DNA of 64,000 bases from Curvularia clavata (GCA_023920165.1 CP089275.1:5084001-5148000), one strand, 5' to 3'. Shown: positions 1 to 64,000, counted from the first letter of the stretch. Notes: a model not told the origin generated them from the letters alone. Made by a program: numbers and translations.

Positions 1-228
1 CCGTCTTGTATTAGGAGAAGAAGAAAAAAAGAGCCAATAAAGCTAAAGCTATACGCATACATATATACATACATCTTGCAGATGAAGCTTTTCTCCGCAC
101 ATGCCCTCTCGAAATAAAACTCACTCAAAAAGTCTCCATTCCGCAACTCGGCTTCGTCTAGCAAAAACGCGCGAGCAATGCAGGGCGTCCAGCGACCCAA
201 CCCCATGGACTCTGTCCCCCCCCCCAGT

Positions 229-1543
229 CTAGCTTCCCCGGCACTCCTCGGAGCGCTGAGGCAGACTACTCCGTATCTCCTTCAGCCGCGGCGTAATCAT
301 CTTCTTGACCACCATGCTATTCATCTTCTTGCGAATCGTGTCGTACTCAATGCGAAACAATGATTTAGTGCTCTGCTCAAACTCGTGCGCAGTTGCTTTC
401 TGCAGCCACAGCGATTCCAGTAGGTATATGTACTCGTCCCAATTGTCTGGACCTGTCAAGAGGACCCTTGTTAGCATATTATTATTTTTGTGGCGTGGGT
501 AGGTCAAGCGGCGGCGGGGATTTTTTACCAAGAGCTTTGCGTATGCCTTCTACTTCCAGAGGTACTTCGTAATCGTAAATGGAACGTCTATGATGGTGGC
601 TTGATTGGGTCGGCGATGTTGCCCTGGTGGCTCGCTTCTTGGCTGGTCTGCATCGAGGGGTGCTCGCGCGTGTCTTCTCTTCGTCGTTACGTGCTTTGCC
701 ACTGCTTGTAGTCTCGGCGATATTGTTTTTGTTATCTGTTTCTTCGCCTGCTTTCTTTCTCACCTCTACTATCTCAACCTCATGGCTCTCCTCGTCGTGA
801 GAATCTCTCGGCCTTTTCTTTGCTCTGCTAGTCTCTGACAGCACACTCGGAGATTGTACCAAAGCTCCCGGGCGCCCATCATCTGGATCTTGACGAAGTT
901 TCTGCACTGGAGTCGTAGCCTTGGTGGGTGTCTCTGCTCGGCTGGTCGATCGCTGCTGTCTGGGCTTCGGGAACTTGCGACTAGTGTTTTTGGGTAATGA
1001 TATTCCTGCGTAAGATTTTCCTTGTAGCGGTGCTTTTCTCGGAACATCGTTTGATGGGAGACGGCTGATTGTCTTACCTGCCGGTTTTGGAGTAGACTGT
1101 ACTGCTTGTACCATATTCACTGCTGATGGCGCGCCTTGCATTTGTCGTGGGAGTACAGGTATACGGACAGCTTGAGAGTCGCTGCTATAGGAAACCAGAT
1201 TGACTTTGGTCAAATCAGAACTGAGGCCAAACGTACTGCTATACATAGCAGGCGAGGATGGCAGCTCTGGCCGATGAGGTGATGAGTTAAAATGCAGGCC
1301 TAGCCACATGTATGCGTTACCGGGAGGACGAGAGACAATGGATGGCATATCAGGGTATGAGCCGTGGTGTTTGATGTCCAGACTGGGAAAGCAAGGTACT
1401 CGGTTGCTTGTGCTGGGTGTGGCTGCCGGGCGAGGTATCATGTTTGGGACAGTGGCAGCAAAGGCGTGCTGCTGCGGAGTCATTGCTGTAGACGGCGGAA
1501 AGGGATGTTTCTGTGATGGCGGCTTCTTTTGTGGAGACGTCAT
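229..1543 (-). CDS. Hypothetical protein, Pro/Ser-rich low-complexity N-terminus with a small C-terminal helical domain (2 exons)
   Basis: ORF 482..1543 joins ORF 229..531 through an intron at 453..528 (GTAAAA...GCTAAC...GACAG), giving ...GIRKAL-G-PDNWDEYIYLLESLW...; no family recognised. Confidence 0.65.
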
Positions 1544-2436
1544 TCAGGACAGGTACGCGGCGATGGTCCAGTGAGTGTATGGCAGGAGCAATGGTGCGGT
1601 GAACATGCAACGCTATACTGATCGTACAGAGCAGCGAAAAGGGTAGCGATATCAATCCCCAGGCCTTGTATATGAGAGTGTGCAGTTGATATTGAGAGGT
1701 GAGTGTAGCGCTTGAGACAAGGAGCGCTTGCTGTGGCGGGATTTGGGTATACAAACCACACGAAGGCTTTCACCTCTCCTTTGGTCCTCGTGCCATTGGC
1801 TGCCTAGCACGATTACAGCCACAGATGGAATGACATCATACTCACAACTGAAGCTGCGTGAAACTAAACATTAAGTACGCTCATACACGGACCATAGACC
1901 CTTGGTTATCAGAGCAAGCAAGCTGACAAGGAGCGCAGAAGGGGCTGATCACATGACCCCTCACGCAATGGAAACTAGCGACAACAGTTTGAAATGTCGA
2001 TAAAAGTTCATGGCCAGAAGTGGAATCATCTCTAGGTTGTAGATGCTTCCGGCTCCAAGTAGGGATGCCCTTCTAAAAGCTTCCGCTTCCGACCCCGTCG
2101 CTTGACCGAACAAAGAACAGACAGCAAGAGATCATCACTTTCAGCTTATTTGTATTATCTACGGCTGACAAAAGTCGCCACGTCCTAGGCTATTTGGCGC
2201 TCGCTATAAAACCCAGAATATGCACACCTTGTCGCTCGACTAAGCTACCATACCAGAGCATCATCTTCGGGAGGTTTCATCCTCTACCAGAATGCTGGAG
2301 AAGCCACGACGACAAAACAACGGCATGATCGGATTCTCTATAGCAGCGAAAATGCGCTCATGAGCCACCATGTCCGAACCCGTCGAAAAACGAGCTCAAG
2401 AGGAGCACACCCAAAAGTAGCAAGAGGAAGCATGGC

Positions 2437-4037
2437 TCAGATACCAGCAATATCGGGCGAGTTTGCTCCTTCTCCTTGATTCTGGCCAGGATGTGGTGTA
2501 GGACACTGGAAGCGTTCGTTCCCACCAGGTATCGCGGCGCGAGAATTTGCCTGCGACCGACTCTGACCAGTGTTTGTCCCTGGAGTATAGGGACTACTTT
2601 GCTCTGTTTTCGCCGCCGGCGGCCACCTTTGTGGCGTACCTCCGCCCTGCTCTCCAGGCGTTTGGCCCCTCGGCTTCACTGTCGATCCCGTTTCGGGATC
2701 ACGCCTGTGTCGTGCATTCCACAACTGCTGGTACCGCGTCGCCGCCATGCTCGTCAACTGCGCCTGCAATTCCGGTGACGGATGCGTGACCCCAGATCCC
2801 ACATACGGCTGTACCTCGAGCAGATTCTTTTTTTCCTCGGGCGACGCATTGTTCCAGGTCTCCTCGAATGTTTCGAACCGGCGAAGTGCAGTAATGGGCG
2901 CAGTAACGTACTTGTCGATGTTGACTTTGGCCATGACTTCGGCGGCGGCCGCCTTGGAGTGGTCCAGCAGTATCGCGAGAAAGTGCATGCGCTGGGGAAA
3001 CGTAAAATCTATGTCTTCGCTGTTGAACGACATGTAGTCGATTGAGCGCGTGTGTGCGAAATCAGTCACGCCTGAGACGTGAATGCGCATCCCCGCAAGT
3101 ACGACAATGTGCGCGATGGCTTCAACGTCGCGAGCATCGGTCCATTCACCGTTAGGAAGGAATTTTCCCAGTTGCCATGGCGCGGTTTCTATGTCCCAGA
3201 CGTTTTGAAGGCTTAGCAGCGCGCTGCATATCTTCTCGATGTAGAACTTGTACTGTTCGGCCGATTGAGGCAAACCATAGCGGCCCATTGAAGGGAACCA
3301 GGCTACCTCATTTAAGTAAGTATTTACTTGGTCGAAGTTTCGGAAGTGAAAGCCCCAGAACGGGAAGACTTGCCGAGGAAGCGGTGTCAAGGGCTGGGGC
3401 TGAGGCGTGAGATGTGGCGTGGGCTGGGACGGCTGTCTGAGGAAGGGAGAGCGGTTTACGGCCTCTGCTAGCCCCGGACTTAGGTTTTGAGGAACCTGGT
3501 TGAGGCTGAGCCGAGTGTTTTGCGATGCTGGAGGCGTGTTTCCGAAGGCAGGTTGGGTGAACTGAGGATATGGGTGTGCGTTGGGTGGGAAGGATCGGCT
3601 GGGCACGTTGAACATTTCGTTACCTCCCTAGGCTTCTATGAGTTTTGTTTCTTGTCCTACGAAAATTAAAACATTTAACTCACGGATAGGTGGAAGGGGG
3701 TCTGCTCCTGCATATTTGCAGTTTGTATATTTGATACTGTCGACCCACCCCCATCTGTATAGTTCGCGGCCGCATTCGTGTTGCCTCCTCGAACGAACTA
3801 CAGAGTATTAGCTAGACTTTATTTAGATTTCAAACAACAGTATCTAGTTACCCCATACTCGTTACTACCGCTGTTCTGTCTGGGGAAGCCCCCAGATTGA
3901 AAGTGGTCAGGTTGAACAGGTTGAAATTGCCGATGTAAGCTGGGGACACCAAGTAGTGTATCCCGATCAGACTCGTTGTTAACTTCGAGAGTCGCCTGGC
4001 CGGTTTCTGGTCTGATCGGAGTATTAGTGTCGCTCAT
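2437..4037 (-). CDS. Hypothetical protein (3 exons)
   Basis: Exons 4037..3852, 3797..3684 and 3627..2437. Introns 3798..3851 (GTAACT..CTAAT..TGTAG) and 3628..3683 (GTGAGT..CCTAG) keep the frame into the 392-aa ORF. The central region looks globular; no family recognised. Confidence 0.65.
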
Positions 4038-4610
4038 GTCGGGGGAAAGAGGGTAGCCGGGTTTGTGATTGACACTAAAATTTCAATACTGTTCAGACTT
4101 GGCGAGAGAGGACCTCAGAGGTACCGAGAGTGTATCCAATCTACAGGATTTGGTTGAAGACCCTCCGTTTGCGCTCAAATTTGCTTAGTGGGAGTAGTAC
4201 AAACGCACTAGTGGGCGTGAGTGGTGAATATGAATGTCGCAAACGCATTATTTTGGATGTGACCGTGCACAAATCAGTCATGGTTGACACGGCGATTTTA
4301 TCACAAACACTCTAGGATACGCTTTTTGTAGAATCAAAGGAACGGAAGTTGTTGGAAAACTGGAAAATTGAATGGGTAAAGGAAATTTGAACCATAGTTA
4401 TCGGTTGTCTCGATCTACCATCCGCCATTTAAAACTCCTTCATTCCTAAACGCCCCAATGACATATACCAGAGACCAACGGGCACTCTTCAAAAACAAAT
4501 GCTCATGCCTTTTATAGGCATTAGAGTACCATAGGCTTTATCAGCTCCACCAAACCGCAATCGCAAACTGTATTTGATCATGCAACTCCTCGATGATGCC
4601 TCGATTTATT

Positions 4611-6916
4611 CTATCCATACAGTGTACCCTTAGTACGTTCACTGAACTGAGTCTCATTGTGGAGATGCTGAGTGACATCCATGGTGGTGATGATATGGTC
4701 GTAGCTAAGCTTCTCTTCTTTGCGACTTGCTAGTAGCCTGGCTATCTTGAGGATATTCTTGACTTGGCGGCCGTTCAAATTCATGCGTGCAAGCTCCATG
4801 AGTTGGGTCTTTGTAATCGTGTGCTCCTGTGAGAAGGAGTCCAGGAAATTCTTCCACACTGTCTTGCGTGATTCCACAGTGAGACCAGGATAGTCGATTG
4901 AGATGTGAATACGCGACTGGAAAGCCGGGTCGAAGGTTTCAACGCGGTTGGTGGTCAGGAACATTGTGCCACTAAAATATTCCAAGACGCGGAGGAAGAT
5001 GGAAACCAGCTTATTGCGCTCCAGCTCGTGAAGCGAACGCTGCTCCAAGAAAACGTCTGCTTCATCGAGCAAGAGAACTGCGTTCCAACGGCTGCACATT
5101 TCGAGGATGTCTTGCAGGTTGCTCTCTAACCTTCTCGGATCGAAGCCGAGATCACCAGCACTCATCATGTACAGCGGAACCTTCATCTCTTCTGCAACCG
5201 ACTCGCTGGTGAGGGTCTTACCAACGCCTGGCGGACCGCAGAGCAGCACAATCATACCTTTGCCCTTGCCCTCAATCACGTCATCGAAATCATCGCGGAA
5301 TTTACGCTGAGACTCCGTAAAGCCAAGAATCAGTTCCTTTTGGTTCTTGGGTAAGACCAACCGATCGAATGCGTCAGTTTGCCATTCGATGTCCTTGACG
5401 CAATTGACAAAGAAGTTTAGCCAAAGCTTGTTTTTCAGACTGTATCCGCGCAGGAGTGGAGAGCAGATGAGCTTCTGTTCGGGAGTCAAAGGCACATGCT
5501 TTGTCCCCTCATCTTCGTCTGCAAAAGCGCCATCGAGAGGCATTCCGCTGTCGTCTTCTAGTTCAAACTCTTCTTCCTCGTACTCGTCGTCGTAGTCATC
5601 CTGACCCGAGTGAGACTGTACCCTGGCAGGTTCCTTCTGGTTGAGAGGAGCAACATAGACTGAATTTGCTGCGTTGAAGCGGTTCCAGCCGTACGTGTCG
5701 ATGACAATTCGACCTTTCACATTGTACTTGTCTTTTGTGCCGAACTGACCCAATCGCCATGCAACACCCTGGTAAGCTCGGTAATTAGGACCAGCAAGCG
5801 ACTCAGTTTTGGCGCCACGCTCGATGAGGCGCGCACGAACCGTCTCACTCTCAGCATGGAACTCGAGGGGGTACGCACGTAGCGATGTGATGGGTCGAGT
5901 GCCGCTGTAGTAGGAGATGGACAAATTGACCTTGCTGGTTCCGAATCTGGCTCCATCCCAGTCCACACACTTGGATATCAACCAGAAGCAAGGTACGCCA
6001 TTATCGTCTTGAGCATAGCGCGTCTCTACCAGAGTCATGGCTGTTTCCTGACCGTCTTGTCGAGCGAATACGGTGGCCCCAGGCTGGAAAAGCGTCCAGA
6101 GATGTTCAAATGTCATGACACGTTTACTCTTCATGTCTTGTGAGATGTCGATGACATCCTTGAATTCTTTTGTCAGGACACTCTGGAGTAACTCTGCATG
6201 TACTTTTGTTGTGCGCTGCTCTTCGGTTTCGCCACTAAGATTGGCAATGGCGTCTTGCAACTCAGCCCTATTCAAAGTATTAGCTGGAGAGTCGTCGAAT
6301 ACACTGTGAGGGAGAAAAGGTCTCCGTACCATCGATGGATAAGAGGTTCAAATTTTCCACTAAACTCGAGACGGTTGAGGCCAACAGTTACTCCCGGGTA
6401 GTTCTTGAGGACGCCGGCGAGCAGATTCTTGAGAAGCGGGCTCTGCACGACGATTGAGTGCATGGACAAGACGCGACGTGGGTCGTTGTAGACTTTGACG
6501 TTCCGCACAAGCAGTGCCCATTTTGCAGTTTTCTCGTTCTCGGCTGGATCGCCCACGTCCTTGGGCATCTCCTCCTGCCATTGGAAGCGTCCTTTCTTGT
6601 CCTCCTTGCCAGAGTAAAAGTGTTTGAGGCCACTCTTCATTCCGGGGTCGCACGGCTCATCGTCTTCATCATTCTTTTTGGTTTCGCCATCTGCGTCGTC
6701 ATTCTTTTTTGCCTCGCCATTTGGCCGGCCCTTGCCGTTGACAATGATATGCTTGACACCGTTTGCCTCAAGAGCGTCGCTGCTCGGTGCATCGGATGAG
6801 ACCGGCAGCGCCTGGCTGATGTAGGGCATGTTGGCTTGTTCCCTCGCCTGGATCTGGTGTTGGATCTCTTGTTGGTCTCCCGAGTGGACAGCGCGATGTA
6901 AAGGAGCTGGGTCCAT
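4611..6916 (-). CDS. Fungal AAA+ family ATPase (long N-terminal domain plus single AAA module)
   Basis: Walker A GPPGVGKT, Walker B LLLDEAD, sensor region FLTTNRVETFDPAFQSRIH. Intron 6268..6329 joins the 227-aa and 573-aa ORFs (IHRW-AELQ). ATG at 6916 (MDPAPLH). Confidence 0.9.
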
Positions 6917-7704
6917 AACACAGGCTGCTGTTAGAATGGTGGTTGGATATGGCAAACGACTGCGGATCGGAGCCGCTTAGTTGTGATGGGATCGGGGCTC
7001 GCCCTTATGTATTGTTGAGGTTTAATTGTAGGGCGGCACACTTAAATGTGTTTGTTGCCGGGATGAAGGCAGAAGAAGCATGGAGATAGGACCAGAAGTA
7101 CCTCGTCAGAGCCAAGTGTAACCAGTCTTACCGGTCAGGCTGCGCACCCTGCTGCCTATGCAACTACAGGCCTCCTTGCGGCGTACTTAGCAGCCAGCAA
7201 CCTATCAGAGGGCGCCAGTTGCGTGACCACAAACAGAGGCGCTAGCCCATACGTAGCTTGGATGCAAGGCAGCCACAATGCGTTGTTCACGTTTTGTGTG
7301 CATTTATCGTCGCGGACTCGGCTTTGGAGAGTGATGCCTGGAGCGGCGATGCTCCCCGCTGCAGAGAGGGCGTCATCGGGCGTGGAGAAGGGCTGACGGC
7401 TGAATCAGCCCAAACGATACTCTCCAGTGATCGACGGTGCAATGCAGCCTAGATTTGTGGATATATCAGAGGTGAGAGTCGTGTACCGCCCACCCTGAGG
7501 CTTGGTAATGATAGAAGGGCAGGTAACACACGAGGTGAGGCTGACTATTTGTGGCGGTGCACCATGATACTACCCCGCGACCGGCGTCGGCGCCTGAGCC
7601 CCGCGCCATCTTTTTCACTCCTCGTGTGCTAGTCCAAAACTTTTTTTTTTGCGTGGCTCACTCAAAGACCTCCACGTAAAGCCTCAGGTGCTCTCTGGCC
7701 CAGA

Positions 7705-9837
7705 ATGGCTGCTCTCATCAAGGTGCCCTGCTCGTCAGCCAACATTGGCCCTGGCTTCGATGTTATCGGCCTGGCGCTCAATCTCTACCTCGAAGTCGAA
7801 GTCACAGTCACCAAGAAGGACCAGTCCGAGCATTCACTCAATTGCAAAATAACATACGAAGGCGACGACGCTGAACATGTCCCCCTCGTTGCGCAGGACA
7901 ATCTCATTACGCGAACCGCCGTATACGTCCTCCGCTGCCATGGCATCCGCCAATTCCCCTCAGAGACACACGTACACGTCAGGAACCCGATACCATTAGG
8001 ACGTGGTCTGGGATCCTCAGCCGCCGCCATTGTGGCAGGTGTACACCTGGCCAATGAAGTGGGCAATCTCAAGCTGTCCAGGGCGCGCATGCTCGACTAC
8101 TGCTTGATGGAGGAGCGACACCCTGATAACGTTGCGGCTGCGCTCTATGGAGGCTTTGTTGGCACTTACCTGAACGAACTGTCGCCCGAGGATACGGAGC
8201 GCCTCGAGATTCCGCTCAGCGAAGTCCTGCCCCAGCCTGCAGGAGGTGTAGACACGGGCCTCCAGCCGCCCGAGCCTCCTCTGAACATCGGACACTACAC
8301 CAAGTTCAACTGGTCGCCCGCCATCAAGTGCGTGTGCATAATACCCCAATTCGAAGTATCCACAGCAAAGGCACGTGCCGTATTGCCAGAGTCGTATTCG
8401 AGGAAAGATGCCATCTTCAACATGCAGCGTCTGGCGGTCTTGACCACTGCTCTTGGTCAAGCCACACCCGACCCCAACATGATCTACACAGCCATGCAAG
8501 ACAAGCTCCACCAGCCCTACCGTAGCGGCTTGATCCCCGGACTTACCGAGATTCTCAAGTCCGTCACACCGCAATCGCATCCAGGCCTTTTGGGCATCTG
8601 CCTCTCAGGTGCTGGGCCAACCATACTCGCCCTCGCGACAGAAAACTTTGACAAGATTGCAGAGCATCTTCTGGAAGAGTTCAAGAAGGAAGGCATAACT
8701 TGCGATTGGAAGCTGCTTGAGCCAGCCGAGGAGGGTACTGTCGTCACACGCTCTGCCAACGCATCGCAACCAGCTGGCGAGGCATTGACATATGCCTCTT
8801 CCGGTGTTAGCATCGATGCAGGCAACGAACTAGTCAAGCAGATCAAGGCGCTCACTGCCAGCACAAAGCGACCCGGAGCTGATGGCAAGATTGGTGGCTT
8901 CGGTGGCCTGCTTGATCTCCAGGCAGCCGGATACACAGAGGCCCCAATACTCGTCGGCGCCATCGACGGCATCGGCACAAAGGTCAAGATTGCCTTTGAA
9001 ATGGGCAAGCACGACACGGTTGGAATCGACCTTGTTGCAATGAACGTCAACGATCTGGTTGTACAGGGTGCGGAGCCGCTCATGTTCCTTGACTACTACG
9101 CTTGCAGCAAGCTCGACGTTCAGGGTGCAGCCAAGTTTGTCGAAGGTGTCGCCAACGGGTGTCGCCAATCTGCATGCGCTCTGGTGGGTGGCGAGACGGC
9201 AGAGATGCCCGGCATCTATCAAAAGGGCGAATATGACGCCGGCGGAGCTGCCATTGGCGCCATCAAGCAAGGTGCGACAATTCTGCCAGACACAGCGTCC
9301 ATGGCCGAAGGTGACGTACTGCTGGGCCTCGCATCAAGCGGCGTCCACTCGAACGGCTTTTCGCTTGTCCGAAGAATCGTTGAGGCGCAGGGCATGTCGT
9401 ACCTGGACACTTGCCCCTGGAGCTCCGGTGAGAATCTAGGGACTGCTCTTCTGACGCCAACCAAGATCTACGTCAAACCGTTGCTAGCTGTAAGCCGGCG
9501 GGGCTTGATCAAGGGTATGGCCCACATTACGGGCGGAGGCTTGCTCGAGAACATCCCGCGCATGTTGCCGAAGACCCTAGCTGCCGAACTGGATGCGAAG
9601 TCGTGGCCCCTTCTAGACGTTTTCAAGTGGCTCAAGAAAGCGGGTCGGATGGAGCACACCGAGTTTGCGAGAACCTTCAACACGGGTCTCGGCATGGTGC
9701 TTGTGGTCAAGCAAGAGGACGTAAGGACTACCATGGATCGTCTGCAAGAGTACGGCGAGAAGGTCTATGTGGTGGGCTCGCTGAAGAAGAGGACTGACGA
9801 GGAATGCATTGTCAGGAACATGGAGGCCTGGGACTGA
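7705..9837 (+). CDS. Bifunctional fusion: homoserine kinase (Thr1/ThrB, GHMP kinase) + AIR synthetase (PurM, the Ade7 activity)
   Basis: Single intronless 710-aa ORF. N-half has VPCSSANIGPGFD, IPLGRGLGSSAAA, HPDN and LSGAGPT. C-half from residue 361 (nt 8785) has LTYASSGVSIDAGN, DGIGTK, DLVAMNVND, GGETAEMP, SSGVHSNGFS and AHITGGG. Confidence 0.95.
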   Translation: MAALIKVPCSSANIGPGFDVIGLALNLYLEVEVTVTKKDQSEHSLNCKITYEGDDAEHVPLVAQDNLITRTAVYVLRCHGIRQFPSETHVHVRNPIPLGRGLGSSAAAIVAGVHLANEVGNLKLSRARMLDYCLMEERHPDNVAAALYGGFVGTYLNELSPEDTERLEIPLSEVLPQPAGGVDTGLQPPEPPLNIGHYTKFNWSPAIKCVCIIPQFEVSTAKARAVLPESYSRKDAIFNMQRLAVLTTALGQATPDPNMIYTAMQDKLHQPYRSGLIPGLTEILKSVTPQSHPGLLGICLSGAGPTILALATENFDKIAEHLLEEFKKEGITCDWKLLEPAEEGTVVTRSANASQPAGEALTYASSGVSIDAGNELVKQIKALTASTKRPGADGKIGGFGGLLDLQAAGYTEAPILVGAIDGIGTKVKIAFEMGKHDTVGIDLVAMNVNDLVVQGAEPLMFLDYYACSKLDVQGAAKFVEGVANGCRQSACALVGGETAEMPGIYQKGEYDAGGAAIGAIKQGATILPDTASMAEGDVLLGLASSGVHSNGFSLVRRIVEAQGMSYLDTCPWSSGENLGTALLTPTKIYVKPLLAVSRRGLIKGMAHITGGGLLENIPRMLPKTLAAELDAKSWPLLDVFKWLKKAGRMEHTEFARTFNTGLGMVLVVKQEDVRTTMDRLQEYGEKVYVVGSLKKRTDEECIVRNMEAWD

Positions 9838-11345
9838 GCCCGACTTTTTTTCTTTTTCTTTTATTTATTTTATTTACTTGGCTATGATGAACGTGGAGAG
9901 AAAAGTCGTCATTATCGATTATTTCCAAAGGCTTGGTTGATTCCTATCTGACATCGGAAGCATCTGCGAATATATATATATAACAGCATATCAAACAAAT
10001 ATACCCACATTTACCGGAGCCTATAGGGCTGGGATCTCTTCATTTGCAAGTTAGTATCATCACAACGGGAATTTTTCCCCAGCGGACACGCGGCTTTGTT
10101 TCAGGCAGCTTCAATGTGTCATGATATCACCACGTTGACTATGGCGCAATCCATGGGTGCATGGCAAGTGCGTCGGTGAGCCATGGAAAGCTGAAGCGCA
10201 GGTGGTTGAATACGGGGCAGGTGGTTTATAGGCGAAGGCTTTTGCATGTGCATATGCAAGCCACGACAAGAAGTGGAGACAAAGGGCCTTCGTGCTGCGA
10301 GGACGCGTAAAGGATCAAACTCTCTGTAGCTTCCAAGCCGTCGGCATTGTTCCGATACAGCCAGCGGGCCCGAAAGCCAAACGGCTTAGTCAGGCGAGGA
10401 TTACCCGGCGGCCGTGAGGGTGAGCGCTACCGGCGATGCGCGAAAATGGAGTACTAGGGACAGAGACGATGTGCTTGCGAACCAGCGTCGCACAGGTGTG
10501 CCATGCCTCCCGCTCGACCTTCTGGAACGTCTCACCGCCGTACATTAGCCCGCATGCATTAGCTACACTCGGCTACAGGTACGTGGAGAACATGGTTTGG
10601 ACACGACCATGCCATGCCATGCTATGCTCAGGACAACCACAGGCTGACCGCAACGCGACGCCGCACATCATGTAATGGAGTCACCCGGCCTGGCGCAGAG
10701 AAGAGAGCATGTCGTGATCACGCAATACAAAACAGGATATACTTGGTGGATTGATCCCTCCCGCAGGGCTGGACAGAATCTGTTGAGACAAGGCCGTTTA
10801 GGCGCCTTGATATGACTCTTCGCATCCTGACGTCGACATGCAAAGTACAAGTGGGCCGCAGCTGTGCCTCGAGGCGCGGCCCAAGACGCCAATGCGGACC
10901 GGGAGTGGTGCTGTATGGAGCTGACAATTCGCAGTGGTGGTGTACAGAGTGAAACCATGTGCTGCTACACGGCTGAATGGGCCAGCCCTGGTGGGGCGCT
11001 GCCATGTCGACGCCGCGCTGCCATTGGCCAGGCGGGCATGTGCTGGTAGATGCCGGTCCGCTTTCCTGAAGGGCTAACTTTTTTTTTCTCTGCTTCCGAC
11101 TCAGAGTCGATAGACGGTCTTTTGGCGCTGGCACTCGTTGCGCTCCTTGTCCTGTGTTCCGAAGCTGACAGCATTACACGGCAGCAAGCCACCCCCCAGC
11201 CCAGCCTTGACCGCGCATCCGCCCCAACTCGGCGCCATCCTAGCCCTATCTCATTCTTACCCATCCTATCTCACCACCCCTCCCAGACCGACTAGACTGA
11301 CCGATTACTACTTATCTCTCGACTCCCCCTCCCCCTTCCTTCATA

Positions 11346-12094
11346 ATGTCTGCTTCCCAAGACTCTGCCGCTCACGCCACCGCCGCACACCCTCCCTCCC
11401 AGAAGCCTGATCCCACGCTCGAGTCCAACCATGGCGCCTCCCAAGGAAAGCACTCCGCCGCCGGTCCCTCCGCCGCCGCCGAACTCGCCAGTCTTAAAAG
11501 CACGCTGAAGTCGTCGCTCCGCCAATTCAAGGACTTCCCCGAGCCAGGCATTCTTTTCGAGGATATCCTGCCCATTTTCGCAAACCCTACCCTCCACGAG
11601 AGCCTGCTGCGCGGGCTGCAGCTGGCCGTCGAGAAGCAATTCGGCGCTGCCGGCAAACCCGACGTCGTCGTCGGCCTCGATGCGCGTGGTTTTCTATTTG
11701 GACCCAGCCTGGCGCTGAGGATGGGCGCCAGCTTTGTACCCGTCCGCAAGAAGGGAAAGCTGCCTGGCCCCTGTGAGACTGCCGAGTACCAGAAGGAGTA
11801 TGGCAGTGATTTCTTCCAGATGCAGGCCGATGCCGTGAAGAGCGGCCAGAAGGTGCTCGTCGTTGACGACATTATTGCAACCGGTACGTCTACTATGCAA
11901 GTCATCGAAAACAGATTTCTAACATACATCTAGGTGGCTCTGCATCTGCTGCTGGATCTCTCGTCAAGAAGCTCGGCGGAACCGTGATTGGATACCTCTT
12001 CATTCTTGAACTTGACTTCCTCAAGGGCCGCGATAAGCTCGATGCGCCGGTTCACACACTGCTTGCAAGCCAGGAGGAGAAGCTTGAGCAGTAA
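11346..12094 (+). CDS. APT1: Adenine phosphoribosyltransferase
   Basis: DFPEPGILFEDI, GLDARGFLFG, RKKGKLPG, YQKEYG and PRPP motif VLVVDDIIATGGS completed across intron 11884..11933; stop TAA at 12092-12094. Confidence 0.95.
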
Positions 12095-12695
12095 AGGGCC
12101 ATTCCGGCTCCAATCCCAGTGCCTGATTGCAGTTCGGGCCCTGGTACCTTGATGATTTAGGTGTTTCAACAAACACCACAACTTTATAGACAAAGGAGAT
12201 ACTGCATTTGGGAGGCGTTGGTCTAGTTTTGGATAAATACCTACACGGCAACGAAAAACGTGCCCCGAATCAGAGGATTGAAGAATATATACTGTAGTTA
12301 CGCCCCTTTTGATACCACTCTCTCAATCTTATCAGATTTCCGCTCTACCTTTGGCTCACTTCAACTGGCCACGTAGTACCGAGCCCTCTTTACCCCTTGC
12401 CTATTTTTTTCCCGTCGCAAAAACCCCTCTCATCCCAAGAAAATCTCACACTCTACCCCTCCATGTCCGAGCACGTGCGGGCGCTAAAGCCAAAACGGGA
12501 AAGTGCGGGGTCGTCTCATCGGCTCCGATGCCGGCGGCCGCTAACCCATACCCCTCTCACCCGCGCCCTACAGCTGATGTAATGCTAACTGGCCCGACGA
12601 CATATGTGGGGTTTTGTTGGTTGTTACGATAGCGGTCCGACAATAGCCTCGTTTTGCCAGACGTAGATAAAGTCTCCCTTTCCCTTTTTCCTTCA

Positions 12696-13500
12696 ATGCA
12701 CCGCATTGCTTTTTCCAGACGAGTTTTCACATCGGGACTTTTGTGTGGTACAAGAACGACTACTACTACTGCTACTACTAGGAGTACTTTGCTTCTACGA
12801 CCTGCTGCAGTATCGAAATCACGAATTGGAATTGAACAATTGAGAAACATGTCTGGCATCAAGAGCGTTTCCACGGCGAATGCCTGTCCTCGTAAGTTAT
12901 CTTCCTAGTTGCAGACTCGATGCTTCCGGCGCGAGAGACCTGAGATGGAGAGCGAAGGATGTAGAAAGATTCAATATGATGGCTAACCGTTCAATCCAGC
13001 TGCGGGACCTTATGTACGTCTCTATCCCTACGTCGAAGCTTGAGGAAATCTTCGAGCGTCTTTCCCTTGACAACGCCCTAACCACCCCACCACCTAGTCC
13101 CAAGCCATCATCGCCGGCCCCAGCATCTTCGTCTCGGGCCAGATCCCTGCCGACACAAAAGGCAACCTGATCGAAGGCAGCATCGCCGACAAGACCAAAA
13201 TGTGCTGTGAGAACATCAAGGGCATTCTTACCGAGGCGGGTGTCGGCCTGGACAAGGTCGTCAAGGTACTTCTACCTCAATAGCGCTTGGAAGCGAAGAA
13301 AGGAGAAAGGGAAGACTAACATCCGACAGGTCAACGTCTTCCTCGATGACATGGCGCATTTCGCAGAGATGAACAGCGTCTTTGAGAAGTACTTCGCACA
13401 CAAGCCGGCGCGCAGCTGCGTTGCCGTTAAGCAGCTGCCCAAGGGCGTGCCGGTGGAGATTGAGTGCATTGCGTATAACGGTACGAACGCGAAGCTGTAA
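12696..13500 (+). CDS. RidA/YjgF/Mmf1/UK114 family enamine-imine deaminase (4 exons)
   Basis: Exons 12696..12891, 13000..13013, 13098..13265 and 13330..13500 give ACPPAGPYSQAI...FVSGQIP...VKVNVFLDDMAHFAEMN...KPARSCVAVKQLPKGVPVEIECIA, including the catalytic Arg of PAR. Second in-frame ATG at 12849; C-terminus is AKL. Confidence 0.92.
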
Positions 13501-13978
13501 GGTGCGTTGGGCTGATTTGTTGATGATGTGTAGGTTAAATACCGATTTCTGCGGTTTGGGATGTAGGAATGAGATATGGAATTGGGTTGACGGGAAGAAT
13601 GCTTGAAGAATCATTCTGTACAAGAAGTATTGCTAGATCGAGTTGGCTGTGTTCACACCGCTGCAGAACGCTATTTGTTTCGACCTCAGCCCTGTCCTCC
13701 ACCACTTTGAGCCCTTGCTTCAATAAACAGGCCTTCTCTTGAACGAAATCTGATTTAATTCCCCCATATCTCCTCAATTGGCGCCTCTATATGAGAAGTA
13801 TAAACCCATCTAGCAGGTCTCTGGCGTGGACATCATGCGCTGTATACAGTTGCTACACACATTTCACTGCAGAATTACTAATAACCCTACCCTAAAACCT
13901 GTATTATCCACATTTAGATCTTTCTCAACCCATAGCCACAAGCAAAAGTCCAGATCCGACCCCACGACAATCCCCACC

Positions 13979-15687
13979 TCAAGACCGCATGAGCACACGA
14001 CACCCATCACCCGGCGCGAGCACAAGTGTCAAATTCTGTTTCTCCTTGCCCATGTCCACGACCGGCTCGTCTTCAGGCAGTTTCATGTTCGGGAAACATT
14101 GAATGAGCCTGACAATCGTATATCCTAGTTCCAACAGGGCGTATTCCTGGCCCAAGCACACGCGCGGCCCGCCGTTGAACGGCAAGTACCCCCAACCTAT
14201 ACTGCGGAACAGAGTCCCGTCTTCCCATCGCTCCGGCCGGAATTCAAGCGCGTCTTCGCCATAGAGGTCTTTGCGCCGGTGCATTGCGTACACGGAGTAG
14301 CCAATGACTTCGTTTTTGCGGACGAGGAAGGGTGAGCGTCCGCTGGGGCCGCCGCCGACGGGGAGTGTGGTTGTCCGGATTGCTGTGCGGCCGTTGACGG
14401 GTGCAACGGGGTAGAGGCGAAGGACTTCTTTGATAAACGCGTCGAGATACGACATGCGCTTTAGAATGGCGCGAGTCGGACATGGTGACTCTTTCCCTAG
14501 GCCAATCGTGTATCTGACTTCGACGCGCAGCTTGTCGAGCACCCGTGGATGGCGGACTAGGAGGCGGAATGCCCAGGCTATACTGCACGCTGTTGTGTCT
14601 CTGCCTGCTAGAAGCACGGCTACGCATTGGTCGCGGATTGTCTTTTCGTCTTGTGTTTTGCGGCGGAGAGCGTCGATGAATGTGTTGCACTTCTTTTCCT
14701 CGTCCTCGGTGGCGGAGTTGTTCGCGTCTTTGAGTGCCTCTTTGATGCCTCGATCGATGAAACGGTGGGTAGTCTCGCACGCGCGCTTGAATTTCGAGGA
14801 GTTGGCGAGCCAGTAGTATTCTCCAAGCCGACCGCGGTGAGATATATATTCTTGTGCTTCCTGGAAGGCTTTGGCGAAGTCCTCGTCTTCTCCTGTTCGG
14901 TCGCCGGCCTTGGTGTAGCCCATGGTGCTGCCGAAGAGTAGGAACAGCGTTGTGTTGAGGGTCAGATCATAGAAGAGCTGTTGCAGATCCATGACAGTGT
15001 CATCTTTGATGGTATGAATGAGGTCTTCGAGCGTATCGTGAATGGCATTGAAGTTTTGTTCGCGGTTTGCTGCCAATTGGGGACGGAGCAGCGCTCGTGA
15101 GTGTTTCCAGGCTGCTCCGTCTTGAGTGAAGATGCTGCTTCCTAACCAGGGCGCGAAATTTTCTGTACGCTTCCCAAAGCCAAAGTCTACGAGTCTGTTA
15201 GTTGTGTACACGAAGGAGGTGGGCTAAAGACCAACTCTCAAACTGAGTAGAAAGCACTGCTTCGATATTCTTGGGCTCTATTGTATTATACTGCACCTTA
15301 CCGACTGGTCGTTGTTAATTCCATCTTCACCGCAGTGTTTTTAACTTACGAATTCGCTGCTCATGCGTCAACCCAGTAGAATCGATGATTTCCATGAAGA
15401 ATTGCAGCAGAATCTGCTCTTTTACATGTCGGCTCGCTGTAAAGAGAACGTCAATGCCCAATGGCCATTTCGTTTTCATTACAGGCAAAGGCTCGCATCC
15501 CATCTTCTCACCAAATGCATCTTGTTCCTTAGGTATGTTAGCTTCAAAGTCACAAGCAATGCTCATAGCTGCTCCTCACCTTTCTTTCGGCTCGCTTTTC
15601 CAGGTATCGATGCACGAGATAAACCAACAACATAACGAGGAAGATGACATATCTCGTATAGACCAACTCCTGCATTGCATCCGACAT
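13979..15687 (-). CDS. Cytochrome P450, CYP52-clan-like (alkane/fatty-acid hydroxylase type), 4 exons
   Basis: AGRDTT (I-helix), EVLR (ExxR), PERW and heme motif FNGGPRVCLG; N-terminal TM anchor. Introns 15528..15579, 15305..15349 and 15187..15235 all preserve frame. Confidence 0.92.
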
Positions 15688-17676
15688 GTTGCTCGGTTCT
15701 TGATGAATGTGAGTACTGTGCAGGGGAGAATCGGAAGAATTCAAGACTCCAATATCATGAGAAAGACCCGTGGCGGAGCTTTTGTGGCTACCATCTTCCT
15801 AATTTTCTTCTTTCGTTGGTTAATGGTCAGACTCACGCCGTACCAATTTACGCTTTCGGTTACGTTTTTCTGTAAAGATCCAAATCCAAATCCTCTCTCC
15901 TCCTACCCAAACCCGCTCTCTGCCAATAAAAATGTAGTATGTTATATTTTGTCGCTCGTGAGGCGTGGGATATGTCTGTAGTGGTAATAAAATCGAGCAA
16001 TTTTGATTGGCAAATGACCATCTTCTCAGGGAGTGTGACCCGAATTATGAGGATGTTTGATGCTGACGACCTCCAGTACCCTTCAAATATATCCTATCCG
16101 TGGTACTCGATTACTTCATCATAATAACTTGGCACCATTGATTCAGCTCTGTGACCCTTCTAGAAGTCCTCATTCGTATATCTGCACGTGTAAGTTCATT
16201 CGAATCTCACCATACTGTCACGAGGGGATCGTGCGAGCTTTAGCAAGTTCTGCTGGGTTTCGATGCACGCAGATTGAACCAATCTACCATACTCTTCTGG
16301 CTCCACCGTGCAACAGTCACCGTACTTGTATTCAGCGATATTTACCTCTTGACTAAAAGCTAGCAAAATTGCCGAAAAACCAACCAGGCCCATATTCGCA
16401 TTATGAATCTTGTTCGTGCTGATGGAGTGTTTGCTTGCCGATATGCTGGTAGAACCCTGCAGTGTCGGTTCGATCAGAAGAGTTCATCTTTAATTGAACT
16501 GCCCTATCTGATGTCATCATATCACTAGACGGACAAGAAGATAGCCAATATTCGGGGTGTATTGATAAGGACCACAGGTTTTGCAGCCAACAAGAATCGG
16601 CTGACCAAGAGTGCCCGTTCACACTGTTCCGAGCTTTTACAGAGGCACTCGAACAAGATTAGGGATAAGCTCAAATGTTGTGAGGAGCGGTCATCAAGTT
16701 TGCGTTGGACCTAGTGCCGGCCCGTCTTGCCGTCCGGGGACTGGCGCAGGTCCACCCGTTAATCACGGTTCACCCGCCCGCTCCATTCATCTTTATTCAC
16801 AAAGAAGTAGTTTTTGTATGAAGAGATCCCATTTGGTCGTCTTCCCGAGGTATCTCCCGCATAGAAACCAAACTCGCTCGCTCTGGCGCCGGTCTTTCAC
16901 CGCTATATAATTCAACTACAGCTCTGAGTATAGACAACACCCATGCGCCAGGCACCGCGTGTCATGCCCTTGCATCTCCATGCACAGTGCTCTCATCGAG
17001 CCCTGAATTACTGACTTGAAATGCCCTCTTGCGCCAATCATCAATGATGTTACACATACGAGGCGGGGTACCTGGGCGGCACAACCTGTACACGTTCAAC
17101 TACCACCTATGCGGAGCTAGATAGGAATTGGCTGGGCCGATATCGAAATGCTTTGCTCAGTGTCTCAATTAACCTAGTTCAGTTTAGTTCGGCGAGTTTT
17201 CACGCGTATCCAAGGAATACACTAGTCGCGTCTATTCTGTGAGGCTCCTGTTAGCCTCGGGAAGCGAGTGTGTGGATACATCTTGTCGGGACGACATAAT
17301 TGGGTTTGCCTCGTCATAATTCTCTGGTTTTTCATACAGCCACGCTGAGGATCTCACGGAGCCAACAGGATGAATATGTCTGCCTAGCCGACTTCTAAGT
17401 CACAGGTTCGAATGCTTAACAGGGGACTTTCGAGGCGTTCCATTAAACCCTGCAAGACTGTGCATAGAAGGATCAGTACTTACTGTGTTGAGAAGGTCAT
17501 GGCGCCGATCCAAGCTATAGTCGCCAGTCTCAAGTACCGCTGTCACAAGGGGATCGAGATCGACTTTGACAACATGGACTTTGTTTCCGTCCTCTATTTC
17601 TATTCTAAAACTACAATGCTGGTCGCGGTAACTCATCGATATCGTCCGGCAACTTTGGACCTACACTATCGACCCC

Positions 17677-19497
17677 ATGACTTCTAACACCAAGAATTCG
17701 TATACTACGATCAAGTATCTAGCCCAGGAACGGACCCAGAATGTTACAGTTCCAGGCGGTAGCCGCTCAACTTCTTTGGCAGGAGTCAAAGATGCCGATT
17801 TTGTGGCCATCGGCCTTGGAGGCACAAACATGCTGGCCATGCTATGGGCTATAGCTATGGGCCGACGCGCAGTTGGTGTCGAACTGCGCGGTGATCCTTT
17901 TCTGGGAGTACATTGGAACATTCGTGAAGATATGTACCATCAGCTGGGACTCATTGACAAGATGATGCTCGACCGTTATGGTATTGAAAACGCACCAAAA
18001 AGACTTGATGGATCATTGTTAGGTCTCTCCGACTTATTCTACTCGCCGTCAACCATGGCCCGAGATATCATCCCTGGAGCGATCATCGAAGGATTCGACA
18101 AGCAGCACCACATGGTTGGAGAGATCCACAACATTGAGTACATTGACGACCGCTGGAAAGATGGCAAACCGCATCGCACTGTGACATCTGTGCCCGCTCC
18201 GACCATCCCCACTGCGCCTGATCCGAGTAAAATCCGGACGGACATGCGCGAAGTGCTCGACGGGCCATCAACGTGGCAGGCTGCGGCATATTCTATCCAG
18301 CTCCTTCTCCGACGATACCTCGAACAGCTGGAAAAGATTGATCTGAATGCCGGAAGAACACCTAGATGCCGCCTATTCACCCAACATCGCGTTGTGCAAG
18401 ACGGAAGTGGGCTAGTCCATCTACCCTGTGGCCGTGTTCAGATCCGCATCGAAGAAGTGACTGAAATCCACTACCATAATGAACTCCGGCGCATCCGCAC
18501 ACCGGGAAGCAATTTCATCGATCTAGGCGTTCCGGAACTCTTCAGCATTGCAACCGGCATCAATTGCCGCGAAGCAGAGAACCTAGGCTTCCAACAACAC
18601 GACGTAGAAGTAGACCACGGCGATGGTCAAGGACCCAAAGTCGCTCAAGCCGACTTCATTGCAGGCCAATTCAACATTCTCGTCAACGGACGTCTACGCC
18701 GCCGCATCGCTTCAGAGTTCGACCAACATGGCAACGAGACCTGGGTGCGCCAGATCGCCGTTGGCCACGAAAACGACCCCCGAGTATCCTGGCTCATTGT
18801 CGAAGTACCCGAACACATTTCCCTGTGTCCAACTCAGCGCGGCCTGGTATGTCCAAGCACCAGCAAAGACTCCGCCGAGTACTTCGCCGCCTATCAGCTT
18901 CTCCTCTACGACTACTACATCTCGCAAGCGTCTCTCATCCTCGAAATCTCACCGGACGAGCTCCGCCGCGTAAGCATGGTATATGGTCCCAAACCCTTCA
19001 GTCTCGTCGAGCGCATCGGCACAGACGCCCGCATCGCTACCAACGGCGTCGTCGCCGGCGACTCGTTTGGCAACGGCCACTTCCTGCACTCTGCAGGCGC
19101 CATGTGCGGCATGCTCGGCCACGCATACCGCTTCCTAGAGTACTGGCAGCGTCGCGCCGACGACGCCCACTGCGCCGAGTCCTCGATCCGGCTTCTCGCG
19201 GACCGCATCAAAGAGGATACCGAGGCGCTGCTGCACGTCAGCGCCAAGGAGTTCAGTCAAGCTATCCCGAGTAACTTTGGCGCTGAGCGCGGGAGCAAAG
19301 TAGCGGCGGCGAGTGGGATCGCGCAGGATAAACGGGCAAAGGTCGGGGAGAAGAGGGGCCGGAGATGGGATCAGGCGCCACTGAATCCGACGGATTGGAG
19401 GAGGGTTTTTCTGAGAAATGGTCGCACGTGGAGTGCAGAGTTGCCGAGAATCGGGGAGAGGCATCCTGCTGTTAGAATGGAGATGGCGAGGCTTTAG
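17677..19497 (+). CDS. Uncharacterised FAD/NAD(P)-binding oxidoreductase-like protein with C-terminal PTS1 (ARL)
   Basis: 606-aa intronless ORF. Rossmann-like DFVAIGLGGTN...AVGVELR near the N-terminus and a GD-type flavin motif VVAGDSFGNGHF near the C-terminus. The true 5' end is uncertain (see findings). Confidence 0.7.
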   Translation: MTSNTKNSYTTIKYLAQERTQNVTVPGGSRSTSLAGVKDADFVAIGLGGTNMLAMLWAIAMGRRAVGVELRGDPFLGVHWNIREDMYHQLGLIDKMMLDRYGIENAPKRLDGSLLGLSDLFYSPSTMARDIIPGAIIEGFDKQHHMVGEIHNIEYIDDRWKDGKPHRTVTSVPAPTIPTAPDPSKIRTDMREVLDGPSTWQAAAYSIQLLLRRYLEQLEKIDLNAGRTPRCRLFTQHRVVQDGSGLVHLPCGRVQIRIEEVTEIHYHNELRRIRTPGSNFIDLGVPELFSIATGINCREAENLGFQQHDVEVDHGDGQGPKVAQADFIAGQFNILVNGRLRRRIASEFDQHGNETWVRQIAVGHENDPRVSWLIVEVPEHISLCPTQRGLVCPSTSKDSAEYFAAYQLLLYDYYISQASLILEISPDELRRVSMVYGPKPFSLVERIGTDARIATNGVVAGDSFGNGHFLHSAGAMCGMLGHAYRFLEYWQRRADDAHCAESSIRLLADRIKEDTEALLHVSAKEFSQAIPSNFGAERGSKVAAASGIAQDKRAKVGEKRGRRWDQAPLNPTDWRRVFLRNGRTWSAELPRIGERHPAVRMEMARL

Positions 19498-19821
19498 GGT
19501 AGAGAGGAAAGGAGAATGGGGCATATGTGCTTTTATGCGATTTTGGAAGGATGTGAGGTTGAGTATGTGTGCATGAAACTACTTACCTGTTTGACTTCAA
19601 TGTGTTTACTACATTTAGAGATTGCTGTGGGGAATTTAGTACAGTACTAGTTCAAGCAAGTTCACCAATTGCAACAGTCCAATCAATACTTCAATCGGAC
19701 TGACATCAAATTGGAGAAAAACACTCTCTTTCGAGAATCGAATTATATATTATCATTCATTCCTATCAAAGTGGTTTTGATATCGAGCATTTCATATCTT
19801 CCACTCTTCTCGAGCACGCTT

Positions 19822-22178
19822 CTACTGCGTAATAACTCCATCCATCGACAGCGCCTCATCCAACCCAACCCAGTACCTAATCCAGTTGAAAATGGACTTG
19901 TGCCACAGCAAGCTATTCTGCCTGTTTGTAACCCAGTGACCCTCATTGGGGAAATGCAAGAACCTCGACGGCACACCCATAGTCTGCAGAATGTTAAACG
20001 TCTGGAGGCCCTCAGCCTGCACGACACGGAAATCGAGGTCATTATGGATGATGAACTCTGGCGTGCTGGCGTTGGCGAAATGGGCGAGGGGATCCCATTT
20101 TTCGTAGTTTGCGCGGTTGTCCCAGACGGTGCCGTTGTTGTCGTGCTGGATGAACCAGATCTCGTCGGTGGCGTAGGAGCCGACTTGGTTTACTTTGCCG
20201 TCGTGGCAGACGAGGGCTTTGAATTCGCGGCCGAGAGCGTGTCCTTGGATCCAGTTAACCATGTAGCAGCCGAAAGAGGCACCAGCGGCAATGGCGCGGT
20301 CCGTGTCGACGAAATCGACATTGTCGCGGAGGTGCTCGAAGACTTTGACGAGGTCGCGGTAGGGGGATCCGCCCCAGTTTGCTTGGATCTGGGGATAACG
20401 TTAGCTCTGGTTTGCAGGGAATGTTTTGGGTGCGTACCTTGTCGGTGAAAGCTTGGCTGTAGGATGGCGTTCCAGTAAATTGCACGGTCGTCACAATGAA
20501 GCCTTGGTCGGCCCATGTTCTCAGATTCCATCGTGTGCTGTTTCGATTGTTAGCTTCCCACCATGAACATTACTGGCACTGTCTACGTACCTCCAGGTAT
20601 CTCCCTGGCTAGTCTGAGGACCACCATGGATGATGAAAGCAAGCGGGTACTTCTTGCTAGGATCGAAATCGGTGGGATAGAACATGAATGTTTGGACTTG
20701 ATCGCCATCCTCGTTGGTGACCCAGAAGTTTGACACAGAGTCGGGCTTCAGGCCTTTGAGTTCAGGGTCCACTTCGTTGGCGGTGAAAAGAACCTTCTTG
20801 TCCTGGCCGGGAAGTTGCTTGTAAAACATGCGGCTCGTCCAACTGGCAGCGGCGGACACGAACGCGCTTCCATCTAGCAGAACGGAAAATGCGCCAATGG
20901 AAGTGTCTGGACCAGTGATGTTGGTTGGCTTGAAGTCAGCTGCAGCGTCTTGAGGCACCTGCCACAAACGAACAGAAGCGTGCAGCTCCGATGTGACCCA
21001 TAGATCAGAGTCATCCGCACTCCACTGAAGACCTGTAGGGCTGGAGTCCCAATCCTCTGCAACTGAGCGGACCTTGCTGTTCATGCCATCGATCTCTGCT
21101 ACGTACAGCTTGTACTTGTCGGACTCGTAGTCAATTCCGTCTTGTTGCGTGTAGGCCAGTTTCTTGCTATCGTGCGACCAAACGGGAGCACCCGATGCAC
21201 CTTGAGCGGTTTCAGGAGCAGTAGTACCTGGGCCATTGACGGGAACTGCAACCTCTGAGCCATCAAAGGGGACAATGTAGATGTAACTAGCGGTGTAGTT
21301 GGCCTTGGGAAGATGTGGAGACTTTGTGCGGAAGGCTACCATGCTGCCATCCTGAGATAGGTCGTAGTCGGCCGGGTCGCTTGAAGAGCCCTGGACAGGG
21401 CTCTCGGGGCGGGTGACGGTGTGGTTCATTCCCGAGAGCAGGTTTGTGAGCTTTCCGTCATAGGAATACGTGCCATTTTGGTTGCTCAAGACACCGCTGA
21501 AGACAGCATAGCGTTCAGCCTTGATGTAGTAGTTCCAGTGTCGCACAAAGTTGTTGTCGTACAACTGGCCCGTGGTCTTTGGGGCGGTGACAAGTTCCGG
21601 GTTGTAGGCAGACCCATTGTTTTCGTAAGCAAGACAGTTGCCGACGAAGCTGATTCCAGATTCTGTTTTTACAGCCTTCAGGCCCGCGAGCGGAGCATGC
21701 AGGGACGCAACAAGGGTGGGCTTGAATCCGTCTTTGCTGAGGTCGGCGGTGTAGAGCGTCACGCCTCCGGGGATCTGATCATTTGTAGCATTGATATAAA
21801 GGATGCTATCCTCGGTGTCGCCGACCCAGACAACCTCTGAAGCATCGCTCCCAAAGGGGGCTTTGGTGACATTTCCAGTCTCCGTGTCAAGGAAATACCA
21901 AGCCGTGCTGGCTTTCTCGGTCGTCCAATTGAACTTGGTCTCGGAGAATAAAGCTCGGTCCTACTCAGTACGTCAGCATATCAACTGTTTTGACTTGAGC
22001 TGAGCAACTCACGCCTTTGGGACTCAGTATGCCAGTGCTACGACGAGGTGCAGCGAGCAGTCCTCTGCTAAAGTTAGTATTTTCTTCTGTGATTAAAAAC
22101 TAATACACACTCGACGGTGATAGCCTGGGCGGATTGCAGCAGGAGGCCGGCGGCCAGCAGTGCAGTCTTCATGGCCAT
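19822..22178 (-). CDS. DPP5: Secreted dipeptidyl peptidase V (S9 serine peptidase), 5 exons
   Basis: Signal peptide MAMKTALLAAGLLLQSAQA; FVRHWNYY, IHGGPQ, nucleophile GASFG, Asp in HNDLDFRV, His in PNEGHWV. Four GT-AG introns near 22046-22110, 21961-22012, 20540-20590 and 20389-20437 (boundaries approximate). Confidence 0.9.
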
Positions 22179-23941
22179 GTTGATCTTTAGGGCCTGGCGG
22201 GGGAGAGACCTTGGAGGTGCAGAAATCAACGCGAAGGTGCATGCGGTAGCATTTTATACGAGCGTCATCAATGCAAGATTGAGCTTTTTACCATGGGATC
22301 AATACTGTGGGACTATCAAGTGTGCACCTTCCTCATTGGCGGTATGCCAAGGAAGCTTTCCGCGTCTTGGCTCAGGTTGTATTCGGCCGACTTGTGGGCG
22401 GAGGATGGATGCTTTCCCCATTGACCTTGGTATCGCAGATACGGGCGGGGGCCTTGACAAGGTGCATGAGGAACTATCACGACCTGCCAGATGAAGCTTG
22501 ACATGGAGGTTGGGCCAGGCGGGTGGCCTTGGCACCAGGAACGGCAAAGGGTGCCAAGCAGCCGGGGCACGGGGAAAAATTGTTCGCATACATAGTGACA
22601 CCCATTCAGCCTGCTTGTACCCGGAGTATGGAGGCGAGAAAGGACATGGATGAGTATGTAACCAACAGTGAGTTGGGATTGTCCATGTGCCCATGCCCAT
22701 GCCCATGCAAAGTCTGGTACAGCAGCCCTGGGGCCTGCACAAGCGTGAAGCTAATGCCAGGGCAGCAACATTGTCGAGCTGATGGTCAAACGACGGGCAT
22801 GCTTAGAGTAGAGCTACACATGTTAGCATCATGTAGGAACGAATGCGCTACGGGTGTCAAGGCCGGTCACGTGACTGTAAGAGAAAAGACGGGCCTCATC
22901 TTGTCGAAGCACTCTGAGACTGCGACCATGATTCAAGCCACGGCTGAGAGGCAGAGCGACGAGAGGATGGATGCAATGATGTTGCGAAAACTACGAGTGG
23001 GTCACAAGGGCTGTGGGGGAGCGTTGGAGGAGGCAGGCCTTGAAACGAGCGATCACCCAGACGCTAAATTTAGTTGGACGGCTGCGCCACGGATCCAAGG
23101 CGAAGTGACGATGGCCTGCAGCAGTAAGCCTGTCCGAGTGATGACAGGAGGCGACGGGTGAAAAGCCGCATGGTGGACGGCTGTGGTGGGGATGCGTGTC
23201 GACGATGGCCGTGTCGAGAGTAGAATGTGGGCGCACGAAGGATTCTTCAAGTGACCGTGGGGGATGTTGGACGCTGACGGAGACACGGAGTGGTGTGGCA
23301 CTCCCGTATTCCGCAGTTGCTAAATAAACATGAAAGCGGCGAGGGGGCCAATCACAGGGCGCGCGCCGTGGTTGAGCATGGTGATGCAGCGAGCAGGCTG
23401 ATGGTGGTCCTCTCTGCTTTGCACAGAGACTGTCTGCGACATGGGCGATGACGTTGCAGCAGCGTCGTGAGGGTAATAGCAGGCGGCTGCTAAAGACGAG
23501 CATGTCGCCTTGATGCTTGGTGCTTGGTGCTTGCTTGTGCTCCACCACGTCGGCAGACACGACACGACACAGGGCGAAACAGGAGCCTCGAGTCACCCAA
23601 AAGAGCGTCCTGGTGCGCACTGCCGTCTTATACGAAGCTAGCGCCCTGGTTGCCGTGTGTGCGCTGCTCTGATCCGCTGCACCCCACCGTCGCCCATTCG
23701 CCTCAGGAGAGGTTTCGCTCCCAACCGTCTGGCTCGCTCCGCCAGCCCTCGACCCCTCGACCCTCGCCTTTCACTTCGTACGCTCGCTACAAGACTTTTG
23801 CTGCCCTTTGCCTTGCCCCCGCTCTGCCCTGCCGCTGCCTCTGCCGCTCCTGCCAACTCTTCGCCGCTGCCTTCCCTGACGCTTGTTTCACTCGCAGCAG
23901 GCGCATCCTCGCCCGAGCCCCTGCTCTCTTTCCCGCGGCTT

Positions 23942-23967
23942 CACCACCACCACCACCACCACCACCA
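23942..23967 (+). repeat. (CAC)n microsatellite in the pyrimidine-rich leader region of the TRP/FLC-like gene
   Basis: About 8 perfect CAC units are visible in the sequence. Confidence 0.85.
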
Positions 23968-24308
23968 ACCCACACCATCGCCACAGTCGCCGCCAATTCC
24001 TCGCCCACCACCCGTACCATCCGCAAAATCGCCTTGCTCTCGATTCGCACACGCGACCTCGCCTTTCGCACCCCGGCGCATACGATTAAACCGCCGCTCC
24101 AGCTTGACCCAATCATCCGACTTCTTTTCCCACGTTGACGTTGGCGAACAGACGAACAGGCGAACATGAAGAGGGGGACGTCATGATGCCCGTTAGCACT
24201 CCGCGCAATGGCGCGCCACGGCAACCCCATCACAGCCTGCTCCATGTGCCTTCTGTACAGCCCATCCAGGCGCCGCTATGTCCGAGACGGAGACGGAGAC
24301 GGCCCACC

Positions 24309-27300
24309 ATGCCAGCCTTCCGCACACTGTTGCCCTTTCTCCTCGTCCTCGCCCTCGCCTCCTTTCTGCCGTCAGCAAGCGCCGTGTTTGTCAACTTCAA
24401 AGATTGCCTCCCACGACTCTACCTCGCCGACGGCAAGTCAACACCATATCTCCGCTTCACTCCCGAATACGTGTGGGCCGACTTCAGCCCCGAGTATCGC
24501 CTAAACGTCACCGTCTATGGAAACGTCTCTGGCCAGTCCCAACCAGGCGAGTACCCACCTCTGGACGATGATAATTGGAAGGATCCCAATAAGACTATTG
24601 GCAAACTTGTCAACCTGAACGAAAACCACAAGCACTTTACGACCCTCTTCTGGACCAACAAAGTCCTGTCTTATTCTGCATACACCGCGCCGCCTGCCCG
24701 CTTCTGCGATTCCGTTCTCAACACTAGCTGCCCTGTTGCACCTGCTTTCAGTGCAAATGCCAGCCAGTTTTGGACATTACCCGCCATCAGTGTATCCCAC
24801 GACTTCAGCAGCTCATATGGCTTCACTACCTGGGCTTCGACGCTGCGCATCGTATCCGGAAATGACGCCGCTACTCCACTAGGCTGTATTTCCGCTAGCA
24901 TCACTCCTGACCTTGGCACGCAGCTTGCAGATTCCCTTTGCTACTTCCCCGCTGCCATACTCGCTCTCGTGGCCATCGCCACCGTCTTTGCTGCCACGTG
25001 CAGTCCTTGGGGAACCTCCAACATTTTCCGCTCCACGAGCAACTACGGCCGAGACGAAGATCTCCTGCGCTTGGTCACTCCGGGCTTTGGTGATTGTCTG
25101 CAGTACATCCAATTCATCGTCCTGGCAGGCAGTCTCAGTCTCAACTATCCAGGATTCTTCCAGCCCGCTGTCAGCCAGGCCAGCTGGTCCATCCTCTTGT
25201 TCAACCAGAGCTTTGTCAGCGAGGGCAATGGCTCCCAGAGTCTCGCCAATGGTATCTACTTCGTCAACGGAACCTACGGCCTAACCCGCCTCGGCCAGTA
25301 TGTCGGCATCACCAAGGACGAGGACATGTGGGCATGCATGGCCATCTTTCTCCTTGTCTTGATTGCCTGTGTCGTCACCCTTACCCAGCTAGGCTTCTTC
25401 GGCCGCTGGCTTATGCGTTGGGCGACCAACACGTCTGATGGCGACTTGACGGGAAAGAACTGGGCATTTACAGCCGGCAACATCATTCGCACCATCTACA
25501 ACTACTTCCTACTGCCCATAATAGCTTTGTCGCTGTTTCAGCTTGTCGTGGCCCCACGCTCACCGGCATCTGTCGTGGCCACGGCTGTCTTCATGCTAAT
25601 TCTTGTTGCCAGTGTTGCCACCTGGATCTTCTGGTTCATCTTCACCACACGCCCTCGCGCTCACCTCTTCGATGATCTTCCCACTGTCTTGACCTACGGT
25701 CCTCTTTATAATACCTACTCGGACGATGCGGCACCGTTTGCCTTTATTCCCGTATTGCTGACCATCATACGTGGCATTGCTATCGGTGCCATTCAGCCTT
25801 CAGGCATCGCCCAGATCATCGTACTTGCGATATGTGAAGTAATCCTAATCCTGACCCTGCACGCCTTTCGACCATTCCAGTCAAACACGTCCATGAACGC
25901 TTACCACACCTTTTTCTCCATCATTCGACTCGCCTGTGTCCTCCTCTCTGTAGCTTTTGTACCCTCTCTCGACGTTGACGAGGCTCCCAAAGGCTGGATC
26001 GGATACATCATTCTGCTCCTCCATGGTATTGTTTTGGTATTTGGCTTTTTCCTGAATGCTCTGCAAACTATCATCGAAGTCGCAGCAAGACTTGCCGGCC
26101 TAGGAGGAGATCAAAGAGGTGGCCTGACTGCTGTCTTTGGAAAGCGGCAACTTTCTAAGCGGAATCTTCATCGGCACGCTCGCAGCAGTCTCGGCTCTAA
26201 TGCTGTCATGCTTCCCCATGATGAGAATAAGAACATCCAGCTGATGAGCAGCCGATCCCGGAGCATGTCCGCAAGTTCAGCTGTTCTCTTGGGTGGACCT
26301 CACGACCGAGACAGCCAGCGCGCGAGCGTAGGCTTCGATGGATTCAGCCAAGGCGACTTTGGGAGCAGCAGCCCGATGCCTGGACAGAACGCGGTGCCCT
26401 TCAATTTCCTTGGTGGCGGATCCGGCCAAAGCTCCAGGCGACCAACCTTGGGTGCCATGGACACTGCTGATCCATACTATCGCCCTCCACGGCCTCGAAA
26501 GCACACAATGGACTCGATAACTGCCACTGCACCAGGCAAAGCCCCGCCCCGAAGTGCCGATATTGCCGATGCTCCCTACTCGGACCACTTTGATACTGAT
26601 ACTATCAAGGCTGGCGAGGGTCCTTCGCGTAACTCTGGTACTCCAGCTCCGGCATACCTCCGACTAAACCGGGACGACTCCGACCCTAACCTCGAGAGAC
26701 GCAACGTTACTACAGACTACTCTGTGCGAGAATCCGACTTTTACTATGGTCTTCGCGGGCCGGCTTTGTCCTCCCAACCAACACGCAAATTGAAGACTGG
26801 TCCTGCAGATCCCATGGGTCCTGTCTCCTCAGCTACTGGTTGGTTCAAGAGCTTGAATCTGCTTGGTGGGCGTAAAAAGGAGAAGAGCAAGGGGTTCGAA
26901 GTTGTTAGGAGCACGCGCATTCCTCCACAGATGATGGCTGTTGAAGAGGATACCGATTCCCCAGAAATCTCGCAGGAACCCTATCGCGACAGTCCAGACT
27001 CGCCTCCTCAGGCGAGAAAGGTATCCAGTGCCTCTCGTGTGGCATCAGCCGCTGTCTTGAGCGGTGGTAGACGGAACTCTTCAGACAGCGAGTCGGACAG
27101 CAGTGACAGCTTTGATCCGGTACCTCGTGTTTCACCCACCGCACCGGCCCTGGGCCCTATCGAGAGCTTTGGCGGGATTGAGCTTCCCAGCAGAATCGGG
27201 TCTCGTGCTTCCCGTATTACACAATCACAAGGTCCCCCGAGTCGTACGCCTACGTTGCCACGCAAGAACTCGCGGCGGACGAGGTCGCCTGAGGCTGGCG

Positions 27301-27701
27301 CGCTCTCAGACCAGTTGCCAGTAGTAATGAATCTTTCAAATTCAACGAACTCAGGATATCAGCCCACCCAGCAAAGCCACCACTTAACGCCAAGCGGACC
27401 TGGTGGGCTACCCATCCGCCTTCCTTTCGGATCCACCGAACCATCGCCCGAGCGCTCGTCTGGTCCTTCTGCGGCATCGAGTATATATCGTCACGATGGT
27501 GCCAGCGAACTGAACACACCACCAGCGATTGGCACTGCAGACCGGCCTTTGAGTACCGGCTATGTCCAACATCGCATGATGAAGGACAGCGTTCAGACGG
27601 ACAGCTATGATGCTGGCGGTCATCTTGAGGCATCAGCAGAAATTGTCGACCGTAGCCGTAGCGGCAGTACACAGCACAGTAGGCGAAGTCGCCACATGTG
27701 A
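24309..27701 (+). CDS. TRP-like/FLC (flavin carrier, Pkd2-like) integral membrane protein with ML-like N-terminal domain and long disordered C-tail
   Basis: Signal peptide MPAFRTLLPFLLVLALASFLPSASA, Cys-containing luminal domain, PGFGDCLQYIQF, LSLNYPGFFQP, YGPLYNTY and multiple TM segments; intronless. An alternative in-frame ATG lies at 24183. Confidence 0.85.
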   Translation: MPAFRTLLPFLLVLALASFLPSASAVFVNFKDCLPRLYLADGKSTPYLRFTPEYVWADFSPEYRLNVTVYGNVSGQSQPGEYPPLDDDNWKDPNKTIGKLVNLNENHKHFTTLFWTNKVLSYSAYTAPPARFCDSVLNTSCPVAPAFSANASQFWTLPAISVSHDFSSSYGFTTWASTLRIVSGNDAATPLGCISASITPDLGTQLADSLCYFPAAILALVAIATVFAATCSPWGTSNIFRSTSNYGRDEDLLRLVTPGFGDCLQYIQFIVLAGSLSLNYPGFFQPAVSQASWSILLFNQSFVSEGNGSQSLANGIYFVNGTYGLTRLGQYVGITKDEDMWACMAIFLLVLIACVVTLTQLGFFGRWLMRWATNTSDGDLTGKNWAFTAGNIIRTIYNYFLLPIIALSLFQLVVAPRSPASVVATAVFMLILVASVATWIFWFIFTTRPRAHLFDDLPTVLTYGPLYNTYSDDAAPFAFIPVLLTIIRGIAIGAIQPSGIAQIIVLAICEVILILTLHAFRPFQSNTSMNAYHTFFSIIRLACVLLSVAFVPSLDVDEAPKGWIGYIILLLHGIVLVFGFFLNALQTIIEVAARLAGLGGDQRGGLTAVFGKRQLSKRNLHRHARSSLGSNAVMLPHDENKNIQLMSSRSRSMSASSAVLLGGPHDRDSQRASVGFDGFSQGDFGSSSPMPGQNAVPFNFLGGGSGQSSRRPTLGAMDTADPYYRPPRPRKHTMDSITATAPGKAPPRSADIADAPYSDHFDTDTIKAGEGPSRNSGTPAPAYLRLNRDDSDPNLERRNVTTDYSVRESDFYYGLRGPALSSQPTRKLKTGPADPMGPVSSATGWFKSLNLLGGRKKEKSKGFEVVRSTRIPPQMMAVEEDTDSPEISQEPYRDSPDSPPQARKVSSASRVASAAVLSGGRRNSSDSESDSSDSFDPVPRVSPTAPALGPIESFGGIELPSRIGSRASRITQSQGPPSRTPTLPRKNSRRTRSPEAGALSDQLPVVMNLSNSTNSGYQPTQQSHHLTPSGPGGLPIRLPFGSTEPSPERSSGPSAASSIYRHDGASELNTPPAIGTADRPLSTGYVQHRMMKDSVQTDSYDAGGHLEASAEIVDRSRSGSTQHSRRSRHM

Positions 27702-28690
27702 GGGCTGCTCCTCTCTATTTTTTTTATTAAAAAGAAAACACATTCTCGGCTTGCACTGCTATGAGCGAAACTGGCTTATTTGTAATACATGTTAACGCAA
27801 AACGTGCATTCACGAATCTCCTTGCTGTATAGTTGCTTAAAAAAAAGCGAGTTTCGGTGGCGTTTTCCTTGGTTGGGCAAGCAGCGTACTGTTCAGGTAC
27901 CAAGTTGACTAGATTTCTTATTTCATCATACACACCGGACATCGGAGTTCCGTATTTCAGCCAGCATACACAATAGTAATTTCAAATAATTCAGCTATCG
28001 AGACAACTTCTTGCATCTTGCATAGACATGTTTTATTGTGACAGCATTCCGCCGTTGGCGCGCGGCCGAGGCTGGCCGGGTCATGGTTTTTCCGTCAAGA
28101 GGCTAAAGTGTGGCGCAACTGATCGCGTGAAACCACTAAGATAACGATAGCAGCGACGCCTGAGGCGATCACGCACGCATCGCCCTCTCCGCGGCCTTCC
28201 CCAGCTGAAACAATTTCTTGCTTTTGATGACTATGAATCCTGTATAGCCTGGCGAGCTTCGCAAGCACCACTGCTCTCTCCTTGCCTGAAAACTGCAGCT
28301 GTAGCTATATGCGCTGCGTAGGACGTGTGGTTAAAGTTCCCCTGGGCGAGCCGACGCGCAGGGACCCACCTCCGCGCCTGTTCACCGCAACGCTCCGCTA
28401 TTGATAGGTGAGTGAAGACGTCGAGGCTTGCTGTGTGGCGGCTCGCTGACAGTAACCAACAGCCCTGCTCCGGTTGCTCTACCACAGGTCTAGTTAGGTA
28501 GAAGAGACAAACCAAGTGGCGGCATATTGCCGTTTACCGGCCGACCTTCTCTACGAAGACCCCAGCCCAGACCTCCACTTCGATATCACATGAGCTCTTG
28601 CTCTTTGAGTTGCTGTGGCGCCCTATATCCACTCTTTTCACGTCTATAGTCTGCTTCCCAATCACTACAGGCAGTTCCGATACATTCTAA

Positions 28691-30637
28691 ATGCCTCCCA
28701 ACGCCGTCCCGCACCCGAGCGGACCGTATACACGCAGTTCGCATGCCTACGAGAGTCAGGACGATAGCGCGAGTCGTAGTATACAAGGGTCACATGGGGC
28801 TCTGCTGGGGAACAGTTCCCGACAACATTCAGGAGGAGTTGTCGCATCACACTTCCTAGCCCAGGACGCCGAAACGTGGATGGACTTTTTGAGAGACGGT
28901 ACCGAAACCAACGTCAACCAGCAACCGTTGTCCACCGAGCTCGACCCCGCGGCCGCCCATGAAGCCCGCGCAAACCCCTCCTCTGCGCGGTATTCTCTCC
29001 CCAGTCGCCCTTCGCCCCGCACAGATTCATCGTCCTCTCTGAGCTCTGACCGCAAGCGGCGTCTGACTACAGCTGACTCGCCTATGAGGCGGCCGTCGAG
29101 TATAAGGATGCATTCTGAGGGCGCAGGGAACACCAGTTCGGACCCCATCATGTTGGACTCGTCGCCTGCCTCTCTACGCGCACTCCCACCTACGCCGCCC
29201 GTCCCACCACAAACCAACACCACGCCAGCAAGAAGGCAGAGCGATATCGTCCTGCCACCTTGGCAGCCTGATAGCGACGTCACACAGTGCCCGGTGTGCA
29301 AGAGGCCCTTTACATTCCTGCTTAGGAGGCATCATTGCAGGTGAGCTACTACTCCGCTTCTTACTAGTTATCTTGTTCGACTGGGCATCCATACAGTTAT
29401 GGTGAGGGACTGTTGGTTGCAGCCGAAGTAATTCTGACAAATCATGTTCTAACATGCGTGAAAAGGAAATGCGGAAGAGTTGTATGCGCCTCTTGCTCTC
29501 CACATCGTATTACTATACCCCGACAGTTCATCGTTCACCCCCCGTCTGAAATCGCATCCAACTTCATTGATTTGACAGGGGATGACGATAATGACATGTC
29601 GGCTTTCGGCCCGTTCCGTAACCCAGCACTAGGCGGAGGCGAAGAAGTCCGCGTTTGTAACCCATGTGTACCTGACCCTAACTTCAGTCCACCACCCCAG
29701 TGTCCATCTCCTGGCCGTGACCCCAGATATACGTTTCAACTACCTCCGTCTTCTAGATCACACCACGCCGCACCACCACATTCCCGTGGACATAGGCCTT
29801 CTTCAAGTGTCCACGATGTGCCACGGTATGCAAGTCAAGGACACGTATATGGCCAACGGGAACGTCCGAACGACAACAACCAAAGCAGGCGTGTGACCTA
29901 CAACGGCAGCTCAAGTATTCGAGACCGACAGCTCCCTCCCCTTCCCACCTCTGCTGCCCAGCAGCAACACCCACACCATCGCGCGCCCCTCATCTCGCAG
30001 ACATTATCAAACAGCCGTCCTCGTCATCGATCCACCTTCGGAGCCACAACGTTTGCAGGCTCGCCGTTTGGACAAGCCACTTCCTCTGCAATCCCGCTGC
30101 CATCCCACCTGCCCCAGCCTCGACGTCAGATTCCCGAGGAGGATGAATGCCCCATCTGTGGGGAGGAGCTTCCACCCAAGGGACCTGATGGCGATGACAA
30201 GGACCGCACTAAGCATATTGAAGATTGCATCGCACTGCATTCTGCATCTCCTGGACCCAAACCAACTCCCGCACCACAGACATCTGCAAGTCTTCCCACT
30301 CAACGTACCCGTGGCATGAGCAGTGCAGGAAACGGTGAGGGAGCTAGTAACAGAATGAGCCATGCTGCGCGCGGCATGTTTCCTTATATTGCGACCGAAA
30401 AGGATTGTGTGGATGACGAGGGGGCGCAAGCAGAATGTACCATTTGCTTGGAAGATTTCGAAGCTGGTGATCGTATGGCGAGGTTGGTTTGCTGGTGCAA
30501 ATTCCATGAGGTATGTTCTGTCTTGAGGTCGGTAGTGTGGCTGAAGGATGTTCGCTAACCAAACACAGTCATGCATCAAGGAGTGGTGGAACAAAAAGGG
30601 CAGAGGAGCTTGTCCTACCCACCAACTTCAGGAATAA
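28691..30637 (+). CDS. PIB1: FYVE + RING-finger E3 ligase (Pib1-like), 3 coding exons
   Basis: FYVE signature WQPD...CPVC...RRHHCRKCGRVVC across intron 29341..29465; C-terminal RING CTICLEDF...CWCKFHESCIKEWW...CPTH across intron 30511..30568. Confidence 0.85.
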
Positions 30638-30855
30638 CGTCCTTGGCCTGTTGATCGAGATGTATCCCTTGCTACCCCTTCATATGCCATACCGAGTCGC
30701 CAGCATGCCAAGCCTTCCTAAGACGAGGACGCTTGGTCTCGATCGTCTCCGCTCGCAGTTTTCTTAACTAGATTATGGGTTTATTGGCGTCATTCCTTTG
30801 GGTATACCCTCTTGTCTCTCTTTTAGCATTTTCCTTCTGTTTTGCAGCGAGCAAT

Positions 30856-30882
30856 TCATCATCATCATTATCATCATCATCA
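30856..30882 (+). repeat. Imperfect (TCA)n microsatellite in the 3' flank of PIB1
   Basis: TCATCATCATCATTATCATCATCATCA is visible. Confidence 0.8.
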
Positions 30883-31574
30883 GCAGTAGCAGCTTTGTTT
30901 TGGAAGCACAGCAGAAAGGCATGTGGGTAAATGGTGAGGTGGCATCGGCACTGGTTAGACTCCACTTTTTGGCGTAACGAAATATTAAATCATACTTGGT
31001 GAATGCTTTGCCTTGCGGTGTTGTAGTGGTGACAAGGCCCTTGTGACATGTTTGCTGTACAAATGCCCCGATATCTGGCGCGCGCTCTTACCACTACCTA
31101 GTCTCTTTCACCATGCACTATGTATACTAGGAATCCCGCATCTTACCATCAAGCAAGCCTCTCCTCTTAGTAAGAGCTGGGTGGCCTGCTAGCACAACGT
31201 TTGAATCTAACAGGCGCAGGTGGTTTTATGACTACTAACAAATGAAGAGAATACGAGAATACAACAACGAAAAAACCTAGGGGGACGCTCCGGAGGGGCT
31301 TGCTTGATCTTTGACATTTTGGTGAAGCGTCTTTTTTTGCAGTAATGATGGTGAAGGGGACGAGTAGGATAGGAATGCCCTAGGGAGAGAAAGCAACTCC
31401 GACGACATTCTGCTGATGACCATATTAGTATTTTGAGATCAACCAAACCTAATTTGTTATCTGGTTTCTAGTTACTGTAAGTAGAAAATACAGGCATTCC
31501 TTCAACTGCCCAAGAGTAGAGAAAACGACTTCAAAGTCTATCCATCTATACTGCCCGAAAAAAAGCCAACCCAA

Positions 31575-32594
31575 CTACCTCCGCATCTCCGCCAGAATCG
31601 CCTCAAGCTGCTCTCTCTGCCAATCCTGCGAGATACTATAATGCGTGTCCTCCTCCTTCATCCTCAGCACCACCTTTCCCTGTTCTCCCCCCAACCTCTC
31701 CGCGATACCCCTCCCATGATTCGGCGGTATAAACACATCTTTGCCTCCATACCACAACCATACCGGCAAATCCCTCCTTATATCCTCTATCTTAAACCCC
31801 CAGTCACTACAGATGACCCTTCCATCCATCGCCACACCCTCAAACCCCTGCCTATTCGCCTCTCTAGTCGCCTTGAGCCCTAACCTCAAGAAATCCACAT
31901 CACCAATAATCCTCCTATCTTTGTCATTCTTAATCTTGGCCAACGTCTTCGGATCCAACATCCTCCTCTCCCTCTCCTCATCGCTCAAGTCCATGCGTCC
32001 AAACGCATCGAGGCGGAAAAAACATTCAATCAGATACGCAGGCGCGTAGCGCCATCCGTACGGGAAACTCAACCAGTGCATCCAGTCCGCAGCCCACATG
32101 CTCATATCTGGCGGCCCCAGACCGCATATCACGGCCACGCATTTGAGCTGTGTAGCTGGTAAGCTTGCTGCGCAGGAAAGAGCGTAGGGTCCCCCGCCGG
32201 ATACGCCCATCACGGAGTAGCTTTCGAGTCCTAGGTGCTGCACTAGGTGCGCGACGTCATCGGCCCAGCTGAGGACGGTGCGGTTGGCACAGGGGCTGCT
32301 GAGACCGATGCCAGGTCGGTCGATGGCGATGATGCGTGCGCCGAGGGATTCGGCGAGCGAGTGGTAGCGGGATGCTTCGAGCCGCGAGCCGGGGAGTCCA
32401 TGGAAGTAGAGTATGGCGGAGCCGTTAGGAGTGCCGTATTCGGCCCAGCCGAGCTGGCGGCCCGAGGGGAGGGTGAAGGTGGAGGAGGTGCTGGAGTCGA
32501 GGAGGTAGCGGCATTTGGGGAGTTGAGGGTCTTGGCCTTGTTCTGTTCTGTTATCCGAGTTTGTTTTGTTGGTGGCTATGATGTTGGAGTCCAT
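31575..32594 (-). CDS. Alpha/beta-fold hydrolase
   Basis: FHGLPGSR, DRPGIG, nucleophile elbow GVSGGG, Asp in GGKDVF, His in DTHYS; intronless 339 aa. Confidence 0.9.
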   Translation of the reverse strand: MDSNIIATNKTNSDNRTEQGQDPQLPKCRYLLDSSTSSTFTLPSGRQLGWAEYGTPNGSAILYFHGLPGSRLEASRYHSLAESLGARIIAIDRPGIGLSSPCANRTVLSWADDVAHLVQHLGLESYSVMGVSGGGPYALSCAASLPATQLKCVAVICGLGPPDMSMWAADWMHWLSFPYGWRYAPAYLIECFFRLDAFGRMDLSDEERERRMLDPKTLAKIKNDKDRRIIGDVDFLRLGLKATREANRQGFEGVAMDGRVICSDWGFKIEDIRRDLPVWLWYGGKDVFIPPNHGRGIAERLGGEQGKVVLRMKEEDTHYSISQDWQREQLEAILAEMRR

Positions 32595-35500
32595 GGTTGG
32601 GCGAGTGATGTATGTATCCAGGACTGTATGCGAAAAGAGAAGTCGTAATGTTTTATTCTATGAACTCTTTGCTTTCTAGAAAGTCTCATTGATTGAAATC
32701 TGAATACTATCTGTTTTATAAATAGTTGGAAAATTGTCGTGGTTCGGTGGGTCGGTCGACCGTCTAAGGCGTCCGTCATCTCGCTTCCTCCGATCTATCC
32801 CGCGGCTAAGGTGAGTCTGTAAGGCAACAGCATAAGTCTTCTGACAATACAATCAAGAACAAAAATAGAGGTTATGGCTTATGCCGGTTTCTTCCGAGGC
32901 ATCAGGCGCGTGCTGAGTATGTGCAGGGATGGAACACGTGATTGGAATTCTTTGCCGTTGTTGGGGTTTGAATAGTTGAGATTGAATCAATACTTCAGCG
33001 CAGGACACATAAAATGTGGTATGTGAATTGAGTTTTTGAAATTGCGTTCTAGAAATCTTTTCGCCACATCCACCGACTCGAAACTCTGATCAAGGAGTTC
33101 TAGCAGCCGCTGGTTGCTCAGTGACGAATTTGATCCCGATCCTAGCCACACCCGCATAAAGCAAAATACTAGGGTCTTGAGAATAAAATCGTTCTACTTT
33201 AAACTTTCGGGAGAGATAATCTGATGCAGCGAGTAAATCATTTCGAGTTGGTGTACTGCAGTGTCACTTCGATCACTTAATTGCCGCGCCGTCAGACCCG
33301 GCGATCAGATACTGTCGTAGAGCCAAAAGAAACTCCCGCTATGCAAGAAAACATAATATCAGAACCTTAAATATGGGACGATATGTGAAGTTATGGTGAG
33401 CCGATGTGAGAGTGCTGCGATCGGTACTGACACCGTAGTGCGACCTGAGATGGTTGGTGACTGATTGGGAAGATTTATGAGGAGTGATATGTATACGGCT
33501 TATTCTTGAGCTGAAATTCCTGTTACCGTGGGGAAAGCAACATTGACGCTGTTAAACGTAACCCAGCATCGTTCATCGCCCGACCGGATCTCATCAGGTT
33601 CCGCTACACCAATTATGCACAGCTGGGTAGATCTGATACAACAAGTGTATAGAACACACAGACGTCTTACAGTCAATCAGATGTCGTGCTCGGCTAGGCG
33701 TTGGGCGCGCCGTAAGCTGCATGTGAGATACGCAGCCAGTAGTGAGACCTCGATGATGTGGAAATAAGCACGTATCTCGGGATTTGTTGTGTGACCATTG
33801 TATCTGATGAAAATGTGATCTGCACCAATCATTTTTCACGACAAAGTATGCAATCTCGTTGATTAACGAGACTGTTTCAGCCTATCCATGTTACGGTATA
33901 GTATGCAGAATGTCCGCAGTGTAGAACACGACCATTATAGCGACCTAGGGCTTCTATACGAACATGTTGATTGTAGTGCTTACAAGCAGTTACTCGATCC
34001 AGCAAGTTGATCATGCGGTGAGAGCATACGTCGTGTTACTGAAGTATACTCCTGCTGCACGCACTTTGGATCTCAGCCACCGACTAGCGCTCAAACACTT
34101 AAAATTTCAGGTGTACGAAGTACATTCACGACATCAGAATGATAAGACACTCTCGGTATGTGTGCCTCGTTTTGAGCGTACCCTAGTCAACTCGGTAATC
34201 CAGCACCAGTATGACTTCGCTGGCCATTCTATACACAGCGTGCATTTTATCGACCTAAATACATTTGTATCGCAGACTGACTGAAAAACTAGATCATTCA
34301 TATCTATTTCGCTGATATACTAGAATCCGGCGCGGACTAGCATATGAATGTAAGAGGTTGGTTGGCCGTTCCAAGCCAAGCGGGAAGGACAGTGCCTGGG
34401 CGATATTCCACTAGATAGCGGGTAGCACCGCGGGACAATGGGACTATGAGGGGTCTCCACGCTGACTCTGCCATCTTACAGACTACTGAAATCTTCCGGC
34501 TCTACTGGTTCTAACGTGTGAAAGGACCAAAGTACTCAATAGTAGGATGACATCCATACAACTGTGCGGTGCAGCCGTATTATCTCAAGCAGTAGCAGAA
34601 CTATCCTGAGTAGTTCTGGTGTTGCATGAGAGCTATTAGTCACATGTAGAGACCGTGAGGTCCATGTCGGGCGCGACTTGACCCTGCTAGATGTAGGTCA
34701 GCTCGCGTTGTCGGGCTAAGTCGCGCCTGATAGCCTTAGTCGCGTCTATCAACACAACAACACGCTTAAGGGGTTGCATCGATACCTCAAGAGGTAAAAG
34801 AATAGGCATCATGACATGCACAACGGTCGTATCACCAGCTGAAGCCTTGTTTCTTGGCTCAAGTGGATAGGAACGGTCTGGATCTTGTGACAAAATGTCA
34901 CTGTATAGAGAAGTCAACAAATCATTAAATATGCAATTTTGACAACAACATCTGATAATCTTTTTCTTCCTCGCATCCATACTTTTCGACATCTATGCCA
35001 TGAGTTCAAATACTAGACTGAGTTGAACTTTGCTTAGAGATAGCGTGGAGTTGGAAGCACAGGGGTACAATTCCAGTCCGCGGAGTCAGTACTTGCTGCA
35101 GCACAGTGAGACCTTTACATGTGAAACATGGTTACGCATCGGATGTTGCTGGCCGTCTGCCTCCTGTGATAATGCCATGTGAAAACAGAGTTTAGGTTCT
35201 GTCACCCCGCAAACGCTCCAAACGCGCAAAGAAGTGGGGAAGCGCTCAACATGGACATCTGATCGGTAGCTATTAGGCGACTTCCAGGTCTTCGGGGGGC
35301 TGGGTTGTACCAAATCCAAGAAAAAAGCAAAGTGCGCTATATACTACGTACTTCCGAGGCTTTCGATCGCTCACATGTGACTTTAAGATGAGAGAGAGAG
35401 GCAACAGAGGAGTTGTGGAACAGGAAGGCTGCATAGCCTGTTCAATGCATCCCACGCCTTGCAAAACAGTGCTCCGACATAATTTCATGCAGTGAATAGC

Positions 35501-36694
35501 ACACCATGTCTTCGCCGTTATTCGCCTTGGAAAGCAAACCGTAGGTTGGACCAATAGATCTATTAGTCTCAGGCAATTCTCCTTTCCTTGGCACTCGCCG
35601 ACGCACGCCAATGTGTATACCGTACGGTTGTGGCAAATCAGCGCTTGCGTGTCCCGGATAGCAAGCGATGTTGAAATCACGGGCTTCTACCAAACTACCG
35701 TTCTGTCACTTGACGGGATCGGGGATGTTTTCCTATGGCATACTCTAGGCTCTTGGCTGCGAAGTCTGGACCCTTACTATGGTTTAGTTTGATCCCTTAC
35801 CTATGGTGCAGTCTAAACCTGTAAACTCACCCCACTCGGCTAGTTCTTGTTACGGGCAATCGCCGATTTAGATTGTTGAACGTACTGCTCAACCACTGCT
35901 GTCGAGAAAACTAGGCTCAGCCTATCTTTGACATGAAAGGGCAAACATGGCATGTTGAAAAATGATTGATGGAGTCTTTCCCTCTCGTTGTCACGTCGCA
36001 TCCGGGACTGCTTACGCGTCCCTACGAAATCTTTCGACAGACATCGGCACCACCCTGACCTCTTTAGAAGACTGCACCTCTTTGGTGGCTCGGATCACGG
36101 GTAAGGGACTTGAAAGGGCTCATCTTGCGGGGTTTTCCCAAGAAAATCCATCGAGTCACAGGTACCACTTGGCTGGCATTTGTTCAGACATCCGATTTGA
36201 TATTACTTATCCTCGCTTACCAACTGGTTGAGCCTAGTCTGAGAGAATGCGTGCTCGCGTCATCGTGGCCTGGAGCTGAAAGTATGATGATTGGTTCAGT
36301 GACCGTGCTAATGCTACGCGAGTGTGCAAGGATAAGACGGAATCCTGAATCTGGGGTCGATCGCGATCTTCGACAGCTGCTACAATTTATTATTGCGAAT
36401 ACGCTTGACAGCCTCCTGTTTCCTCCGACGTGACCTGATCATCGTTCGATGCCTGCTTAGATTGAAATCTCTGCAACATTCTTGAGAAGCTGTCTTAATA
36501 ATGAGCAGCTGAAATAAGACAGATAAGAAGAAGGGTTGCTTATAGGTGTCTTTGGCACCTTTCGTAACATCAAGCGTAAGTCCAAGCAGTCGTTATATGA
36601 CGGAAATTGACTGACTGTTGTTTGCAGCATATATTTGTTTAACATCCCCCATCGTCAAATTTCTCCGAATACTTTCCCAACCGGACGATCTGGC

Positions 36695-37543
36695 ATGACA
36701 GATCCAGCGCAATCATTCTTCTCGACATCGGACCGTGCTCCGCAGGCACTTACCAAAATGTCTCTGGATTACATGGATCCAGACGGGCAGGAAGTCTTAC
36801 AAGATCTCTGCTCTACTCAAGATTGGTTCACTGCCGAGAACATCTCGTACCAGGCACCATCGGGCACCTCATCACTTTGGCTCGCCAACGACCTACCCAC
36901 ATCGTGCAACTACGCGGAATCAACGCTGTTCTTTGCTTCAGAATCATCTATCGAAGGTCAAAACCAGCTCGACTTCTCTCCTACGGCCAGGCAGACGAAT
37001 TTCGTAAACGCTACAGCACCAGCTGAACTCCACAACTTGACGGCGCTTTCAAATGATGAGTCACCCATTATCGTCACTAGCAGCGAAAGTTCTCTCATTT
37101 GGATGTCTGAGAACAACGTTGTGTCGCCAACTTCGCCGGGTGCTTTACGTCAAACTCGGCAGGTTAAGAGAATGCTAGCTTCGGCACCGAACGCATCCCG
37201 CAAGCGTGGTCGACCACGGAAAGATTGCTCGTCACCTGAGACATTCACTCCAATTGCACGACGCAATTCAGACGGTGCAAGAAGAATTCCTCACAACGAG
37301 GTTGAACGGAAATACCGTGAAGGCCTCAATGCGTCATTTCGAAAACTGCAATGTGCAGTGCCTGCGCTTGCCCAACTATCAGATGCAATCATTGGTACAG
37401 CAAGGCCGAGTAAAGCTGTCGTTATTGATAGTGCCATCGAATATATCCACAGGCTCGAAAAGGAACGTGACAAGGCACGCTTCCTCCTGGACAGGTTCAA
37501 GAAATACAACTCTTGCATCAGCGAGGATGCATGTTCTACATAG
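36695..37543 (+). CDS. bHLH transcription factor of SREBP type (Tyr in basic region) with AT-hook-like motif and no TM segments
   Basis: HNEVERKYREGLNASFRKL...SKAVVIDSAIEYIHRLE, with RKRGRPRK upstream. First ATG at 36695 (the ORF track start is a TTG). Confidence 0.85.
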   Translation: MTDPAQSFFSTSDRAPQALTKMSLDYMDPDGQEVLQDLCSTQDWFTAENISYQAPSGTSSLWLANDLPTSCNYAESTLFFASESSIEGQNQLDFSPTARQTNFVNATAPAELHNLTALSNDESPIIVTSSESSLIWMSENNVVSPTSPGALRQTRQVKRMLASAPNASRKRGRPRKDCSSPETFTPIARRNSDGARRIPHNEVERKYREGLNASFRKLQCAVPALAQLSDAIIGTARPSKAVVIDSAIEYIHRLEKERDKARFLLDRFKKYNSCISEDACST

Positions 37544-38898
37544 AGGCGGGCTTGAGGCGACGTCAAAGCACTAATGGATTCGTAGTCAGACTGTTTACTT
37601 CTTCCTCTGCCGAACAAGAGACTTAGCATAGGAAGACGCAGTGGCAGAGACCCCCTCGAAAATGTACATCTACACCAAATTCATAAGATCTAATCCTATT
37701 CGCAACGCAGTTCGGATCAACATTTGTAAGTTCGGTTTAACCAAGTCCATCATGCTGTGCCGCACTTGCTTTAATCTATGGCTCATGTGACTCGATTCCG
37801 AAGTACGAAAATTGACCCAAAATAATGCCTGGTGTTCCCCGAATGCAACAGAATGAAATGTCGGGCTGGTTAGTTCAGGACGTATCCTGGACCAGTGTTG
37901 ATCGTTTTTTTTTTTGCAATCTTGTGAAATCTCCCGACGACTTCGCTTCCTCCGACAAAGCTTTCGATGTACACATAATCCATTCTCTAAGGACAAGAAG
38001 AAAGAGGGCTATGGACGAGTCGGTGCTGTGCGCTGGAGAATGCCCACGCATTGTCTTGGCTGCTCCATATCATGTGAGTCGATCCAGAGGTACTATAGCC
38101 GCGCGGGGAGCCGTAGTTCCATGAAGACAATCTCAAGCAACGTTCGCTTGTACCAGCCTATAGCTCTTGGTCTAATCGGTTGAAGAGGCATACGGGGTGC
38201 TTGCGAACACCTCCCGATGGCAGATCGACTTCCGCGCAAGAATCTATGCCCAACAGTGATGGCCTTTCTACTTCGCGATTTATGATAATATCCACTCAAG
38301 GCTAGTTCTTAAATGACTGACAAATATAGCCGTTCGCCCAAGTCGAGAATAGGTATACTAAGAGTTATATCTGTTATCGAGGAAGTTTAGAGCGTGAGTA
38401 TGCAGCGGTGTTGAGGGCCTTTCCGGACTATAAACAGGGGGAGAAAGACAACAATTCGTCTTATTTGATCCTGCGTAAAAACTAGACACACCCTGCAGAG
38501 GTATCGTTAGCAAGCTCGTGCCATGAAGTGATCGTATGACAGAATTGACTTATAGTTGAGATCATGTGTTATCCGGTGCTAGCCCAAAGTAAGTGTGGAG
38601 AGACTGCATGCTATTCCCTGTATGGGTGATTTTGGAACTTTTTGTCAAGGCATCTCACGATCTTTCACGTAACTCCAATCAACTTCGGTAAAGCTCGCGA
38701 TAAGTTTCCTGATGTGGCCTCACTGGCATCGATACACCGCATCGTATGATCCGGAAACCCGAGAATGATGGTAAGGATGCCTGATGCTCTTTGCCTTAAA
38801 AGTTTACTGAGCATATATTGCCATCTTCATACGTTATGAAAAGTTGAAGTTTAAATAAGAGGCCTGTTTTTCACCTGACGACTTGAGAAGCACACATC

Positions 38899-39525
38899 AT
38901 GTTGCAACTTGCCAACCTCTATCAGCACAGTCATCCTATCGCGTCGCATGGAAGCCACTCTCGAGTGCCCGGCCATCACGTGGGCTTGTTCCATCAGGCC
39001 CCCTTATTCTTTTCCGACACACTACGGGACAAGCACGAACTTTGTCCAAACTTCGACATACGCGAAACAGCTACCTCGTATTGCTTGGAGGGTGAATTTC
39101 CGGGTATCAGCGGCCCAGAAGCAATCGAAATAGAATGGATCAATCAAAACAGATTGCGAGTCACTGGCCACATTGAGAAAACAGACCTGAAAGCAGAATG
39201 GTCAGCGAATGAGTCGCCCGGAACCCCTCCAGGTCAGCCGGCCAATGAACAGCAAGGTGCACCTGAGCCATCAGTCACATCCGAGAACAAGCTACCACCA
39301 AAAGCTGAAGAGCCAAAGGAATGGCTCAATGAGCGTGCAATCGGAACCTTTGTGCGCACTTTCGATTTCCCTTCAGCTGTTCATACCGATGGCATTCTCG
39401 TCAAGCTCTATCAAGGACTCCTTCGTATCAACGTGCCTAAGAAAGCTGTCCAAGCTGTAGAGAAAAAGAAGATTCCTATCCAGTGTGGGGAACAGGTGAA
39501 TGCCATCCGCGCGCACGGCGCTTAG
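38899..39525 (+). CDS. Small heat-shock protein (Hsp20/alpha-crystallin domain, fungal Hsp30 type)
   Basis: PNFDIRET..YCLEGEFPG and WLNERAIGTFVRTFDFP...LYQGLLRINVPK...KKIPI, separated by the typical fungal loop insertion. Confidence 0.9.
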   Translation: MLQLANLYQHSHPIASHGSHSRVPGHHVGLFHQAPLFFSDTLRDKHELCPNFDIRETATSYCLEGEFPGISGPEAIEIEWINQNRLRVTGHIEKTDLKAEWSANESPGTPPGQPANEQQGAPEPSVTSENKLPPKAEEPKEWLNERAIGTFVRTFDFPSAVHTDGILVKLYQGLLRINVPKKAVQAVEKKKIPIQCGEQVNAIRAHGA

Positions 39526-40006
39526 TTTTAAAATGTTGTATGTATCCAATGATCATGTATGTAACAATTGTCATTCTCTGAACGGAAATCTCCTTTGAAT
39601 TTCTTCGAGTATCACATGTCATATATGTGTTTGCAAAAGATATAACTAGGCCCATAGTTTGCATGTGAATGATTGCAACTCCAATATTAGACACAGGCAA
39701 TGCTGAGAAAGTGAAAAGACCGAAAGAACGAGATAGTCACAAAGTTTCAAGATTGTGACGATACGGCAAGATACCGAATATTGTATCCCATGTGGCAATC
39801 GAAGCAAAATGACATGCCCAGAGTGCTTGGGGTGGGCAACGAGCTGGAGATATTTAATGTGCTCAACTAAAAGCCTTGAATCCCATGTCTTTTTTATACA
39901 AAATCGGTTTTTGCCTTATTGATGGTTCGATGATATTACGAGAACACGTTTCCTATTGACTTGAAATCTTACATGAGAGATGGACGTGAATATTGCAGTT
40001 TAGACC

Positions 40007-40612
40007 TCAAGCACTTGCCACCACGCTCACCAAGATATTTTCGCCACCTTCCTTCACAGCATGCACGACACAGTCTGGCCCAAACGCCCCTTCTAAATCC
40101 TCATTGTACTCGTCATATTCTGCAAAATCCTCCTTCCGCACATTTTCGTCCAGAAGGACCTCTCTGGCTTTCTTCCGGGCTTGATCACGGTCGCCATACG
40201 TTCCTTCAACTACCGAGTAGCGCTCTGAACCGGAACGGTCTTTGTCATAACGAACCACCGTCTGAAGGACATGGTAGATTGGGGGTCGAATTTCTCCTGT
40301 CGAATCCGCAACCAGACGCTCGGAGTTATTCACAGTGTCGATCTCGACCTTGATTATCTCTCCTGGTGATGCTTCTCCGTACACGAGAATACCGTCGCCA
40401 TACTTCCACTCGGATGACTCTTCCTTGACATGATAGCCTATGAAAAACTCGGTGTCGTAGCCTTGCTCTTTCAGTAGTACCTTGGCTGCTTGTTTGGCGA
40501 GCGGCAAGCTTTCGTATGTTTTATGCAAAGTAACGCTGAACATAGGTTCTCCCGGACTATTGGGATTGACCGTAGTCTTCTTAACAACGAACAGGTTGTC
40601 TGTGGCTGACAT
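40007..40612 (-). CDS. Hypothetical protein built from two internal ~90-aa repeats
   Basis: Clean 201-aa intronless ATG ORF with protein-like composition and a visible internal duplication. Confidence 0.75.
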   Translation of the reverse strand: MSATDNLFVVKKTTVNPNSPGEPMFSVTLHKTYESLPLAKQAAKVLLKEQGYDTEFFIGYHVKEESSEWKYGDGILVYGEASPGEIIKVEIDTVNNSERLVADSTGEIRPPIYHVLQTVVRYDKDRSGSERYSVVEGTYGDRDQARKKAREVLLDENVRKEDFAEYDEYNEDLEGAFGPDCVVHAVKEGGENILVSVVASA

Positions 40613-41176
40613 GGCTGTACGCTAGGGTATCGTGGGCGAACTTTGGCCCCAGTTGGGTAGTTTTTGAGAGCGTACTTAAATGAAAGAGCAGCCGAATAGC
40701 AGCTTAACTGTAGCCAATTATGTTTTAGTGGGAACACACATCGAAAACCTTTGGGAAAAACAGTATCACGCGAGATGGATTCAGCTCAGCTCAGCTCATC
40801 ACGTGGTGTCGTGGTGGCATGATTACAATGTTCACTACTCTTCTTTCAGAGAAGTATCATGGCCAGGACTTCAGGAGACTAACCGATTGGTGGCATCAAC
40901 GCCTCGAAGCCGTCGCTTATTGATCACAGGTTTATAGCTCTGCCGTGCAACGAGTGATCTGCAAACGCTTACACCTAAGCGGCAAACCATGTATACCCAG
41001 AGACGCGGCCTTCGTACGTTTGCGACATGTGATTGGAATGGTGGTCTGACCGGAAGGTGGCGGAAATTCTGGCAAGCCAACTCCAGCAATTCTTCTAAAG
41101 CGATGCCAATAAGTATGAACTTGACTAACGTTTTGTACGACACAACATCCAGTAAATTCGATCGGACCTCCCAACA

Positions 41177-41768
41177 ATGATCAAGATTCCGAGATATCTC
41201 AGTGAATTTGAGGAACAGGATACCCCGCCTGATATAAATGGAGCTTCTAGACGCAAGGCGGGCATCATTGTTGGGGTATTATGTATTTCAATGTTACTCA
41301 TCGTGGCACTAGTGTAAGTCCCAATCAGCCTTATTGTTCCTGCAGCACATGGCCTCCTCTCTTACAGCGATTCGTTGCTGAGAAAGCGAGCTCCTAGAGT
41401 CCTAGCATGCTCCAAGTTCTTTAGAAAATCAGCTCAATCAGATGAGTCCGTACGCTGGGAATCGTTACAGTCCGCAGCGCCTACAAAATCATTTCGCAAA
41501 TGGTGCAAGCTGGACGATCATCTCGCTCCTGCTGAAAAGGGAGACGTTGAGAATCCGCCAATATGGTAAGAGGGCTTGAATCTGTAATCATCAGGGCTGA
41601 CTAGTCCATAGTGTTATTTGCCTGGAGGTGCTTTTAGACAAGGACAATGTACGTGTACTGCGCTGCAGACATGTATATCACACGCAGTGCTTTGATCGCT
41701 GGTTTGTAGGACACAGTGTCTGCCCTTTGTGTCACAGTGAAATCTTAGAAACCAAACAGGCAAAATGA
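41177..41768 (+). CDS. Small transmembrane RING-H2 protein (ATL/RNF-like E3 ligase architecture), 3 exons
   Basis: Exons 41177..41313, 41368..41565 and 41612..41768 give TM GIIVGVLCISMLLIVALV and RING-H2 CVIC-x14-CRH-xx-H-xx-C-x10-CPLC. Both introns are GTAAG...YAG and preserve frame. Confidence 0.8.
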
Positions 41769-42414
41769 GATATAGAGCTGAAAGCCTTCGTTGTTAACCG
41801 CCGTGGGGGGCAGGAAGGCAAGACACAGATCCATAGCTACAAACAACCCATATCCTATACTTCGTCTCTGTAACATGGTTATAATCGTGTTGCATTGCTT
41901 ACTGATGCAATCTTGATGCTTTTTCGGATCAGAAGGATCCTTGGGAACGTCTCAATCCCTCTCAAGTATCGCGAGGCAAAAGTGAGTCCTGCTTTACAAG
42001 TAGACAGCTCTGCCCTTCATTGAATAACCCTTTGTAGCCCAATTCCCTTAGATTGCTGGTTTCTCGTGGGAACTTTTTCTAGATATCTGTCATGCTTGCA
42101 ACCGGGAAGTGTGAAAAGGTGTTTCGCCTGTTAGCAAAGTAAGCTTCAAGTAGCCCGACACTTCGCTCTTAGTTGGCACAAGCATACTATCACTATCTTA
42201 TCGGTCCATGTGGCTTGCTTCACTTTATGTAAACCATATCCTTCTACGGTGCCAGGTCAGATAAGGTAAATGCAAAAATGAATCAACCTCCAGCTTCTGA
42301 AGGTCACCCAACAGCAACTGTTTCTAAAACAATAGCCCGTCTAACAGTCTCACTTAAACTCTAAGATGCACCTGAGTGCTTGAGATCGCAATTTCGAACT
42401 GGACAAGATGAATC

Positions 42415-42934
42415 ATGTCTTCAATCACGACATCAACTTCACAAACAATGAGCAAATCATCCCGAGCAGACCTAGCAGCCGCTGCCACTTCGACGGTTCT
42501 CACAGCCGATTAGATCATGAAAGCAATCGAAGCCAGCCATGAAGACAGAGAAAACCACGCGAAAAGAACACATTGGCTGCGCTGCCATTGGCGCCGCAGT
42601 CCCAGCTGGCCCGAGGTTACGTGATTCTTCGAAGACTTTGGATGTATCTGAAGCACATGCGAATCGTGATGGTGGGGATGGTGACTGAATTAGTCATGTT
42701 CACTAAGGGCCACGGTGTTGTCTTTGTCTTTGTCCCGCTTGTCGAGCTCATAATGTCGAAAGAGCTCGATTGCGATGCGCGAGATGACTTGCAGAAGAGA
42801 TTGTTGGTTCATACTCGCTACGCCAGGAAATCATGGGCAACCAAAAACATCATGCAGCGCATATTGTGGCTGAGGTCATTCGTGCGGTCGCTGCGATGAA
42901 GGATACGAGAGATCATGTCCGTGGCGCAGAATGA
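42415..42934 (+). pseudogene. Degenerate gene for a small fungal hypothetical protein
   Basis: Reads MSSITT...ADLAAAATSTVLTAD*IMKAIEASH...HWL/AAIGAAV...*LAEEIVGSYSLRQEIMGNQKHHAAHIVAEVIRAVAAMKD. In-frame stops at 42511, 42686, 42704 and 42785; frameshift at about 42580. Confidence 0.5.
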
Positions 42935-43596
42935 GATAACGATTGTATCTCTTGTGCCGTTCAACGCTTTTGGATTCTTGCCTTTGAATTTTTCCTTACG
43001 TGTCTTTCTTCGAGCGAGTTGTTCTAAATTAGTTTGTTCCAATGTGAGTTAGAAGAGTGAAGTGCCAATGATATCCCGTTCGCGTAGTCCCAAAGAGCAA
43101 AAGCTTTAGCTAGCTTGGCTTCTCCGTCCTTGTTAGCTTTTGCTTGAATAGAAACGTATTTGAATGCGGTTTCGGTTGACTATCGAATGGCTTGACACTT
43201 GGCCAATGAAGAATCGATTTTGGCGGTGGCAGAACTTAGTGGGTGTGAGATGATCTAAGGGTCACAAGGGTTGTAGAGTTCCCGTTAGTACAGTATCAGC
43301 CGTATGCCTAGTGTACTAGCCAACCATGGTCCTTAAGAACAGCATGCGCGCACGTGACCAGAGCTGTATTTACCATCACACCATCACACGATCATATCAC
43401 ACTACATACTCAAATCCGATGGGTGTCACAAGGTATGTATCGATAGCGATGAATCTCTCTGCATTTCATATTCTATATCTGCATATGTGGACATGCAGTC
43501 GTCTTGCGTTGCCTGATGATCTGATACTATGTCTTGCCTCATGATTACAATCCCAAATTCAAATGACGGTCAGAGGCTGATGCAAGTATATCAGAT

Positions 43597-44005
43597 ATGG
43601 AATCTCCTTCATCTCAAAGCGCTGAATCTAGCCCTGGGCTCGAAGTCGTACCGAAAGACGACCTTCACTACCTCCTCGACCTAACTATCAATAAAGCACG
43701 TACATGCAGTCTATAGGCTTAATGAAAGCCTGCCACTAACCCAGAAGCTACAGATTTCCCTCCGTACAAACCTACCCAATTCGCTGCAGGATTTACGGGA
43801 AATATCACTATTGTGCAACACGCTAGAGAACCATCTGCCCGTATGGGATGGGCCAGACGCCGCGTACGAGGAATCCGAAAAGGAGCTTCCACTGGTCGAA
43901 TTTGAGGAAGCAAAGAGCTCGGGCGATTGTAACATATCGATCAAGACGGTTGAAATTTCCGTGACTGAGCCGCGGGACAAAACTACACAAATCCTAGCAG
44001 GATGA
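43597..44005 (+). CDS. Possible small hypothetical protein (2 exons, splice sites uncertain)
   Basis: MESPSSQSAESSPGLEVVPKDDLHYLLDLTINK, then an intron-like segment with CTAAC at 43736, then KLQISLRTNLPNSLQDLREISLLCNTLENHL...; joining in frame needs a GC donor. Confidence 0.4.
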
Positions 44006-44682
44006 GCGATCGGTGCCGGGTCGTAGGAACATGTACGTATACGATGCTTAGTAGCCCATAAAAACATTGAGACAATAAATTCAAAAGGTAATGAACTTCA
44101 CATTCGGATGATCGAGTCCTCGAAATATGTCATTTTCGTCAGAAAGGAAAAATAAAATCATACTCCACTTCATCTGGTATATTGCAGGGGCTTAGCAGCA
44201 TTTCGAGCGTCCATCTCTCAGGATCGAAAAACGCCTTCAAGATCGTCTAGCCCAGATCTTGCATGCGATCTTTCCGAACACTTTAATGATTCCCGAGTGA
44301 AGCTAGGTTGGTGTAACTCTCTTCGAAGACCTCATTTTAGTAGGGAATAGGTATTCTAGCTCAGACGCCCACTCTCTGTAGCTAGCTGTGCGCCCACACA
44401 ACTCAGTGAAATAACAACACAATAATTTCATAGAATGCAATAAACACCGCTCAAATATGCGCAAGATTCTTCATTGTCGTTCTCTTGATTTTTCCTCCTG
44501 AACGCCATGGCATCACGACAAAAAAGCAGTGTTCTCATTGAAATCCGCTGCACAGGCTAGGCAAGTCCTTACTACACCTAAAACCAGCCGACTTCGTACT
44601 ACCCCCCAGCCGCATGCCTTCGTCATCCTATTGCACAGCCTACCGTGAAACAAACGCCTCCAAAAACCCCCACAATTCAGCT

Positions 44683-47209
44683 TCAGCCCCTCTTCTCCAG
44701 CTCCCCCGCTAACCCCGGCGCACCCCAGCTGATGGGCGCAAACGCCTCCTGCGCCTCCACCTGCAAGCCACAGTCGCCTAGGAGTTGCATTCCCGTGTTA
44801 CCCATGACGCTCTCCACACCCGCTAAATCGTGCGCCATCGTACCGTTCTGTCGGATACCCTCGAGGTCGGTACAATATGGCAGCTGCTGCTCGTGGCGCC
44901 TGTGGGGCGATTGCGCGACAATGGCATGCAGGGTGTGTAAGCATCTGCTGATTTTTGCAACCGCATAGTGCGCGAGTTTGTGTGCGGTGTTAGACTCGAG
45001 GGCGCAGAATATTTTCAAGCTTTGCTCAGCGAGGAAAGCGCCAGGTGTGATGGAATGGTGCTCGATGGCGTCGAAAAGGAGGAGCATGCTGCTGTTGAAG
45101 GCTTGTTGGGTTAGGGACCAGTCTATGAGGATAGAAGGGCTGGTTTGGTGGAAAAAGGAGAAGATGGAGAGGATGCTTTGGGATGAGTTTAGTACGACGG
45201 CACAGCCTCGAAGACAGGGTTGGGTTGATGGTGTTGGGGGTGAGTTGCTAGGAGAGGATCGGTTTAAGGTCTGTGGAAATGATGCCTTTCTGCTGATGTG
45301 CGAATCAAGAGGGATCTCGTCTCGTGTTCGCTGGCGATTGAGAAGGATAAGATAAGTGTGAGCCTTGCAGTGGTAAACTAATTTGCGTAAGTGATTTGAC
45401 TGGCGATCCAAAGGACTCCTTTCTCGTCACCAACGGTAGAAGAAAGCTATTTGAGCAGAGGAATTGCTGCGAAAAAGCACCAATCTTCACCCAAGACTTG
45501 AACAAAAGAAATCACACATCGACCGTTTCGCATAACTGTGAAAGATGTTAACGTACCAGCAGCCATCACCCTCAACGACCAAAGTTCCTGCGACGCCGCA
45601 TTCCCTTCGCCCTTCCGCGCCTCATCAAACTGCAGCGTCTCCGGCACCGTATCCAGCAACGCCCTCATTGCATCCGTAAACTCATCAATCCTTGCATCCA
45701 TCAGCCTCCCACAACCCAGAATCTGTCTCGCCAACACCGTAAACCTCACCATAAACTCTCTAAATCTCAGGATATTCATATCAGTCGTAAGTTCCTGCGG
45801 CAGACAGCAAGTTCCAATGCTACTGATACCCAGGGGTCTGCCAAACATCATTGCGTACTCCTCATCAATCCGCAGCATGTGCCACCAGATCTTCTGTCGA
45901 GTGACAACCTCAATTTGCGTGGGGGGAGGCAGCTTGAGGGATTCGGGGTGGCAGTGGAGACCGATAGAATGGGCCAGTCTGATGGTCGTCCCGAATAGAG
46001 CGAAAGCATCTAGGAATCTGCCAGTGTCGGACAGGTATTTTCCGGTCAAGATGAGTGTTTGAATTGCGGTGAGAGAAGGCTTATGCAGGAAAGAATCTAA
46101 TCGTAACGCCTGCATTGCTGCAGCAACTTATATAAATGTTAGTTTCATAGATACATCCTTTGGGAGACATACTGTAGACATTGCCTTTCTGCGCCTCGGC
46201 TTCTTTTTTTGCAGTATCGTATCCAGTATTTTTGTTCCAAACCGACTGTTGTGCACCAAGGGCGAGAATAGCGAACAGCAAAGCCAGCATACTCGGACAC
46301 GACTGCGAATTGCCTCGGGCGTCGGACAGGAAGCGCTCAACTTGCTCTCTCGATACTTCTACGCCCATATCGATGCTTACACGGTGCCCAAAGGCATCTA
46401 GGTAGTCTTGTATGTCGGACTTCGTGGGCAGACAGCTGAGTAGCTGCGGGATGCATTCATCGGAAGAAGCGCTGAAGATGGTGGCAAATGCATATGCGGG
46501 AGCGACTTCGGGTGTAAAAATATCAATAGAGCGAGGTATGATGTGCGTCAGTGTCTCGGAGCTTTTGATGCTGACAGCAGCGAACTCAGTGGAAGTCAGT
46601 TGGTGCTGAGGAAAAAACAGAGACTACTTGCATCATTAAGCACAGTGGCCAGCCCAGGTGTGCCAAAATAAATGCTGTCCTGCCATCCAGGCTCTTGAAA
46701 TCCGGTATGCTTCGAGGCACGCCGTTTCCACGCTGGACCAAATCTACTGCCTGGATTTGAGTCAAGGGGTATAGCCGGATCGGGTTGGTCATCGTGGATG
46801 GGTATACCAAGGGCATGAAATCGTTGTTTGAGTTGAAGATTCTCCGCACGAAGTCTACGTAATTCATAACTTTGCTGGATGGGAGCGTAGTTGCCGTCCT
46901 CAGCTACGAAGTGACATTCGCGAGGTAGACCGCGAACACAGCACGCTGAACAGGGCTTTGTGCGATCACACTATCATTTGTCAGCATCTGTAGATTGGTT
47001 TGAAAACTGGAAGTTTAGTAGTCATGTCTCCACATAAAAGGGAGCAATGGCGATTTCAGGGGTCTAACCTTCACCTTCCGCTCCCTACACTTCGTACAAG
47101 AGAGGAGCTGGCGTTGTGGTTGTGGCTGTGGTTTCTTCTGACTGGTAGTAGCCGTGGAAGAAAGTCTATCTTGGAAATTTTGTAGCTGTTCAAACGGTAT
47201 CTCAGCCAT
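44683..47209 (-). CDS. Zn(II)2Cys6 transcription factor with fungal-specific TF domain (5 exons)
   Basis: CTKCRERKVK/CDRTKPCSACCVRGLPREC across intron 1; middle homology region IRLAHSIGLH...RQKIWW...D..YAMMFGRP. Introns about 46971-47068, 46585-46631 (GC donor), 46127-46172 and 45378-45557. Confidence 0.85.
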
Positions 47210-48101
47210 GGTTGCAAATGAACTTTGTGTTGCTTGAAGTCACGAAAAATTGAAGAATTATGGAAAATTATGACAATCTCAAAGCGGCGAATCTAGTCTG
47301 GCCGTGTCCCATAGAGGGACCATAGAAGTAAGTTATACCAAATGTACTCATACACGCTAATTACAATGCCTCAGCACGAAACAGTGGCGATGTCCTGCCA
47401 TACCAACATGCCTCAGGCATATCCGACATTCATTCGATACTTGCGCTCAGTAGCTGCAAATCTCAAGCCTCACTTTATTGGTCAACAAACGAAAACACAC
47501 GAAAGAGCAAAATGGTGCTACCAATGAGTAGGGAGATAATTCATGTACAATCGAAAACCTGAATCATTTCTATTGGATTGTGCGCGTGCCAACACTGTCT
47601 GGCGTCATGGCACCGTGGTACAACGATATCGCCAAGACGATCGAAGCACCGTCAGCATTGCGTGGTACTGGCAAAGCGTACGCAGACCTGGTGTGTTCCC
47701 CATGAACCGGGCCTTAGGGGCTATCCACCGAGCCTATCTCTAGGCATGTGCTACCAGGACGCCACGATCTTGACACGAGTCGATCTCCACCCGCAGTGGG
47801 TCGGCGTCCGTGAGTGCATACATGGCTTGCAGGGACATATGTGTTGATCGGAGCTGGAACCTGGGAGACCGTTGGTCTTTTCACGATTCCGCAGACCCTG
47901 GCTATGAGGTGCCACCACATGGCGCTCCATGCGAACATCAAAAGTACGAAGCTGAGTGGCTGAAACTAGCCCGATCTCAGGGGCGGACCCTCGGGGTGTA
48001 GAGTGACGCCAGAGTAACTCGTTGCCACAAGAGGGCTCAAGCTTTGGGAAGTTATGTGGCTTGAGAGCCTTTCTATGAGGCCAACTAGAATGCTGCTGTG
48101 T

Positions 48102-51100
48102 TCAAACAACAGCATCATCATTACGATGCAAAAGGCGAACTGGCCTCACAAAGACACATCTAGCAAACACATCCACCCTCTCAAGCACTACTTCCCATTC
48201 ATCGCCGTCTCGGACATCCTCATACTGCAGCATGGTAGCCACAAATCCATACTCACCTAGATAACCAAGAGAATCTCGGCCTTCTCGAACTTGTCGAACC
48301 TGGAATCTGAAGACATCGGGAAGAGGGGCCTCCTTGTACTTAAAGGCACGAAGGAATGCAAGAGAAGCCCAGAAAAGTGTAGAGTCTCGTTTGGCTGTGG
48401 TGATGATCCGCTCTCGAGGAGTAAGAGTGACGATTGATTCCTGCAACTGCTGAGGGGAGAATGGTAATACTCGTGAGGAAGCAATGCCGTTGGCGGCATT
48501 GAACTGTTTTCCGGTTTGCGCTTCATAGCGTACGGCCGCTTCTATTTGCCAATGCGCAATCATATCGCTGAAACGGCGAAGGGGACTAGTGACCTTTACA
48601 TAGCCAGGTACTCCGATGATCTTGTGTGCCAATGGAGAGGAGTGCGCGATCGCTCTACCCAAGGCCCGGATAAATCGCGTAGCGAGATGTTCAGGTGTTT
48701 TCCCATGCTTCTCGTAGTGGGCATCTACAAGTCTTCTGAGCTCCACTGCAGACAATTCCTCGTGGGATGGCGGATCGACTGTGCCTCTGTACATAACAGG
48801 GATATTCCTCTGAGCACACCATTGCGCTGCTGTTTGTCCGGCAAGCATCATCATCTCCTCGACTATATTTCTTGGTCCAATATTTGCCGGCATGAGCTCT
48901 TTGGGCGTGATGTTGGTAAACTCAATAATTGGGTCTGTGTGAATAAAACGAGCTCGTCCGATTGAAGGCGCCTGCCATGTCAATCCCGACTCAGTAGGGC
49001 TTTCGTATACCTGAACACTCAAGTTGTTTGGACTGAACCGGATACCGCCGGCCGCTTTGCGCACCTCCCATAAAGCTTGTGCTGCAGTGTACAGGTCACG
49101 GAGCTCCTCCATCTGGCTGGGTGATAATTTTGGAGGTGATCGTTCCTCACCCTTTGGCACCTTTCCACCAACAATGAAATGTTTCCTGCTCGGGACACTA
49201 TTGTCACCCAAAATGGTAGCCAGCTCAGAAGGAGTAATGCTGACAATGTTTCGGATGATACTGTGCTGTATCTTTGTTTCGAGCACACTGCCAGCATTGT
49301 TGATACGAGAACTAAACGTCATGGCGGGGCGATCACGGTCGAGACTAAAATGCCCCTGGGTCGCCCAGGTCGGAAGCATAGGGTAGGATCGCTCCGGCGT
49401 GTAAACTGTCTCTGTACTATGCGCCGCGAGTCCAGAAAGCGTATGGCTTTTATCGAAAAAGGCCGTTGGATTGGCCACATGGACATGAATCCAAAACTCA
49501 TTATCTGAGTTCTTGACACGCTCAATGGATATGCCGTCGTCAATCTCTTTGGCTCCCACGTCGTCTATGCAATACACTGTTGTCGAGCCCCAGTCGCGAC
49601 GTAGGCTTGCCATTGAATCTCGGAAGTCGGGATTCCTTCGCGTGAGCTCTGCTTTTGTATTGAGCAGCTCCAAGTTTCGCGAAAGGCGTACAGTAGGAAG
49701 CATCAGTTGCTCGTCGTATAGAGCACGATTTTCATGAGGCGAAATAACACCAATCTCTTGCAAGAACAGCAAACCAGTTGCACGCCTGATGTTGTTAAGG
49801 CTTTCGTCGGTAGTTCCCTCGTCCCGAACCAGCCCTGGCTTGTAGCATTCGGTCGCAGAGATCAGACCAACACAAGCAGCATGAAGACCAGCCATGCCTG
49901 AAAATTGATCGGTGAGTGCCCATGCTTGTAGGAAATTGATAATCTGCTGGTCGGAACTAGTGAAAGACTCGCCCCATTTGATCTTGTTAGCAGACTGAGC
50001 TTCTTTTGGGGCTGTACTCGGCCCTACGCCACCGTATTCAGGCGCACGATGTTTCCGACTGGTTTTTATTAATCTTCGTGCTTTTTCGAGGAATTCCTGG
50101 ATATAGATGGCGCCCTTCGTAGACGGCTGCACAGTATTGCGCGGTTTGTCCACGGTCAAAGCAAGATATTCTCGGTACTCGCGGATCCATTCGTGCACAG
50201 TTTCAACAATCTGAACATCTGTCTTTGGCCGAATAGCGAAAACATTGGTCAACCTATGGCTGCGAGAGTCAGAACGAAAGCGGTATTCGTTGTGATTCAG
50301 CGCTTTGCGCACAGCTAGGAGTGCAGCTGACGAAGGCTTCCATGCTGGGTCATTTGGTGCAAGCAATTTCTTAGCGATTTGAGTCAATGTCATCATACGC
50401 GTTCTCTTTCCGTCAGCCAAAACCGTGTAAGCGGTATCCAGAATGGGTGCGTTCATGCGGTAGATGCGCTCGGCCTCGCCAGTCATCTCTTCGAGAGCGG
50501 CTATGACGGGAGAGGCAAGGTCCCTGGGAACATGGAGTTCACCCTTGGGATTGGCTTTTGTTGGATCTGTGGGTAGAAATGGTACAAGTGGCTGAACGAG
50601 CGCAGGGTCGATGCAGCCCTGTATAGCAAAGCTGATTTTTCTGAGGGTCAAGTGTGTCCATCTACCATTGACCGAAAAGAACTGACTATCGTTGTCTAGT
50701 TGTTGGACAAAGACAGCAAGTACTGGCTCGCGGCCAGGCTGGGACAATTCCACCACATCACCAGGTCTCAAGAAAAGCCCAATGGTTATCAGATCATCGT
50801 TTTCGTCTTCTTCCAGAGCGTTCCTCTCACTGGCTGTCACATCTTCGTCCGACTTGTTGGAAGACGACAATTTGGAAAGAGCGTTCTGAAAATTGTCTCG
50901 ATCATAATAGTTCTGAAATGCTGTCAGGGTTTCTTCTGTCGGTGCTCCGTAGAGGTCTTGCCACTTCGCGAGATGGTCTCGGATGGCAGTATTTTGCGGG
51001 CGGGGAACGAGGATGGGGTCGAAGGTTTGTGAGGAGTTTTCGGGTGTGGGAGAGAGTTGTGAGCGCTGTTCTGGATTAGAAAGTGGCTTTCCTGTAGAAA

Positions 51101-51279
51101 TGGGCAGGGCTACATACACTTGCGGCGGCATGCAGCGTTCTCCGAGATGGTTGCGGAACTTTTAAAGCAGAAATTCCACGGTGAGGTTTTAGTTGGGAAA
51201 TACCTCCCCGGTAGTTGATAAGGCGCCATTGGCACCGCAAACAGACATCGCTGGCCGCCCACTGCAGGCGAGGATACAT
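48102..51279 (-). CDS. cyt-4: Mitochondrial RNase II/RNB-family exoribonuclease (Cyt-4/Dss1)
   Basis: RNB motifs CIDDVGAKEIDDGISIE, VHVANP, VEEMM and TSPLRRFSD. An Arg-rich presequence exon (MYPRLQW...CLRCQWR) is joined by intron 51066..51117. Confidence 0.88.
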
Positions 51280-51632
51280 TCTGAAGGCGAGTGATAGAAA
51301 TCATGTCGTCAGTCGCTGCCAAAAATGCGGCGGAGGCGCGCTCTATCAGAGGCCTGTGCGCCGACGCTAAATCGCCGCGCGAACTCACATGTTTCTTCCT
51401 GCGCCCGCACCCTCTTCTCTTCTATACACTCAACGCCAAAGGTATGCATTATTTCTTTGTCCCTCTCAGCACCCCTCTTCTATGATGTATCAAAAATTAT
51501 AGCATGTATTATCCGACTGTCGCTTCAGCGGCAGAAGGCGGATCATTATTATCCCTGATAGAATCTGTCCACAGTCGCATGCTTTCATCCCACGCTGTTC
51601 CAACCGAGTCCTAACACGATTCACTAGACATC

Positions 51633-51914
51633 ATGGCACCTGGCAAAGCGCCTGCGGGCCACTTCTCGATACTCTACTTTGCTGCGGCCTCGACCTTTAC
51701 GGGCAAGACGAGTGAATACCTCGCCGCGCCAGTTCAGGCCGGCAAGCTATTTGCTTTGCTCGAGGAGAGATATCCCGGCATCAACGAGAAGGTGTTGAGC
51801 AGCTGTGCGCTGACGATCAACATGGAGTATGTAGACATCAATGAGGAGGACGCCGACCAGCAGGTCAGCGAGGGCGATGAGGTTGCCATTATCCCCCCCG
51901 TCAGCTCGGGATGA
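51633..51914 (+). CDS. cnxG: Molybdopterin synthase sulfur-carrier (small) subunit, MOCS2A/MoaD
   Basis: 93 aa with ILYFAAA...EYVD...GDEVAIIPPVSSG, a ThiS/MoaD ubiquitin-like pattern. Confidence 0.88.
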   Translation: MAPGKAPAGHFSILYFAAASTFTGKTSEYLAAPVQAGKLFALLEERYPGINEKVLSSCALTINMEYVDINEEDADQQVSEGDEVAIIPPVSSG

Positions 51915-52272
51915 GGAAGAGGAAAGCTTTTGGATGGATAATGACTCTTCCAGATACTTTGTGTTGCAACCTTGTAGCTAGCTCCCGATAATGACGAAAT
52001 GATCACTAATGTCCCCCCTCCTCGTGCAATGGCCCTCACCCGGCTCTCAGCAATTCACTGCCTCGGTCTATCTAGCGCTCTCCTACTCGCCCGCCTGCGC
52101 TCTCGCACCGAGTTTTCGTTGTCCGCGAGACATGCCGAATGCGTGCTAGCGCAAGTGCACTGGCTTCTCCCACCTCAGCCTTTTCCGCGGCGCAATCCAC
52201 CACGGAAGGTCGGGTGCTATACGACCACCGACGCCGATCTCGAAACAGACGTCCAATGCAAGAGTAATGCAA

Positions 52273-55200
52273 ATGGCAGACCAGAGCCAAATCGATCCCA
52301 GGCTCTTTGCGAGCGCCTCGTCGGTGCCACCACGAAACCAGCAGCTCTACGCGTCGGCGCCCCAGCAGAACACCGCACATCCCTACTACCTGCCCTCGCC
52401 CACCGCTCAACACCACGCCCAGTCCCAGGCACAGCAGCCCCCGCAGCTCTCACACCTCTCCCAGTCCGCCCCACTCGGTACCATTCTCGACCCTACTCTC
52501 GAGCAAACCTCGCCCGCCGGCCCAGAAGGCGAACACGATGACGACGAGCACGAAGACGAAGGCGATCATGATGGGTACGTCATCACCTCCGGCTCAGTCC
52601 ATCGCCGCGACCGCGCGCAAATGCTTCCAGAGCGGCACCACCCGTACAGCGCCAGACACTGCTTTCTGCAGACTGCGCTTCGTGATGGAAGACATCTGCA
52701 TACTGTCGGGCCTGCTCTGCGCTGCCTAACAAGACGCGCGTCATCGGGTGCTACTGAGCAACAAACACAAACACAAGACACCTCGCGCATGAGACCCAAG
52801 CTAACCGTTTTAACAGTGTCCACGGTACTCCAGGGTCCGCCAAATCTCCCGCTGACCTGAAGCGTCCAAGAGCATGCGATTCTTGTCGAGGGCTCAAGGT
52901 GCGCTGCGACCAAGAACGACCAGACCTACCCTGCAGACGATGCGCCAAAGCAGGCAGGCCATGCATCACGACACCGCCAACGCGCAAGCGCCAGAAAAAG
53001 GCAGACAGTCGAGTGGCCGAGCTAGAGCGCAAGATTGACGCGTTGACAGCTACGCTGCACGCGCAAAAGGCCGGCGCCCCGGATATCAGGCATCATGGAG
53101 GTTTCCCCCAGCACGAGGGCACCCCCAACATAGCCATGTCTCTGCCTCCCGAAGGCACTTACCGCCTAGGAACTCTCGAGCATGATTGGTCCAATACCGC
53201 AGCGGGCAGATATCCAGACATCCCGCCTGGATACGGTCCGGCGCAGAGCATACAGCGGGGCCATGACCTAAAGCGGAGGAGGGTCGACGATGGACACGCT
53301 GTGAGTACATTGCTGCACTCTTCAACCACCTCGAGCTAACATGTTAGTCGATCCCCGAGGACATGGATGCCATACATCGTGACCTGGCAGAACACCCCGA
53401 AATGAAGCGTTCAGGCAAGAACAAGATTCATGCCGACCACTCACACATTAATCCTCTGATCGACAGTCTCATGTCTCCCGACGCTGCAGAGCGTGTCTTC
53501 ATGCGCTATGTCAATGATATCTACCCTCACTTTCCGGCTGTGCCATTTCCTCAAGGCACTACAGCCCGCGAGATCCGAGAGAAAAAGCCGCTTCTGTTTC
53601 TTTCTATTCTGGCCGGATCTTCACACGGCAGCACAGAGCAACTAGTCTCGCAGGATACCCAACGCGAGTTGACCAAGCTTCTCAAAGATCAGCTCGCTGA
53701 CATCATCTGGCGCAACGGGGAGAAGTCGCTCGAAATTGTGCAAGCATTGCACATAGCCGTGCTTTGGTACCGCCCACCTCTCCACTTTGAGCAGCATAAC
53801 TTCTATATGATGGTGAATTGTGCGGCTGTCATGGCTCTTGACTTGGGTCTGGGAAGGAAGGCGACACCTAATGTTATGAAGCTTTCAGTTGGCCCATTCA
53901 AGAGGTACCACCCTGACTCCAACAGCGTTGAAGCCAGGAGGACATTTCTTGTGTGCTACTATCTTTGCATGAGCATCACCATGGTGTTGCGGCGACCGAT
54001 TCTGCTCCGCTGGACCAATTACATGGCTGAGAGCGTCCGCATTCTCGAGACCTCACCTGAAGCCCTCCCATCGGACAAGTTGCTTTGCCAACAAGTGAAG
54101 CTGGCGCATATCGGTGAAAAAATCTCTGTTGAATTCTGCATGGATGACCCTTCAGTCGAGGTCGCCATCTCGGATCCCAAAGTCATCTACGCCTTGAAGA
54201 TATTTGAAAATGAGCTTAATGGGCTCAGAGAAGAGAATAACAAACTCGGCAATGTTGATCGTAAGTTACAAGCAATCTACTGCTGCACAGTTGCTGACTA
54301 CTTTAGCTACCCTACGGCTTGGGGAACATGTGACCAATCTCTACCTCCACGAGATTGCTCTCCACCAGAATCAAGGCTCTGCTGACCTACAGCCCCCATT
54401 TACTTCCGACGCTATTTCCTCACCGCTGACTCCAGGAACCAAGAAAGATGCTCCTGTTGGGCCTGCCCACATTGGCGCCCTCGGAGATTGCCTTACAGCA
54501 ACGCATGGCATTCTCGATACCATCCTAGGCATCGAGCTTGATATCCTTTTGACCCTCCCTGTCATTTTTTGTAGGTAACCATTGACATAACAGCAGGCAT
54601 ATCGCTAACAACATGCAGGTGTGCGAGCGATTTACGCAATCGTCTGTCTGATGAAGATGTGGGTCTCAGTCACAAGCTGCGGTGAAGTAGGAAGCATCAT
54701 CAAGAAGGAGGACCTCCAAATCGAGGCCTATACAGAGCAGCTGGTGTCGATGTTCAACGCCATTGTCTCTCGCGATGCCCAGTCTCCTCATGGCAAGTTC
54801 TACTTTGTCGCCAAGCGCCTCCAGGAACGCTTTGCACACATCAAAGCAGGAGCGAGCAAAGAAGCACAGCCAGATGCCGAGTACGAATCCAGACAGGACT
54901 CGAACCAGACACCTAACTCTTCTGCCCACCAGTCATCTGCAAAGCAAACACCGCTCCATCTCCTTTCAGAGGTTGCAATGGGTAGCAGCAACAATGCCGC
55001 TCAGCAGCAGCAGCAGACCCAAGCACAATCTCGATCTCAACAGCAGGCTCAAGCCGCCTTGCAAGCCCATGCACAACATTCACAGCAAGCTATGCAGTCG
55101 AATTGGTATCCCAACATGGCTGCACAGCCAACAGCCGATATGATGGGTCTTGGTGCACAGGTTCCTTTCGACATCAACTTTGATTTTACCCAGTTCGACC

Positions 55201-55307
55201 TGGGTACTGGTTCAGATGCAGATCTGTCCGCCTTGTTCATTCCGGATTCGATGGCAATGTGGAGTTACGCAGCGGATCCGAACATGCAAGGATATACTGG
55301 ATTCTAG
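52273..55307 (+). CDS. Zn(II)2Cys6 transcription factor with fungal-specific TF domain (5 exons)
   Basis: RACDSCRGLKVRCDQERPDLPCRRCAKAGRPC; EKSLEIVQAL, MALDLGL, EARRTFL. Introns 52575..52816, about 53301-53347, about 54261-54307 and about 54575-54618; Gln-rich C-terminus. Confidence 0.9.
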
Positions 55308-55575
55308 CCGAGAGCTTTGTTTGGCTGAATTGCCTGGCGCGTATGTGTTATGTGAGTTTAGAAAATATTATGGCACGAATTGGAGTTTGGGCTTGAACGT
55401 TTTTAACATGAAGCATGTACTACTAAGCTGTATCTGTCCAGAAAATCAAAAATTTGTCAAAACAGGCCTGCGGTTGCCTATGAACAAAATTTAGAAAGAA
55501 GAAACAAAAACAATGTTATAATAATAGAGAAGATTTTACGCGCTATACGCTTTCCCAGACTTACTTGTTTCGGTC

Positions 55576-56517
55576 TCACTCGAGCTTGTAATCAGTCTTC
55601 CGCAAGAATGCCTCCAATCCCGTCACTTCGCCCTCTACCTGCTCCCTCGCCCACTTGACCAACTCCTCCTCGTCCTCCCCATAATACCCATAGTCCCTGA
55701 ACAACGCAAACATCTCAAACATCTGCTCGCTCACGTTCTGCGGAAAGAATCCCTTGACCACCTGATCCGGCAACTGCACATGCCTGACCGTCTTGCCCGT
55801 AACCTTACTTAGAATCTCCGCAACCTCATCAGACGTATAAAACGCCTCGGCCGCCGCAAAAAACTTGCCATTATACTTATCCGGCTCTGCCAAAATCGCT
55901 CCCACCCACTTACCCGTATCGGTAATATCGATGTATGGCACGCGCACATTCCCCGGCAGCACATCGGCAAGAACGTAGGTTCCATCGTTTTCCTGGCTCG
56001 GGCGGGGCTTCATCATACCCGTGAAATTCTGCATGAAGGATGCGGGGGCGAAGAAGGCGCTTTGGATAGGTAGGCGCCGGATATACAGCTCGGCCTCGGC
56101 TTTGACGTCGAAATGCTGCACGCGTTGTAGTGCGCCGTTGCTTATGTTCAGCGGCATGGACATGGAGCTGAAGATGATGTATCGTACGCCTGCGGCGAGA
56201 GCGGCTCGGCATACGGTTTTCACTTGGCGCGACTCGACGGCGCGCGCGGTGGAGTAGTCTTTGGGTGTGGGTGTGTTGAGGAAGAGGTACTGGACGTCTT
56301 TTAGGGCAGACGGCAGCGTGGATGCGTCGTCCATGTCTGCGCTGGCTAACTGGGCGCCCTGAGAGGCCAGCGTGGCCATGCTGGGGTGCGAGGTGTTGCG
56401 GGAGAGAGCGCGCACAGTATACTTGGAGGAGAGGGAGGGTGTGGAGAGGACATGTGAGGCGACGGAGAAGCCTTGGTTGCCTGTTGCGCCGAAGACGGCG
56501 AGAATGGGCTTGGACAT
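55576..56517 (-). CDS. NmrA-like NAD(P)-binding protein (atypical SDR)
   Basis: AVFGATGNQG, VRALSR, IFSS, HFDVKAEAE and FMQNF; ATG at 56517. Confidence 0.9.
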   Translation of the reverse strand: MSKPILAVFGATGNQGFSVASHVLSTPSLSSKYTVRALSRNTSHPSMATLASQGAQLASADMDDASTLPSALKDVQYLFLNTPTPKDYSTARAVESRQVKTVCRAALAAGVRYIIFSSMSMPLNISNGALQRVQHFDVKAEAELYIRRLPIQSAFFAPASFMQNFTGMMKPRPSQENDGTYVLADVLPGNVRVPYIDITDTGKWVGAILAEPDKYNGKFFAAAEAFYTSDEVAEILSKVTGKTVRHVQLPDQVVKGFFPQNVSEQMFEMFALFRDYGYYGEDEEELVKWAREQVEGEVTGLEAFLRKTDYKLE

Positions 56518-57238
56518 GTTGGTAGTGGTAGTGGTAGTGGTGGTGGGTAGTTGTTGAAGAGTAGAGATATTGGATTGGAGACTTGCAAGACTGGAATCTA
56601 AGAATGGTGGAATGACTGCTTGGTACAATTGTTCCTTGATGTTGAAATAACAAGCGGCCCTTCGTAGACTTTATACTCCTCCCTCGTATCCACTCCACTC
56701 ATATACAGCACGTACACGTACATGTACTATGACGAAGCCCCTCTCCCGGGGCATAGAACCGGAGTTAGTCATACTGTGTTGGTACTCAGCTGTAGGACAA
56801 CCATAAAAGAGTAGACGGGTGCAATTCATCCAATAGTTGCACTGGGTTGACGGTGGTCCTGCATGACTAGCACTACTCGAGTTAGATGGTCGGACATGTT
56901 TGCTTCTCCGATGGCGAAGTCGGCTCCGACATCTGGCGTTAGGATGAGCTTATCTCCATGCGCCTACTACTTGACTGGCTCAGCTGGGCATTGTGCTCAA
57001 TTGTGGCTGAATGCACTGGGGTCTAATACATGCATGCATGTTAAGTCTCTTGGTATGCCTTATGCTAACTGCAGACAGTAAAGTATTTTACCTTCTTGGT
57101 TTTCCTCCTTTGTTGTCGACTATCAAAACGCGACTTTTGGACTGGACGCCCAACACAGCAGGATTACAGCAATGGATATGACAAAAATAGCCTTGGACAT
57201 GTATGTGTGTGTATGCGTGTGTGCGAGCAAGCAAGAAG

Positions 57239-57266
57239 AAAAAAATGCAAACAAAAAGGCAAAAAA
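57239..57266 (-). terminator. Oligo-T Pol III terminator (T6, then back-up T5 and T7 runs)
   Basis: Minus strand reads GCTTGAT-A-TTTTTT-GCC-TTTTT-GTTTGCA-TTTTTTT directly after the 3' strand of the terminal stem. Confidence 0.65.
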
Positions 57267-57487
57267 TATCAAGCGAGTTACTCCGACGCGCCCTTGCTGC
57301 CCTACGCCATGCCCCCGGATCGAACTCTCGTTCGTCGTCGTCGGTTGGGCAAGCGCACCCCTGGCTCGCAGCCCATGTTCCTGACTGATTTCTCAGTGAG
57401 TTGATTGTGCTCAACGTGAACCTATACCAGCTACTGGTATTTTTGCCAAGAGGCCCTCCCAATTGGGCTATCGTGCAACTGCTTGAT
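57261..57487 (-). ncRNA. Candidate ~220-nt structured RNA polymerase III transcript of unknown family
   Basis: TATATAAAA at -30, A box TAGCCCAATTGG at +18, B box GAGTTCGATCC, T6 terminator, complementary 5'/3' ends (ATCAAGCAGTTGC / GTAACTCGCTTGAT) and several perfect hairpins, two with GNRA loops. Confidence 0.7.
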
Positions 57488-57508
57488 GGAAGGATGGGTA
57501 GTTTTGCG

Positions 57509-57517
57509 TTTTATATA
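57509..57517 (-). promoter_or_regulatory. TATA box of the candidate Pol III RNA gene
   Basis: TATATAAAA starts exactly 30 nt upstream of the A (57487) that opens the terminal stem. Confidence 0.65.
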
Positions 57518-57965
57518 CACCTACTTGAAAAGATGCGGTCTATCTACGCTACTCAAGAGCAAACAGCAACGCAGGCGCAAACGGGAACGCAAGGACATCA
57601 GGTTTCGTTTGCTCATAGCTCTATTAACCACCTCCATATGACTAGGCGGTAACTTCTACTCACTCTATAGTCTATAACATTTGACTTGACTGTTTCCTCT
57701 GGTGCATGCCATACTCTCGCTTTACCGCTGGAGAACCACCTACCAGCACTCTTTTCCCGGAACGTATGCGCTTTAGCTCAGATTCTCGTCGTTGCTCTGT
57801 CTTCTCGGTGCTTCGTGTACACCTTGATACCGCGACATGCTTTGGACCAGACCGAGATGACACAGTCCAGCGCGCATCGTAAAACCAGACTCACCCTCAT
57901 ACTGAGTGCTAGACTGCAGTTCACCCAACTTAAAAAAAGTCCACATCCGTTTCAGATCCACCATT

Positions 57966-58532
57966 TCAACCTTCAAACTCCCTCCCGCCACCCACATCCG
58001 CCTCATTCTCCACACCATACGCATCCTCAAAGCTAGCCAGCTTAACCCCCCACATATCTCCCGACTTTGCCTTCTCAGATATATCCTCATCACTCTCGTC
58101 GCCCTCCCAATTCCCATCGCCGACCCACCTAAATGCCAGTACAGCCCCATCCTTCAGCCCCGCACCCTTGGGACAGTTCTTCACATTCGCCGCACCAGCC
58201 TTGCCACCCGACGCCGCGGCTGCCTTTCCCTTTCCCTTGCCCTTCGGCTGCTCATCTTCGTCCTCAGCAGGACTGTATTCCCACTCGCCGAGCTTAAAGC
58301 CCTCATGCGCGTCGTTGATGTTGATGGGGCGGCCGAGCTGGATGTCTGAAGGCGATGACGGAAGCGGTATGGGTTGGCCTGTTTCTGGGTGTCGGAGCTC
58401 GGTCTCTTGTAGCGCATCGTAGAGAAAGGATTTAATGCTGTCGAAGGTGTTGAGGGGGTCGACATGGAGGAGGACGGTTGTTTTATGCGATTTCAGGCGC
58501 AGGGTCCATGTTAGGGGGGAGGGTGTGGCCAT
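57966..58532 (-). CDS. Hypothetical protein with probable ubiquitin-like (Elongin B-like) fold and acidic insertions
   Basis: Clean 188-aa ATG ORF; WTLRLKSHKTTVLLHVDPLNTFDSIKSFL...GAGLKDGAVLAFR pattern. Confidence 0.75.
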   Translation of the reverse strand: MATPSPLTWTLRLKSHKTTVLLHVDPLNTFDSIKSFLYDALQETELRHPETGQPIPLPSSPSDIQLGRPININDAHEGFKLGEWEYSPAEDEDEQPKGKGKGKAAAASGGKAGAANVKNCPKGAGLKDGAVLAFRWVGDGNWEGDESDEDISEKAKSGDMWGVKLASFEDAYGVENEADVGGGREFEG

Positions 58533-58996
58533 TTTGTGTAAGAAGCGACAGTGGTTTGATTTGGTAAATCTGAGATGGTTGCACCCGTGGACTGGGGTTT
58601 GGCGTGAGAGGGAGGATGGTCGCAGAGAGGTGTTGGGGAAGTGGAATGTAGGGATGGAGGGGTACGCGGGGAAACAAAGGCAACGCGCGACACGATGTCA
58701 TGCGCACAACTCTTGGCAAGCTCCGACTTGCACTTTGCGCGAGAGTAATCTCTACACACAGGCAGCCACTTGATTGAGGCGTCCACTCTGAAATTCGACA
58801 AGGCATCCTCGATGCAATAAATCGGGCCATCAGCTAGCCTCACTGCCAAAAATCTCCTCTCTACCGTCCGCGCACAATTGCGACTAGCAACCGCACCTCC
58901 GCACCACCTCCGCACTCAGCGCAAACCTCACTTCACTTCACCATTTGAGCAACGACGACAACGACTTTCCACGCCCACCGGGCATTGCCAATTACC

Positions 58997-59719
58997 ATGG
59001 CCTCCCCACTACCCACGCCAACGCCCGACACCACCCTCGCCCCGCCCACCCCTCAAAAACACCCACTCTCCACCTCCCCACGCCTCGACATGCCCTTCGA
59101 CCGCCGCCTCCTCCTCACAACCTCCCTCTCCTTCCTCTCAGGCTTCACCCTCGGCTCGCTAAACGCCGGCCACATGGCGTCTCTTCGTTTCCGGGCAGAA
59201 AACGCCCACCGACTGCCCATCTCCAACCCGGGATGGTACTTGTATCACAAATCCAAAAACTACTACAAATGGCGCTACGGCATTGTCGAAGGCGTCAAGA
59301 AGGGGACGTACATAGCTGCGTGGAGCACCGTCTTTTTCGTTGTAGAAGAGAGTCTGGATATCTTTCGGGGTACATGGCGTGCGGGACGGACCGTGGGCGA
59401 GATGGAAGGTGTGGATGAGCTGGATTTGAAGAGGGTGGAGAGAGGGGTCAGTGGGAGTCGGGATTTTCTAAGCAGTGCACTGGCGGGTATGGTGACGGGG
59501 GGCTTGTGGAGCGCATGGCATCAGTTTCCGGTCTCGACGGCTGCTAGGACGATACGTATGGGGTTGTTGGTGGGATTGGGGTTTGGATTGGGGCAGGATG
59601 GACTGGTGTGGGCGAAGGCGAGGTGGGGGGATGGAAGTGAGAGTGAGAGTTGGATTTATAAGGGTGCGCGGAATAGGAGGGTCGAGGAGGAGGTCAGGGA
59701 GAGTTTGGAGAAGGAGTGA
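58997..59719 (+). CDS. Tim17/Tim22/Tim23-like mitochondrial membrane protein
   Basis: Gly-rich TM segments and the block RFRAENAHRLP..PGWYLYHKSKNY, plus SRDFLSSALAGMVTGG. ATG at 58997. Family assignment is by recalled pattern. Confidence 0.65.
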   Translation: MASPLPTPTPDTTLAPPTPQKHPLSTSPRLDMPFDRRLLLTTSLSFLSGFTLGSLNAGHMASLRFRAENAHRLPISNPGWYLYHKSKNYYKWRYGIVEGVKKGTYIAAWSTVFFVVEESLDIFRGTWRAGRTVGEMEGVDELDLKRVERGVSGSRDFLSSALAGMVTGGLWSAWHQFPVSTAARTIRMGLLVGLGFGLGQDGLVWAKARWGDGSESESWIYKGARNRRVEEEVRESLEKE

Positions 59720-60123
59720 AGACACTTGGAGGGTGAAGAATCACATTTGTGTCACGAGAGGATTGGTGATGCTGAGAGTAAGAGGGGGATGGCATACGCA
59801 TGGGCAATATAGCACCGTGCAGGGCAAGTCGATGGCCATAGAGAGGCCACGAGCTTGAGTGACTACAAGCCAATGCGAGTATCCTCCAACCGAGGTACTG
59901 ATGCTGTCTGAGAAGGTCTCAAATACATCACAACAATCCCCACTAAAGATTACAGAAAAATAGCGAAGTCCCTTTCTATTTTATTTTAAGACTCTTTGCG
60001 CCATATTTTGGATATCATTCCCATGGCAGACTGGAACCAGAGTTCCATGGCGCAGGCTACATGCATTCGTACCGTAACATTTAAACAAAAGTTTCATCTC
60101 TTCATGTTGATCAACACAACCAT

Positions 60124-61906
60124 CTACTCCTTGTCGAAGCGCACAGCCGGCTGTTCGCGAATCCAGCTCAGATCGACCTTGTGGCCGAGCAATTCTCGGA
60201 TGTTGCTCACACCGTACTTCATCATGGTCGGCCTCTCGAGCGAAAGTCCGAATCCGTATACGCGCATATCCTTGGGCAGACCCATGGGCTCCAGCATCTC
60301 CGGCCTGAACATACCCGAGTTGCCAATCTCGAGCCACTTCTTGAGGCCTGCGTGGTAGCCGAAAATCTCCATGGAAGGTTCGGTGTAAGGGTTGTAGGCG
60401 GGCTTGAAGCGCAGGTTAGAGATGCCCATGTTGGCGAAGAAGTCTTCGAGGAAGCGCTGGAGGCCGCCCAGAGTAAGTCCAAAGTCAGCAATGACACCCT
60501 CAATCTGGTGGAACTCGGCCAAGTGGGTAGCATCGACGGTTTCGTTACGGAAGACACGGTCAATGGAGAAGTAGCGTGCGGGGCGGGGATCCTCTGCCAG
60601 GCGGTGGAGGGCCCAGGTTGAGACTGCGGTGGTGTGTGTGCGGAGGACAAGGCGGAGAGACTCATCCTCATCCCAAGGGTATCGGTCTGTAATTATCAGT
60701 ATATGAGAGCCAGGCTATTCGCACACAGGTATTTGACATACATCCTATTGAGCCAAAAGCGCCTTCCTGGTGTACCTTCTTCACGTCTTGCCAGTATTTT
60801 TCAAAGTCTCGTGGCTTCTTTTCCCTCTTCTCACTCTCTGGGGTTGCGAAGAGGCGTCTTGATCCTGCCTCCATGCGGTCCATGGTCGCTTCGTTTGCAG
60901 GATCTAATTGCGGTTTACCAGCCTTTGGTGGGTACGAGACGAAGAAAGTGTCTTGCATGTCGCGGGCCGGATGTTGCTGCGGCACGAAGAGGGCGTCAAA
61001 GTTCCAGAAGCCTGTATCGACGTAGCTAAAAACAATGATGAGCGATTTGTGCAATTGAGCCATAGCAAAGATGCACTTACTGTCCTGTTGGCATCTCGAC
61101 GAAACCTTGTGAGAAGAAAATATTCCTGAACTCCTGTCTGACCTTGTTCAGAGGATGTAATGCGCCGGCATCCTGGTTTGCTCCGAGAGCGGCAAAGTTG
61201 TAAGGCTTGAAGTTGGCCGTCTTCCATGCATCGTTTGTAAGCAGCTCGACGGTCAAGTCGGTGTGCTCTACAGGTATCTCCTTTGCATACTTTGGGCCCT
61301 TTGTGACGGTGTAGGTAATGACCTTTGTAACGGTTACAAGCTTCTTCTTCTTGAGCTGAGCGAGCTGCTTTGCGTCGTCGAACGATTGCGTCTCCTTGAT
61401 GCCCTGCAGCTGTTTGCGGGTGGTATCTTCGGGCTCATCGGTCTGGACCAGGACTATGTTGTCACCGTCCTTCTTGATCCACTTGTTCTTGAAGCCATTG
61501 CCTTGTCCAACGCTGGCAACCTCCTTGCCAAAGATGGTCTGTGCCTCTTGTCAGCCGTACGTCAGTCTTTTGCAGCGCAAGGCACACGTACTGGCAGTTC
61601 AGCAATTGGTACGCTGCCTCTGTCCTTGACCAGCTTCCACACCTTGAACTCGTGACTGCCCTCTGCGACTATGCCCTCGGACTCTGGCGTAAGAAGGACT
61701 TTTTCCGAATCTAGCGACTTGTACTCAACCATGGATCGGCTCGCTAGCCTATCGAGGGCAGCCTTGATTTCGGCCTGGGATACTGCGGGGAAGTCTTCAT
61801 TAGTGTGGAGGGGCTCTTTGGTGTCGAGCAGGTCGAGGATTTCCTGGGTGAGGTTTTGGCCTTTTGCTTCGAGCGGCACTGGCACTGGGCCCCGTGTTCC
61901 AGGCAT
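60124..61906 (-). CDS. FRS2: Cytoplasmic phenylalanyl-tRNA synthetase alpha subunit (4 exons)
   Basis: [74 protein letters not shown] and GLSLERPTM. Introns 61539..61591, about 61026-61080 and about 60687-60742. Confidence 0.95.
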
Positions 61907-64000
61907 GATTGCGGTATGGGTAGAGAGATTGTACTGAGTCGAGCCGTATATCGTGGGGTTACATGCGATGAGTCGAATGTGGAAACGCAGGTCGGAGATT
62001 TGAAGGCCCGCGTTCGGAGCTGGGGCGGTTCTGATTGGTTGGTTGGCGGGGGGCAGCACCTTTCACCTGCTTTCAAGGGCGTCACACGTGTGAGGTTGAA
62101 CCATGATTGCTCTCTGGTTGCGGCTGCGGGTTAGCGGTTAGTTGCAGCAGCAGCACGACTGTCCAGTAGTCTGCGCGACAGACTCGGATTGCAGTCGCTA
62201 GACACCAGGGCCTGGTATGTCACTACGTAGTTTTGAGAAGATTACTAGCACAAGATTACTCGGCCGCGGTGGGCGTTTCCGAAGCCACCAAACCATGCTT
62301 TTTCAATGACAACATGGACTTGTCGTAGTCTGCTCACTCGGCGCTGCATGGGAGCAGAATACACTGGGTTTTCAATAGCGCTGCAGTAGACGGCGTGCAA
62401 GATGCGATGCTGTTCGCTAGTTGCGACGCCCCAAGTGTTTGAGGTTTCGATGACTTGCAAATCCCCACCAGTTCCTATGGAAACTCGGGCCAAGTCGAAC
62501 ATGCACGCGCAAGAGGACGCGCAAGTGTGCAGCGCGTTTGCATCTCAAACACTCGAGCACTTGGGCATAATGTCCAAGCAACGGGGATGGACACGGTGGT
62601 GGTGGGCGAGTTGTCACGTTGGGGCATGCTTGGCCTTGTTTGCTAGTCTTGCGACTTCTGCCATGGCGCCACAAAAGCTGGGTGGAGCTATGTGTACATA
62701 CATACTATGTAGGTGTTGACGGGCTGTGCGGCTGAAATCAAAACAGCAGGATGACAATCTATTGGCACCAGGGTAGGATCAAGGCAGGTGGTGAAGACGA
62801 CGGCGCCGGCGGTTTGCAGCACGCCATAGGGCCGGGCGATAAAGGCTTGCAGGATTCATGCAGTAGTTGTATACTGTACTGGGAAGGGCAAACAAGGCTG
62901 GGACCTGCTCTTGGAAACGGGCGCCAGCGCCTTGCTGGGAGAGCCGTGGCCCACCCTGGTCCAACGTCATGTCACAGAGTCTTGTAATGGTACATTCTGG
63001 TACCATGTGCACGCCCATGCAGCAGCAAAGTATTGGAATTGCGGGGCCTGTCGGAAGGGGCCGACCTGGGTCAGCAGAGGTGGTGGTGGGCAGAGAGGTG
63101 GACAGCTGTCATCCAGAGCATGACAGATGCGAAATTTTTTTTATAGGGGAGGCGATGCAGTTCATGCGAAAAGGGCGAGATTCCATTGCTGGCTTGGCCC
63201 GGGTGGGAATCAGCGAGCAGTGCCTCGAGGGATTATTTTTAGGCGGGCTGGGCGGAGCGCTTGAACGGCGCGGCGGTGCGGGAGGTTCAGTGTGGTGGCG
63301 GCAGCGCTGGGAGTGAGAAGAAGAGGCCGCGCAAGCTGGCCCGGAGCGGCCTAGCCCATTTGGGGCGGGCCAATGGGAGGGCGGTGCCACGGTGCAGCGG
63401 CCAGGGGAGCAGCCAAGGACAAAATTGAAGCCAGGGGGCGACGCTTGTCATGTTGCAGTCTGACGGGTGGTCTTTGGCCATGAAAGATGCCCGAGGCCCT
63501 CGTCAGCCGGATCCGTAGGACGCGTAGCAGGCTGGCAATGGGGACGCAGCGATGAAACGCCGATGGCGCGACGCCAGCACAACGACGTCACTGGCAGGCC
63601 AAAAAAAATAGTAGTATGTCGTCGTGATGCCGTGAGTGCATGGGCTGGCTCGGAGCGACGTTGTTGAGGCGGGAGAGGGCACTGGCGGTTGCGCAACAAG
63701 GTGAGCCATGCCGCATCGAGTTTATGCAGAGCAACACTTGATAGCTGCGCGCGGCGTGATTTGGTGGCGGCCTGGCTCGTCTGTCCTGGCCGTCGTGGCA
63801 TCCATCCAAGCCAGCCAGCTTACAAGCAACGCCTGCCCCAACGTCCGCAACGGCCATCGACAATCGATACGTACTGTGTAGTCGAGTAAGGTAGCAGCCG
63901 TGTAGAATGCACCTCAGCAGCAGCACCCAAGCGCAGCGCACTCCATCCCCACGGCGCACGAGGCTAGCCGATCCTTTCGCCGCTGCAGAATCCGATGCTT

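Follow-up and report, generated by a model that had tools for sequence, protein, structure and literature searches.

What is encoded by the minus strand of Curvularia clavata DNA at positions 57239..57517 of the 64-kb stretch that was analysed, here called the window, and to which class of gene does it belong? The interval lies between a gene for an NmrA-like protein (E 8e-61) and a gene for a 188-aa protein without a Pfam family, whose nearest Atlas clusters are ascomycete hypothetical proteins. The NmrA-like gene starts ~740 nt downstream of it, and the poly(A) site of the 188-aa gene is 85 nt upstream.

The motifs that bear on transcription can be read directly along the minus strand. A TATA box, TATATAAAA, is found at 57517-57509, its first T (T57517) lying 30 nt before A57487, the nucleotide numbered here as RNA position 1. 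It is followed by an A box, TAGCCCAATTGG, at 57470-57459 (RNA positions 18-29, that is at +18), by a B box, GAGTTCGATCC, at 57327-57317 (RNA positions 161-171) and by a terminator region, 57239..57266, composed of T6 (57266-57261), T5 (57257-57253) and T7 (57245-57239). TATA box, A box, B box and all three T runs thus stand at the minus-strand places where an earlier note on this DNA had put them. An upstream TATA box near -30 together with internal A and B boxes and an oligo-T end is the layout of fungal Pol III genes, and the sequence elements of this class (TATA, an A box near +8 to +20, a B box and oligo-T, in that order on one strand) were all found here. In the MFE structure the A box is enclosed by a D-arm-like hairpin, GCCC-AAUUGGGA-GGGC (57453-57468, minus strand), for which the pair probability is only 0.2. 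The upstream promoter block, -1 to -42 (57488..57529, minus strand), is kept in the syntenic contig of a related organism and is common to other loci of the family, both of which are described below.

The distinctiveness of this arrangement was assessed in two ways. The ordered layout was first sought on both strands of the window with loose consensus patterns taken from general knowledge, with spacings of 35-70 nt from TATA box to A box and 30-200 nt from A box to B box, and with at least five consecutive T in the next 150 nt. TATA box, A box, B box and T run follow one another in this way at one place only in the 64 kb, namely 57239..57517, and in none of 200 dinucleotide-preserving shuffles of the window. 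That single match was found from two overlapping TATA starts. Further copies of the internal boxes were also sought. The 18-mer TAGCCCAATTGGGAGGGC, which contains the A box, and the 17-mer GAGTTCGATCCGGGGGC, which contains the B box, each match the window once at up to three mismatches, so there is no second copy of either region in the 64 kb at that level; short-word blastn likewise found no second copy in the window, the best other match being 14 nt long. A match of 13 nt, at 8099-8111, belongs to sequence that looks coding and has no TATA box. Judged by these sequence signals, the locus is most likely transcribed by Pol III.

The predicted transcript body runs on the minus strand from position 1 through the T6 terminator (57261..57487; 227 nt). 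Its MFE is -84.9 kcal/mol, against -68.7 +/- 4.4 kcal/mol for shuffled sequences (z -3.66), and none of 200 shuffles folds as well. For the opposite strand of the same body the corresponding z is -1.75, and for minus-strand flanks of equal length +0.76 and +0.21. The MFE structure contains 76 pairs, nine of which are G-U pairs and are unable to form on the opposite strand.

The two ends of the RNA are predicted to come together in a terminal stem, P1, of 13 bp (AUCAAGC/GCUUGAU plus AGUUGC/GUAACU). Its 5' strand comprises positions 1-13 (57475..57487, minus strand) and its 3' strand positions 207-220 (57268..57281, minus strand), with C213 bulged, and the partition function assigns these pairs probabilities of 0.85-1.0. 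Within lies a central domain (57358..57452, minus strand), closed by CUCUUGGC/GCCAGGGG at positions 36-43 / 123-130 with probability 0.54-0.76, which contains three short hairpins and an 18-nt unpaired segment. The hairpins, all on the minus strand, are H1, AUACCAG-UAG-CUGGUAU (57424..57440; positions 48-64; probability 0.75-0.84), H2, GUUGA-GCACAA-UCAAC (57400..57415; positions 73-88; probability 0.65-0.70), and H3, ACUGA-GAAA-UCAGU, with a GNRA loop (57384..57397; positions 91-104; probability 0.72-0.80). The segment that follows them, CAGGAACAUGGGCUGCGA (57366..57383, minus strand; positions 105-122), is unpaired in the centroid and has no other copy, complement or antisense target within the window. 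The 3' domain (57303..57357, minus strand; positions 131-185) is closed by UGCGCUUGCCC/GGGCA-GGCGUA, has an inner part of variable length, and includes the hairpin H4, CGAAC-GAGA-GUUCG (57321-57334, minus strand; probability 0.98-0.99), which overlaps the B box (57317-57327). The presence of three hairpins with GNRA-type four-base loops, here or in relatives, suggests that the modelled structure could pack into a tertiary fold, as is usual for RNAs that function within particles. Nine helices had been proposed earlier for this RNA; seven are recovered by the partition function and two are not, UUGGG/CCCAA reaching only 0.15-0.23 and CCGACG/CGUCGG 0.0.

Is such a structure retained in other organisms? 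Part of the 279-nt stretch is contained in 19 of 21 listed public runs, from 16 studies and with at least seven organism labels, and half or more of its sampled words are present in 10 of the 19; runs with small word shares were left out of any inference about habitat or range. Four runs with four different organism labels (X3, X8, X15 and X19) were aligned to 56400-58200 at 80% likeness. Their contigs cover 57246-57598 in X3, 57261-58200 in pieces in X8, 57300-57450 in X15 and 57292-57460 in X19. The RNA core aligned in all four runs, as did the region of the central domain, and the downstream flank, 56827-57192, in none; a stretch that a given run leaves uncovered, such as 56400-57253 in X8, is not counted as absence. 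Conservation, whose lack in relatives the earlier note had counted among its points of refutation, is seen in each run aligned. Outside this set, an exact 18-mer of the unpaired segment retrieved 51 loci from metagenome contigs, none of which aligns beyond 26 nt (the segment is missing from one paralogue and so makes a poor probe), and a 21-mer retrieved no loci from prokaryote genome contigs.

The positions of the differences are informative with respect to the predicted fold; all counts given here are among the differences listed, beside which there are 21 others. Six substitution sites fall inside the RNA among the differences listed. Two of them, 57413 A>G and 57402 T>C (RNA U75>C and A86>G), are in H2 and occur together in X3, X8 and X19, converting the U75-A86 pair to C-G, a compensatory change in three of the four runs when pairing is taken from the MFE structure. 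It may represent a single evolutionary event. In the same three runs a 2-nt deletion in the loop (57406-57407) leaves H2 with the loop GCAA. The four other listed substitution sites, with five changes, are all unpaired in the MFE structure. Letters 57326/57327 of the H4 loop vary in X8 and X3, the stem being untouched among the differences listed. Listed indels are found in loops, beside the P1 bulge, as with an insertion at 57274 in X8, or in the variable positions 141-159; X19 has eight deleted letters between 57329 and 57347, and four of its deletion places are on letters paired in the MFE structure. The unpaired segment has no difference among those listed in the runs that cover it and is absent from one paralogue.

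Conservation is not uniform along the molecule. In the organism of run X8, here organism D, the 5' part is only mildly more conserved than the flank: at most two differences fall in its 104 nt, compared with 31 listed for 670 nt of flank. The 3' third is variable: record 15 of X8 differs at 12 of 97 letters, and a variant in X3 (record 11) is without the 3' strand of the inner half of P1.

The earlier note did not foresee that at least one related organism would have several paralogous loci. In X8 the summed depth is 190-411 over the RNA, against 112.7 in the flank, and the assembly breaks inside the RNA. The syntenic copy is record 19, which extends from 57427 to within the 188-aa gene. It has no listed difference at 57427-57530 and differs from 57531 on; since its listed differences begin only there, the conserved unit can be taken to start near -42 and to include the TATA box. 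Record 17 (57330-57456) has double depth, and at least four further X8 contigs with unrelated flanks match parts of the RNA unit. Records 18 and 20 are such contigs, of 7182 and 5939 nt with unrelated flanks, matching 57403-57454 and 57427-57470, respectively; both copies begin with AUCAAGC, as read by hand from loose ends at 57454 and 57470. In three other contigs with unrelated flanks, records 21 and 22 of X8 and record 12 of X3, the match is confined to 57478-57518 or 57482-57529 (-42 to +10).

Structure can also be compared among these copies. H1 lies in the part common to most X8 paralogue contigs (records 17, 18, 19 and 20). In the place of H3, where the present locus has ACUGA-GAAA-UCAGU, record 18 has UUGAA-GCAA-UUCAA, with four of the five pairs changed on both sides and a GNRA loop, a hairpin read from one 30-letter loose end (before 57403) aligned by eye. 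The same copy is without the 18-nt unpaired segment. After the 3' stem, T runs are present in two variant contigs, before 57261 in X8 and before 57295 in X3.

Two of the aligned runs bear on expression. X19, on record as an rRNA-depleted metatranscriptome, contributes one 170-nt contig of depth 2 that covers only 57292-57460. X15 has a non-templated T13 at 57603 on the + strand, probably the poly(A) tail of the mRNA of the 188-aa gene, and because of this tail the run is probably cDNA. It contributes a separate 151-nt contig, 57300-57450, again of depth 2 and unjoined to the contigs of the neighbouring mRNAs. Both contigs lie inside the predicted transcript. Coming from two contigs of depth 2, in runs that were chosen as holders of the sequence and in which DNA carry-over is possible, this is a hint that the RNA body is expressed.

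The covariance check against Rfam that had been proposed earlier was run, and no family reaches threshold. With Rfam 15 at gathering score there is no family in the whole 64-kb window, and at E up to 10 there is no relevant family on 451 nt or on 238 nt around the locus. The sole match over the RNA body is a trypanosomatid snoRNA on the opposite strand, sub-threshold at 21.5 bits against the 35 required. The 451-nt scan also gave one match of E 9.6 in the downstream flank. The Afu_* models (Aspergillus 'Afu' ncRNAs) give no match at threshold or at E up to 10.

The claim that the locus is not a tRNA is borne out by ARAGORN, which finds no tRNA gene and no tmRNA in the window. A tRNA with a long intron was considered and rejected, ARAGORN finding none when introns of up to 200 nt were permitted and its thresholds reduced to 70-80%. 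A protein-coding reading was rejected also: none of the four overlapping mechanical ORFs has a Pfam family, a 24-codon AUG frame inside the RNA is broken by the eight deleted letters in X19, and the 1- and 2-nt indels seen in relatives were counted against it.

Hallmarks of the other known classes, as defined from general knowledge (CR-I, CR-V, ACAGAGA, Sm, C box, UGUAAU and helix 8), were sought in the RNA. For RNase P and MRP, CR-I has no match even at one mismatch, CR-V has no exact match, and the models RF00009 and RF00030 do not match. For SRP RNA, UGUAAU is absent even at one mismatch and no SRP model matches at E up to 10; the only string that fits a loose helix-8 pattern, at position 183, is without a flanking stem. 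The ACAGAGA of U6 and the Sm site have no exact match, RAUUUUGR having none at one mismatch either. The RNA has no C box (RUGAUGA) at up to one mismatch, as would be looked for in a box C/D snoRNA, and its 3' end reads GCUUGAUA then U6, with no ACA of the H/ACA type. The view that hallmarks of RNase P/MRP, SRP, U6 and Sm-class RNAs are wanting thus agrees with both the motif searches and Rfam.

The literature was searched too. Six sequence strings of the RNA gave a single full-text match, in an unrelated human paper. Passages on fungal ncRNAs and SINEs in PMC5063351, PMC8216456, PMC2377427 and PMC2467506 contain no match; sequences such as 'Intergenic structure 2' and Afu-262 may bear on the novelty of the RNA. 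The tables of Joechl et al. 2008 (PMC2377427) list sizes and loci of ncRNAs, and no sequences; there Afu-262 gives a northern band of 225 nt, so that it is compared with the present RNA by size only. The family is absent from Rfam 15 and from the body of the fungal ncRNA literature searched.

The main rival explanation is that the locus is a low-copy tRNA-derived repeat, SINE-like or a relic. On this view the two internal boxes would form the element's head, its structure would be incidental, and organism D would owe its copies to insertion. We regard this rival as unlikely, while giving it real weight. Both boxes, the A box together with its D-arm-like hairpin, do look tRNA-derived, X8 has several partial copies with differing flanks and an assembly that breaks within the element, and an imperfect 15-nt direct repeat (12/15) is found at 57247-57261 and 57559-57573. 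PMC5063351 describes low-copy tRNA-related 'SINEs' of 140-400 bp in Aspergillus fumigatus.

The extent of the copies argues against this explanation. They have -42 to -1 in common, including the TATA box, and two loci have only -42 to +10. Such a shared upstream region speaks against a SINE because a retroposed Pol III transcript cannot carry it, and the SINE-like origin once offered as an option loses ground for the same reason, the upstream promoter being common to paralogous loci. The direct repeat, 80% alike, falls beyond the conserved block, whose end is near 57530, and forms part of a five-copy GCAAAC-rich simple motif. The unit ends in T runs, with no A-rich or LINE-like tail, and the locus stays beside the 188-aa gene in organism D (X8 record 19). 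Equally, the changes keep the hairpins paired, among the differences listed, and none of three motif strings of the RNA occurs in the AfuSINE sequences printed in PMC5063351.

A second possibility is a very divergent 7SL/SRP RNA, RNase P or MRP RNA, U6 or other snRNA or snoRNA that Rfam has missed. From general knowledge the promoter layout is that of yeast 7SL genes, and the ends pair as in the P1 of RNase P/MRP; there are also GNRA loops, and GARAR-like strings at positions 94 and 159. However, the Rfam searches at gathering score and at E up to 10 and the missing hallmark motifs all tell against it, and ~222 nt is, again from general knowledge, short for an ascomycete 7SL, P or MRP RNA. Several divergent paralogues would be unexpected for such single-copy genes. 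We consider this explanation very unlikely.

Similarly little credence is given to the idea that there is no RNA gene at all and that the interval is a block of conserved cis-regulatory DNA between the 188-aa and NmrA-like genes, its motifs and foldability having arisen by chance. The position of the interval relative to the NmrA-like start and the poly(A) site of the 188-aa gene would suit such a block, but the layout was absent from all 200 shuffles and the fold, at z -3.66, is strand-specific. A change on both sides of a stem keeps it paired, the body is present in an RNA library, and the block is kept in organism D, with nothing downstream aligning.

Finally, a Pol III transcript that does not act at full length and is instead processed to small RNAs resembling milRNAs or tRNA fragments would fit the Pol III signals at the locus and the Pol III-dependent milRNA precursors reportedly found in Neurospora, but is highly improbable, with hairpin arms of at most 8 bp and a bulged terminal stem of 13 bp that are too short for Dicer-type processing and with RNA-library contigs that span 151-170 nt of the body; the earlier suggestion of a milRNA precursor finds no support where no stem exceeds 13 bp.

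We therefore return to the reading that we prefer and think reasonably probable, namely that the locus is a genuine gene for a conserved, structured ncRNA of Pol III type, one of a small, lineage-restricted and probably undescribed family in filamentous ascomycetes. The earlier proposal of an independent multi-domain ncRNA of no nameable family stands in so far as no Rfam family or tRNA was found, the layout and fold are non-random, the sequence is conserved with one compensatory pair, and it is present in RNA libraries; what does not stand is two of its helices.

With the layout of a gene of this kind, TFIIIC would be expected on the two internal boxes, A at +18 and B at +161, and TFIIIB on the TATA box at -30. 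Pol III would start near A57487 and stop in T6, with T5 and T7 as back-ups; termination in T runs is supported because T runs are conserved in variant copies. The product would be a stable RNA of ~221-227 nt, in which the 13-bp terminal stem is predicted to join the ends and to leave a 3' oligo-U tail. Such a tail is the usual site for the La protein, which may be expected to bind here. The body is predicted to form a central junction that holds three short hairpins, beside a second domain that includes the fourth, and our best guess is that the RNA acts as the RNA part of a ribonucleoprotein.

The family probably derives from an exapted tRNA gene and probably expanded as the gene was duplicated along with ~40 nt of upstream promoter. 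An origin from a tRNA gene is plausible because the A box lies in a D-arm-like hairpin and because CGGGG comes directly after the B box, which recalls the 3' half of a T arm. A bolder proposal, which we put forward tentatively and think rather less likely to be right than wrong, is that filamentous ascomycetes have an undescribed family of RNAs made by Pol III and rich in GNRA loops, of which this locus would be the first member to be recognised. The family would have at least five divergent paralogues per genome, each with the same ~40-nt external promoter module and a clamp of 5' AUCAAGC and 3' GCUUG; its members would be RNA subunits of a ribonucleoprotein, or possibly catalytic RNAs, and an exapted tRNA gene would lie at the family's origin.

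Few kinds of Pol III RNA are known from fungi, namely tRNAs, 5S, U6, 7SL, RNase P RNA and some orphans. An addition to these in filamentous ascomycetes that is conserved, highly structured and multi-copy would, if true, point to an unrecognised ribonucleoprotein and would exemplify how a tRNA gene can give rise to a new RNA. The compact promoter, an upstream block of ~40 nt plus A and B boxes, would serve for the expression of guide RNAs. If the locus is only a low-copy tRNA-derived repeat, it is ordinary.

How does such a gene compare with systems already known? Like tRNA genes and tRNA-derived SINEs such as AfuSINE2 (PMC5063351), it has its A box within a D-arm-like hairpin, and its B box is identical to a T-loop sequence. 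AfuSINE2 of Aspergillus fumigatus is described there as being of low copy number, and copy number is low here too. In contrast to tRNAs and SINEs, there is no cloverleaf, the B box lies in a different hairpin, the copies have the upstream promoter in common, and neither a tail nor a clear target-site duplication is seen beside this locus.

A closer likeness in promoter is to be seen in the 7SL genes of yeasts. SCR1 of S. cerevisiae and srp7 of S. pombe are transcribed by Pol III from an upstream TATA box plus internal A and B boxes. The TATA box near -30, the A and B boxes and the oligo-T end are alike, and 7SL is likewise a structured RNA of a few hundred nucleotides that resides in a particle. 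The present RNA differs in having no SRP match at E up to 10, no UGUAAU and no helix-8 loop motif in a helix. It is also shorter, its ends pair directly, which those of 7SL RNA do not, and it has several divergent paralogues.

RNA170, an orphan Pol III transcript of budding yeast, is similar in being a lineage-restricted small RNA of Pol III type with A and B boxes and without a known function. Unlike RNA170, the RNA described here shows strong structure, is preceded by a TATA box and has paralogues, and no sequence relation between the two is to be expected.

Vault RNAs and Y RNAs, of 80-140 nt, are the products of paralogous Pol III genes in animals, those for vault RNAs having a TATA box plus internal A and B boxes. 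The protein partners of vault and Y RNAs are not known from most fungi, and Rfam has no match to either RNA here. The likeness is one of organisation only. In that organisation, paralogous Pol III genes have upstream elements in common, and a conserved stem joining the 5' and 3' ends encloses interiors that vary.

In organism D, represented by the public sequencing run X8, contigs aligned to the window at 80% likeness are collinear with it on the side of the 188-aa protein gene. Downstream of the predicted structured RNA (minus strand, 57261-57487), nothing from this run aligned at that likeness to 56400-57253, a stretch that includes the start of the NmrA-like gene. The RNA may therefore have kept its linkage to the 188-aa gene only, though a gap in contig cover does not prove this. 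The interval directly 3' of the terminator (57194-57245), CA/TG-rich simple sequence with T runs, was left out of the run-contig alignment as repeat.

The neighbouring gene itself (57966-58532, minus strand) encodes a protein that matched no Pfam family, and whose middle part is acidic and rich in lysine and glycine; the closest Atlas clusters are ascomycete 'hypothetical proteins'. A contig spanning 57603-57831 from a second run, X15, starts with 13 non-templated T (plus strand), taken to mark where the mRNA of the 188-aa gene, a minus-strand transcript, ends and is polyadenylated, at 57603. From the stop codon to this site is about 360 nt, and the TATA box of the RNA gene follows 85 nt further downstream. 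Just past that box, an A-run (57502-57512) forms one arm of a low-complexity, 91% complementary 11-nt inverted repeat, the other arm (57254-57264) lying in the T-rich terminator region.

Similarity to sequences elsewhere was also seen. An 18-mer probe from an unpaired segment of the RNA (57366-57383), plus one further base, is common to the window and nine contigs from metagenomes whose record names begin with similar prefixes (L005, L010, L013, L017, L026, L030, L040, L050 and L051); these contigs probably carry one recurring gene from another organism, not related to the RNA. On the opposite, plus strand, 57333-57381 matches the trypanosomatid H/ACA snoRNA TB10Cs2H1 in Rfam (E 0.03-0.06), a likeness which, at 21.5 bits against a threshold of 35, is judged to be due to chance.
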